A stretch of 64,000 nucleotides of DNA from Eledone cirrhosa (Eukaryota). The stretch is from positions 48,794,001-48,858,000 of the forward strand of contig OZ024740.1 of the NCBI GenBank assembly GCA_964016885.1, given 5' to 3'. A program made the translations under genes and the position numbers. Position 1 is the stretch's first letter. The number at the start of each line of letters is the position of its first letter. Below, piece by piece: positions 1 through 64,000 of this stretch. The notes beneath the pieces are model-generated. The model was not told the DNA's origin, ran no database searches, and was given only the letters and a program-made list of their open reading frames with translations.

Positions 1-534
1 CCGATTCCCCTTCCTTGTCAGCAGGGAAAAAAAATGTGCTCCTCTCCTCATATTGTGCTCTCTACTCCCATCAAAGTCCTTGATTCTCTTTCCTTGTCCA
101 ATCCATACCATACCAACATTGAAAGCCAGACATGCTCTACAATATACTGTCAGATGCAGCTCATTCTCTTCAAGGCTACCTCCATAACCCAGTACTTGCT
201 CTACCACAGTGGAATGCCCCCCCACTTCTTCAGTAAGATGCATGTAGCTTGCCTCCTTATCCTCTCATCTTAAACACCCACCCCCATCACTGTCTCCACA
301 GTCTCACCAAATATGTGAGTACCTTAGTGTTGTAACGAGGTAGTGCTGGTGACACGACAAAAAGCAGCCGGCACAGCTTGTAAGGTAGTAATGCAGGCGC
401 CATGACAAAAAGCACCCAATCCACACTGTAAGGGCCATGATAAAAGGTTCCCAGAACATGCTGTAAAGTTGTTGGTATTGTTTCCGTTGGTCTTTCCAAT
501 TGCTAATACTATCTATCGGTTGCAACTCCAGGTA

Positions 535-634
535 GAAGCAGCAACGTGAAATAAAGTGTCGCCTGGTCCATTAATCGAACTCACAACCTCACGATTGCAA
601 ATCCAATTCTCTTACCACTCAGCCACGCGCCTTC
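535..634 (-). mobile_element. tRNA-derived SINE head (family B)
   Basis: Minus strand reads GGCGCGTGGCTGAGTGGTAAGAG...GTGAGTTCGATT, followed by the ACACTTTATTTCACGTTGCT body shared with the 11795 and 16208 copies. Confidence 0.7.
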
Positions 635-1024
635 ACTAAGGTGATATATATATATATCATCATCATCATCGTCCATCTTCCACGCTAGCATGGGTTTTGT
701 TCCATGTCTCGCTCGTACGGAAGTATCTCTGGAAGTTTTTTTTATAGCTGGATGCCCTTCCTAACACCAACCACATTTACAGTGTGGAATCTCCTGGCAC
801 CTTTTCACTCAGCGACGGGACAGGGAGGAAGGGGTAGGGTGTGTGGGTTGGGAATATGTTTGGAACACAGTGACTGAAGTTTTAGAGTTGCCATAACAAG
901 TGTGCTGATACCCAATATTTCAGTGGGTTTATTATGCTCCACTATTAGATTATATTATGTAGTCACTGTTACGGTGACGCTTCTACTTCTATTCTGTGTG
1001 TGTGTGTGTATAAATACATATATA

Positions 1025-2945
1025 TGTAGCGGTTGTCTCCCTTGTTGTGACTCACAACCCCAATAGATTAACAACATCTAGACGGAAAGTAGAACCCTTT
1101 CTGTAACTTCCGGCAGAGCCCTATAAAACGAATAGCCTTCGGCTCTCTCCCTCTCATTTTGCCCTTCCAGCGCCTGGCCTTCGCCAGGCATCTCGCGTTT
1201 GCCTGGCAATCCAAACGGTAACTGCTAACTTTGCTTCATTCTTTCATCTATTTCATTGACATGTCAACTATACTGTTAGATTGTTAATTAAATATTATAC
1301 ACACAAACCATGCCTCCTTGTTACATTCATACAACCCAGTATCTTCGCTATATTGGTAACCCTGACGTGATACGAACACGCAGCCGTTCATCGCTATAAG
1401 TGGTCACCCCGAAAAAAGAAAAAAATAGCAGATTCTGGAGTTGTGTGAGTAACATTACGAATACACAGCAAATTTATTGACAAACTATGAAAATACTCAG
1501 TAAAAGAAACGAACACACCAAGCACATGTGAAATTTTCGCACAGACAGACTTTTTCTCTCACGCATCAACTAACTGTCGCATTTCACGATATATATATAT
1601 GTTTCTCGTTTCTTACAACGAACACTTTCAAGACAAAAAAGAAATTTGATATTCTTTAAAAAACATTTCAACAGGAACATTTATTTTCGATGAACCATTG
1701 CCTTTTTTTTTTCATCGTTTTCTTCATCGTTAAAGTTTTTTTTTTTTTCCAAAGTTCACACCAATAATTATGCTAAGTGAAGCCTTTCTTTTTCATCATT
1801 GTCACTTTCACCATTGTACTATCATTTTCTCGCGCGTTAGAAATATTATTTTTTCAACCTAGCTTAACCTTGTGTTGGCACGTGTGGGCAGCACAAATTC
1901 TCGACTCACAGAGATAGCCGCACGCCAGATAACGTTTCTCGCCAAGGATTCTTCAGCCTTAAGCTATATTCTCCTATTTGCCGGTTTAAAAATTTACCAC
2001 GTAAATTTGCCGTTGAAAACTGCGCATTTATTCAGAATGCTTATTTCTTTGGTCGCTAGCCTCTTGACCCTTCCAGGTCAACGCATTCTCAACATCGACC
2101 ATCAACTTCGGCTGTTATTTCTAGCACTTTGCACAACTCATTTTTTCTTAAAAAAATTTTTTACTGTGAATTTAAACACCGAATACACTCACTCCGCGAG
2201 ACAGCAACACAGCTTCACCAACAACCAAAACCAGCAGAACAAGCCAGAGAATTTATTTTTGCAGCACTCTTCCTGTGAGAAAATCCATTCGGAGGTTGGA
2301 AATTTCACGATATACCACAGAACAGAAACCACCTGCATTCATTCTCTGGAACACACTTTCTTTCCTGCTGTCATGTGATTGCACACCTGTGAACTATATT
2401 TTGTACATTTGAACTTTGAGCTCTTCTCTTACTTTATTACATTGTATCTTTGGGTGATGGATAGATAGATGTCCAGTCGTTCTCTGGCCAAGAGCGGTTG
2501 GCTACCTTGATATCTATCATAGATTTTTGCAAACATTCTTTTCTCGTAATTTTCATGCCTGTTACAACATTCTCGCCAACTTGCTACATATTTCATGCGA
2601 TTTTTATATTCTAAAATTCTGGCGGGAGTCTCCCTTGTTGTGACTCACAACCCCAATAGATTAACAACATCTAGACGGGAAGTAGAACCCTTTCTGTAAC
2701 TTCTGGCAGAGCCCTATAAAACGAATAGCCTTCGGCTCTCTCCCTCTCATTTTGCCCTTCCGGCGCCTGATCTTCGCCAGGCGTCTCGCGTTTGCCTGGC
2801 AATCCAAACGGTAACTACTAACTTTGCTTCATTCTTTCATCTATTTCATTGACATGTCAACTATACTGTTAGATTGTTAATTAAATATTATACACACAAA
2901 CCATGCCTCCTTGTTACATTCATACAACCCAGTATCTTCGCTATA
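1025..2945 (+). mobile_element. Non-autonomous LTR retroelement (Gypsy-like termini) with two LTRs of about 320 bp
   Basis: Direct repeats at 1025-1352 and 2628-2945 (about 7 transitions by eye); TGTAGCG...CGCTATA termini; TATA-like CTATAAAA; PBS after the 5' LTR; purine run GGCGGGAG before the 3' LTR; flanked by (TA)n; no recognisable gag or pol. Confidence 0.9.
1354..1371 (+). promoter_or_regulatory. Primer-binding site complementary to the tRNA-Trp 3' end
   Basis: TGGTAACCCTGACGTGAT versus canonical TGGTGACCCCGACGTGAT (2 transitions), 1 nt after the LTR end. Confidence 0.85.
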
Positions 2946-3095
2946 TATATATATGTATATATATATATATACATATGCAAGCGTGGAACACGGACGTTAA
3001 ACGTTGATGATGATGATGATGATATATACATTTTCCTCTCACTCCCAATTTTTAACAGACTTTAAATCTCATTTCATATTTTTTATCCATAACAT

Positions 3096-3163
3096 CTCTG
3101 TCTGACGACCGATCCAGACGTATATTATTATTGCCTGGGATCCAGAAACCTTTGGTAATGGAG
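3096..3163 (+). ncRNA. Minimal type I hammerhead ribozyme motif (Penelope-associated type)
   Basis: Stem I CUCUGU/AUGGAG; CUGACGA 3102-3108; imperfect stem II GAUCC/GGAUC; GAAA 3145-3148; stem III ACC-uuu-GGU; GUA cleavage triplet ending at 3157. Confidence 0.7.
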
Positions 3164-3203
3164 TTATATTTTGTGTTGTTCACTTTCTAATATATATATA
3201 TAT

Positions 3204-3595
3204 GCTACGCCGTATTTTGACTAAAGAAATTAAAGAAATTATTTAGCCTGATAGTGGGGTTAAGAACTCTCGGAGAAATGTAAAAAGATGAGTATTGACG
3301 TACATGGGAGTCAAACCCACATCTTTGGTTATCCGGACCACTGTGATACCATTTACACCAACACATCACCCGTCTTTTTCCATTCAAATTAGAAGCTATA
3401 AACTTAGCGACTGTAATGTCAAGTAAGAATATTTTCGAAACAGCGAGTGGGTTTGAAATTATTAGAAATGTAAGCTACGTCGAGGGTTCTTAACCCCACT
3501 ATCAGGCTAAATAATTTCTTTAGTCAAAATACGGCGTAGCTTACATTTCTAATAATTTCAAACCCACTCGCTGTTTCGAAAATATTCTTACTTGA
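3204..3595. mobile_element. Small element with split inverted repeats (A-tRNA-B-A'-B') in (TA)n
   Basis: A 3204-3272 is the reverse complement of 3481-3540; B 3419-3479 is the reverse complement of 3535-3595; TA runs lie on both sides. Confidence 0.75.
3296..3367 (-). pseudogene. Pseudo-tRNA (Pol III promoter unit) inside the split-repeat element
   Basis: Box A TGGTGTAAATGG; T-arm GTGGG-TTTGACT-CCCAT; acceptor stem GATGTGT/GTACGTC; degenerate anticodon loop; T5 run just downstream (3282-3286). Confidence 0.7.
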
Positions 3596-3601
3596 TATAT
3601 A

Positions 3602-5043
3602 TCTAATATATATCTAATATATATTTGTGAAATGGGCAGTGGTTGAAATTCAAATGTGCACGGTTAAATGGTAGTAGACGTGGACTGACATGGTAGTAGA
3701 CACGGACTGACATGAAAATTTACACACCTATGTAAAAAGTGCCAAGGAAGCAAATAGATGAGGTTTCAAATCTCTAACTTGAAAAATGTGGTTCCTGAGG
3801 CCCCAAAACTATCGCGTTCGGTGAGTTATTTCCCCGTTCTAATACTTTTGTCCTATTTACAATTTCATCATCCTTCTACATTTAACGATCATACAGTACC
3901 GTTTTATGAAATCGATTCTGCAGTACGGTCACTCTTTTCCATCAAAAGAAATAAAACCCTCGGCGATACTTGGTTTTAGTGTCCTAAATTATCATCATCG
4001 ACATTCAATTATTAGCTCCACCCACTACACGATACGTCACGAAGGTAAATGTTTCGAAAAAAATTTAAACTGTATATCGCAACAATATATTGTTTAAAGT
4101 AATTTTTTTTCTGTTGTTAAAAACTGTAAATCTGTTTTTAAAAAAATGTATTTCGCAGCAATTTTTTTTCTGTTAAAAACTGTAAATAAATATTCATGTA
4201 AAAATGAAGCATAGTGTTTCGGTTAAATACATTTTTTTAAAAACAGATTTACAGTTTTAAACAACAGAAAAAAATTTCTTTAAACAATATATTGTTGCGA
4301 TATACAGTTTAAAATGTTTTCGAAACATTTACCTTCGTGACGTATCGTGTGTTAAAAAAAAAAATGTATTTCGCAGCAATTTTTTTCTGTTAAAAACTGT
4401 AAATAAATATTCATGTAAAAATGAAGCATAGTGTTTCGGTTAAAAACTTAAAAACTGTAAATAAATATTCATGTAAAAATGAAGCATAGTTTTTGTGAAA
4501 AACTAAATAAATATTTATTTTGTTCAAAAAATAAATCAAAAATCTAATTTTCTCTGTTAATATTTTAATAAATATTTATTCTAAAAATTCAATGTTTTTT
4601 CGTGTAAAAATGAAGCATGTAAGAAAATGAACATGTACAAATCAAGCAGCAGCAGCTGATGACGTGTTGTGACGTATCGTGTAGTGGGTGGAGCTAATAA
4701 TTGAATGTCGATGATGATAATTTAGGACACTAAAACCAAGTATCGCCAAACTCTTAAATTGCGAAGAAGGGACGCGTGTTTTTATTTTAATTCTAATACA
4801 TGTTAACCACCACTAACAGTAAGTAGTATTTTTCAAATTGCATATCATCGACATTGCTATTTCGCTGTTAATAAACAACGTTTTTCACGTCGCTCCACTT
4901 CTCATTGTACGCCGTCCAGCCCCAAGTGCATATTTCTATTTTTTTTCCTGAAACTGCTTCTTTATAATAAATTTTCAATAATATTTTTCAAATTATTAAC
5001 TTAATAAAAAGTGGCTCCGGGTGCAACCGGGCTCAGCTGCTAG
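3602..5043 (+). mobile_element. Non-autonomous Helitron-like element with internal nested inverted repeats
   Basis: 5' A^TCTAATATATAT (start at 3602 or 3613); 3' GC-rich hairpin CCGGGTGCAACCGGG then CTAG^T at 5040-5044. Confidence 0.7.
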
Positions 5044-5138
5044 TATATATATATTTTCACCCCCACATACACACTGGAACTCATTGTGCTATTGAGGGGA
5101 GATAACTCTTATATACTCATTATATAAGTAACTACGTC

Positions 5139-5326
5139 GGTGGATTGGCAGTATCGGTAGAGGGTCGGACAATATGCTTTGATGCATAGAGTTACGGCCT
5201 TTGCCATTCTGAGTTCAAATCGCGTCGAGGTTAACTTTGCCTTTCATCCTTATGGGGTCGATAAAATAAAGTACCAGTAATGTACTGGTTATTTGCTGGC
5301 CTTGTGCCAAAAGTAGAAACAATTAT
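5139..5326 (+). mobile_element. tRNA-derived SINE (family A)
   Basis: GGTGGATTGGCAG head, GAGTTCAAAT box B, conserved core TTTGCCTTTCATCC...GTCGATAAAATAAAGTACCAG and tail GGCCTTGTGCC...GAAAC; more than ten copies in the window. Confidence 0.8.
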
Positions 5327-6149
5327 ATAAGTAAATATACATATACCTATATCTGATTGGAAATAAATTGCATGAAATAAATTGAAAATGAAATAAAATA
5401 TAAAAATATAAAGGAGAACAGAAAACAAAATGCAGCAGGAAAATAGGATGGAGTGACGGTGAGGAAAGTTTTACCATACAGGGAGTAAAATTATGTGGGG
5501 TTTCTTTCGAAGAGGACACGCAGAAAAAGCCCATAGAAATCCACAGCCAACTTGACTGCACTGCTAGAGTATGTTCCCCTTCCCAGTTGTCTTCTTCCAA
5601 TCTAAAGGTACATACTCAGAGCAAAAACATTCATTCAAACCATACTCGCCACTCTCTTCTATTCAACAAACTGGTTAGAAGACAACACTTCCCTCTGCAT
5701 TCTGATTTTCCCCTTCAAGTGAAACTTGAAAGAATCAATTAGGACTTCGTCGAAGTGGAAAATGCTTGTCCTCAACCATTTCAACTGCGTCCATCATAAA
5801 TAATGATTTCTTTATCGGCCACAAGGGCCTCATAAATAATAACAATAATAATGATGATGACAACAAATGCACTACATAGACTTTACATAGCCACCACCTG
5901 ACACTAAAACATATAACACAACTTCCACATGACATATAAAACTCAATGAGCTCCTAATAAATTTAACACAAACAAATAACATAGTACATACTCTATACAA
6001 CAAACAAATAAAACACTATAGTAAGACCAGAAATAGCAGAGCAAATCAGATATAACACGAACAATAATACTGCAAACACCTCAGGAATACAGAGGTATAC
6101 CCACTGCTGCAGTAGAAATTCACATGAAACTGCAGATAACATGAAGAAC

Positions 6150-7620
6150 CACCACCACCACCACCACCACCACCACTACTACCCAGGTCTTTCATGGTCT
6201 ACCTCTACTCCGGCTTCCCTCCACTGTGAGTCTCAGCGATATGAGATAAGCTCTCACCACCTCCACTTAGGTCTTCCTTGGTCTACCTCTATTGTGGCTT
6301 CCCTCCACTGGAATCTCCTGGCACCTCTTCACCCAACAACTACCATCCATGCCAATGCAGTCTTCTCTCTTCCACACCAATTCTGATATCTCTTAAATTC
6401 AGTTTCTCCCTCAGTTCATCCAAGCTCTGCCTTTCTCTCACATTTCCATTGTACATCCAGCAAAGCATGGTTGCTTAATTTCTCTTCAGCCTACACGTCC
6501 TGTGTAGTCACAGCCCATGTTTCACTACCATGCAGCATCGTACTTCACGCACAGGCGTCATAGAATCATCATTTTTTTTTTGGGGGGGGGGGGGGGCTTT
6601 TGTTGTCATCAGTGGGGGTAGCTCTCTAAACACCTTCCATTCTATCCTTATTCTAGCTATTATGCACTCAGAGCACCCTCCACTGCTAATTAAGTCACCT
6701 AGATAGCAGAAGCTATCAACCACTTCTATGGATCCTTCCTGTGATTGGAAAATACTTATATCACTGACGCTCTACCCTCGATTTCCCCTGGGCATTTTCT
6801 ACATACAAAGTCTTCCCTTCCAGTTAGTCTACCTGTTATCTCACTACATCTCTTGTGTACCCAAAATTTACATTATGTACATTGTATAGAGTTTATGCCT
6901 TCTCCTTTTCTACACATTGAGCAGGGCCACTACCCTGAAGGGATCAGGTTTCTAGCTTCTTTCCTACTTACTACCACTTTAGTTTTGGCTAAGTTTACTC
7001 TCAGACCTTTTGATACCAAATTCTGTTTTCATAGTCGGAACCTACACTTAGTTCTTTTATGGATTCAGCTATATGGACCAGATCATCTGCATAGAGTAGT
7101 TCCCATGGACAGCCAGTCTTATACTCCTTTGTTATGGTCTGAAGAATTATGATGAATAGTAGTGGACTAAGAATCGAACTCTGATGAACTCCTACCTGTA
7201 CCTTGAATTCCTCACTAAACTAACTTCCTACTCTCACTTTACTAACAGCTCCTCTGTACATGACTTGCACTGCTCTCACAAGCCATCTTCTATATCTAAT
7301 TTCTTTAAGGACCACCAAATAATAGATCAAGGTACTCTATCAAAGACTTTTTCTAGATCAACAAAATCTAGGAATAGTGGCTTATTCTTGGTGAGGAACT
7401 TCCTTGTAGTTATCTCACAAAGAAGAGGACGTCTGTGGTACTTTTTCCAGGCATAAACTGAATTGCATTTCATCTAATTTGATATTTTCCCTAATTAGCT
7501 GTGCTATAACTCTTTCTGTCACTTTCATAACTTCGTCCATTAGTTTTATTCCTCTGTAGTTGCTCCTATCTAGAGGATCACCCTTGTGGCAATTTATGAT
7601 TGTACTGCTGTGCCAGTTTA
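6150..7620 (-). mobile_element. Degenerate RTE-clade LINE fragment (RT region)
   Basis: Minus-strand remnants KGDPLDRSNYRGIKL, WPCS.C, VDSFCYLGDLISSGG and RGRPR; homologous to the 58394 ORF; frameshifted. Confidence 0.85.
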
Positions 7621-7729
7621 GGTCTGGAAAAAATAAAATAGTAAAAGCTGGAATGTTATTCATCATAGGTTTCTTCAATCAATGGCTAGGAAATATCAAC
7701 AGCCAAATAGTATTATCAGTCAATGAGGG

Positions 7730-8148
7730 AGCCTCTATGTAGTCACTCAACCTGCTAGAAATAGTAATCAAATCTCCCTCAAATCCCACCTTACTGTCAT
7801 AAGAAAGAAACATTGGATAATATATTATTTGATTTTTTTTTATCTAGGAAAAGAAGACAGGATGGTCAAAGGTGGAAGGCTTTTAATAATATATCTGCTC
7901 AACCAGGGGGCTGACCAAGCACTGAACAACAGCAACATTAACAGAACAAATAAGGGAGTCTCAATGGGGTCGCTCAACATGTTAGAAATAGGTGTCAAAC
8001 TTCAATCAAATCACTTTTCTATCTTAAAAAGAGGACACATTTGATAATGTGGCTCTGAATGCAAACTAGCTGATAGAAAGACAAGATTGTCAAGGCTTGA
8101 ATGCTTTTGATCATAGGTTGGTTCAGTCAGAGTTAACCACCAACAACA
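7730..8148 (+). mobile_element. Two tandem copies of a SINE-like repeat (family D)
   Basis: CAACCTGCTAGAAATAG...AAATCTCCCTCAAATC...GGATGGTCA motif, also present at about 26270, 36780, 39690, 47480 and 47700. Confidence 0.6.
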
Positions 8149-8182
8149 GCTGGACTTTATTATTTAAGGAAATTACACAGAC

Positions 8183-8348
8183 CTTCTCTTGAGCACAAGA
8201 ATGTTCCAGTTAGATTGGTGTCCACTACAGCATTCCATCCTTTTAAATTGATATTTTCAGATGGGCTTAAGAATTGTCCTCCACCATTATTAATAAGAAA
8301 ATCTAGTTTTCCATGTTTAGATATTGTAGAAGAGATTAAATTTTTGAC
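8183..8348 (-). CDS. PECR: PECR-like, coding exon 3 (gene probably continues left of the window)
   Basis: tttacAG acceptor and GT donor; 166 bp; VKNLISSTISKHGKLDFLINNGGGQFLSPSENINLKGWNAVVDTNLTGTFLCSRE. The NNGGGQF motif is typical of PECR. No further exon was found in 1-8182. Confidence 0.92.
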
Positions 8349-8454
8349 CTGTAAATTACCATAGAAAAATATTTGATATATGAACGAGAAGTCAAGAATT
8401 TGAACTCAAAACAAACAAAAATAATAAATCATAATGAAGTCATCAACTTCTTAC

Positions 8455-8588
8455 CTCTTCTTCTTTACGTATGTTACATACAATGGAACTAATACTGTTA
8501 GAACTATTTTCTGGAATTGTCTGCTGGAGTCTCTGGACTTGTTCTTTAAGGCGATCTGCTTTTCTGGATGCTATTATTACACTGCAGC
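8455..8588 (-). CDS. PECR: PECR-like, coding exon 2
   Basis: ttacAG acceptor and GTAAG donor; 134 bp; reads (G)CSVIIASRKADRLKEQVQRLQQTIPENSSNSISSIVCNIRKEEE, in phase with exon 1. Confidence 0.9.
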
Positions 8589-8621
8589 CTGTAAGTATTT
8601 AGAGAAAAGTCAAGCATTAAA

Positions 8622-8775
8622 GTGTGGCAAATTAGCAGAGTCGTTAGAATGTTGAATAGAATGCTTTATGGTATTTGTTTCAGCTCTCTGCTTTCTGAGT
8701 TCAAATTCCGCTGAGGTCAACTTTGCCTTTCATCCTTTCAAGCTCGATAAAAAAAGTACCAGTCTAGTACTGGGG
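8622..8775 (+). mobile_element. tRNA-derived SINE (family A), partial
   Basis: Same head, box B and core as 5139-5326. Confidence 0.75.
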
Positions 8776-8847
8776 TCTATTCTTCCTCTATATATTTCTC
8801 ATTTCCATTCTTTCACTTTCTGTCTTTCTCTGGAAAAAATCTGCTGT

Positions 8848-8928
8848 ACTCAAGCCTGAAGAGGGATGGGCTACACCAGGCTTAAAATGTCCAAGAAATG
8901 CTGTATGTCAATACAGCGTCACTACGAA
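8848..8928 (+). ncRNA. Hammerhead ribozyme motif with long stem III and degenerate stem I
   Basis: CUGAAGA 8856-8862; GGAUG/UGUCC stem II; GAAA 8895-8898; 9-bp stem III AUGCUGUAU-guca-AUACAGCGU; GUC triplet 8918-8920. Confidence 0.6.
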
Positions 8929-9362
8929 TCTATCAGGAGTTACAGGATAATACATACATAGATACAAGCATTAAAATGGTTTTATAAAAACAAGTGTTAT
9001 ATAACCATTTTCCCTGCTAAAACAGAGTTAGTCGTTTAGGCTTCATGATAGGCTTCATACACGTCGTGAGGTCCTGTTTGAGACAATCTTTTATAGCCCA
9101 ATGCCCTACCTGGTGCCAACATTTTTAATTACTACCAGAAAGAACATCCAGCTGTAAAAACATAGACACACATTTTAGGTGAAACATAAGAGTTAATTGT
9201 ATTTAGGACCGGGGAAGGAGAAGGGGGCAGCACCTAACCCTAACCATAGAAATTTATTTGTGCTGGACTTTTTAGTTTTATCCCTTTGACAATGAGAACT
9301 ATATTTTTAACAATAAATATTTAATGTCCTCCATGTGGCAAAATTCATCAAATGCTCTCAAC

Positions 9363-9790
9363 TTATACCATAGCTATATACAGCTTTAAATAGATAGCTG
9401 GAGAGCGGCTGACAAAGGTCTTGCTCAGTGATGCTAAGACACCCTTGGCCTTCTTGACAATTTTAGAGACGTGCTTCGTCCAAGGCAAATTGCTGCTGAC
9501 AGTAATGCCCAGGTTACGTTCACAAGAAGACTTCTTAATAGTGTTGTGTGGGGAGTATGTGGATGCTGGGCTTTTCCTCCCAAAATGCATGGTGGTACAC
9601 TTGTCCACAGCCAACTTGAGTTGCCAGTCCATGATCCATTGTTGCATTGTGTCCAGGTCAGATTGCAGGAAAGATCTATAGTGTTAAGGATCAGTCCTTT
9701 TTATCTCAAGGTACAGCTTGATGTCGTCTGCGTACTTTAGTACTGTGGCATTCTTTAAGTTGGCATCTATGTCATTAATATATGCAACAA
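9363..9790 (-). mobile_element. CR1-clade LINE RT fragment
   Basis: YINDID...KYADDIKLY and W...WQLKL..DKC..MHFG...ERNLGITVS, typical of CR1 RT. Confidence 0.9.
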
Positions 9791-10367
9791 TCACTTATCT
9801 ATTTGCATACTTGCAAATTGCTTGTTTCTGAATTGTTATTTACTTCTAAACATTCCTAGTGTATATCATTCTCATTGTATGTATGCCTATACTTTTCCCT
9901 CCCATTTCAACCCCTCCATTCTAAGCAACCTTTATTTCCTTCTGACTCTAAGTGCCACATAACTTCTCTTATTATATCTAATATTTATTCTAACCACCAA
10001 CTATCTAATGAGCTGCTACCAACAAAATTTGAAGTCAGTCACCTTTCATTTCATTTTGGCTCTATATCAATATTTGTTTCTACTTTAGGCACAAGGCCAG
10101 CAATTACCCAGTTCATTACTGGTACTTTATTTTATCGACCCCGTAAGGATGAAAGGCAAAGTCAACCTCGGCGGGATAATATTGTCAGTTGTTTGTAAAC
10201 ACATACTCCAAGTATATATATATGTATGTGTGTGTGTGTGTGTATATGCTGGCGTGTGTGTGTGTACACACACACATTTTGTGAGTTAGCACAGCTGATT
10301 ATATCGATCTGCTGTAATTAACTGGGACTTTATTTAGTAAATGTATTTTTAAAAAACTCACCAATTT

Positions 10368-10832
10368 CAGCGGGAAATGACTTTTTATTTTTGTTTTTTG
10401 TTTTCTTCCGTGTGCTACCAAGCAATGTTACCTCCGAACATGCTGCAAAGGAGTTTTGTCCCCGAAAAACGGAGAGGGAACGGGGAACCCTTGGACCTGA
10501 TCCCCCTCTCCTTGAGTTTTCTTTACCTCCTAACCCCAACCCTATCTCCGGCGAAGTGGTGGAAAGACCAAGGGACCCCCATCTTTCCGCTGTTTTCCGT
10601 GGAAAAAGAGTCTTTTGCATCATGTTCGGAGGTAAGATTAGTTGGTAACACAGGAAAAAGCTGAGGGAAAAAGAAATGGTAAAGAAAATTCAGGGATGGG
10701 GGCATCAGAGGGGCCTCCTCTTCTCACTCTCTTCTTTCTGGGGTAAAAAGTCCTTTGCAGCAGAGTTAAGTTTAATTGATAGCAAACGAAGAAGAAAAGA
10801 AAAAAAAATGAGGAAAAAACTTATTTCCCACT
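10368..10832. mobile_element. MITE-like element with internal inverted repeats
   Basis: Ends AGCGGGAAATGA and TATTTCCCACT; internal inverted pair at about 10400-10480 and 10582-10660; CTAACCCCAACCCTA motif. Confidence 0.45.
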
Positions 10833-10849
10833 TTCGGCCTCCACTCGCT

Positions 10850-11345
10850 TTCCTGTTGCCACAGTGCCGGCCGCATTCGACGCCATGCTGCCTCAACGAG
10901 GTCATTAAGCATGGCTTGGACGCTGTAGGCTTCCCTTCCCAGCTCGAGCCGGTGGGGCTGGATCGAGGGGACGGCAAAAAGCCAGATGGCATGACCATCT
11001 TCCCGTTCCGCGGTGGCAAACCCCGCGTCTGGGATGCCACTTGCACCGACACTTTCTGCAGCCGCAACCTGGTGCAGTCTGCGACTGACCCAGGTTCTGC
11101 TGCACGTCGGGCTGAGGGGCCCAAACTCCTCAAATACCGGTCGCTCTCCGACAAGTTTGCGGTCGTTCCCCTGGCAGTAGAGACTTCTGGTGTCCTCGGC
11201 CCAGGGCTACTTCCTTACTCACCACCATAGGCGCTGAGCTGGCCAGCCGCAGGTGTAAGCCCCGCGAGTTGGAGTGGCTTTTCCAGCGCGTCTCCCTTGC
11301 CGTCCTCCGGGAAACGCCTTCTCCATCCTGCCGCCGGGGCTGTGG
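10850..11345 (+). mobile_element. CRE-clade non-LTR retrotransposon 3' fragment (restriction-like endonuclease domain)
   Basis: LNEVIK...EPVGL.RGDGKKPDG.T..PF.GGKP.VWDATC...K..KY...PLAVETSG, then after a frameshift LFQRVSLAVL. This is a PD-(D/E)xK RLE signature; the segment is GC-rich. Confidence 0.8.
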
Positions 11346-11619
11346 GTGGGCCCCATCGCGTACCAATTCTTTCATCTGATATATCTCTAAATTATATTTT
11401 GTATATCTGTAGGAAATGTTTTTTTTACATTAATACCATTTATTTTACCGATTCCGGAAGAGCAAAGTTAACCTCTGTGAGAGTTGAACAGAACATAAAG
11501 GGAGGTAACACTATACTTTACGCATTGAGAGTGGTGAATAGGAAAATCGGCAAAGAAATATGTTGATATCGAATATTTTGACAGAAACTTGTTACAAAGT
11601 CCGACCCCCCCCCCCTTTT

Positions 11620-12235
11620 TTTTTGGCTTCATTCTTTTACTGGAGCGTGGTCATGCTGGAACATCTCTTTCAAAGGTTTAGTCAATCATATCGAGTACAG
11701 TATTTATTTAATTTTATTTAATTAGAATCTTTTCTTGTCGAACTGTTTAGGTGCTACTTTCTGGTTGTTGTGCCAATCCAGTAAAGCATTATTACTTAGT
11801 GATTAGAGTGTTGGACTTTAGGTCGTAATGTGGGGTATTCGATTCCTCGACCCAGTGGCGTGTTTTATTATTGCGCAAAACACTTCATTTCACGTTGCTT
11901 CATACAATTCTAAAAGTGACAAACGAGTAGTAGCTGTGATTTTACTCTGATGTACAGGTGTCCTATTTATGGAAAGACGTCTACTATCAGTCACTTAACG
12001 CCAATAAAATAACGATAAGCGTTAAGTGACTGATTTTGCAATGCCCTCCATAAACAGGACACCTCTCTATCAGAGTAAAATCACAGCTATGACTGGTTTG
12101 ACATTTAAAGATTCTAAATAAAAAATACTGAAATGAATACTGTACTCGATATGATCAACTAAGCCTTTGAAAGTGATGTTCCAACATGGCCACGCTCCAA
12201 TGAATGAAACCAGTGAAAGAATGAAGCAAAAAAAA
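11620..12235. repeat. Large imperfect inverted repeat in PECR intron 1, built from SINE fragments
   Basis: About 11620-11732 pairs with about 12108-12235, and about 11909-12002 pairs with about 12019-12108; a family-B SINE head at about 11795-11900 is looped out. Confidence 0.75.
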
Positions 12236-12330
12236 TAGAAAAGAAATCGGATTTTGTAACAAATTTCTGATAAAATATTTGAATATCAACAATTGAAAAC
12301 TAACGTGAAAACACGCCTCAAAATTCATAC

Positions 12331-12442
12331 CTAAATACAACAGCTCCGTAGTTATTGCTAAACCGATTCCAGTAGCACCACCGGTAACAATTGCTACTTT
12401 TCGTTGGAAAAGATTCGGCCGAAATATACTTCTAGGTTCCAT
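12331..12442 (-). CDS. PECR: PECR-like peroxisomal trans-2-enoyl-CoA reductase (SDR family), coding exon 1
   Basis: ATG at 12442 gives MEPRSIFRPNLFQRKVAIVTGGATGIGLAITTELLYL(G), with the SDR TGxxxGIG motif; GTATG donor follows at 12330 (phase 1). Confidence 0.9.
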
Positions 12443-13480
12443 GCTAAGATGCAAGCGTTGTCAGTTTAGTTTCATACCAAATAATAAAATAACATAAGAT
12501 ATTTTGCAAAACGAAGGACAGATAACTCTGAAAACCCCCATTTTAAATTCTGTTTCGTTGTTTGATTGTTTGTATGTTGATTACAATATAATTCCATTAG
12601 TAATTACATTTGTTGATTGAATAACGAGAACAACCATTTTTGGAAGATTCGTTCATATGTATGTTCTTCTGGTTTTATAATTTCACAAATGTTTGCCAAT
12701 AGAGAGAGAGAGAGCCGGTTTATAACATAGATACAAGACTCTCACATTGGAATTCACACAACATCAACTAGGTAAATATCTATGCATGTGTGTGCAGGTA
12801 TGGATGTTATATGTGTGCAAGTGCATATACTTTGTATCTGTACAAGTTTATATGCACTTATTAGGTGCAGAATTTTTGGAATGTTTTACATATTTTTACT
12901 GTAATGGATTATACTTGTAATTTCCTAACTAGTCGTGTTCTTTCTGTTTCTGTGAACCCCCAGCTTCTCAAGATTTGTATTGAACCTAATCTAATCTGGC
13001 CGAGTTTACACTCACAAATAAGAAGAACCAGAGCCACCCCTAGGAGCATTGGATTTGGTGTACTTCATATTTGTTTTAGTTGTTGAATACAATCAGGGGT
13101 CGCTGCTTCTCCTGAAGGTCAATAGTTCTCTTCTAACTCGAGTGGGAGTGCCTTTCCATTGTCAATTTGCATTGATCATCTGTAAAGCCACATTGTTCTC
13201 AGAACCACTACATCAGTCTTTCGATGCGTGCAGCTGGAACTACTGCCACCCATTGATTTGGCAGGATTTTTTTTTTAGATGGCTATTGACTCTTATGAGT
13301 TCTTCCGCCCTTTGTCAGGTTTTCTTTTTTGTTCTGCAGGGTGTCCAAAATCATACTCCTCACTCAGTAAACTTGGTGGGGTTGCCAGTTTAGTCACCGA
13401 CGACCCAACCATGCGACAGGTTGTACTGGTTGTACTGAAGGTGTAATCAGGGAGAAGTACCTGCAGATTTCTCCTTAGTT

Positions 13481-14446
13481 ATAATAATAATGAAAATATT
13501 GTGTACAGTGTTCAGGTGCACTACAACTCATCAAAAAGTGTATGTATAGTACATAGGGTAATGTACAAACGTCAGGAAAATGAACAGTACATGAGTCATG
13601 ATATACACATGTGTGCATGTGTATGGAAGAGGGACATCAGGTGTAGTTTTGGCGAATTTCGGGAAGCATGAGGGTTTTAAAGGATGCAGTGTCTCGACAG
13701 CGAACAACTGACGCAGGCAGTTTGTTCCATGCTTCAGCAACTCTGAGCATGAAAAAATGTTTCCGAAAGTCATAGGAGCTGTGCTGTTTTCTGATTTCGT
13801 AGGCATGTCCACGTCTGTTAGACACATGGAGATCAAAAAGGTGCTCAGGGTTGTTGTTGGAAGATGGTTAATAACTTTGTGGGTGTTTACCAAGTCAGTC
13901 GCCAGACGTCAGAGTTTCAATGAATCCATGCCCAGGGAAGCAAGGCGTTCAGAGTATCGTAGATGTCTGATGGAGGGTATGCGCTTGGTTTCACGTCTGA
14001 ACAGTTTCCAGGAGGTCAATGAGGGGTTCCAGACTGAAGATGCGAATTCCAAGTGTGGTCGTACCATAGCTGTATACAGCTTTAAATAGATGGCTGGAGA
14101 GCGGCTAACAAAGGTCTTGCTGAGTGATGCTAAGACACCCTCGGCCTTCTTGACAATCTTAGAGATGTGCTTTATCCAACGCAAATCACTGCTGACAGTA
14201 ATGCCCAGGTCACGTTCACAAGAGGACTTCTTGATATCAGTGTTGTGGAGGGAGTATGTGGACGCTGGGTTTTTCCTCCCAAAATGCATGGTCGTACACT
14301 TGTCCACAGTCAACTTCAGTTGCCAGTCTGTGATCCATTGCTGCATTGTGTCCAAGTCTGATTGTAGGAAAGAGTTGTAGATTTCAGGATCAGTCCTTTT
14401 GATTTCAAGGTACAGCTTGATGTCATCTGCATATTTCAGTACCGTG
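13481..14446 (-). mobile_element. 5'-truncated CR1 LINE inserted in the R4/Dong element
   Basis: YADD, VRPHLEFASSVWNP and WNKLP motifs; (ATT)n tail; TTAGTT target duplication at 13475-13480 and 14447-14452. Confidence 0.92.
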
Positions 14447-16207
14447 TTAGTTCTGCATAGATATTCTCCTTTTCGCTAATCTTTGATATTATATTGGCAT
14501 CTGCTGGGCAGCTAACTTCCACTACTGTGCATATCTTCTTTCCCTGTCCCATATCATTATATCTGGTCTGTTATGTTTGCATTTTATTGGGGTTTTTACT
14601 GGAACATTCCACCAGTACTCTTTCATATTATGTACATGGATGTCTTCCACATTGCTGTAGCTTTTAATGTGTTTATTGTCGGGGCTGTCTTTTCTACGGA
14701 TTGCATTGTACAGTGTGCTGACCACTACATCATGCCTCATAGGCAGATAGTACCACAATGACATCTTTGGACAGCTGCTGATGACATGGGTGACATCTTC
14801 GATGTTAATTCTGCAGAGTCTGCACTTGTTATCACATCTAGGTGTTTTGCCTGCATCCCTATCTCTTTTGTGAATCAGGTATTTTGTGTTGATTTCCTGT
14901 TCTTGGAGTGCAAAAGCATATCCTTCAAAGCGGGAGCCAATATAGCGGTTGTTGGTCCAAGATAGACTACTTTCTTATCTATATTACTCTCACTCTGGAG
15001 CTTCTTGCCAACATATCCATGCACGATTTTTGCCTTTTTTGCTGATAAGCATGCAGTTTTTCATCCATGGATTCACTGCGGTACTGCATGGCAATTTCCC
15101 TGGGTGTTTGTTTTTGATTATCATGCAGGGAATATCTTTCAAGGAGCTCCTTGCCAACTCTCATGATCTTATCTGTCTCATGCAGATAGACTTGCTCAAT
15201 AGATGGGCTCCTATGCTTTGAGGTTCGTAAATGTTGTCGGAGAGATATGATGCAACACTCAAATGCTGTCTGGACTGACATCAGGCTTCTGCCTTCCTGC
15301 TTACATTTCAAGTAAAGGCGGTCTATGTCACTGTTGATGTGGAAGTTTCTGGTGTTGTTTAGTATTTTTCAAGTCCTAACATCAATTGTTTGGATTTTGT
15401 CTATTGTCCAATCGAGTATTCCAAACGTTGGTGTTAGGACAGGCACAGCAAACACATTGTGAGCCACTATTTTTTTTTGTGCGCAGAGAGTTCCAATTAC
15501 CATATTTTTCTTAATCAGGTATAGTATTCCCTGGTTACGCGTTCCTTATTACAGATACCATTATAGGATATGTTCTCATCTATCCCCAGGTATCTGTAGA
15601 AGTCCTCATCAGATATTGCTGAAACAGTTAGGCCATTGATGACAATGTTGCTAGATTGGATTGTAGTTTTTTCCCACTTTACAGTCATATATGAACATTT
15701 ATTGGCCAAACTCCATTCCTATATCCTTTGAGAATGTTGTAACCAGGTCAAGATTTTTCTTCATTTCATCTATGTTCTTGGCATAGAGTTTTGGGTCATC
15801 CACAAAGAAATTATGGGTTAGGTTTGTATTTCTGTCCTCCTGTGAGCCAATGATATATCCTTCACATTTCTTGAGCAGAAAGGACAAGGGATTTAATGAC
15901 AGGATAAATAGTATCACAGAGAGACTGTCTCCTTGAAATATACCCCTGTGATATTCTATTTTATCAGTGAAAATAAAGCCCTCCTTCTCTGTTTTTAACT
16001 TTAGGATAGTAGGCCAAGAAGAAGACAGCTGCTCTATGGCTCTGACAATAATGTCTGGGACTTTAGCAAGTTGGAGAGCTTCTATCATCCAAGAGGTGGG
16101 AACAGAATCAAAAGCTTTCCTGTAGTTCAGCCAGACTGTAGCCATATTCCTCCTAAGTTGTCGCACCTCCGACATCGCAGTTTTGTTGATTAGGAGTTGT
16201 TCAGCAC

Positions 16208-16540
16208 ATGGCGTAGTGGTTAGAGCATTGGCCTTGCAATCGAAAGGTTATGAGTTCAATTCTCAGACCGGGTGATGTGTTGTTTCCTTGAGCAAGACAC
16301 TTTATTTCACATTGCTCCAGTTTACTCAGCTGTAGAAATGAGATGATAGGGACTGTGGTCCATATCATTCCACTGCAAAGTGGTCATGGAGGTGCCACGG
16401 CAAAAAAGCACCCAGCACTCACTGTAAATGAGGTTGGTGTTAGGAAGAGCATCCAGCTGTAGAAATCAAGTCAGAATCAGTTCCTGTCCCACCCTTGCAA
16501 GCAGGGAAAAGCGGACGTAAAATGAAATGATGATGATGAT
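16208..16540 (+). mobile_element. Composite tRNA-SINE (family-B head plus RTE-type tail) inserted in R4/Dong
   Basis: TGGCGTAGTGG box A, GAGTTCAATT box B, CCTTGAGCAAGACAC body, GTTGGTGTTAGGAAG module and (GAT)n tail; it splits the R4 codons GVWG|CAEQ. Confidence 0.8.
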
Positions 16541-17258
16541 CCCCAAACGCCTTTCTTTCCAGCTGCTTGTTCATCTGTAATGATGTTATTATTTTCACAG
16601 TGAGCTTGGAGAAAAAATAGGTTCAGACAGGCTGTATACATCTTATACATCAGGTTCTGGCATGCAATGGGTCAGTAGTTTTTGCCGAGTGGCTGACTTT
16701 GTTTTTGAGGACCAGTATTTGTCCTAATGTCAACCATTCTGGTATAAGTGTATTTCCCTTAGTACTTGTTGGTAGAGGTTGATAAGATACATCCGATAGA
16801 ATATCAGTTTTTTGTACCATATATATATAGAAATATATAATGAGTAATAAGAGAAAATAACTCTATATAGGAAATTAAAATTGCCAGCTGTGAAATGAAG
16901 TGGTTCTAACTGTTGATTTCCAAAAATGTTATCCTGAAATTAAGAACCACCTTATTGGTTCATAGTGTTATATGAGCTTCAAGGCAGACAAACTGAACTT
17001 TTCCAATCCTTATACTGTACTATACATGCAGGTGATATTCTTTACCCCTACAGTTTTTATATCAAACCATGCTTCAAGATGATGATGTGTAGCTAATCAG
17101 GATTTTACATTCTTTTAGTAATACAGTTTATTAAATACATTTAAAAAAATAATTTATTTAGGCTCACCTTCAATTTTTGCATTTAGGAAGAATTTTTAAT
17201 ATAATTTCCAAACTGGATCCACAATGAGGTCCATGGGCTTTGCTATTCTTGTTTGTGT

Positions 17259-18016
17259 ATCATCATCATCATCATCATCACCGTTTTATGTCCGTTCTTC
17301 CACGCTAGCATGGGTTAGACGGGTTGTCCTGTTGTGGGCAGTGTCTGGTCAACTGACCATGCCTTGCTCATACAGGAACTGAATTGGCTTGATTTCTACA
17401 GCTGGATGCCCTTCCTAACACCAACCTCATTTACAGTGAGTGCTGGGTGCTTTTTCGTGGCGCCTACACGTCCACTTTACAGTGTGGGCTGGGTGCTTTT
17501 TTGCCGTGGCACCTCCACGACCACCTTGCGGTGGGGGGTGTGGGGGCATATTGTCTATATGCTTCAGCTTGTTCCCATGGGAGGTCGGGTACTCTGTATT
17601 ACTGCGTGACGCCAGAGGTCACGGTCGTGTGTCATTGCCTTTGAGAGGTGTAATTGGGTATGGTCGGCTTTTATCACCTCATCCCAGGTCATCTTGGGTC
17701 TCGCCACTCAGCGGTTTCCATCGACTTCTAGTGCTCTGCACCTTTTTATGCAGCTGTCATCCTTCATACGCATCACATGTCCATACCAGCACAACCGCCT
17801 CTCCTGCACCCAGCATTTGATTCCTCTTATGCACAGTCTCTCTCTCAATTCATTTGTGCTTTGTCGTTCACGTATTACTGTTACACATATTACTGTTACA
17901 CATCCATCGGAGCATGCAGGCTTCAGCTTGTACCCATGGGAGGTCGGGTTCTCTGTATTACTGCATGATGCCAGAGGTCACGGTCGTGTGTCATTGCCTT
18001 TGAGAGGTGTAATTAG
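17259..18016 (-). mobile_element. RTE LINE 3' end, close copy of 59355-60000, with a rearranged 5' junction
   Basis: (CAT)n tail; near-identical to the plus-strand RTE at the right; about 17920-18016 repeats about 17561-17656. Confidence 0.9.
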
Positions 18017-19699
18017 TTGCTAAACTATGACACATAAACTATTTATCTACATAGTTATCTAGTTTCCAGATTAGAGTTGGAGGACCATAAAGTGTAATAG
18101 ATCTATGGTTCTTCACATGGTTGATTAGTAATCTAAATCTTGCTTCTGTCATGGGTAGTTTTATCATACTAAAGCTTTGTGTGGACTAAAAAAAGTTGCA
18201 TGGTGTTACATTTAAATCATTAAAATAAAGGCTTCAGATTTGGTGGATTATAGCACCTACCATTGTCTAGAAAGTCTCTGTGTGCTGCAATTGTTTTGTG
18301 AAAATAGCAGTCTAATACATTTGCAATATGACTCTCTTTCATTTTCTTCACATCCTGGATTTATTGCAGATGGCCACTTATCAATTACTAAGGTACTTAG
18401 TTCAAAAACTTTATCTAGAATAGAATTAAAAGTGTCTGGTCATTATTTTGTTGATCCGTAGAAAGAATAATAATTGTTGTTTCATATTGTTGACAATACT
18501 GGCTAAAAGCTGATTATGTTTGATTGAAACATTTTTGTCATTGTCTGTCAGTGTCACTGATGAAAACTTCATTTCCTATATGGCATTTTCTGCTTTCAAG
18601 ATTTTGTTTTTATCCAAAATAATGTGTGAGCATATATATGTCTGATATCTTCACAGATATGTAAACATAGCAAGAGAAATCTGTGGTGCATAAGCTGGAT
18701 ATAAAACAGGCAATGATAAATATATGACAAGATAAATATAAGTTCATACAAAACTCACATGTTAAGAAAATGTGTATCAAACTTGACATATATTCTCAGC
18801 AAATAATAAAACAATGTCATTGTGAAAGAGAAAGAAAAGTGGGTAGAGAGAAGGAGAGGGGTTTTAACAAATATAGTATACACGAAAGAACTTCTAAACT
18901 TATTTTTTTAATTCATCCAACTATCTACCTCTCTTCACATAGACAGTTAAATGGCAGAATTATTAAAGAGTTGGATGGGTGGTTTTCAATACCTGTCTGA
19001 CTCTGTACATTCTGATTTCAAATCCTGCTTCCTGTCACTAAAAAGGTGGTGGTGCTTCTACTAAGAATTGTGACCAGGTGATAGAAATGTTTCAGCAATG
19101 GAAATTCAATGCAAATGAGGCTTCTTTGGTCTGATCTGAAGATTGGCTCTTTTTTTTTTTACCAACAAATTAACTTTACACACACAGTAAAAGGAACTTC
19201 ATATCTTAGTGTAAATTTATTGTATATATTAATTCTTATTCTTAGTATATACTAGTAGAAATGCTAGTATATACTAACCATCTAGTGCAAGTATAGATGT
19301 GTGCATGTGATTCATCATGTATGAAAAGAGAAAACTACATTTTTTTAAATGCAGTTAATATGAATTTGCACCAACATATTTCATCTTGCAATTTATTTAA
19401 TTCAATATATCTCTACAAAATGGTGGTGACCCAACTTAAAGATGGCATTTGAACTAGTAATAAGCAGCAGCATGATTGAAACAGCCCAGTGCAGCACATT
19501 CAAAGAATTTTGAACCCATACTGTTTTTTGAATGGTATATGTTTTTATTGACTCATGGATACTATTTAGCATCTATTCTAGGAGTGCACAGCATATAAAT
19601 AAAGGGCAAAACTTCTTTTGTGTATATGCAATGACATATTTAATACAGCAGGGAAGCAAACTATGGACAAGGAGATTTCGGAGGTTGTGTGCGCACTCT

Positions 19700-20200
19700 A
19701 AGGAGGGGTGGGAGGTCTAACTAGATGCTGCAGAAGAGACAGAGGATCGCTCTCAGAAGAGGCAAGGTGGAGGTGTGGTAGGTATGGGAGAAGCGTAACT
19801 GGTTGGTGGCGAGCAGTGGCATGGTGTGAAGATCGTGGTGCAATCAACCTCATAGGCTTGGGTGAGGGTGGCTTGAACCAGGGTTGGGGGTACCCTCACT
19901 GAGTGAACTGTCTAGCCATGTATTGAGCTCAAACCTCAAAGTCATGGGTTTGGCTGCAGAGGCGAAGGTATTGGGAGTATGGGATAGAGTGTTTGGGGTG
20001 GGAGGATGTGAAATTGAGGTAGGAGTAGGAGTCAGTGGGTTTGAAAGAGGTGGAGGTGATGAGGGACTGATGGGAGTGGTTGATAGAAAGAAAGATATCA
20101 GAGAAGTGGACAGGTAGTGAAATCAAGGGCAGGGTGAAAGGAGCAGAAGAAGGAAAGGAAGGATTTGAGCTGTTCTCGGGTGAGTGAGATGGCACCAATA
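19700..20200 (-). mobile_element. Penelope-like element RT C-terminal fragment
   Basis: KPTDSYSYLNFTSSHPKHSIPYSQYLRLC, followed by degenerate GYP and TYH remnants. Confidence 0.75.
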
Positions 20201-20329
20201 CAGATACCGATGTACTGACAGTATAGCTCCAGGGTTGGACCCATGTATCGGGCAAAAATTTGGGCCTAAACTGCTGTTACAAACATAGGTTGTTGTTGAG
20301 ATAATAATTGACCAGAATAACCTCAATTT

Positions 20330-20990
20330 CGTTTGTAATGTGAGCTTCTTTGATTGCCATATTGACTGGAGTTTGTTAGATACTCCAGCACCTTTGGCTA
20401 TCCTTTATTTTATGTCAGCTTCAGTATGGCCATCTGCTGTCTAAACGCTATCAAGAAATGTGAAATTTTGAACCTCTTCTATCTTTTTCCCATTGACTGA
20501 AACTTCCTATGATTCACTGCAGGCAACTTTCTGTATTTTTGTTTTTGATATATTTACTTACAAGCCAACCTTTTCAGTTGTTTCAACCAGGGCACTTGTC
20601 ATTGTAAAGTCTAAATTCACCAGTTTTACTCTTCCCCATTTTAAGCCATGTCCACGTGTATCCAAGGACTTTCTCAGAATGTAATCCAAGATTATCAAGA
20701 AAAAGAATGGGGATAGGATGTATCCTTGTTGAACTCTTGATAAGATTGAAAAAAAAACAGTAAATTTTGATACTGTTTTTACATAGCAATTTGATAAAGT
20801 GACCGAAAAATGTTGATATAGCAATCAGGGACACCATAGATCTGCAGATCTTCCAGAGTGACTGGTGGTGTACACTATCAAAGGCTTTTTTGAAGTTAAC
20901 ATAATTTATCACTACTGGAGTGTTATACTCTAGTGATTCCATGATGTTTCTTAGTGTGAATATTTGTTCATTGCATGACCTACCTGTTCA
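20330..20990 (-). mobile_element. Degenerate LINE RT fragment (RTE-like)
   Basis: EQIFTLRNIME, FKKAFDSVH and VQQGYILSPFFF motifs. Confidence 0.75.
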
Positions 20991-21310
20991 CTTCTAAGTT
21001 TTACTGTTGTAATCTTTTCAACAACAGCCAGCACATTGTTTTTCGGGCCAAAATTAGAAGAGTCACACCACATCAATTGTCAAAGGCTCTTGTGAAAATC
21101 GAATAGTGCATGTGTTTTTATTGGCAAAATTGGAAAAATGACCATCTCCAAATATAATAATATTTTATTACAATATGCTTTATAATTTCCTGTTGTATAA
21201 AGGGGGTACATGTCAGAATCAGGACTATTCTGTGGTATTAAGTTGTGTTCTTTTATATTCTGAGTTGTAATCCTGCTCAGGTCAACTTTGAGTTTCAACT
21301 ATCCGCCGTT

Positions 21311-21433
21311 AATAAAATAAGTTACTGTTAAATAGTTCATGCCCCCACGCAAATAAAATAAGTTACTGTTAAATAGTTCATGCCCCCACGCAAATAAAAT
21401 AAGTTACTGTTAAATAGTTCATGCCCCCACGCA
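21311..21433 (+). repeat. Three perfect 41-bp tandem repeats within a family-A SINE remnant, followed by (AAAAT)n
   Basis: Unit AATAAAATAAGTTACTGTTAAATAGTTCATGCCCCCACGCA, three times. Confidence 0.9.
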
Positions 21434-21975
21434 AATAAAATAAAATAAAATAAAATAAAATAAATAAAATAAAATCTGTGGCCTTATGCCAACATTAGAA
21501 ATCGTTATGTTGCATCTGTTCTCTATAGGAATATTTAGTTGATCATATTGTAGATTTTCGTACCTAAGAAATGATATGTGTTAAACAGATAAAGTTGAAA
21601 ATATTACATCAACGAAGGAGACTGGGTTTCGATTTCAAATGAGCACTTACTTTATAAATGTTTCTAAGTTCACTTGATATATTTACAAAACTCTATCCTT
21701 AGAAGAAAAAATGTATTTAGCATTCAATTCTAACCTTAGCCACCGTTAAAACCACATAGTACTAAACAATATCTATTTTTATTTTATTTTAAATTCCTGT
21801 ACATTGTACATATTTTTAATTCATGTATATTGTACAGTTTTTAACTACTGGATATTTTGTATTACAATAAATTCCATTTTTTGAATAAAATTTACTTATT
21901 GAGAGTTACCTCCCTTGTAAAAACATTAACATTTTATAATTGATGTTGATTTGAAAGTAAATCGTCAATTGCAAA

Positions 21976-22329
21976 ATGTCAACCAAACGATCAAATAGAA
22001 ACAGCGCCAAGCAGGCTGAAAAGGCTGACAAGAAGCGTGAATGTTCACCTTCGTTAGAAGAAAAATCTATGTCAATCGAAGAGAAAATAGCTTTAGTGGA
22101 GAAAGAATTCTGTGTATTACGTGATTTCTGTCTCAAATCTGGATACAGTCCACTTCAGATCGAAGAAGCCACCACTCCTTTCCTGAATAGTATCAAAAAA
22201 GCTAAGCGTAAAAAGTGGGCCCGCTTTGTCGTGCAGTTTTTCATGTTTGTCGTTTTAGCTTATAGCCTTTTCTTTTACGACCCCGTCTACAGAGTTTTGC
22301 TTGCATATGGTCGACAAACTAGTATTCGG
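21976..22329 (+). CDS. C6orf89: C6orf89/BRAP-family type II membrane protein, exon 1 of 7
   Basis: ATG at 21976, 118 codons, with a basic stretch followed by the hydrophobic segment FVVQFFMFVVLAYSLFFY; GTAAG donor at 22330 (phase 0). Confidence 0.8.
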
Positions 22330-22704
22330 GTAAGACCATATTTCACTATTTATATATGTTTAAAGAAATAATATATTTTTTCAAAAGCAAAATATATTTC
22401 ATTTTAAATTTCAGCTTATAAAGGGATACATAAACTGCTATTATGTCTTAATTGTTAGTTATTATCATAGATTTGACTAGATTCCATCAATTTTTTGAAA
22501 ACAAAGGGTTTGCTGTTTTGATATGCCTATGCGCGCACGCACGCACACACACACTCTCGCACAGACATATAAACGCTTCCAACAATGCACTTTGATTGAT
22601 GTATTGATACGATAGTGTGATACCTTGCTGGAACTTGTTTATTTATATACATTACTGGGAAACATATTGTATATGCTTCCATATACGCATCTAGTCTGTA
22701 TTAA

Positions 22705-22705
<1 letters not shown>

Positions 22706-22757
<52 letters not shown>
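22706..22757. repeat. (TA)n microsatellite
   Basis: Directly visible. Confidence 0.95.
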
Positions 22758-22761
<4 letters not shown>

Positions 22762-24485
22762 TATGTAATAAACAACACAGTGCTGATCATTATTTACAAA
22801 CAATGTCTTGTAAACCAATATTACTGTTTTCAATCGACAAGTATTTTGACATTTATATCAGGTATGTCAGATTGTCTATACAGAAGTCGCATTTTAGAAA
22901 TCCAAGCAGTTTATTTATTATCATTTTTTATTATTGTACTAGTATTAATGATGAACTGTGGCCATGCTGGGGCATCATATTCAAGACTTTTAGTCGATTG
23001 TGTTGACAGTATTTTATCACCCTCTTATGAGAAGATAGGAACAGTTGATTTGGATACTGACGAAAGTAACCGCTACGGAACGAAATACTATGGTCTATAT
23101 TTGTACGACACATCGTGTTTTCACCCCCACCCCCACCCCCACTCACATATTCGATTTTCTGATTTGAACAAAAAAAAAAAGCTTAAATAGTATTCTATAC
23201 CTATTGTGTCGTATGTGTTGAGAATACATTTATTATTATGTTTTTTTCCCATATTATAATTATTAGTAGTAATTTCTGTCGGGGGGGGGGGGGGGGGGGA
23301 CACAAGCTCAAAATACATGCAAGTTCCTGAAGCTACTGTTCAAGTCAAACTACAGGTTCCATTTCTGAAGATGACTGGAAAATCTGCTTCCTCCTTGTTT
23401 CTTGAAGTGTACAGAGCCAAGGTATCTCTTCCCAATTTTGAGTTAGTAGAGAAAGCTACACTATTCTTGGTCTCAGGAATGAAAGATGCCGAAGTTCCCC
23501 TCCTATAAGTACCACCTCATTCATTTGTGTTCAGGACGAAATGGAGCTCAAGATAGGCCGACAGATTGTTGAAACAAAAGTAGGAAAATAATTCTGGCCT
23601 ATCCTCTGACGTCCAGTGGGACACCCCAAGAAAAATAAATGAAAAATAAACAAAGAACTCAGAAATTAAAAACAAAGAGGAGACTAAACAGTATGATATC
23701 TTGAAGTACACTCCAGAACTAAAAACACTGGTTTGCTTAAAGTGTATGAACTGGTGGACTCAGAAATGGGTGATTGCTTCCAAGAGCTCCCAGACCATAG
23801 ACTTTTACTTCTAACGACAAAAGAAGTATATGAAAAGATAAAGTAGTTTTGTCCAGAAGATGTGGGTTATTTTGTTGATGAACCCATTGAACAAATGCTC
23901 ACAGGAGATTTCAGTGATTCCAAGGAAATATACAAGGTGACCACAAAATCACTCCTTGATTTCAAATATGAAAACTCAAATGAATATTCTTACAATATTG
24001 GTGGCTACAGTTGCATAAAGTTTCATGTGGAATTTGTTCATATCATAGACACTTAATGTGTGCCCCTTTTGTTGCTCGGCAAACATCAATGCGATAATCA
24101 CCCTGTATAATGCATGGTGGGTGAGCAGAAATATAAGGGTGTTCTGATTCGACCATTGGGTTCCTACTCAGGTGTGGCTGGGTAACTCAAAATGTTTTTT
24201 TACATTGTGTTATTGTATTTTTGTATTTTGCAAGTCAATGTGCAGAAATTCATAAATTCACCTCTGTTTACAAGTTGTACCTCCAACTCATTAAATCTTA
24301 CATAGCCCTATTTTCAAAGAAACACAAAGTTCTAAATTCCAGTTAATCTTGAGGATAATCAAAAATTGGAAGGGATTTAGTAAAATATTCAACATTTTGA
24401 TTAATTGATATTGCCCTTATTTAATAAATGGTTTTCAGATAAAATTATGATTGAAAGTTTTTAGTTGAAATATGAACATTTTTAA

Positions 24486-24704
24486 CCCTTTAGCATTTGC
24501 ATTACTCTATATTTATTATTGTATTTTCATGGTAAAGGCTTTCTTACATAATTATCTCACATAAGATTGAATCTATGAGATTTTGATATTATCTATTTTG
24601 AGAACAATACCTTAACATCAGTATGAGTAGCCAGTTACAGCCAGTTCAAACAGAAAGAGGTGAGAGAATTCTGGCTGGATACGGCTGGTTTAAATGCGAA
24701 AAGG
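24486..24704 (+). mobile_element. piggyBac-type MITE
   Basis: TTAA flanks and CCCTTTAGCATTT terminal inverted repeats; four copies in the window. Strand is arbitrary, set by this copy. Confidence 0.85.
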
Positions 24705-25949
24705 TTAAACAGATGATTTTGTATGAGAACCAAGGGTGGTTTCAGGTGGGATGATATCAATGGATTAAACATAATTAAGTATATTTCCCTCAGATTCGAA
24801 CCCACTGCACCTATGAGGTTTAAATTTAAATTTTGATTGCATATTTTGTTGATAGATCAGTAATATTGTTATTCATGTGAGACAATGGTCTGGGGGTTTC
24901 CTCATTACATTTATTAACATTCGGGTTAATAAGTCAATGTGACAATTCTAATTTATATTAATGCTAGATTACATTGATTATGCTTTCATGGGTAATCAAG
25001 GGACTGGTTGTTATTCATGGTAAAATACAGTTAATTAAAATTATATGAAACACAGTTGATGAATCCAAAAATAATGTGATTATGACCTGGATAAGTTATC
25101 ATTAGTAATATTATGAGTAAATGACAGAATTGTTAAAAGAAAAATGGAAATGTTTGGAGTGAAAAATTCTAGATTTATACAAATCATAAAGATTATAAAA
25201 ATTATCAAAAATAATACAATATAAAAATTGAGAATGACCTAAAAAATATAAAGTTATAAAATAACCTGAAAAATAGAAATCATGAGGAAAATAGAAATGA
25301 GTGAAAGTAGAGTAAAAAATGTTAAAAATATACAAATCATAAACATTTTATAACTTGTAAAATGATGAAATTAGGAAAATATTTTTATACATTTATCTCT
25401 GTTTTTAGTTTAAAGAATTTTTGTCCATTCTTTGTTGTAATATTATCTCACTTGCATCTTAGCAACAGAGAAGTTTTCCAATCTGTTACACAAATTGATG
25501 TTACAGATGCAATCCCACCTTTACATGCAAAATTGCATGCCAGAAGGTGGTTGAAGAGGGTTAAAGAAACAATTGCTTGTTTGTCTTATGTAACTACTTT
25601 TCTCTGTGTAGTTTTTTACTGAGACTATATATATATATATATAATTGTATCAATATATATATATAATGTGGGTAATATTAAATATTATCTAATTACTATC
25701 TTTTCTTATATAAATGTTGATACTTATGCTTACCTCCCATATTATGCATTCTCCTAATGTTATGACAAACTTCTCATATTATATTTGTGTTTCAACCTTT
25801 ATTATATACTCCGATAATTCCGGCCTTGTGCTAGGATGAAACAATCGTAAGTGATTAAATGTTCTAAACACTCTTTGAATGTTATTTATAAAGTATATAT
25901 ATATATATATATATATATGTTTTTTGTTTTCTTTATTATTCTATTTTAG

Positions 25950-26048
25950 CTGTTGCCTGTTTGGGATTGGACTGAGATGTACTACAAAGAATGTTTACTG
26001 GAAAACCCTTACTACAATGAACTTGATGTGAAGGAAGAAGACTGCGGT
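25950..26048 (+). CDS. C6orf89: C6orf89-family, exon 2
   Basis: ttttAG acceptor and GTAAGT donor; 99 bp; LLPVWDWTEMYYKECLLENPYYNELDVKEEDCG. Confidence 0.85.
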
Positions 26049-27142
26049 GTAAGTAAATCAGGATATTATTCTAATTATTTTTGTGGCAAATATTTTGGAA
26101 ATGTTTTCATTTTCTTTGTAAATCAGTGAAGTAATGCCAGTTATAATTTTGGCATTGGAGGCGATGATAGTGGAAGTTTGGCTCTTCCACGTTCGGACCA
26201 TATCCTTGCGGCCTCTAAAACATTATAGTTAGAATTTTTTAGCCAACAATTAAAGCATCTATGCAGTTGCTTCACCAGCTGGAAGTAACAGCCAAATCTC
26301 CCTCAAATTATTTCATTAATAACCCATTTGATACTGTATATCCAATCAAATAATTCTATAAATAATCAAGAGGTTAGTTATATTACTGAAGTATTATTAA
26401 GCTGGTGTTTTAAAAGAAAACATTGAAAAATGTGCTCCTATATACATTGTCTAAAACAGGATGGTCATGGTTGGGTCATCTTGTTTAGTGATGATCAGAG
26501 GCTAAATGACAACAATGACTTAACACATTTCATGCAAATCTGGCTGAAACTATAATTTTTTTTATTTAATACAAAACTTCCTGTTTATGTTTATATTTAA
26601 ATTCAAACCTTCCATCAAAACTTTATATGTAAAACAATTTGTGTTAGTTACACTCCAAAAGCTTGTTAAATATACAAATTAATGTAAAAGTTACTTATAT
26701 TACTAAATCCCTCTAAAGTCTTCAATATTTTCAGGAGAATGATAAAAGTAGAGAAGGATATACTGCCCTCCAGTAAATTTTATGAAAGGTGTAGATTTTA
26801 TCTCATTGTAAACTACTATCTCTTAGTTCTTTTAAAAATATTACCACCCTTACAAAATTATTAAAATGTAAAAAGGTTAATTAAACATTGAATTTGGAAA
26901 ATTTGTGATCGTTTCATTATTAACTTTTTTTTATATCATACCTTGCTAGCAGGGAAAGTGGACGTTAAAACGACAATTATGATGATATCTAATCGGTTAA
27001 TTTTATAGATAATTAAGAGAAAGTTAGTTATATTACTAAGTATCATTAAGTCAGTGTTTGGAGCTTAACTTAAAAAAGGTTCACATATAAAATTATGATG
27101 GAAAGTTTTAGATAAATAGAAACACTTTAAAACAAACAGTTT

Positions 27143-28370
27143 TAATAATAATAATAATAATGAAATTACTGTGTAAAGTGCTCAGGTGCACTACAACTCG
27201 TCAAAGGTGCATGTATAGTACATAGAATAATATACAAATGTCAGGGAAGTGAATAGTGTATGAGTCATGCTATACATGTGTGTATGTGTATGGAGTGGGA
27301 ATATTAGGTGTAGTGTTGGTGAATCTCAGGAAGCATGGAGGTTTTAAAGGATGCAGTGTCTCGACAGCTAATAACTCATGCAGGTAGTTTTCATGCTTCA
27401 GCAACTCTGAGCATGAAAAAATGTTTCCGAAAGTCATGGGAACTGTGCTATTTTCTAACTTTGCGGGCATGTCCACGTGTGTTAAACACATGGAAATCAA
27501 AAAGGTACTCAGGGTTGTTGTTGGCAAGATGGTTAATAATTTTGTGGGTGTTTACCAAGTCAGTTGCCAGACGTCGGAGCTTCAATGTATCCATGCCCAG
27601 GGAAGCAAGGCGTTCAGAGTATGGTAGATGCCTGATGGCGGGTATTCGCTTGGTTGCACATCTCTGAACAGTTTCCAGGCAGTCAATGTTCTGAGAAAGA
27701 TAGGGGTTCCAGACTGATGATGCAAATTCTAAGTGTTGCCACACCATAGCTATGTACAGCTTTAAATAGATAGCTGGAGAGCGGCTGAAAAAGGTCTTGC
27801 TCAGTGATGCTAAGACACCCTCGACCTTCTTGACAATTTTAAAGGCGTGCTTCATCTAACGCAAATCACTGCTGACCATAATGCCCAGGTCACGTTCACA
27901 AGAAGACTTCTTGATATTAGTGTTGTGGAGGGAGTATGTGGACGCTGAGTTTTTACTCCCAAAATGCATGGTGGTGCACTTGTCCACAGCTAGCTTGAGT
28001 TACCAGTCTGTGATCCATTGTTGCATTGTGTCCAGGTCAGATTGCAGGAAAGATCTATAGTGTTCAGGATCTGTCCTTTTTATCTCAAGGTACAGCTTGA
28101 TGTCATCTGCATATTTCAGTACCGTGGCATTCTTTAAGTTGGCATCTATGTCATTAATATATGCCACAAACAAAAGGGGGCCAAGAACAGATCCCTGTGG
28201 TACACCAGATGATATCTCATATGGTGAGGAATGCTGTCCTAGAACTGTGGCTACCTCTCTTTGACTGAGAATGAAGGACTTCACTAGTTAAAAAGATCAT
28301 CCTTCACACCCATTGCAGAGAGTTTTGCCATAAGCATTTTGTATCATAGAACCAATGGTGGTTTCTTGCA
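27143..28370 (-). mobile_element. 5'-truncated CR1 LINE in C6orf89 intron 2
   Basis: SGVPQGSVLGPLLFVAYIND and YADD motifs through to the 3' UTR and (ATT)n tail. Confidence 0.92.
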
Positions 28371-28446
28371 GGTTGGTATCAAGAGAGTTAAAGATATGTT
28401 AAAGTTCTTTAAAATATTATGTCATGAAATATTTAATTTATTTCAG

Positions 28447-28602
28447 ATCTGTGAAAACTTCGAACCAATTGCTCGTGAGACTAACATCAGTTCAGAAGAA
28501 GTTGTTGAGAAATACATGTACTCGGAGAAACCCTTGATTGTTTCAGATGGCATTGAAGAAGGTTCATTATTCCGCAACCTTTCTATAAAACTACTTGACG
28601 AT
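28447..28602 (+). CDS. C6orf89: C6orf89-family, exon 3
   Basis: tttcAG acceptor and GTGAG donor; 156 bp; ICENFEPIARETNISSEEVVEKYMYSEKPLIVSDGIEEGSLFRNLSIKLLDD. Confidence 0.85.
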
Positions 28603-28935
28603 GTGAGGTTTTAATATTTTTATTTTCCACAGTCATAACATTTTTTTTTTTTACTGTTTGATCAATGAGGGAAGGGTTGTGCATATGGCTCTTTTTGGGG
28701 GACTCCAAAACTGCTGAGAAGAAAGGAGGAAGTAATTCTTGAAACAGAAAGTTAGCCTGGATGCTTCCAACAAAGTGAACTTCATTAAAGGCCACCCAAG
28801 GACCAGATGGTGGTATTAAATCAGCCAATGGATTAACTCTACCACTCAACTGGCATCTTATCCAGTGCTCTATCAATTCCACTGGTTTTCCACTCTGAAA
28901 GGATAAAAGGCAAGGTTAACCTTAATGAGATTTAA

Positions 28936-29296
28936 CCCTTTAGCATTTAAACCGACCGTATCCGGCCAGAATTCTCTCACCTTTTTGTTCAAACTGGCCG
29001 TAACTGGCCGCTCATACCTATGTTAAGGAATTGTTCTCAAAATAAACAATAACATCATTAAAATCTCATAGATTCAATATTATGTGAGATAAAGACTTTA
29101 CCATGAAAATATGATAGTAAATATAGAGTAATGTAAATGTTATGTGAGATGATTACATGAAATACTGTGAAAATACAGTAGTAAATATAGAGTAATGTAA
29201 ATGTTATGTGAAATATTATGTGAGATAATTATATGAAATAAAGCCTTTACTATGAAAATATAATAGTAAATATAGAGTAATGTAAATGCTAAAGGG
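28936..29296 (-). mobile_element. piggyBac-type MITE, opposite orientation, with internal tandem duplications
   Basis: TTAA flanks and the same TIRs; reverse complement of 24486-24704; inserted in a family-A SINE remnant. Confidence 0.85.
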
Positions 29297-29534
29297 TTAA
29301 ACTCAAATTACAGATAAACAACAAATACCACAAGACATTTTGTCCTATGCTCAAATAACTCTGCCAATTTGCTATCTGTAAACATGTGCTTATATTTTTA
29401 GTTATGTTTTCTTAAATCTATGATACCTATTGTCAATAAGTCTTGATACTTATAGGAAGAAAATGATACATTTTAAAGTTTGGTTGAATTTGTTTATGTT
29501 TAAATAAAATAATAATATAATCATAATATAATAA

Positions 29535-29787
29535 TAGTAATAATGAAATTATTGTGTACAATGCTCAGGTGCACTACAACTCATCAAACGTGCATGTATA
29601 GTACATAGAATAATGTACAAATGTCAGGAAAATGAACAGTGTATGAGTCATGAAAAACATGTGTGCGTGTGTATGGAGAGGGAATATTAGGTCTAGTGTT
29701 TGCAAATCTCAGGAAGCATGGAGGTTTTAAAGGATGCAGTGTCTCGGCAGCTAACAACTGATGCAGGGAGTTTGTTCCATGCTTCAA
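29535..29787 (-). mobile_element. CR1 3' end fragment
   Basis: Same 3' UTR as the copies at 13481, 27143, 41050 and 48467. Confidence 0.85.
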
Positions 29788-30019
29788 CATTAATCCATGG
29801 AATCAATTGTAATATCTGTTGGTTTACAGAATTATTGACATTTGAATAATTTATGTATATAATCGATTTTTACTTATGTACACTACTACAAATTGCCTCG
29901 TTCAGGGTTTTTATTTGCTAAACTAGTAGACCTGTGCCATCAGTAATAACAGCAATAATTTCATATTTAACAATAACATATTTAATTTTTGGAGTCCAGG
30001 GTTCTAAAAGTGTAAAGAC

Positions 30020-30255
30020 TGTCTCGAGCCTGGAGACTCATCAATCCGGTGCTTATCCCATGGCATTAAGTGACTAAGAGTACAAGACTCTCCCTTAGAT
30101 GGGATGCCAGTACTTCCCAGGGTTAAACCCCAACTATTGCTGGTACTCATTTTCAGTTGAGTATATTGGAACAATGTGAAACGAACACAATACACAATCC
30201 AGCCCACAACATTATGATCATAAGTCCAACACCTTTACCACATGGCCATGCACCT
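30020..30255 (-). mobile_element. tRNA-derived SINE (family B)
   Basis: GGCCATGTGGTAAAGGTG head; TTTCACATTGTTCCA body; AGTCACTTAATGCCA...GATAAGCACCGG tail. Confidence 0.65.
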
Positions 30256-30754
30256 ACACAGTCCAGGATTGGTATGCCATATACCCTAGGATTACTGGAT
30301 ATATGAACAATCATACAAATTGGGAAATTTTCATTTCGATATATCAATGGTTTGCATAAGGAAAACTCTGTAGTTTATGTTGATTACTGACATGCAAAGA
30401 TGATTAAAGATAAGAATGATATTTTAATAATTTATTTCCAAGATACGATTATCTAAACGTTCAGCATATATGTACAAATAACATACAAGATTAAATGTAT
30501 GAGTAACTCTGGGACAAATGTAGAGTTAGAACCCAGGACCTTGTAATTGGAAAGTGAAATTCTTATCATTGCAACATAATTAAAATGCATTATGTGTATG
30601 TTTGTGTATAAACTTTTAAAACTTGCACACACATATATATATATAAATAAATATACAAATACACATGGCATATTATTATGTTTGATATAACCATTTTATT
30701 TTCCTTAGAAAACTGTTTAGAAGAACAGAAAAAAATGTTCAATTTCTATTTCAG

Positions 30755-30891
30755 CTGTACAATACACACCCAATACTCACGACTTATGAACCATGTTCCT
30801 TCCGGAGCAACCTTAAAAAACTGTATGACGTACCACATTCCATCTTGAGAAAAGCTGTTTCTGGTGAACTTACTGGTTATTATGCTCACTG
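30755..30891 (+). CDS. C6orf89: C6orf89-family, exon 4
   Basis: tttcAG acceptor and GTAATT donor; 137 bp; LYNTHPILTTYEPCSFRSNLKKLYDVPHSILRKAVSGELTGYYAH(W). Confidence 0.85.
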
Positions 30892-31014
30892 GTAATTAAT
30901 TACTAATACTCAGCCAATCACTTGTTTGCTTTAAGTTTGCCACATGCTGTGTGTGTGTGTTTGTATGTTTATTTTTTTTAGTTTTATGGTGCAATAAGTA
31001 GCAGCAAGTGCCCA

Positions 31015-32037
31015 CAAACTACTAGCTCTTCCAATTGCGCAGAGGGTTCTATAGAAATAGTGGACAGCTTCCGTTACCTGGGCGATAAAATCAGCAGTGG
31101 GGGAGGGTGCTCTGAAAGTACTGTAGCTAGAGTCAGAACTGGTTGGAAAAAGTTCAGAGAGCTTATACCACTATTAGCTGCTAAAGGGTTCTCACTAAAA
31201 ATGAAAGGCAGGTTGTACGATGCCTGCATACGAACAGCAATGCTGCATGGCAGTGAGACCTGGGCATTGTGTGCAGAGGATATACGCAGACTAGAGAGGA
31301 ACGAAGCTTGCATGCTCCGCTGGATGTGTAACAGTAATATACGTGAACGGCAAAGCATAAACGAACTAAGGAAAAAATTAGAGATAAGAGGGATCAGATG
31401 TTGTTTACTCGAGAGAAGGCTACGTTGGTATGGACACGTGATGCGCATGAAAGTCGATAGCTGTATAACAAAGTGCAGGGCAATAAAGATAGACGGTAGT
31501 CACGGAATAGGCAGACCTAGAAAAACCTGGGACGAGCTGATAAACTCCGACATCACACACTTACACCTCTCCAAGACAATGTCACTGGACCGAGACCTTT
31601 GGCGGTACTCAGTAACAGAGAAGACCCGCCTTACCTAAATATATAGTAAAACCTACTCCAGCCAGTAGGCATCTCTAACAAAATACACCCCGTCCCACCA
31701 CCCCCACCCCCACCCGATCCACACCACCCCGTTCTATGTAAAGTTATGTTGGTGCCGCGCCTTCGAGGCCGAAACAAATGAGATCGTGTAGGTGTCACGA
31801 CAAAAAAACACACAGTCCACGCTGTAATGTGGCCGTGTAGGCAACACGGTAAAAACCTCCCAGACCCACACTGTAAATGTGGTTGGTGTTAGGAAGGGCA
31901 TCCAACTGTAGAAAACCTGCCAGACAGTCCTATGCGAGCAAGACAATCACTCTTGCCTCAAGTGGGACTACCCCCGTCCAAACCCATGCAAGCGTGGAAC
32001 ACGGACGTTAAACGTTGATGATGATGATGATGATGAT
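31015..32037 (+). mobile_element. 5'-truncated RTE LINE in C6orf89 intron 4
   Basis: Open 192-aa C-terminal frame (FRYLGD, HGSETW, RLRWYGHV, GRPRKTW), 3' UTR and (GAT)n tail. Confidence 0.92.
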
Positions 32038-33261
32038 ATATATATATATATATATATGAACTTGTCATATGTATATTTGTGTGTACATATATGTGACATC
32101 ATCATTTTTATGTCTGGATTTTCCATGGTTGCAAGAATTGAACTCATGTATATGTATGCTTGTATGTATATTTGGGTGCAAGCATGACTAAATGGTTAAG
32201 GAATATACTTTGCAATCATGAGGTCCCAGTTTCAATTCCACTGCATGGCACCTTCCTCAATATTTTTTAATAATAGCCCCATTCCAACCCTAGCTTTTTG
32301 AATGAGATTGGGTTGTTGTTATTGTTTAACCACAGGTCAGTTCTAAATAAGCAGATCAATGAATAAAAGTATTCCAGCCATAAAATTAGCCCATCTTATT
32401 TAAAGACATGATATATCCAGTCCTTCATCATTTAATACAGGGATGTGATTTAAAACTGGGCTTCTTCTTTAGTGCCAGAAAGTACTTCAGCTCTAAACAT
32501 TTGCTCAAATAAGGCCCATCATGTAATATTGCTCACACATTTCGTGTTGTTTCTGAATACATTGGATCTCATAGATTGTATTCAGAAAAATTCCCTTTGA
32601 CCAATTGGTATGAATGTGCTAGGTCCTTGCTTTGTCTTTTCTACTGTTACTACAATGGCCTTTGCTCTTTGGAGTTGACTGGTCTTGCCACTGCCACCTA
32701 GGCTCACCCAATTTACTTGTCTTTTCTCCTGTCATAACCCAAATTCTGTACCTCCTTTCCACCAATCCTACATCAACAACTTTTCCTAATCCTTTTTTAT
32801 TCCAGAATATCAGCCTTCTGGAATACTTTCTTTGCTCATATTTTTCCTGTATTTGTCACATTGATCTTGCCTGTCTGAGGAAAGGTGTGTAGGCCATAGA
32901 CACAGCTCTTTCTTTCAGACCAAACCATTAGGAAAACCAAAATAGATATGTTGTATATTATAGTAGTCCTGCTTGAGACCCTAATCTCACACAATAAACT
33001 ACAAATAGCAGAGAACAACATACTTTACATTATCACAAACAAAAATACTTTTTTAAAATAACCAAGACAAGCTAACATAAAAATATGATATATAAAAAAA
33101 AATCTAGAAAATTGAATTTGTCTATCTATGCCTATGCCTACCTGTCAATATCATTATATTCATCTGTCATTGCTATCATCATTTTCATTTTCTTTGTTGT
33201 TAACTTTATCATCATCATCCTGATCATCATCATAATATTGTGAAATATGTTTCTTTTTTAG

Positions 33262-33400
33262 GCAAAATTGTTTCAAACCAGCAGCGAAAGTGTTCCGTGA
33301 ATATTACAAAAGACCTTACTTTTTATCACCTGTTGTCCAGATGGATGATACCAACTGGATATATATATCATCAGGTTTTAAAAGCACAACTTTCAAACCA
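33262..33400 (+). CDS. C6orf89: C6orf89-family, exon 5
   Basis: ttttAG acceptor and GTAAGT donor; 139 bp; (W)QNCFKPAAKVFREYYKRPYFLSPVVQMDDTNWIYISSGFKSTTFKP. The WxNC...RxxYxRPYFL pattern is recalled as a family signature. Confidence 0.88.
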
Positions 33401-35404
33401 GTAAGTTTTATTTATTTCCATTGCAGCCACCACCATCACATCAGTATCATTATCATCATCATCCTTATCAATATTCTACATGTTTTTCTATGTTAACATG
33501 AGTTGTACAGTGCCTTGTCTCACTTGTTGCAGTTTCTTGTCATCTCCTTTGTCAGGTTCATCTTCCTGGAATCTTACCACATCTTCCTTTTTCTTGAACT
33601 AAATTTTAGGAAAATTAATTTCATTTCAATATGTGAAATAATGATGTTTACGTCCCCCATCACAGGCCTATTCGCTTCATGCAATTGATTGATCCTATTA
33701 CATGGCACTATATCACAGATAGTCAAGATGATTTCCATAACCCATCATCATCATTGTCATCATTGTCTTAACATCCACTTTCTCTACTAGAAAAGGTTGG
33801 ATGGTACTACATAGACCAAATTAGTACTGAAGCAGAGCTATTACCTTCCAGACAGGCTGGAGGGTCTACATCTCACTTACATGTGGTCTTATATTCTATC
33901 AAGTGAACAGGAGAGGTTGATATGTCTTTGACACAAGTGAAGGGTCCTCCCAAACCTTTGTTTATCAGGCTTTCTATGGCTGGATGCCTTTCTTATCACC
34001 AACTACTTTACAGAATGTAAATCATGTAGATCACCAACACTAGAGAGGTTGTTGTGTCTTTGACACAGACAAAAGGGTCCTCTCAACCCTAGGGTGGCTG
34101 TCATGTCCTTGTCATGACTGAAGGTTGCTAATTTTATCTCAGAATGAAGACCATCCCAGTAGTTAAGAACCAATCAGTAATATTTCAGTAAATCAGCAAA
34201 TACTAAGTTCTAGTAATGGCTACAGGCATGACAATGTGGTCAAGAAGTCTAAATAGCAATCTGGTGGTTCCCAGATTTATCTCATTGCATGGCACCTTAA
34301 GCCAGGATCTTCTGCCATAACATTTGGTTGACCATAGTCTTGTGAGTAACATTGGATAGACAGAAGCTATATGAAAGCCTGTCTGTTGGACAGTAACTGC
34401 TTTTGGGTGGTAGACTTAATCTATCTCCCAATTTAATAATACCACCTGATCCATGGCTACTTTTAGCAAAATCCAAGGTCTCTGGTGTGAGGATAACCTA
34501 TAAGTTGAGTTTCTTCTCTTTCTCCAACCAGTTGCAGAAGTCCTGTAAAAAGTTATGGCTGCTGTCCTCCTTATTTTGACTAAGCCATAAATAAATTATA
34601 ATGTAAATAAGATAACTAGAAGGAATCTTCTGTTTGATTTATGAAATGGTTTATTCACCTTGTATATCTTTATGTGCATTTATTTTAGGGGGTGTATAAC
34701 TGTTATATCAAGAAATGTATACATATGTGTATATGTGTGTTTCAGTGAGTGTATAGCTATTTAATTTAGTGGGTGTATAATATCTACTGTGTGTGTGTAC
34801 ATGCATGTGTGTATGTATGTGTGCGTGTGTATGTGTGTACATGCATGTGTGTATGTATGTGTGTAGACTTGTATATTTGTGTGTAACATATATGTACTCC
34901 ATTAGACTTTGGACAGGCAACAAAAAATGTTATTTGCTTGTTTCATCTCATAATTTAAATTTCTGGAAGTACACAGACCACCTCCATCATTACCACAAGT
35001 AACACGGTAAAAAGTTCCCAGTTCCACACTGTAAATGTGGTTGGTGTTAGGAAGGGCATCCAGCCGTAGAAAACCTGCCAGATAGTCCTATATGAGCGAG
35101 AAATGGTCACCCGACCAACCTTGCCTCAAGTGGGACAACTCCCGTCTAACCCATGCTAGCGTGGAAGATGGACGTTAAACGAAGATGATGATGATGATAT
35201 ACCTGGACAATGTGCATGTCATCTGATCCCAGTGGACAGAATAGAGAAAGTGTTCCCCTTGAGGTTAACAAAGGAGGTGTGGAAATAGCCAACTATGACT
35301 TTCACCATAATTTAATCTCTTAGAATCTACTAACTTCAATGCATAATGTTTTATTCAATGTCTTGAAAGTTTTATTTTAGTATTTTTCATAATTTCTAAT
35401 TCAG

Positions 35405-35534
35405 GTTGATATTGCGACACCGTTAATTATAATAATTCAAGCAAAAGGTCAGATGAATTTTCAGCTTCGTCCCAAAGAACCTTGCAATAATCTTTGCCCC
35501 ATTCTCAGTGGTATCCTCGATGAAGGAGAAGTTT
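35405..35534 (+). CDS. C6orf89: C6orf89-family, exon 6
   Basis: ttcAG acceptor and GTAAGT donor; 130 bp; VDIATPLIIIIQAKGQMNFQLRPKEPCNNLCPILSGILDEGEV. Confidence 0.85.
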
Positions 35535-35830
35535 GTAAGTATCATGTCAATTGCTCCATGTAAATATCTTAATTTGCAAAAAACCTCTAACCTATGCTCA
35601 TTTGAAAAGAAAAGTTGATATAAAAAAGCACCCCTCCCCACACTCATATGTATCTGTTGTTACATCTGTATCATGGTTTTTTGATAGTGTCTAGGTGTAT
35701 GTTTACAGCAATATTCAGCAGATATTTGCACTATTTGAGCAAGCTATAGAAAAGCTTCCCCAACAATTGCAGGTGTTTGTTGAAGACTATAACTAAATAC
35801 AAATACAACACTCTCCGAGACTCCCATACC

Positions 35831-36143
35831 CAGGTTTGGATTTAGACCTTGGGGGGCCCGGGGCACTTCAAGTTTTTTTTGGTGAAGGAAGGGGGCTGAT
35901 ACACATAAAAATTAGAATACACAGCAAACCTCCCCAATTTTACATATCAAAGTTAGTTTGGCACAAGTAATTGCAATTGAAAAGTTATACATAAAGGTAT
36001 TAAATTAAAAAATTCTAACCATCCTAAAACTAAAAAGCCCAGCTGAGGGCACAAATAAATTGCTACTGCCATCGCTGGTGGGGCCCCTACTGCAGGGAGC
36101 CCGGGGCAATTGCTTGCTCTGTCCCCCATTAAATCCAGCCCTG
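35831..36143. mobile_element. hAT-type MITE
   Basis: TIRs CAGG(tt)TGGATTTA and TAAATCCAGCCCTG; 8-bp TSD CCCATACC/CCCATACT. Confidence 0.85.
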
Positions 36144-36537
36144 CCCATACTCAACCACATCCTTTACATTTTTACTTAAGTATTACATGAAAGCACACCA
36201 AAACCTTTCACCCACCAATTATAATTTATTTACATTACATGTCCACACCAATGTTGTAATCTTTCCTGTATACATATCAACTAAGACCTTAAAGCCCAAC
36301 CATTTTCTCAGTTAGTGTATGATTTGTCAAAGTTGGTAAGAAGTGAGGCAAACATGTTCGGTTGGATATGTAATATTAACTAAGACTTATCCAAGCTAAT
36401 TCTATTCTACACTAACTTTTAGTTACTTTCAAGATTTAGTCTATTTGTTTTAATCTTGCTCCATTCAGTCTTCGTCAGGGTATTTCCCTGGCTTTTGTTG
36501 AAGTTGTTGATATTGTTATGCCAGTAGTTGGGAATAA

Positions 36538-36748
36538 TGGTTTCTGATTTAGGCACAAGGCCAACGATTTTGGGAGAGAGGAAAGTCAATTAAATCAATC
36601 CCAGTATGTTACTGGTACTTTATTTTATCGACCTCAATAGAAAGAAAGGCAAAGTTAACCTTGACATGATTTGAACTGAGAATGAAAAGAGACGTAACTA
36701 TATGTCGCAAAGCATGTTGTCCGACGCTCTACCGATACTGCCAATCTA
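36538..36748 (-). mobile_element. tRNA-derived SINE (family A)
   Basis: Reverse complement of the 5139-5326 type, with a longer tail. Confidence 0.8.
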
Positions 36749-37139
36749 TTGCATTAGTCAGTGGGAATAATCCTGTCTTGCACTACCTGATTAACAAGGA
36801 GAGCTTCTATGTAGTCACTCGATATGCTAGAAATAGCAGCAAAATTGCTCTCAAATCTATTTCTATCATATTAAGAAATAAAGAACACATTAGATAACAA
36901 TGTTCTAGTTGCACTGCCTGAAATAAACACAGGATAGTCATGACTAGGATACCTTTTATTATAGTTTGATTTAGTTTTAATTTTTTCACTTAAATTTATT
37001 ACTTTCTGTACTGTTAAGAAAGCTAACCATTTTATGTCAGGGGAGGTAACTTTTCGTTTTAATATCGCGTTGAAATAACATTGCTTTTGTTTATAGCTAA
37101 ATTTTCTGTTATTCTCTCTTTTTTAAATTTTTCTTACAG

Positions 37140-37237
37140 TATTATTAGTATCGTTTCTATGGTCTATGGAATATCTACCGTCAAATGAGGAAGAAAATCT
37201 TTTTGTTGGTATTGGAGCAAATTTTGACCGGTTCTAA
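37140..37237 (+). CDS. C6orf89: C6orf89-family, exon 7 (terminal, TAA)
   Basis: Long pyrimidine tract plus cAG; LLLVSFLWSMEYLPSNEEENLFVGIGANFDRF*. The seven exons sum to 1113 nt (370 aa) with consistent phases. Confidence 0.85.
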
Positions 37238-37781
37238 GGTTCTACTTCAATCGAAAACAATTGGATTTGAATTGGACATTCTACTTCATAACGGATCTTT
37301 TAAATTATTTGAAAACTAAAAAAAATCTAACAAAAAAAAAAAAAACACATACAAATAGACAAGAATTACTTGAAAATGCTTGTCTAAGATTTACTATCGT
37401 CATATGTTGTGAGATGTTGTGTGCCATGTAACAATGTGATCTCTATGTTAAGATACAAAACTTTAGTGATTTTTATTATTTTTTATATTTAAACAAAAAT
37501 GTATTTAAGCATTGTTTCTCTTTAAAGTATCATTCCTCCCAAATTTTAACATTTTTATTCATAAGTTTAATTACATAGGGATTTATTATATGTAAATTTT
37601 TGTATACCAGGTTTATAGTAAGTTTATAAGATCTAAGTTTTTTACTTCTATCTTTCTAAATGTTTCCCAGTTAATATATATATACACCACTAGGTACAAT
37701 TAAGTATTGCATTATCTATTATAAATTTAACTGTATTTATTATTATACCCTAGTTATTATTATTCATAGCCTCAGAGTAGT

Positions 37782-37975
37782 GGGTGATTGGCAGAATTGT
37801 TTGGGAGTTGGATGAAGTGCATTGTGGTATTTGTTCTGGTTCTTTATAGTCTGTGTTCAAATCCCACCGATATCAATTTTCTTTCATCATTCCAAGATCA
37901 ATAAAATAAAGTACTAGTCAAATGTTTATATAATCAACTTACCCATCCACACAAATTCCAGTCTTGTGCTTCTAT
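37782..37975 (+). mobile_element. tRNA-derived SINE (family A), older copy in the putative 3' UTR region
   Basis: GATTGGCAGAA head, GTTCAAAT box B and CTTTCATC...ATAAAATAAAGTAC core. Confidence 0.65.
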
Positions 37976-40225
37976 TTCCTAATAAATACAGATATAATTA
38001 TTTAATAAATAGCTACCATGAGCCATTGAAACATGGCACCACTTGAATATTTCATCTTTATTCAGTGAGCCTCATCTGGGTTTGTTTAGTGAAGCCTGTA
38101 CCTCTCAAATATGCACTGATGGGAATGAGGATATTTATATCTGCATCTCAATTAGAGCAGCAAGCTATAGCATTGTTTGTTGGGTGAGGCCTTTTAATAG
38201 TTATGACCATGGATATAATGGATTACAAGCAACAGGATATAACTGTTGATTCCCTTGCCAGTTGGCCAATATCTTAATGGCTGTTCTTAAATAGATTATA
38301 AACTCCCTTCTTACAAACATCAAAAACTCAATAAAAATAGTAACTACTGTAATTATCCATTATTTTATTTTGTTTTATATTTTTCTTTCATCTGAAAAAT
38401 TAACAGGATTTTTGTAAGGATATATAAAAATGTAAAATGAGAACATTCGGAGGGAAATTGAAAATAGTAATGAACAAATAACTATTCAAGAATTAAACAA
38501 ATTAAAACAGATACCACATTCAGAAGATTTATTCTTTTTCTGTACTGGCAATGGTATAAATTAGATATCAGAAGATATTCAATATGCAGTTACATTTTTT
38601 TATTGGGGTGCGGGTGGGGGGTATTTTGAAATAAGTCAAGCTCTTTCTCATTTGTATAAAATCTTAATTCATAAAAATTCGTTTGTTTTGAAATCATTTA
38701 GATACCCTGATAATGGTTCTCTAATCCAGCTATAGGTAAAGAGTGGGAGAAAGAAGGAAATTCTTGATGAGTGTTGATTTTATGTGTAAAACTTATGATG
38801 TTTATTTTGTTGAATACTCTCTAATCATTCAACAAAACTGAACCATCTATTTGAATTAGTCAAAAAAGGACATATTCACTGTGAACATATTGGTTTCTAA
38901 TATAGGCACAAGGCCAGAAATTTTGGCAGGAGGGGAAAGTCAATTATATTGACCCTGGTATTTGACTGGTTCTTTATTTTGTTGACCTCAACAGGCTTCA
39001 AACTCAGAACATAACTAAATACCAGAAAGACTTGGCTGTGAACTAATATAAAGCATATAAATTCCTCAGTGAATCTGTTTTTTTAACTGAGCTCTCTTTT
39101 ACAAATGTTTTGAAAATAATTCACATCTTACTAGTAATCTTATCTTGTATAAGTCAATCCTTTTTTTTTAAACATTTTTTAATAGCAATGAAAATGGAGA
39201 CTTAATCGTAACGATAGTAAAGATTTTTAGATTTGTCTTAAATTAAATATGTGTAATTGTTTTTAAGAAGGCAATTAAAGATTAGTAAGAATATAACTGA
39301 ATAGATTTTCTTATTGTGTTTTTCTTAATGATATCAAAACCCATAGCCATAATTCATTTTGTCAGAACATTTTTCATTCTCTTTGTATGCTTCTTGTATC
39401 ATATATAAATTCAATATTGTTTTATTTTTATTATCTTACTAAAATGAAATAAACATAATTATTGCATCATTTGATGTGTTTTAGATTTTGTTTATCAGCA
39501 GAAGATAGTAAATCGAAAGAAAATAACTTAAAGTACTATAGTTTTGTCTCACAATCTTTCTTTTTCTTCTCCTCTTCCTCCCCCCTCTTCCTTCTTCTTC
39601 TTGATGAAAAGGCATACAAGCATGTTACACAGGACATGTGAAAGATCCTGCAGGAATATGGGCTCGAAGTCAATGAAGGAACATCTATATGGTTGGTCAA
39701 CCTGCTAGAAATAGCAGTCAAATCACACCCTACCATCTAAAAAAAAACACACACACACACACCTTATATAATGTAGTCTTTGATACACTATGTCTGACAG
39801 AAAACAAATAGGATGGTCATAGCTGGAACACATTTTATCATCAGTATGTCGAATGAAGATTGACATAGAGCTAAAGAACAATAATCACAATAGACAGGCA
39901 ACTGATACAGAAGAAACCTCTCGCAATAGTTTAATGCCCGAATAACTAAAATAAATTATGTCACAATGCAGCAACTAATTAGAGAGAGTAAAAGGAGATA
40001 AAAACATAAATATATATTAGAATAAATTTTATAATAAAAAATTTAGCATTTAAACAAAAGAAATCAATATTTGTATCCATTATGGGCATTTGTGTATGAT
40101 GCTGGATTTGTTATACATTTATATATCTATCCATCCCTTTATATATATATGTGTATATGTTAAATATTTCCGTGGAAAAAGTAAAGGAAAGAAGAGTGCT
40201 CTATGTATAGTACAGAGCTATTTAA

Positions 40226-40434
40226 TTACATAATAAACAACACAATATAATTCCATTACCAAAGGTTTCAGGAAACTAGACTATCTTTGATCCTTACAGA
40301 AATGTCCAGCTCGTTCATCAAATGAAATAGTTAACTATTTTATCTGATGAACGAGCTGAACGTTTCTGTAAAGGATCATCTAGTTTTCCTGAAACCTTTG
40401 GTAATGGAATAATTATTTGTTGTTTATTATGTAA
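40226..40434. ncRNA. Palindrome containing two divergent hammerhead motifs (inverted Penelope pLTR-like)
   Basis: Centre GTT|AAC at 40332/40333. Plus arm: CUGAUGA 40344-40350, GAAAC 40391-40395, ACC-uuu-GGU, GUA 40401-40403. The minus arm has the same layout with UUGAUGA. Confidence 0.7.
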
Positions 40435-40570
40435 ATGTGTATATATATAATGGATGTGATTCAGTGAATTACTGGTGGTGGTACCAAAGTAAGCACTCAA
40501 TGCACAGGCAGAGTGTATTTATTAAGGAAAAGGATGAAGTTTCATTTACATATTACTTTTTTTATTGTGT

Positions 40571-40669
40571 ATCAACTTGTTACATGTGTTTCACAGAGGT
40601 TTGGCTCAAGGTCACCCATAGAAGTTATGGACTTGACTCCATTATCGTTCTGCTCATCAGACTGGTGAT
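40571..40669 (-). ncRNA. Minimal type I hammerhead motif
   Basis: Minus strand: CUGAUGA (40660-40654); stem II GCAGA/UCUGU around a long loop; GAAA; ACACAUGU stem III; GUA; imperfect stem I. Confidence 0.6.
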
Positions 40670-41049
40670 TCAACAAAAAATTCTAGATATATGTTTCAGT
40701 CCGTGTGCATGGGAAGATAGGTCTTCTTTATTACTGTATAATGCCAAAGATCTTGATCTTGTGTCATTGTTTTTGAGAGGTGCAATTGTGCAAGGTCAAC
40801 TTTTATCACCCCATCTCAGGTCCTCCTACTCCATAGCTTCTGTCAACTTTGGTTGCCCTGCACCTTTTTATACAGCTGTCATCCTTCATATGCTTCACAT
40901 GACCATACCAACACAATCTCCTCTCTAGCCCATTGCATCTGATTTCTCCTATGCCCAATTTCTTTCTCATATATATATAAAATAATTAAAGGTTAATTAG
41001 TCTCTAATATTTCAACATCTCAATGACAAGAATCTCTCAGAGAAGTGAT

Positions 41050-41500
41050 ATTTCCCTGGGCATGGGTACACTGAAGCTCCGACATCTGGCAACTGACTTG
41101 GTAAACACCCACAAAATTATTAACCATCTTGCCAACAACAACCCTGAGTACCTTTTTAATTTCCATGTGTCTAACACACGGCATGCCAACAAAGTCAGAA
41201 AACAGCACAGCTCCCATGACTTTCGGAAACATTTTTTCACGCTCAGAGTTGCTGAAGCATGGAACAAACTCCCTGCATCAGTTGTTAGCTGCCAAGACAC
41301 TGCATCCTTTAAAACCTCCATGCTTCCTGAGATTCGTCAACACTACAACCTGATGTCCCCCCCTCCATACACATGCACACATGTATTTCATGACTCATGC
41401 ACTATTCACTTCCCTGACATTTGTACATTATTCTATGTACTATACATGCACCTTTGATGAGCTGTAGTACACCTGAGCACTGTACACAATAATTTCATTA
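41050..41500 (+). mobile_element. CR1 3' end fragment
   Basis: LKLRHL..DL...HKII and FFTLRV..AWNKLP motifs, with a 3' UTR ending AATTTCATTA. Confidence 0.9.
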
Positions 41501-42126
41501 TCTATATATATAAAACTGAGGATGTCTGTGTGTGTGTCTGTGAGTTTGAATCCCTAAAACTCGAGAAGTACCCAACCGATCTTTTTCAAACTTTACATGT
41601 GTATTACTTATGTTTCAGGGAGTGTTATGCACATAAAAAAATTCAACTTTTTGATCCCCTAGATGAAAAACTCCGTTTTTTCAGCTTTTTAGGTTTTTTT
41701 TTAGGCTTATGGCAGACCGATTTCCTTGAAATTGTAACTATGTATTAATCAGTCTCTTCTTCATACCGTGAGCAAAGAAAATTCAACTTTTTTATGGCCT
41801 AGGGCCCGCATTAGGTGAAAAACTTCATTTTTTTAGCTTTTTACGGCTATTTTGAGGCGTTACGTCTAGCCGATTTACCCGAAATTTCAAGGCATATTAT
41901 GCACATAAAAAAATCCATTTTCTTGATCCCCTAGGGCCTGCATTAGGTGAAAACCTGTATTTTTCCTGCTTCATCGAGGAAAATCTCAAAGATTATCCAG
42001 CCATCAGAGTATTCGGTTTATTTTCTTTACATATTGTCCAGGCATGCAGTTTTTCCACGATTAGGTCTGTTGACGGCCCGCGTTCCAAAATACCTTATCC
42101 CGTGCAACGCCGGGTACCACTGCTAG
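41501..42126 (+). mobile_element. Non-autonomous Helitron inserted in the CR1 tail
   Basis: A^TCTATATATATAAAA start; 3' hairpin CCCGTGCAACGCCGGG then CTAG^T; no TSD; the empty site restores (ATT)n. Confidence 0.85.
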
Positions 42127-42219
42127 TTATATAATCAAATTAAATGAGAAAAAAACACTATGTGAATACAAACAAGATAGACCAAAAAATATTCTATCTA
42201 AACTCTCTTATATATAGAT

Positions 42220-42300
42220 CTCCCTACCATGGTTTCATATGGGGAAGAATCCTTATTGAACCACCAATAATTGAAGAATCTGCCATACTCTTCAGGGGAG
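42220..42300 (-). ncRNA. Minimal type I hammerhead ribozyme, best-preserved copy
   Basis: Minus strand: stem I CUCCC/GGGAG; CUGAAGA; stem II GUAUGG/CCAUAU; GAAA; palindromic stem III ACCAUGGU; GUA triplet. Confidence 0.8.
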
Positions 42301-42506
42301 TTTTATTCTTCAAACGCTAAGAAATATTGACCAAGAATTCATACATACTGTTATATATATATACACACACATATGTACATAATATGTATGTTTGAGTGTA
42401 TAAAGGGGAGGAAGAATACTGAATACATGTGGTAGACTTTCTTATTTCTTTGACTGATTATTTGTTTATACAAGAGTATGTATGAACATACAAAGTTATA
42501 TATATA

Positions 42507-43147
42507 CTAGCTGAGGTACTCAGCTTCGCCCAGGAGAACAGTTAAAAGAAGACGGATAAAAGAGAAAACAACTGTAATGGATGTGTTGTCTGGTATGAGG
42601 CGAGACTGTAATGTGTCTGTGTGAGAGAGAAACATAGAAAAAAAAAAGCAATCATAAAACTTCCTTATTAGGCTGGGGGAGTAAATTGCCTATTAAATGG
42701 TAGCATTGGCCTTGGATTTTAAATGTTGTGAAATAACCACAGTCAATATCATCTTTTTCAGCTCCAAAGAACATCATCTAAAACACAGCAATATACCACA
42801 CAACATTGCTTCTGAAGTGTTGCTTCATTAGTACGGTCTGTAAGTAGTATATGGATAAAAGCTGGAGGGTAGATTAATTTCAAATAGTATCAATTTTTCT
42901 TTGTTCTGTAAAATCAAAGACTGTAAAACGAGTTTATAAAAGCTAACACAATATTGTTAAACCTTCAACTGATACTTTTGTGGGATGTCACTCTCTCTCT
43001 CTGAATATCTAACACTTTAATTGTATCTCTCTCTGTATAACAGTCTATCTCTCTCTTTCTGCCTCTCCCTCTCTCTCTTTAGATGTGTATGTGTGTAGTT
43101 TTTGTGTGATTCAACCAATAAACATCTCTCTTTTATATATATATATA
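42507..43147 (-). mobile_element. Probable non-autonomous Helitron (opposite orientation)
   Basis: A^CTAG at 42507 followed by the degenerate hairpin CTCAGCTTCGCCCAGG; putative 5' end at TTTTATATATATATA near 43147. Confidence 0.5.
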
Positions 43148-43814
43148 CATCTAATCGATCAAGTGACAATCTCTCTAGTGCTGGTACCATCAAACACACC
43201 ACACCCAGTCCTCTCTGTAAAGTGGTAGTGCTGGTACCAGTACATCCTGTAAGGTGGTTGGTGTTAGAGGACCATCCAGCTGTAGAAACCGTACCAAATA
43301 TGGAATGTATAGACGAAAGAAGTTTGTTGTGACCTGTCTAGTTTCAAACCATAACAACCCATTCCACCTACATGAAAAGTGGATGTAAAAATAATGATGA
43401 TAACATAAATACATATATGTTGAAATATATTTATTTTTATAAGTGTGCTAATGTTATAAATTTGTTAGTTTTGCTTTGGACCCCTCAGGAGCAGCACGCT
43501 TTCTCTAACCATCACAGACTTGGATTAATCACTCAAACTGTCCCCAGGAATGTCTCAACGCCTTTGGCTGTGTCTTCAAATCACAGCACCAAGTATTGAC
43601 CAAACAAGCTTCACCAGGGTGTTGAACATCCTGATCTTCTTTAGCTGGAGATCTATCCTCTCTCAGGGCCAGAATTTTTTGTGATAACCATTTTGGCATT
43701 TTTGTCATGTTAATTGATTCACAGGGAAAAGTTGCTAGCCCCTCATCAAACCATTCTCCTTCTAATCCAGGTTTGGGACAGGCTATGGCAGAGTTTTATT
43801 TAGTTGTATGTTTA

Positions 43815-44318
43815 TTTAGGGTTTCTCCCTGCGTACGAAAGGCCGGTTGTATGATGCCTGTGTGAGGAGCGCGATCCTGCATGGTTGTGAGACATGGGCA
43901 GCAACTGCAGAGGATATGCGACGGCTGGAGAGAAATGAGGCAAACATGCTCCGTTGGATGTGCAGTGTAAATGTGAGTGAACAACGCAGCATAAATGTGT
44001 TGAGAGAGAAACTGTGTCTGAGAGGGAGAGAATGTAGTGTACGGGAGAGGAGACTAAGGTGGTATGGACATGTGATGCGCATGGAGGATGACCGATGGGT
44101 GAAGAAGTGCCAGGAAATGCCAGTTGAAGGAAGACGTGGTAGAAGTAGACCACGAAAAACATGGGCAGAGGTGGTGAGAACAGACCTCAGATCATTGAAG
44201 CTCACTGTGGAGATGACGAAGGACCGTGACGAGTGGAGAGATGCTGTACTAAATAAGACCCGTCCCACCCTTGCAAGCAGGGAAAAGCGGACGTAAAATG
44301 ATGATGATGATGATGATG
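43815..44318 (+). mobile_element. 5'-truncated RTE LINE (short-3'UTR subfamily)
   Basis: Open C-terminal frame (HGCETW, RLRWYGHV, RPRKTW); the stop codon is almost immediately followed by (GAT)n. Confidence 0.9.
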
Positions 44319-44361
44319 TATATGCCTTACTTGTGTCATTTAACAGAGGCCCATTTCAATA

Positions 44362-44542
44362 ATTGTTTCTACTTTTGGCACAAGGCCAGCAATTACCCAG
44401 TACATTACTGGTACTTTATTTTATCGATCCCGTAAGGATGAAAGGCAAAGTTAACCTCGGCGGGATTTGAACTCAGACCGTAAAGGGACGTAACTATGCT
44501 GGAGAGCATGGCGTCCGATTCTCTACTGATACTGCCAATCCA
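44362..44542 (-). mobile_element. tRNA-derived SINE (family A)
   Basis: Full head-core-tail match to 5139-5326. Confidence 0.8.
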
Positions 44543-47128
44543 TAATAACAACTTGTTAGGTGTCCTGGTCACCTTGAACAGCAAACAACCAATACAGTGT
44601 AGAAGGATCTGAGTGGAGTAAGCCACATTCTCTAGTCCTGGTAATATGATAAAACACTAAGGCCATTGAAAACGTTTTTCTTATTGTAGACCTAACACAC
44701 TTCCCTCTTTAACACTACTACTTGATTCTTGTGTGTCTTTAGAGGACTTCATTGTTGCAAGCATTTAAACCAAATACCAATATATCCATTGCCCATGTTT
44801 TGCTAGATGTGCAGGCTGAGCATTAACTATATCATAATGAAAAGAATAAAAATTAGGATATTGTGCAGAATTTGTTAAGTTTAGATGACTGACATTTGTT
44901 ACTTCGATTGATAAGATGGGTGACATCTGTCACTGGAACAAACAACGTAGTTGATGTTATGATGTAGACAAAGAGAAAGTTTCATAGAGTAGCTGTTCTG
45001 GGAAGGGATGATTCAGTAAAGTGTTTTACTATTGGATGAAGTTAAATTTGTATATATGTAGAATAGAGGTAACCAAGATCATTGTGGTTGCTTAGATGAA
45101 GGACCAAAATAGGTCTGAAAATAGATTAAAGGTGTTTATCATTTTTTTCAATTTACAGGAAAATAGGTATATTTGGAATGTTTACAAAAGCTGTGTAAAT
45201 CTCTATACACATTTACTGTCTTGGTTTCATCTATTCTCTATGTATTCAAAATGGCATAATAGCCATCCTGTGAAGGCATATGGCTTAGGGTTTAAGCTTT
45301 TAAGCTCACACTTGTAGGGTTGTGAATTTGATTCTTGGGCTGAGTGGTGTATTCTTGAGGAAGCCACTTTCTTTTGAGGCAAGTCAACACACATGCAGCA
45401 GGTGATAATGAGGTTAAGAAGCTGGAATAACCAAGCCCCCCTTATGAGTATCACCTGATATGACAAGAACTTTATTGTTAGTGGCTCAGGCTGAAAAAAA
45501 AGTTTGCTGATAATTCCTGTTATTTTAGTATTTTGTTCCTTTCTGATGGACATTTTTACCACAGAATCAAGGGGCATGTCACATCAACATTTTAATTCCC
45601 CATAGATATCGGCTCTGATATGGAAATGCAGAGCTCACCCAGACTAAGTAGGCCACCACTGTTGACCATGGTCAAAGCATCGATTCAGTCTCACAGGAAT
45701 TTGGCACTGGCAGAAAGTAGCAGCACCTTGAGAATTGATCAGATTGATCAAAAAGAGTGTTGAAAGTGTCTCTCAAATGTAAGTTTCTCGAAATTATCTA
45801 CTTCAGTCTATTTTGCTCTGCACCAAGTTCTGACAAATCCAGCTCCCTCAACTGTAGTAGGGCTTCATGTCTCCCTGTTGGGGCTTGTCCATGCTGGAAA
45901 GGAAAGGATGTTACTCACCAGAGCAAGCATCGATGGAAGAAAGAAAGCAGAATAGAGACAGAGACAAACATTTACATAGATTTAGACTCCCCGAATCATT
46001 TGGGCAATGCAACCTACTCATGGGACCTGAGTAAGTTTGCCGTTAACCAAACTTTTGAGTTTCCCAAAGATTAGGTATCAAAAATGTTGCAGCGATAAGA
46101 ATAACAATGGAAAAAAAATTATACTCTGCATCTAAGATATTGAATAATAATTAATGAATTTTTTTAAAATTGTAATTTCGTTTAGGAAGCCCTTTGTGCA
46201 CTCCCTAATTTTTGTCATGGTTGGTGGCTCGCCTTACTGAAGCAACAAGTAATGCTCGTTAGGGTGCTTGTCTATTCTAGTATCTTATCCTTGCTATTAA
46301 AAGTGATAATGCTAAGTCTCGGCTTGACTCAAATAGTTTTAGAAGACGACACCAGTATAAATGTAAGAAGTAATTGAATGTGCACGTCTCCTGTTTTTTT
46401 CTGACTTTTTTTTTTCGATTTATTTCTTTTGTAAATCATAAACAATATATAAGAAAAAACAAACATCATTTTTTAAAAAGTACATTGACAAATTTTAAGC
46501 TAACTTTAGTCTAACTCGTATGATGAAATTAGTATACTGCAAGTATATATTTATCACCCCCTCCCACAAAGACCTATTAATCAAGTCTTTGTGAGAGGAA
46601 GTTGTACTTAATTATAAGCCAAGACTTCTCGGGCGATTTAGTTATGCAATATTTTTTGTTAATGTTTCTTCGCACGGTTGCTTATGCTGAATCTCCAATA
46701 GATAATAAACATTCAGAAACAGTAACTAGATCGAACTGCTTCGTTGGGGCTTTTATGAAAAGTGATTAAAATTGTCTAAAATTAGTTTATCTATTGTTGA
46801 TGTCAGTCACTGGTTAATGACTAGGAAAAAACAACAACAAAAACTAACAAAATAAAAACATAACAACAGCAAATGAAATGACAATTGAATTCCTGCATTC
46901 GATTGTATCAGGTCTTTCAGCCATTCATCTGACTAATCATGAATAAACCACTTGGGTTTCATGCCAAAAATGTATCATATGGAAAGAAAAGCATTCTGTG
47001 AAAACTGCTATCATCATCGTCGTACTACTTGAACAAACTAGCGATAAACTAAGATATTTATTTCCTTTAACTTCGCCTAAACCGTCCGTAGAGAAACCGC
47101 ATCTTCGCCAAAACGATCATCAGAAAGC

Positions 47129-47202
47129 ATGGAGAAAGCAAAGCAACATTACAACCCTAATCCTATGATGAAAGCGAATTTTATTTCTAAGTTGTTCTAC
47201 TG
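47129..47202 (+). CDS. ABCC4: ABCC4/MRP4-like ABC transporter, first coding exon
   Basis: MEKAKQHYNPNPMMKANFISKLFY(W); 74 bp; GTAAGT donor (phase 2). Matches the PNP..AN..S.LFFW lasso start of short ABCC proteins. Confidence 0.85.
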
Positions 47203-48466
47203 GTAAGTAGTAAATACTTCATTCCTTAGATCGCTTCATACACGCTCGCGCTTATATAATATAGTTGCATTCGTTATCCATTTTAGCCTTACCACCGCTA
47301 AACTTATAAATATAATCACAAAAAAGGTTATATGTATTTTTGTAGTTACATGGTGCTTGTGTATGGGAACACGTTCTAGTCTTCGATAAGATATAAACAA
47401 ACAGCGGAAGATGTATCTGCTTAGTGTAAAGCGAGGGAGAGAAAACGAGATTGCGCTAACGTGGAATCGACCCGGCGTGGTCTCTCGACCTGCTGAAAAT
47501 AGCAGCCAAATCTCCCCCAAATCATTATCTTAAACAAAAGAATATATTAGATAATGTAGTCCGAGATATATTACGAAAGACGGGATGTAACGTCTTTGAT
47601 CACAGGTTTGTAGAATTGGGACATGGTGCTAAACAAGTAAGATACATTATATTCTAGGTATACTAAGAAATTATATGCTCACTATACAAGTAATCGAAGT
47701 AACCACTCGACCTGCTTATTACATATTACAAAAGGACACATTGGATAATATAGTTCGAGATACGCATTTCCTGAAAGAAAGGCGGATTGGCCACCGTTGG
47801 AACATCTTTGATTAGACATAACTTTCGTTTAGTGCACCGTATCTCGAAAGTGAAAAATTATTTCAATTCCTTTGAAATGAACAATATTTTTATTATTATA
47901 TAATTCCGTTCGTTTATGCTTTTATCTTTTCATCGTGCTTTCCAATTTCACTATGGCTTTTGGTGACTTAGGTGATACACATGTTTTGGGGGTATATTGA
48001 GTTTTCTGATTCTAAAAATAACACTATTTTTGTTATTATATAATTCCGTTCGTTAATGCTTTTATATTAATATTTTTTCTCCATCAGTTATTACGATATG
48101 ATATATATCTATATATAATTCCTAACTGGTAATCGTTGCTGTCAATTGAATAGAAAAGTATGATAAATGTCAGTAAAAATAGTGTATTAACAACAAACAT
48201 AAGAGGATAGCCACGTGGGTACTTGGTTCTCCCTATCATCTGCGGCAACGGCGCAAATATGTTGGATTGCCCCAAAAATTATTAGAGGGAAACTCTAGCG
48301 ACCCTTATGGTGTCTGATTGAATGTGTGGGTTTTCCTTCCAATTGTCCTCTATGTCATCTATCAAATTCCTCTCCCCTCACCATATGCATTGCATAAAGC
48401 TTTTCTGAACCCACATTTAAGAGAGAGGTCCTTTAGTTTCCATACTCTCTTTCTCCATATTTTCCT

Positions 48467-48965
48467 GATAATAATAATAATAATAATAATGAAATTATTG
48501 TGTACAGTGCTCAGGTGCACTACAACTCATCAAAGGTGTATGTATAGTACATAGAATAATGTACAAATGTCAGGGAATGAATAGTGTATGAGTCATGAAA
48601 TACATGTGTGCGTATGTATGGAGGGGGAATATCAGGTGTAGTGTTGGCGAATCTCAGGAAGCATGGAGGTTTTAAATGATGCAGTGTCTCGACAGCTAAC
48701 AACTGATGCAGGGAGTTTGTTCCATGCTTCAGCAACTCTGAGTGCAAAAAAAATGCTTCTGAAAATCAAGGGAGCTGTGCTGTTTTCTGATTTTGTAGGC
48801 ATGCCCACGTGTGTTAGACATATGGAATTCAAAAAGGTACTCAGGGTTGTTGTTGGCAAGATGGTTAATAATTTTGTGGGTGTTTACCAAGTCAGTTGCC
48901 AGACGTTGGAGTTTCAATGTATCTGTAGGTCACATTGTAGTGACTTACATATCCATGCCCAGGGA
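48467..48965 (-). mobile_element. CR1 3' end fragment in ABCC4 intron 1
   Basis: (TAA)n tail and CR1 C-terminal motifs. Confidence 0.9.
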
Positions 48966-49552
48966 AAACTAACCTATGTTGGGCTATGCATTCTTTTCTG
49001 GAGAAAGACTTATCATTCATAACCATCTCTCTATCTCGTTTTCTAACAAATGCAAAGTCAATCTGACTTGTGTGTTTGCCTAATTGGTGGCTGGCTGGTT
49101 TCTTGAAGTTAGTGTTACAAATAGTAGTTCATTTGCATCACAGAATTCCAAGAGCTTTGTTTCCTCTTCATTTTTTGAGCCATAACTACTGTGTATTCCA
49201 GTGTAGATATCCTGGTGCTGCCCAAACATGTCTATTGGAGTCACAAGCTAGGATGATGAGGCTTTTGTCACCTGTAATTTAAGTTTTCTGTAAGAGTTCC
49301 TCCTAGAAACGACTTCTGTTCTTTACTCAGTTCTGCTTGTGGTGCATACATAGAGATAATTCTCATTCTATTGCCTATGAGTATTTGGAACTTGATAATT
49401 TTGTCACTCTAACTACCTCAATTGTTCTATCCATTTCTCAGTGTGTAGAATGCTTACTCGACCTAACTAATCATCATTTCCTTCCCTGAAAAACTTATAT
49501 CTGATGTTTTGCCTGTGAGTACTCTTGCTGAGAGACCCATCTCACTTCTTAA

Positions 49553-49773
49553 CCCTTTAGCAATTACATTACTCTATATATACTATTGTATTTTCATGGT
49601 AAAGGCTTTACCTCACATAATTATTTCACATAATATCAAATCTATGAGATTTTGATATTATTTATTTTGAGAAAAATACCTTAACATCAATATGAGTGGC
49701 CAGTTATAGCCAGTTTGAACAGAAATAGGTATGAGAATTCTGGCCAGATATGGCTGGTTAAAATGCTAAAGGG
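49553..49773 (+). mobile_element. piggyBac-type MITE inserted in a decayed LINE endonuclease fragment
   Basis: TTAA flanks and CCCTTTAGCA TIRs; the flanking minus strand shows YAPQA and NVG remnants. Confidence 0.85.
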
Positions 49774-50119
49774 TTAAACACAACACACTTCACTCGTCTT
49801 TTCTCAAGTATCACCACAATTTCCCAATATATATCTTTCAGTGTGCCCACATTAAGAGTGTCAGTCTTGAGATGTGTTACCTGACAACGTGGTCCCTGAA
49901 ATACAATAAACACAAGATGGTTACTGGTGGAACGCTTTTAAGCATAGTTCTGTAGAGTAATTATAATTAGGAAAGGTGTTTAGCTGTAGAAACCTTACTA
50001 AAAATTGAAATGTGTGAATGAGACAGCATCTCCCGACTCTTCTAGGAAGGTAATAAATACTAATCTATCTAATCCATGCCAGCATGGAAACCAGATGTAA
50101 AATGAGGAAGATAATAATA

Positions 50120-50622
50120 GATGTCTGATTTAGGCACAAGGCCAGCAATTAACCAGTACATTACTGGTACTTTATTTTATTGACCCCGTAAGGATGAAAG
50201 GTAAAATAATAATGATGTCTGATTTAGGCACAAGGCCAGCAATTTTTTTAGGGGAGGGGAAAGTCGTTTAAATCGACCCCAGTGCATTACTGGTGCTTTA
50301 TTTTATCGACTCCATAAGGATGAAAAGTAAAGCTAACCTTGGCGGGATTTGAACTCAGAACGCAAAGGGTCATAACTCTATGTTGCAAAGCATGTTGTCT
50401 GACGCTCTACCAATACTGCCAGGAAGATAATGATAATTGTTTCTACTTTTGGCACAACGCCAGCAATTACTCAGTACATTACTGGTACTTTTATTTTATT
50501 GACCCCGTAAGGATGAAAGGCAAAGTTAACCTTGGCGGGATTTGAACTCAGAATGGCAAGGGCCGTAACTTTATGCGTCAAAGCATGGCGTCCGACCCTC
50601 TACCAATACTGCCAATCCACCG
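50120..50622 (-). mobile_element. Head-to-tail array of three family-A SINEs
   Basis: GGCACAAGGCCAGCAATT...TACTGGTACTTTATTTTAT...GGATGAAAGG recurs at about 50120, 50215 and 50437. Confidence 0.85.
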
Positions 50623-51124
50623 ATGATACAACAGGCTTCTTACAGTTTCTGCCTATTAAATTTACACAAAGTATTAGTCAACGTGCAGTTATAGTTGAAA
50701 ACACTTGTCCAAAGTTTCATGCTGTGGGATAGATCCTGGCACTACATAGCTGGAAAGCAAACTTCTTAACCAATATAATCATTACAGTACTTATTTTTCT
50801 TCCTTTTTGTTCTGTTTTCAAATTCTACCAGACATTTGAACATTAATGTTCATACCTCTGGAGCCAGTAAAATAGCAGTAATATATTAGAGTGACATTGA
50901 CTACGTTTGCACATAAGCAAGCTCATATAAATTTGAAGACCCACCCTCTTATATTCTCAGGTTGAGGCATATATCTAGTAGGCAACGCCTTCCCCTTCCA
51001 TCTCCCCTCATATAAATCTCCCTTGCAATCATCCCACTCCTATACCTATGTCCCCAATTTTCCCAAGCATCTTCCTCACCCTTCCCAAGTTCCCAAACCC
51101 CTCCATAAACCCCTCCCCCTCTGT

Positions 51125-51460
51125 AGCCACGACAAAAGAGCCCAGCCCACACTATAAAGTGGTCCTGTTGGTGACACGACAAAAAGCACCCAATCCACAC
51201 TGTGAAGTGGTCGTGTAGCTCTCACGACAAAAAGCACCCAGTCCATACTGTAAAGTGGTTGTGTAGGTGTCATGATAAAAAGCACCCAGCATACACTGTA
51301 AATGTAGTTGGCATTAGGAAGGGCATCCAGTCATAGAAACCAAGCCAAAATCAGTTCTGTGTGAGCAAAACAGTCCTCTGACCTGATCTCTCACAAAGGG
51401 ACAACCCGTCCTACCCATGCTAGCGTGGAAGATGTATGTTAAACAGTGATGATGATGATG
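51125..51460 (+). mobile_element. RTE 3'UTR/SINE tail module with tandem subrepeats
   Basis: About four CACGACAAAAAGCACCCA...CACTGTAAAGTGG units, then TTAGGAAGGGCATCCAG, ACCCATGCTAGCGTGGAAG and (GAT)n. Confidence 0.8.
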
Positions 51461-53629
51461 TAACACTAATCTTTAATCCATATTCAAAAGATCAAAATAA
51501 ATATTTTCTCTTTCATCTCCTTCAATAAAGTAGAATGAATATGTGGATGTGCAATAGTAATTGGTACAATTAGGGTAAACTATATTTATTCTACATCAAA
51601 TACATTTGTTACATTTCTCACTGAGTCTGTTTTTCATATTTTGTTAATAAGGACGTTTTAACTGTCAAAAGCACAATTTCTCTTGTATTGGTGACTCAAT
51701 AAAACACACTCAGTACACTCTGTAAAGTAATTGATGAAAATGCGCTTGTTAATATAAATATTTATAGTATCTTTACTAGTGGACAGATTGTTAATAAAAT
51801 TTGCTGTATTAGAGTAAAGACTTCAATTGTTAATGTGATGCTGTTTTGTACTTTTCAAGAATGTCTTGCTAATGCAGTTTCCTGCAGTACAGGATGTTAA
51901 GAGTTAAACACAGTTTATATTGGTGAAAAGATATTTAATATTTTGAACATCAAACAACTAAAGTAAATATTCTCATAAGTTGTAAAATATAAATTTAAAT
52001 CCTGTTACACCCTCAAAGGGCATAGAAATCTTATGAATGTGTGTTAATTTTGTGAGTTCATTGGAGTTTCATAGGTAGTCATTTTTTCACATGGGACTCA
52101 ATGCCTGTGCTTTGCTATAAACCTGCTATTAGTTTGCAAAGTGGTCAAAGTGTGAGAGCATAAACAGTATGACAAATGAAACATATCTATATATCTATCC
52201 AGCTAACTAACTAGCTAGTTATATCTCTGTCTTTTAATATTGGCTATGTTGCAGATATGTGACTTGATATTATCAAAGCTCCTATTATAATAAGTAACCT
52301 TTTTATTACTATATGTCTAATGAAATACACTCTATTTCAATTATTTAATGAGAATTTTGAAGGCTTTACTAAAATTGTTAATTATTTAATTACTAAAATA
52401 GTAACTTAAAATATGGTTCTTATATAAAATTATGTTGGAAGATTTTAATTTAAATAGGAACCCTTTGAAACGTGTGGTTTTGTTTCATAGAACCAGAAGC
52501 AGTTTTGGGTAGGTTGATATCAAAAGGATTAAAACACTCTAGAAACATCCTATGAGATGCACTTTCATGGGTGGCCAGCTAAACCTGTGTATCTGTGAGG
52601 CATACCAGCAATACTATTAGGTGTCAAAATATTTTGTTGTGCATATCTCAACACAACAGGGCAGTACATATTTTGTCAAGAAACCCTTAAACAATTTCCC
52701 CCAAATTACTGAAATTAAAACTATATTTCACGGACAATCCCCACCATCCTAATTTTAATAAGACATTAAATAAAACAGAAGCTGTTTTAGAGGGAAATTT
52801 TATTGAAGTAAAAACAAACCAATTTTTATGAAACAACATGGAACTCATGGAACTCTAGAATATGTTTTTGCCAACCCCACCTTGGGAAACACTGTAATAG
52901 AGTTTTAAGTACTACCTCTTAATTTGAAAGTTTTAACAGAAGTGAATCTTGAAATAAGCAATACATTATATAAGATTATTTATGTTTAATCAAGAGCTAA
53001 AAAATTGTGTGGAAGATGGACGTTAGATGACGGTGATGATGATGATTTATTCAAAGTAATCCAACTTATTTTAATAACTTGATGTAAAATAATAAATTGG
53101 ACACAGTGTTGCAGTTCTCCAATTATTAGATATAAGATTGTAACTTAACATTTGGTTCTTATATGAAATTATGTTGAAAGATTTTGATTTAAATAGGAAC
53201 CCTTTAAAATAAGTGGTTTTGTTTTTATGGAAGCATGGCTGGTTTTGGCCAGTTTGATATCAAAAGTGTTAAAACCTCTTAGTGATAAAAAAATAATAGC
53301 AGTCATCTGCAGATACTCACATATGTGAATATTCTTTGTTTAATACACTAAGTGTTAAATGTTCTTCTATTTGCATAACTGGCTAATTATCATGAAGATA
53401 GTATCCATACAAATTTAATCTCTCAGTTGTCTGATTAAGCATACTTTAAAAAAATTAATAAATAAAACACAGATAAGGCACAGTTGCCTATTTCAATATC
53501 ATCTTGCTAGAATTTTATAGTCTTCATTTAATTTTAATAGAATTTTAAATATTTTCTTTATTTATATTATTTGCAAAAATGTAATATCAAAATAGATTAA
53601 GTTATTAAAATGCTACTTTATTACATTTA

Positions 53630-56550
53630 GATTTTAATTATATGATGAAGAGCTGTTCCGCTAGAGAATGGGTCACAGATGACAGATAGCGATATGGCCA
53701 CCAGATATGATGGTTAGTTGCGATATAAGTGGGCTCCTTCTGGATGAATAAACAATTCCCAGACCAATAGTGATAAATTATCTGGAGAGAAGGAGCAATG
53801 GGTGACATTGATAACTCCCAAGAAAACTCTCACAACCCAGTTATGTAACTATGATGAGTCAAATAAAGGCTGGCTCTTAAAAGCCTAGGCTTCACGGGTG
53901 TGAGAAAAGTAGCAAATTGGTGACTGATCTGAATGAGCATTGCAATATGTAAAGACATCCATACCACATTGTCCATTGCACAGGATAACAAGGGATGTAT
54001 TCAGGCCTTATGTGGAGGAACCTGTCCAAAAAATATTTTGCAGTTTCCACCCAATACTGTAAGAAACGACGATGGGCCTGTGACCTGACCTGAGACGCAT
54101 GGGATTGAAGCACAAAGGTTACATATCCTGAGACCCAAGAAAGGATCTGGAAAGGAACAAACTTTGACAATTGCTATCTGTAACATCACAACCCTTACAG
54201 GCAAGGAACATGAACTAGTGAAAGAGGCCAGATACTACCGGCTAGATATAATTGAGTTTTCCTCAACAAAGTTCTGTGGTTCTGGTATTGTAGATTTGGA
54301 TGGAGGATGGAAATGCAACTATTCAGGTGTGGTACAAGAAAAGGCTGCACAGGTAGGAGTGAAAATACTCACAAGCACCCGACTGTCAGAATGTGTTATC
54401 AACTGGATCCCATCGGGAGGGAAGATTTGCCTCTTGAAGTTTAGGCTGAAAGAAAGGTCTCTGTGGATAGTGAAACTATGCACCAAACAAGGAGTCTGAA
54501 TACAGGTCCATCCTCAATGAAGTCACTGCAGCGTTAGATGTAGTTAAGACTAAGTCATATATACTGATGGAGACTTCAATGCACATGTTGGCACCGATGA
54601 CCTGACATGGAAAGGAGTGATTGGAAATAATGGTGATCCCAATCTAAATATGAATGGAAAAGCCTTATTAGACTTCTGTTCTAGCAATGGACTCTCTATT
54701 ATGAACACCTTGCAGCACAAATGCATGCATAAACATACGGAAATATAAGGGAAATCAGAGACAAAGATCAATATTTGATTTTGTTATTGTCTCTGATCAC
54801 TTTGATTCTGTGCTGGATGTTCATGTTAAGAGAGAGGCTGAACTGTCAACTGATCACCATCTAGTTATCTGCAACCTGAGACTACCTTAAGCCAAGAGAG
54901 CCCACAAAACTGGCAGGTCCAAGTTGACTTTCAGGGTAAAGTGGGAAGTGCTGGCAGATAAGGAAGGCAGGAACAGGTTTAGAGATACTATTGCATCCAA
55001 ATTCAGAGAACTTCTTGAACAAACTGAGGACATTGAAGCAGTGGAGGCTGTTCAGCTTGGTAGTTTCCGCTTCAGCTGTTAAATGCTGTGGACAAAAGTG
55101 GCTTGATGTGGTGCAGAGTGACTAGAGGACCTCTTGGTTCAATCAAAAGGTCAAAGATGCCATGTGAACAAAGAAAAAGGCTTCCAAATCTTGGTTTGTA
55201 AATAAGTTCTCCTTGTATTTGTGGTACAAGCAGGTGCAAAAAGTCGCAGCAGAAACAATAAAGGCATCCAAAGATAAGACATGGGAGGACTTTGGGGTTA
55301 AGCCGGAATCCAACGTCAGATCAGCAAATAAAGTGATCTGGCAGACCATCCACTGATTTCATAATAAGGAGACCTCCCTAACGCCTGTTATCAGAACAGA
55401 AATGTGTCTGGGGTTCTCCTCTCTTCAGAGAGGTGCATCCTCATGAGGTGGAGATAATACTTTACTGATCTCCTAAACCCGATCATAACAGCATCTTCTG
55501 ATGTACGTGAGGTGCATCTGGGAGCGGTGACTAATCTCTCAGAGGCTGAGGTCATAGGAGTAGTTAAAGAGTTCAACTGTGGCAAGGCTCCTGGGGAAGA
55601 TGAAATCTGGCCTGAGATGTTAAAAGCATTAAATAGAGAAGGTATTCTCTGGCTGATTCATGAGTGCCAGGTGCCCTGGATCTATGGAAAGGCACCTAAT
55701 TAATGGCAATTGGGAGTGGTAATCCCAATTTTCAAAAAGGGATACAAGAGATTGCTTCAATTATAGAGGGATCTCCTTGTTAACCCTTTCTTGTAAAATC
55801 TATGCTAAGTGTCTGCAAAGAGATGTAGGGATATTGTTGAGTCCAAGTTAGCTAATGAACAGTTTGGAAACAGCACAGTCATCTAAATATTCATGCTGCT
55901 ACAGGTCTTTGAGAAATCGTGGGAGTATTGACAAGAGGTGCATTCTTGTTTGTAGACCTCAAAAAGGCATATGATCGCATTCCAGGGGATCTGTTGTGGA
56001 AGGTTCTGCAGGAGTATAAGATCAATGGAGAGCTTTTTGTTGCCCCAATACCTCTATATACAATCCCTAGTATTTGTATTTGGATAAATGGTGCTAAGCC
56101 GAAATTATTCAATGTGGTGTCAGACTCTGTGAAGGATGCGTAATGTCACCTCACTTGTTCATAATCTTCCTGGACAGGTTTGACATTCACAGCCAGGTTG
56201 AAAGTGGTACTTCTTAACTCATCAGAAGGTGATCTCCTACTTGCAATTGATAGGTTTGCTTCTGAGTTCTGCATGGCAAGAATTAAAATCAGTGCTGCGA
56301 AGACTGAGACAATTGTTCTCTCAAGGAAGCCTGTGTAGTGGATTCTGCATGTGAGTGGAGTTCCACTGAAGCAAGTGGAGCAGTTCGCTATCCTCCATTC
56401 AGTATTTGTGTCAACTCGTACGTATGGTGATGAATCTTGAGTAATGACCAAAAGAATACGATCATGAATACAAGTGGCTGAAATGGAGTTCCTCTGAAGG
56501 GTCTTCTGGAGTAATGTTACTCAATAGAGTGTGTAGCTCAGAGATCAGAC
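53630..56550 (+). mobile_element. Near full-length, heavily decayed RTE LINE (APE endonuclease + RT)
   Basis: [46 protein letters not shown] and FVDLKKAYD motifs, with many stops and frameshifts. The 5' boundary is uncertain. Confidence 0.85.
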
Positions 56551-58393
56551 ACCTAATTTTGCTTTTGCCTATAAAATTTCTGATGAAATTATGCATATCT
56601 GAAATCTTATCCATGTTGAGCTTAATAAGAATAAGAGAAGGTTGCTTAGAAATTCTGCAGAGAGGAGTCTTAAATATGAAGGCACACTTCTCTTCATTTG
56701 TCAGTGTTTGACAAAGACCAGTATTAGTTCCAAAGGTATCATCTTTTCATTCAGCTCAGTTATTTACAATTGTTCAAATTGGAAAAAGAAACTTATGAGA
56801 TCCCTAAAAAAAGCAGTAAAAATATAAATGGCTAAAATAAAAGTAGAGACATTTTTCAAAATCTGTTCTGTCAAAAGGCCATATAGATCAATGTTGTGTT
56901 TTTATGAAAATAAAAGCTATTATTTCAAAATATACTGAATACTACAATAGACTAACCAGTAGTATGGCAATAATTTGTAATGTTGGATGAACTAGTGTAA
57001 TAATAGCTGGTTAATTAGCTTGTATTATGCTGTTCAAATGAGGGAGCCAAAATAGTAATCTTAAAAAGGAAGGATATATTGTCAAGAAAGAGACAGTTTG
57101 GTCACAACAGGAATGCTTTTGATTATAAAACTGCTCATTCATATTTGACAACAACAACATGTAAGAGTATAATTTATAATAAGAAAAAGAATGACAATGC
57201 AATTAAAGATGTTGAAAGTTAAAATAAGTTGACGTAAACCTTTGATAAAGAAAAAAACATACAATTTATATTGTTAAAAGAAAATTTCAAGTAATTTAAT
57301 CTAATATCAGAAACCATGACATCAGCAAACTATATCAATTGCCAATTAATGTTATGCTCTTCAACTGTGTAAATTTCTCTTGTTCTAACCTACTTTATTA
57401 CCTTGTTCAGAACATATGGCATGGTACAAGAAATGGGTTTTAAACTCAAGCCTTTTCAGGATCTCAAGCCTCTTCAGCTGAGGGACTTGCACTTTATTCA
57501 CTGAGCTATTGAAACTCCTCTTAATTTTCAAGCATGACATCTTACTTATAACTATAATTGAGATTCCCATGTTGTTTCTGAGGAGTCAAAGATTCTATGA
57601 ATATATATGTCGTAGCCTACCTAGGCAGGGCAAGACTTTTAACTATTTTAACACTCAATGCCATACTGATGTATATACTCAATTGATACAGAGTGCCGTA
57701 CACTTGTGTAGTACAATGATTTCCCGATATCTCTGTCCATATTTGAATTACAGTGTCAAATATATTATGTTGAATAATGAAAGAATAAGAGAGCAAAATT
57801 AGGTAATTAATCCATTGTTTTATGATTATTTTGGCTAAGCTAAAAATAATTCAGCTTTATTCACCAGTGCAAAGGTAAATCTAGTCCAGTATCCTTGAAA
57901 AGTGTGTCATATCCATTTCTCATGGGCAGGAGGTGCTTTTCAAGCTAAGATTCCTTCCATTTGTTGCGTTCTTTCATTGTCTCCTTTGTGAGTGTTAGCA
58001 ACTTGAAATCAATTCTCACCACCTCTTCTCAGCCAGCTATTCCTTGGTTTTCCTCTATTAAGTTTCCTTCCATTGGGATATTTTGGCACTTTTTCACTCA
58101 ATGATCATCATTCATACACATCACAGGTTCATGTCAATGCAGTCTTCTCTTTTCAACAGTATATCTGATGTTTTTATACCCAGCTTTCCTCTCAACTTAT
58201 TCATGCTTTGTGATGGTGATGATGATGGCGAGATAGTTTAACACAGATCTCAAACTCAAGGACACAAAAAGGGCCATTATGTCCTGGGGAAGAAGCACAG
58301 CAGACCAAAAGGTAGATGAGGTGTAGGGGGGGCGGGGTCCACCAGTTATATTGCTAATCTACAATACAGCTGACAGGCTGCTATTTTTTTGTC

Positions 58394-60000
58394 ATGAAAA
58401 TGAATACACTTGTGAGGCAATTACAGGAAAAGTACCTAGCTAAAAGTAAGCCACTCTACTTGGCATTTGTCGACCTTGAGAAAGCCTTTGACAGAGTTCC
58501 ACGTGCAGTAATCTGCTGGGCTCTTAGAAAACTAGGAGTAGATGAATGGCTTGTGAAAGCGGTACAAGCCATGTATAGGGGAGCAGTCAGCAAAGTTAGG
58601 ATTAGCAATGAGTATAGCGAGGAATTTAGCGTACAGGTTGGGGTCCACCAGGGCTCTGTTCTTAGCCCTCTCCTGTTCATCATAGTCCTGCAGGCAATAA
58701 CGGAGGAGTTTAAGACCGGATGCCCATGGGAACTCCTGTATGCTGATGACCTCGCACTCATAGCTGAATCTATGGTAGAACTAGAGAATAAATTCCAAAC
58801 CTGGAAGCAAGGACTAGAGAGAAAGGGCCTCAAAGTCAACATGACAAAGACTAAGGTCCTTGTAAGTAGACGAGAAAACAGAACCCAGATCCCCTCAGGG
58901 AAATGGCCTTGCTCAGTATGTAGGAAAGGTGTAGGTAGGAACTCCATTCTCTGCCCCAAATGCAAACAATGGGTACACAAGAGATGTAGCGGGATCTCAG
59001 GAAGCTTAATTAAGAATGTAGGATTCACATGCAGCAGCTGTGCTGAAACAGCAAGCAAACAGCCACAGGAAACAAGTACCACCAATCTCTGGGAGGGCCC
59101 TGTAGAAACAGTAGACAGCTTCTGCTACCTAGGTGACCGAATTAGCAACGGAGGTGGGTGCTCAGAAAGTACAATAACTAGGGTAAGAACGGGATGGAAG
59201 AAGTTTAGGGAACTACTACCACTGCTAACTGCAAAAGGCTTCTCCCTCAGAATGAAAGGCAGACTGTATGATGCGTGTATCCGAACAGCAATGTTACATG
59301 GTAGTGAGACCTGGGCGCTGAAGGTGGAAGACTTACGTAGATTAGAGAGAAACGAAGCCTGCATGCTCCGATGGATGTGTAACAGTAATATACGTGAACG
59401 ACAAAGCATAAAGGAATTGAGAGAGAGACTGAGCATAAGAGGAATCAAATGCTGCGTGCAGGAGAGGCGGTTACGCTGGTATGGACATGTGATGCGTATG
59501 AAGGATGACAGCTGCATAAAAAGGTGCAGAGCACTAGAAGTTGATGGAAACCGCGGAGTGGGGAGACCCAAGATGACTTGGGATGAGGTGATAAAAGCCG
59601 ACCTTACCCAACTACACCTCTCAAAGACAATGACACACGACCGTGACTTCTGGCGTCACGCAGTAATACAGGGTACCCGACCTCCCATGGGTACATGCTG
59701 AAGCATATAAACAATATGCCCCCACTCCCCCCACCGCAAGGTGGTCGTGGAGGTGCCACGGCAAAAAAGCACCCAGCCCACACTGTAAAGTGGACGTGTA
59801 GGCGCCACGAAAAAGCACCCAGCACTCACTGTAAATGAGGTTGGTGTTAGGAAGGGCATCCAGCTGTAGAAATCAAGCCAGATCAGTTCCTGTATGAGCA
59901 AGGCATGGTCAGCCGACCAGACACTGCCCACAACAGGACAACCCGTCTAACCCATGCTAGCGTGGAAGAACGGACGTAAAACGGTGATGATGATGATGAT
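58394..60000 (+). mobile_element. Young 5'-truncated RTE LINE with an uninterrupted 435-aa RT frame containing a PHD-like finger
   Basis: FVDLEKAFDRV, GVHQGSVLSP, YADD, C4HC3 finger and RLRWYGHV; stop at 59701; about 300-bp 3' UTR and (GAT)n tail. Confidence 0.95.
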
Positions 60001-60411
60001 ATGATAGTAAGTGGGATATGTGAATTAGTATAAAATGTAGGGAGAACATTTTCTGTTTCAAAATTTCCTTCATTAGTCATGAAAATTGTTCTGCCATGGG
60101 CCATAGAAAAGTAGTTTGTAGGCCACATGTACCTGTAAGCTATGTGTTTGAAACCTTTGGTTTCACATGTTTATTTCATTACACATGTTTCACTAGTGGT
60201 CAGGATCAAAATCATTTTTAATTACATATCATTACGTAACAACAGGCTTCATCTCCTTAGGTCACCGGCTCATTAGATGAATTGAAACATCAACTGTTAA
60301 AAATCACTTTGCAGCTTAAGGAATAGACATAGGCTATAACAATAACATAAATGATGCAAATAAACCTAAGACTAATGAAAAGGGTGCTAAGAAAAAGAAT
60401 ACTAATAGTAA

Positions 60412-60806
60412 TGGTTTCTGATTTAGGCACAAGGCCAATAATTTTGGGGGAGAGGAAAATCGATTAAATCAACCTCAGTGTTACTAGTACTTTATTTTAT
60501 CAACCCCAGTACATTCGGGGTACTTTATTTTATCGACCCCGTAAGGATGAAAAACAAAGAAAACCTCAGCAGGATTTGAACTCAGAATGTAAAGAGACAT
60601 AACTCTATGCTGCAAAGTATGGTGTCTGACACTCTACTAATACTGCCAATCCACCACCCTTAATACTAATAATAATTGTTTCTACCTTAGGCACAAGGCC
60701 AGAAATTTGAAGGGAGGGGAAAGTCGATTAATTCAACCCCAGCGCATGACTGGTACTTTATTTTATTGACCCCATAAGGATGAAAGGCAAAGTTAACCTC
60801 GGCAGG
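60412..60806 (-). mobile_element. Two tandem family-A SINEs
   Basis: Full copy at about 60412-60657 and partial copy at about 60677-60806, joined by (AAT)n. Confidence 0.8.
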
Positions 60807-61080
60807 ATAAGAGGAAGAATAAGAGTAAACCACCGTTAAATATAGACTTGTATCTAAAGGTTAAATTTTATTTTGGGTGATTGTGTATTGGTGTATATAG
60901 CAATAGGGTGAAAGGATAAATAAATGTACCATAACAAATAAATATGTAGACAGAAATATATATATAAGCATGGAAGTGTTGATTAGTGTAGTCTATGTGA
61001 TTATTGAATGAGATATATTCACTAGAACGCTCCTGATTATTACTGGAATTCTATAAGAATCCAGCTTCTATAATTTTCAG

Positions 61081-61167
61081 CGAAAGCGGGGGAGTACGCG
61101 GCTCTGATGAATGCCAACCAGCGTGAAACAGACTATCAGCTTCTCTCCCTTCATTCGCCAAAAAGAA
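61081..61167 (+). other. Candidate 87-nt cassette (poison) exon in ABCC4 intron 1, overlapping a hammerhead-like core
   Basis: ttttcAG acceptor at 61080, consensus GTAAGT donor at 61168, CpG-rich; in-frame TGA at 61124 if joined to exon 1. Confidence 0.45.
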
Positions 61168-61460
61168 GTAAGTGACATAGTCACTACTTTAAAACTGATA
61201 GTGTATGGTCTTCTAAATGTTTTTAATTAAACATATGGTATATTGCCAAATATACTATATATACATTCATGTAGTATATATTTCTTGTTTATATTTTACC
61301 TTTTCTGAAATGCTTATAAGTGTCTCAGTTAATAAATTCTCTTATATCTTTGAATGTATGTGGAGTAAGGTCAAATGCTTATTCAAGGGATAGATAAATA
61401 GGGAAGCATAAAAAAACAAACTATACCACACAATATAAAAGTCTTGCTATGGCTGTTTAA

Positions 61461-61658
61461 TCCTTTAGCATTTACATTACTCTACTATTATATTTTCATC
61501 TTAAAGGCTTTATCTCACATGATATCGAATATATGAGATTTTGATAATGTTATTATTTATTTTGAGAACAAGATCTTAATGTCAGTATGAGGGGCAAGTT
61601 TGAACAGAAAGAAGTGAGAGAATTCTAGCCAGATATGGCTTGTTTAAATGCTAAAGAG
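61461..61658 (+). mobile_element. piggyBac-type MITE
   Basis: Same family as 24486, with slightly decayed TIRs and TTAA-like flanks. Confidence 0.8.
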
Positions 61659-61872
61659 TTTAAGCTGTGATCATGTCATGCTATGTTAGAGCTGTTGTGA
61701 ATTATCAACAGTCTGTCAGGCTCACACTATATGTAAATGAGGATATCCAACAGATGTCTCATATGCAAAATCCATATATAAGTGAGAGCTTATTTTGCCT
61801 CAGTAATTATTATTTTGGTCTTAAATTTTCATATGTGCCTGACATCAAGCAATTTCAAATATGAATGCAGAA

Positions 61873-62285
61873 GAAATTTTGCCTACAGGTGAAATTTTGC
61901 CTACAGGTGAAATTTTGCCTACAGGTGGAATTTTGCTTACAGATGAAATTTTGCCTACAGATGAAATTTTGCCTACAGGTGAAATTTTGCCTACAGGTGA
62001 AATTCTGCTTACAGGTAGAATTTTGCCTACAGGTGAAATTCTGCTTACAGGTAGAATTTTGCCTACAGGTGGAATTTTACCTACAGATGAAATTTTGCCT
62101 ACAGATGAAATTTTGCTTACAGAGGAAATTTTGCTTACAGAGGAAATTTTGCCTTCAGGTGAAATTTTGCCTACAGGTGAAATTTTGCCTAGAGATGAAA
62201 TTTTGCCTAGAGATGAAATTTTGCTTACAGTGTAAATTTTGCCTACAGTGGAAATTTTGCCTACAGTGGAAATTTTGTCTGCAGT
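61873..62285 (+). repeat. 18-bp minisatellite, about 23 units (GAAATTTTGCCTACAGGT)
   Basis: Directly visible; it explains the repetitive ORFs at 61845-62311. Confidence 0.95.
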
Positions 62286-62434
62286 TAAAATATTCTCCAT
62301 ACTTTGATTAAATTAACGTCTGTTCATTGTTGTTATGTATAAAAGGAAACAGAAATTAAGAAGTAATGTATGAGGTTTATTTATAAGTATCCTTATCTTG
62401 TTTATCCTGAAATACTTTTTGATTTTACTTCTAG

Positions 62435-62545
62435 GTGGCTTAATCCATTACTTTCTCTTGGATACAAAAAGACACTAGAGCAAGAAGACTTATTTAATGT
62501 TCTCAATGATGATAGTTCAGATATTTTAAGAGAAAGACTTACACG
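62435..62545 (+). CDS. ABCC4: ABCC4/MRP4-like ABC transporter, second coding exon (gene continues right of the window)
   Basis: ttctAG acceptor and GTGAGT donor; 111 bp; WLNPLLSLGYKKTLEQEDLFNVLNDDSSDILRERLT(R), the classic ABCC lasso motif, in phase with 47129-47202. Confidence 0.9.
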
Positions 62546-62973
62546 GTGAGTAATATGTTTTTGTTTTTACTAAATAGGCTACAGCATGGATGATGTAGAC
62601 ATATTTGTCTACAGTTAGTATGGCCATGACACTCTAACCTTCATAAGTTCAAGTAGCCTAATACAACCAGAGCTGTAGACAATATAAATTTCTCTCCATC
62701 CATTCTCTTACATAACCAGAACAACTATTTGATCCATGGTTGATTTCTAACACTGGCACAAGGCTTCAAATTTAGGAGATGGATATAGTTGATTAGAATG
62801 GCTCCTGTTATCAACTTGTATTCATTTTAATTTTTTTAACTCTGCTGGAAGGATGTAAAGCATAGTCGATCATGGTGAGATTTGAACTCAGAGTGCAGAG
62901 ATACACAACTAAATGGACGTAAAAATGATGCTTGTAATGATGTAGATTGGGATGTATAATATTTACATTTGGG

Positions 62974-63169
62974 CAGGGCCAGATTGAGCCCTTTTGAGAC
63001 CCTAAGCACTTAAAATATTATGATGTGCCCCCTCCCCTCCTTTATAAACTTTGCCCCCCCCCCCCCCCCCAATTTTTTTTTTAATAACAAATACATTTAA
63101 TTTGAATAAAATGGTATCTCTCTTCCCTTTATACTCTGCTTATTTTGTTTAATGGTTAATCCAGCCCAG
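62974..63169. mobile_element. hAT-type MITE
   Basis: TIRs CAGGGCCAGATTGA and TTAATCCAGCCCAG; perfect 8-bp TSD CATTTGGG at 62966-62973 and 63170-63177. Confidence 0.85.
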
Positions 63170-63552
63170 CATTTGGGTCTCACCTGACCATTACGTTTAT
63201 ATCAAGTCACCATATAGTGTTCTCTCCCTCTCTTTGATACTCTCTAATCTATCACCCATTCCCACTCAGTGTGCCTTCTCATTATCACTCTCTGGTTTTG
63301 ATTATGTCAAGAGTCGCCAACACATTTGATCTGTTTACATTTAGTTTCCATCTTCTCATCACTTTTTATTCCTCCCATTACTCCCAACTATATATAAATA
63401 AATATAACTACATTCTTTCTAAACAAAAACAGAAATGAAGAGTTATGTAACTGTATTATATAACTGAATAAAGAAGTCACATTGTCTAAAGTACATATGT
63501 ATTTTATATGCTCCTATTTTATTGGTAAGATCTGAAAGGCAGGAAGTTATTT

Positions 63553-63694
63553 CTTTAAATTTTCAGAGTGATTTCTAATTTAGGTACAAGGCCAGCAATT
63601 TTGGAGAAGTGGAAAGTTAATTATACTTAACTTTCCACTTCTCCAAAATTGCTGGCCTTGTACCTAAATTAGAAATCACTCTGAAAATTTAAAG
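63553..63694. repeat. Perfect 68-bp inverted repeat with 6-nt spacer
   Basis: 63553-63620 is the exact reverse complement of 63627-63694. Confidence 0.95.
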
Positions 63695-64000
63695 CCGAAA
63701 AGAAGTAGTCACGGTTCTAGGACAGCATTCTTCACCATATGAGATGTCATCTGGTGTACCACAGGGATCTGTTCTTGGTCCCCTTTTGTTTGTTGCATAT
63801 ATTAATGACATAGATGCCAACTTACAGAATGCCACAGTACTGAAATATGCAGATGACATCACGCTGTACCTTGAAATCAAAAGGACTGATCCTGAAATCT
63901 ACAACTCTTTCCTACAATCAGACCTGGACACAATGCAGCAATGGATCACAGACTGGCAACTGAAGCTGGCTGTGGACAAGTGTACCACCATGCATTTTGG
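63695..64000 (+). mobile_element. 5'-truncated CR1 LINE (continues beyond the window)
   Basis: SGVPQGSVLGPLLFVAYIND, YADD and DKCTTMHF motifs. Confidence 0.92.

What the first reader, a model, noticed from the sequence alone, without database searches (positions are those of the whole stretch)
3204..3595. Pseudo-tRNA packaged in a split inverted-repeat element (A-tRNA-B-A'-B')
Seen: a ~115-bp unit B+A is intact on the minus strand (3595-3481). On the plus strand the same unit is split at GCTACG and permuted around a spacer, as if a circle had been opened inside the unit. The spacer carries a near-complete tRNA cloverleaf with boxes A and B and a T5 terminator. The ends sit in (TA)n with no LINE tail, TIR pair or TSD. 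The minus strand also reads agcCTGATAG-tggggttaagaaccctc-GAcGTAgct, a decayed hammerhead-like core. Known: inverted or permuted terminal repeats typify Penelope-like and DIRS-like elements, not ordinary SINEs. Inference: a Pol III-linked non-autonomous element mobilised by Penelope or tyrosine-recombinase machinery, possibly through a circular intermediate. I do not recognise this as a described class.
Basis: partly seen in the sequence, partly recalled or inferred. Interest (0 to 1): 0.72.

Follow-up and report, generated by a model that had tools for sequence, protein, structure and literature searches.

The report
tRNA-carrying passenger of Penelope retrotransposons
This is one copy of a thousands-strong 271-base non-coding repeat that carries a tRNA look-alike but no recognisable self-cutting ribozyme and sits in TA repeats as back-to-back pairs with one longer end, so it is likely pasted in by the enzymes of Penelope-type jumping genes, likely from RNA made from its own tRNA-type promoter.

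Summary
The repeats and the tRNA are real, but A-tRNA-B-A'-B' is only this copy's layout. The unit is a 271-bp monomer: 2,712 exact hits for one 20-mer, plus a 260-bp sister subfamily with 1,925. In 74 loci taken in genome order, 48 are head-to-head pairs and 110 of 123 arms end in (TA)n. 38 of 47 pairs have one 3' end about 37 nt longer than the other. That is the Penelope-like element (PLE) 'tail', also seen in 7 of 7 inspected pairs of this genome's own PLEs. 62 of 123 arms break off at the tRNA T-arm, and 9 at its start. The tRNA domain is 98% identical between subfamilies against 78% elsewhere. DIRS is not supported. The partner family, the transcript and any circle are not shown. The scan noted this family before in this genome, and look-alikes in other animals (unchecked notes). 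My literature searches found no description; schistosome Sm-alpha is closest.

The parts
3204..3480 (-). Left arm: one full 271-bp monomer plus about 6 nt, read tRNA-sense; its 3' end at 3204 is a 'short' end
   Evidence: L001/L131
3296..3367 (-). tRNA-like cloverleaf with A box (about 3360-3349) and B box (3317-3307; C lost at 3313 in this copy); parent isotype not identified
   Evidence: 38.4 bits
3276..3295 (-). Trailer with T5 run (3286-3282), a candidate Pol III terminator; predicted to pair with the leader
3368..3387 (-). Leader: inverted copy of the trailer, predicted 16-19-bp stalk under the tRNA
   Evidence: duplex -19.4 and -24.2 kcal/mol for the two consensuses
3204..3272 (-). Block A (A' in RNA sense): two small predicted hairpins, no hammerhead
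3388..3480 (-). Spacer and block B of the monomer (B holds both priming regions)
3481..3595 (+). Right arm: 5'-truncated inverted copy (A'B'), 'long' 3' end; shares the 1-nt deletion of the left arm and lacks one 9-bp duplication
3556..3595 (+). About 40-nt 'tail' present on this arm only
   Evidence: short ends cluster at monomer 180-184, long ends at 216-224
3186..3203 (.). Left (TA)n target, the tail of the neighbouring element; includes a candidate 12-bp target duplication (3186-3197)
3596..3624 (.). Right (TA)n with two copies of the candidate target duplication
3089..3190 (+). Neighbour, a separate insertion: short repeat with a canonical type I hammerhead (3096-3162); the finding landed in its (TA)n tail

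Best explanation
The stretch is a head-to-head pair of copies of a 271-bp tRNA-containing, hammerhead-free non-coding repeat that is likely retrotransposed by the reverse transcriptase and GIY-YIG endonuclease of a Penelope-like element, from an RNA likely started by Pol III at its tRNA boxes. Shown: the monomer, thousands of copies, (TA)n at the 3' ends, 5' truncation, partial tandems, head-to-head pairs with one end about 37 nt longer, break-off hot spots at the T-arm and at the tRNA start, and a tRNA domain better conserved than the rest. Inferred steps: (1) Pol III starts at tRNA +1 and sometimes reads through the T5 run into A', B', the spacer and the next tRNA. (2) A PLE protein binds this RNA in trans and cuts both strands of a (TA)n tract. 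Both ends prime reverse transcription inside B', one at the distal site and one at the proximal site. (3) The RT usually stalls at the folded T-arm, so about four fifths of arms lose most of the tRNA and the promoter. The two cDNAs are joined 5'-to-5', often with an overlap or a short insert. (4) The minority that pass the tRNA stop at +1 or continue, by a template jump or round a circle, and so rebuild promoter-bearing tandems. The window's left arm is such a read-through copy.
For: Copy number: 2,712 exact hits of an A 20-mer and 535 of a tRNA 5'-half 20-mer, controls 0. The 260-bp sister subfamily has 1,925. Copies differ from consensus by 2.3% on average (30 monomers). Sample: 74 loci from the first 100 hits on contig C1 (83 fetched; 8 overlapping loci and 1 duplicated segment dropped). 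48 of 74 are head-to-head. 110 of 123 arms have (TA)3 or more within 18 nt of the 3' end. Of 47 pairs, 38 are long+short, 2 long+long, 1 short+short and 6 unclassed; the median difference is 37 nt (p=1e-8 on the 41 classed pairs). Sister subfamily: 14 of 15 pairs have one end at 203-217 and the other at 125-170, and 33 of 39 arms end in TA. Published PLE hallmarks match: partial tandems, an inverted 5'-truncated copy, a 30-40-bp tail and (TA)n targets (PMC8557442, PMC3846280, passages). In vitro, a PLE cuts and extends both strands and starts at two internal sites that bound the tail (PMC11167929, passages). The genome holds 10,595 first-look GIY-YIG candidates and RT+GIY-YIG ORFs up to 938 aa. 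These PLEs end in (TA)n, and 7 of 7 inverted pairs read by eye are long+short. Single-insertion chimeras with hammerhead-bearing repeats occur at L029 and L166/L190. The two arms of a locus share private variants (35 in 4,500 positions; 0 of 2,000 shuffles reach this). tRNA role: 62 of 123 and 24 of 39 5' ends fall at the T-arm, whatever the 3' end class or pairing. 8 of 28 tRNA-containing arms end within 5 nt of +1. tRNA plus trailer are 93/95 identical between subfamilies against 138/178 elsewhere (p=2e-6).
Against: No partner family was identified: the monomer shows no similarity above shuffles to 20 PLE 3' regions, and all 30 tail-anchored loci inspected were the repeat itself. Published non-autonomous PLEs generally resemble their partner at the 3' end (PMC8557442). 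A T5 run only 10 nt behind the tRNA should end most Pol III transcripts before the priming region (established Pol III biology, recalled). The leader-trailer stalk needs sequence upstream of +1, which a plain Pol III transcript lacks. The conserved tRNA domain could reflect recent module exchange between subfamilies rather than selection. There is no excess of substitutions at A58 in read-through copies (5 of 95, background 3.6%, p=0.26), and the modal break-off is 5-6 nt 3' of A58, so methylation as the cause of the stall is not shown. The locus sample comes from one contig and was selected on an A 20-mer.
Confidence: 0.8

Rival explanations
1. Same PLE partner, but the tRNA is a processing signal as well as or instead of a promoter. 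RNase P would cut multimeric transcripts at each tRNA start, giving unit-length RNA that is circularised and copied by rolling-circle reverse transcription, the tRNA replacing the retrozyme hammerhead.
For: Tandem units within one arm share private variants (23 in 3,464 positions against 0.0010 expected; 0 of 2,000 shuffles; 33 arms from 37 hand-picked loci), so tandems are rebuilt from a monomer. The junction sequence is invariant. 18 of 123 arms run upstream of a tRNA start. The leader-trailer stalk keeps or improves its pairing at all three leader differences between subfamilies. Retrozymes of similar size form circles (PMC7229834, passages).
Against: A template jump between tRNA copies of a linear t-A'-B'-spacer-t transcript explains the same data. 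A long stalk may hinder RNase P (recalled). The break-off hot spot at +1 points to linear 5' ends. RNase P ends are not the ends that RtcB joins (recalled).
Confidence: 0.25
2. An ordinary LINE-dependent tRNA SINE whose inversions come from twin priming and whose (TA)n ends are tails or targets.
For: tRNA head with A and B boxes, 5' truncation, and some arms beginning at +1. LINE RT fragments are present in the window.
Against: Twin priming inverts without duplicating (recalled), yet here both arms carry the same A'B' sequence with their own 3' ends. The one-sided 37-nt tail, the internal priming sites and the tandems that put fixed sequence upstream of the tRNA are PLE traits.
Confidence: 0.07
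3. A DIRS/tyrosine-recombinase passenger with split inverted terminal repeats, integrated from a DNA circle, or a rolling-circle DNA element.
For: The window's own layout resembles split repeats, and two of the best-scoring hits (L002, L007) look similar.
Against: No fixed termini: 3' ends fall in two clusters, 5' ends and inversion points vary, and most arms lack the tRNA. Among the 74 ordered loci only the window has this layout. Stalls at an RNA fold point to reverse transcription of an RNA.
Confidence: 0.02

Closest known systems
Schistosome Sm-alpha / Sj-alpha SINE-like repeats (seen second-hand: passages of PMC6765202 and PMC2770079; the 1998 primary paper was not read)
   Same: tRNA-derived (Sm-alpha from tRNA-Gln), apparently Pol III transcribed, short, high copy, often in tandems where an upstream unit transcribes the next.
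   Different: Sm-alpha carries a hammerhead that cuts the multimer; this element has none. The head-to-head pairs, one-sided tail and T-arm break-off are not mentioned in the passages read.
Animal non-LTR retrozymes (PMC7229834, passages; bioRxiv 10.64898/2026.07.22.740005, parts 1-2 of 5)
   Same: 170-400-nt non-coding monomers in tandem and dispersed copies, proposed to be moved by PLEs; chimeras with a local hammerhead-bearing tandem repeat (L190).
   Different: Defined by a type I hammerhead, absent here. Related to pLTRs, which was not found here. Circles are shown for them and untested here.
Non-autonomous PLEs such as MRC1, and EN+ PLE insertions in general (PMC8557442, PMC3846280, PMC11167929; passages)
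   Same: Partial tandems, inverted 5'-truncated copy, 30-40-bp tail on one end, (TA)n target.
   Different: Carries a tRNA module with Pol III boxes, and shows no detected 3' similarity to an autonomous family.
Cassandra, Helenus and Ajax (PMC10886601, passages)
   Same: Non-autonomous retroelements with a small-RNA-derived Pol III promoter that ride a non-LINE partner.
   Different: Those are LTR elements (TRIMs). This one has no LTRs and shows PLE-type ends. The paper's main text does not mention Penelope.

Membership tests
PLE-mobilised non-autonomous element | Partial tandems and 5' truncation | tested here: met
   arms up to about 2.2 monomers
PLE-mobilised non-autonomous element | Inverted 5'-truncated copy, head-to-head | tested here: met
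   48 of 74 loci; 15 pairs in 24 sister loci
PLE-mobilised non-autonomous element | 30-40-bp tail on one end only | tested here: met
   38 of 47 pairs, median 37 nt; 14 of 15 in the sister subfamily
PLE-mobilised non-autonomous element | AT-rich or (TA)n target | tested here: met
   110 of 123 arms; 33 of 39
PLE-mobilised non-autonomous element | EN+ PLEs with the same insertion pattern in the genome | tested here: met
PLE-mobilised non-autonomous element | 3' similarity to an autonomous partner (usual, not universal) | tested here: inconclusive
   None above shuffles against 20 PLE 3' regions; this is a small part of the genome's PLE families, and N-terminal-EN clades were not sampled
PLE-mobilised non-autonomous element | Mobilisation in trans by PLE protein | not testable with these tools
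   needs an in vitro or cell assay
Non-LTR retrozyme / Sm-alpha | Type I hammerhead in each unit | tested here: not met
   No strict match on either strand of either consensus; with one core deviation allowed, only AT-rich antisense matches in one subfamily; the same search finds hammerheads in neighbouring families. No Rfam ribozyme
Non-LTR retrozyme / Sm-alpha | Short tandem monomer of 170-400 nt | tested here: met
   271 and 260 nt
Non-LTR retrozyme / Sm-alpha | Circular RNA | not testable with these tools
   needs RNA
tRNA-derived SINE (LINE-dependent) | tRNA head with A and B boxes | tested here: met
tRNA-derived SINE (LINE-dependent) | Element begins at the tRNA head and ends at one 3' tail | tested here: not met
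   Fixed sequence lies upstream of the tRNA in 18 of 123 arms; two internal 3' end classes
tRNA-derived SINE (LINE-dependent) | 3' end shared with a LINE | not tested
   only PLE 3' regions and tail-anchored loci were compared
DIRS-type element | Fixed inverted or split terminal repeats | tested here: not met
   ends and inversion points vary

The most novel reading that the evidence does not exclude
A class of SINE-like parasites of Penelope elements in which a stalked tRNA mimic replaces the hammerhead: it is both the Pol III promoter and the RNase P cut site that makes unit-length, circularisable RNA, and the same fold blocks reverse transcription so that four in five offspring are born without a promoter.
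Probability: 0.22. Interest if true: 0.82.

Novelty: new variant of a known kind. Interest (0 to 1): 0.6.

Why it matters
Pol III-promoter passengers are described for LINEs (SINEs) and for LTR elements (Cassandra, Helenus, Ajax). For Penelope-like elements the described passengers are hammerhead retrozymes or pLTR derivatives. A hammerhead-free tRNA passenger would fill that gap and show that PLE proteins accept RNA with no detected likeness to their own ends. The family is also a small, young, high-copy reporter of PLE mechanism. The coupling of one long and one short end in 38 of 41 classed pairs says that the two start sites seen in vitro are likely each used once per insertion. The sharp T-arm break-off gives a direct test of whether tRNA folding or modification limits retrotransposition. 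The 271-nt RNA is a ready substrate for the published in vitro PLE assay.

Tried and rejected
Expression: no RNA holder was listed; three contig runs of one study hold the stretch. Laying two of them added nothing independent. Hammerhead or other ribozyme in the unit: none in Rfam. My first descriptor missed known cases through non-greedy matching, so it was rewritten exhaustively. A twister-like look of the A' hairpin was a recalled resemblance with no Rfam support. Partner search: an 18-nt match to one PLE family's 3' region (E=3.8) was within shuffle range. A shared 7-mer in the tail is not kept in the sister subfamily, so it was rejected. m1A58 misincorporation was not found (duplicate removal among the 95 copies was imperfect). 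The claim in earlier notes that break-off depends on A58 by subfamily was not tested. Parent tRNA isotype: the 16 tRNA hits gave at most 45 of 72 identical positions, so it is not identified. The PLE clade was not assigned by phylogeny. My first consensus carried one duplicated base (272 nt), so monomer coordinates above 165 are one too high; this was corrected. Literature: nine searches found no description of a hammerhead-free tRNA passenger of PLEs. Subscription journals, Repbase/Dfam entries and supplements were not seen and may hold such a family under a SINE name. The host species was not determined; a cephalopod repeat paper (PMC13282606, part 1 of 3) was read as context only.

Full report
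OBSERVATION. The inverted repeats are as described, and a tRNA-like cloverleaf lies on the minus strand at 3367-3296 (Rfam 38.4 bits; ARAGORN none) with a T5 run 10 nt behind it. A search of the own genome (3.0 Gb, host not determined) gave 2,882 first-look candidates, of which 40 were scored. Taking 30 loci apart (26 distinct) shows a monomer repeated head-to-tail. Thirty monomers differ from their consensus by 2.3% on average, and the length is 271 nt. The window is one full monomer on the minus strand (3480-3204) joined head-to-head to a truncated arm on the plus strand (3481-3595). 'B+A' is the tandem junction, and the 'split' is where one arm ends. The hammerhead-like string depends on this copy's junction and occurs nowhere else among L001-L308. 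An exhaustive type I descriptor finds no strict match in either subfamily consensus, but it finds a canonical hammerhead at 3096-3162 in a neighbouring repeat whose (TA)n tail received the insertion. A 12-bp direct repeat on both sides may be a target duplication.

THE FAMILY. A 20-mer in block A has 2,712 exact hits and one in the tRNA 5' half has 535, controls 0, so about four fifths of arms lack the tRNA's promoter half. I took the first 100 A hits on contig C1 (83 loci fetched, 74 kept after dropping 8 overlapping loci and 1 duplicated segment). 48 of 74 are head-to-head pairs and 26 are single. Read in the tRNA sense, 110 of 123 arms of 30 nt or more end within 18 nt of (TA)3 or more. The 3' ends fall in two clusters inside block B. 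Of 47 pairs, 38 combine a long and a short end (median difference 37 nt, range 31-66), 2 are long+long, 1 is short+short and 6 have an unclassed end (p=1e-8). The 5' ends vary, but 62 of 123 lie at monomer positions 55-70 (the T-arm), 9 lie at the tRNA start, and 18 run on upstream. The T-arm peak holds for long and short arms and for single and paired arms, and it does not follow AT dinucleotide or palindrome density. All 30 tRNA-anchored hits lie inside the unit, and 8 of 28 distinct arms end within 5 nt of +1. A 260-nt sister subfamily (1,925 hits) repeats the pattern: 14 of 15 pairs long+short, 33 of 39 arms in TA, 24 of 39 5' ends at 57-72. Between subfamilies the tRNA and trailer are 93/95 identical and the rest 138/178 (p=2e-6). 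The leader upstream of the tRNA is an inverted copy of the trailer, predicted to form a 16-19-bp stalk, and the three leader differences keep or improve the pairing. The two arms of a locus share private variants more than shuffled pairs do (35 in 4,500; 0 of 2,000 shuffles), as do tandem units within an arm (23 in 3,464; 0 of 2,000; hand-picked loci).

THE MACHINERY. Partial tandems, an inverted 5'-truncated copy, a 30-40-bp tail on one end and (TA)n targets are published PLE hallmarks (PMC8557442 and PMC3846280, passages). A purified PLE cuts and extends both strands of AT-rich DNA and starts at two internal RNA sites that bound the tail (PMC11167929, passages). This genome has 10,595 first-look GIY-YIG candidates, and all 150 scored pass the cut-off. 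[quoted passage not shown] They carry minimal hammerheads and end in (TA)n, and 7 of 7 inverted pairs read by eye have one long and one short end. The tRNA element forms single-insertion chimeras with hammerhead-bearing repeats (L029; L166/L190). Against this reading, no similarity above shuffles was found to 20 PLE 3' regions, and 30 tail-anchored loci were all the repeat itself, so the partner is unnamed.

MECHANISM. Most likely a PLE protein acts in trans on an RNA started by Pol III at the tRNA, primes from both ends of a cut (TA)n tract at the two sites in B', usually stalls at the T-arm, and joins the two cDNAs 5'-to-5'. The end pattern is shown. The protein, the polymerase and the stall are inferred. 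The T5 run demands read-through, and the rebuilding of tandems from a monomer demands either a template jump between tRNA copies or a circle; the DNA cannot tell these apart. Methylation at A58 is a possible cause of the stall, but read-through copies show no excess of substitutions there (5 of 95, p=0.26), and the modal end is 5-6 nt away.

COMPARISON. It works like a non-autonomous PLE and meets the insertion tests for one. It fails the hammerhead test for retrozymes (PMC7229834, passages; bioRxiv 10.64898/2026.07.22.740005, parts 1-2 of 5) and for Sm-alpha (second-hand, PMC6765202 and PMC2770079, passages). It fails the head-and-tail test for ordinary SINEs and the fixed-termini test for DIRS. 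Helenus, Ajax and Cassandra are the LTR counterpart (PMC10886601, passages). Nine literature searches found no description; repeat databases, subscription journals and supplements were not seen. Earlier unchecked notes of this scan describe the same 271- and 259/260-bp families in this genome, and 352-411-bp look-alikes in other animals. They agree with my reading but are not independent support, and I could not check the other genomes.

VERDICT. A real, young, abundant element, read correctly as PLE-linked but wrongly in its architecture and hammerhead. It is a new variant of a known kind; interest 0.6.

Noticed in passing
window 3089-3190 (+): Short repeat with a canonical type I hammerhead (3096-3162) ending in (TA)n; other copies form head-to-head pairs (L298).
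   Followed up: partly
window 42301 (-): Another type I hammerhead match with a palindromic stem III.
   Followed up: no
window 3960-4550: AT-rich region with a 96-nt inverted repeat (4027-4122/4255-4350) and 217- and 58-bp direct repeats; may be another head-to-head element.
   Followed up: no
window 58358-59698 (+); L003:2293-3228: Open frame with RT and a PHD-finger match, probably a LINE fragment.
   Followed up: no
L235, L237-L245 (e.g. L243:1188-2858): A second, unrelated tRNA-containing repeat of about 1.7 kb: a well-formed tRNA about 310 nt inside a fixed (TA)-flanked end that starts with a hairpin, and an inverted arm whose end lies about 500 nt further in. It made up 10 of 16 tRNA hits.
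   Followed up: partly
L029:1824-1885; L031-L055: Abundant (1,414 first-look candidates) TA-flanked repeat with a hammerhead whose U4 is replaced by A; it pairs head-to-head with itself, with a third family and with the tRNA element.
   Followed up: partly
L087:7503-8419; L190:5955-6549: 459-bp tandem repeat with a canonical type I hammerhead in each unit, a typical non-LTR retrozyme; fused to the tRNA element at the T-arm break-off in L190.
   Followed up: partly
L027:1878 onward: An arm broken off at the T-arm continues into the T-arm of a different tRNA-like repeat, which looks like a template switch at box B.
   Followed up: no
L086-L105: Several PLE families whose hammerheads have a U3-A8 core or a U-U mismatch at the base of stem II, and some with a decayed GAAA.
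   Followed up: no
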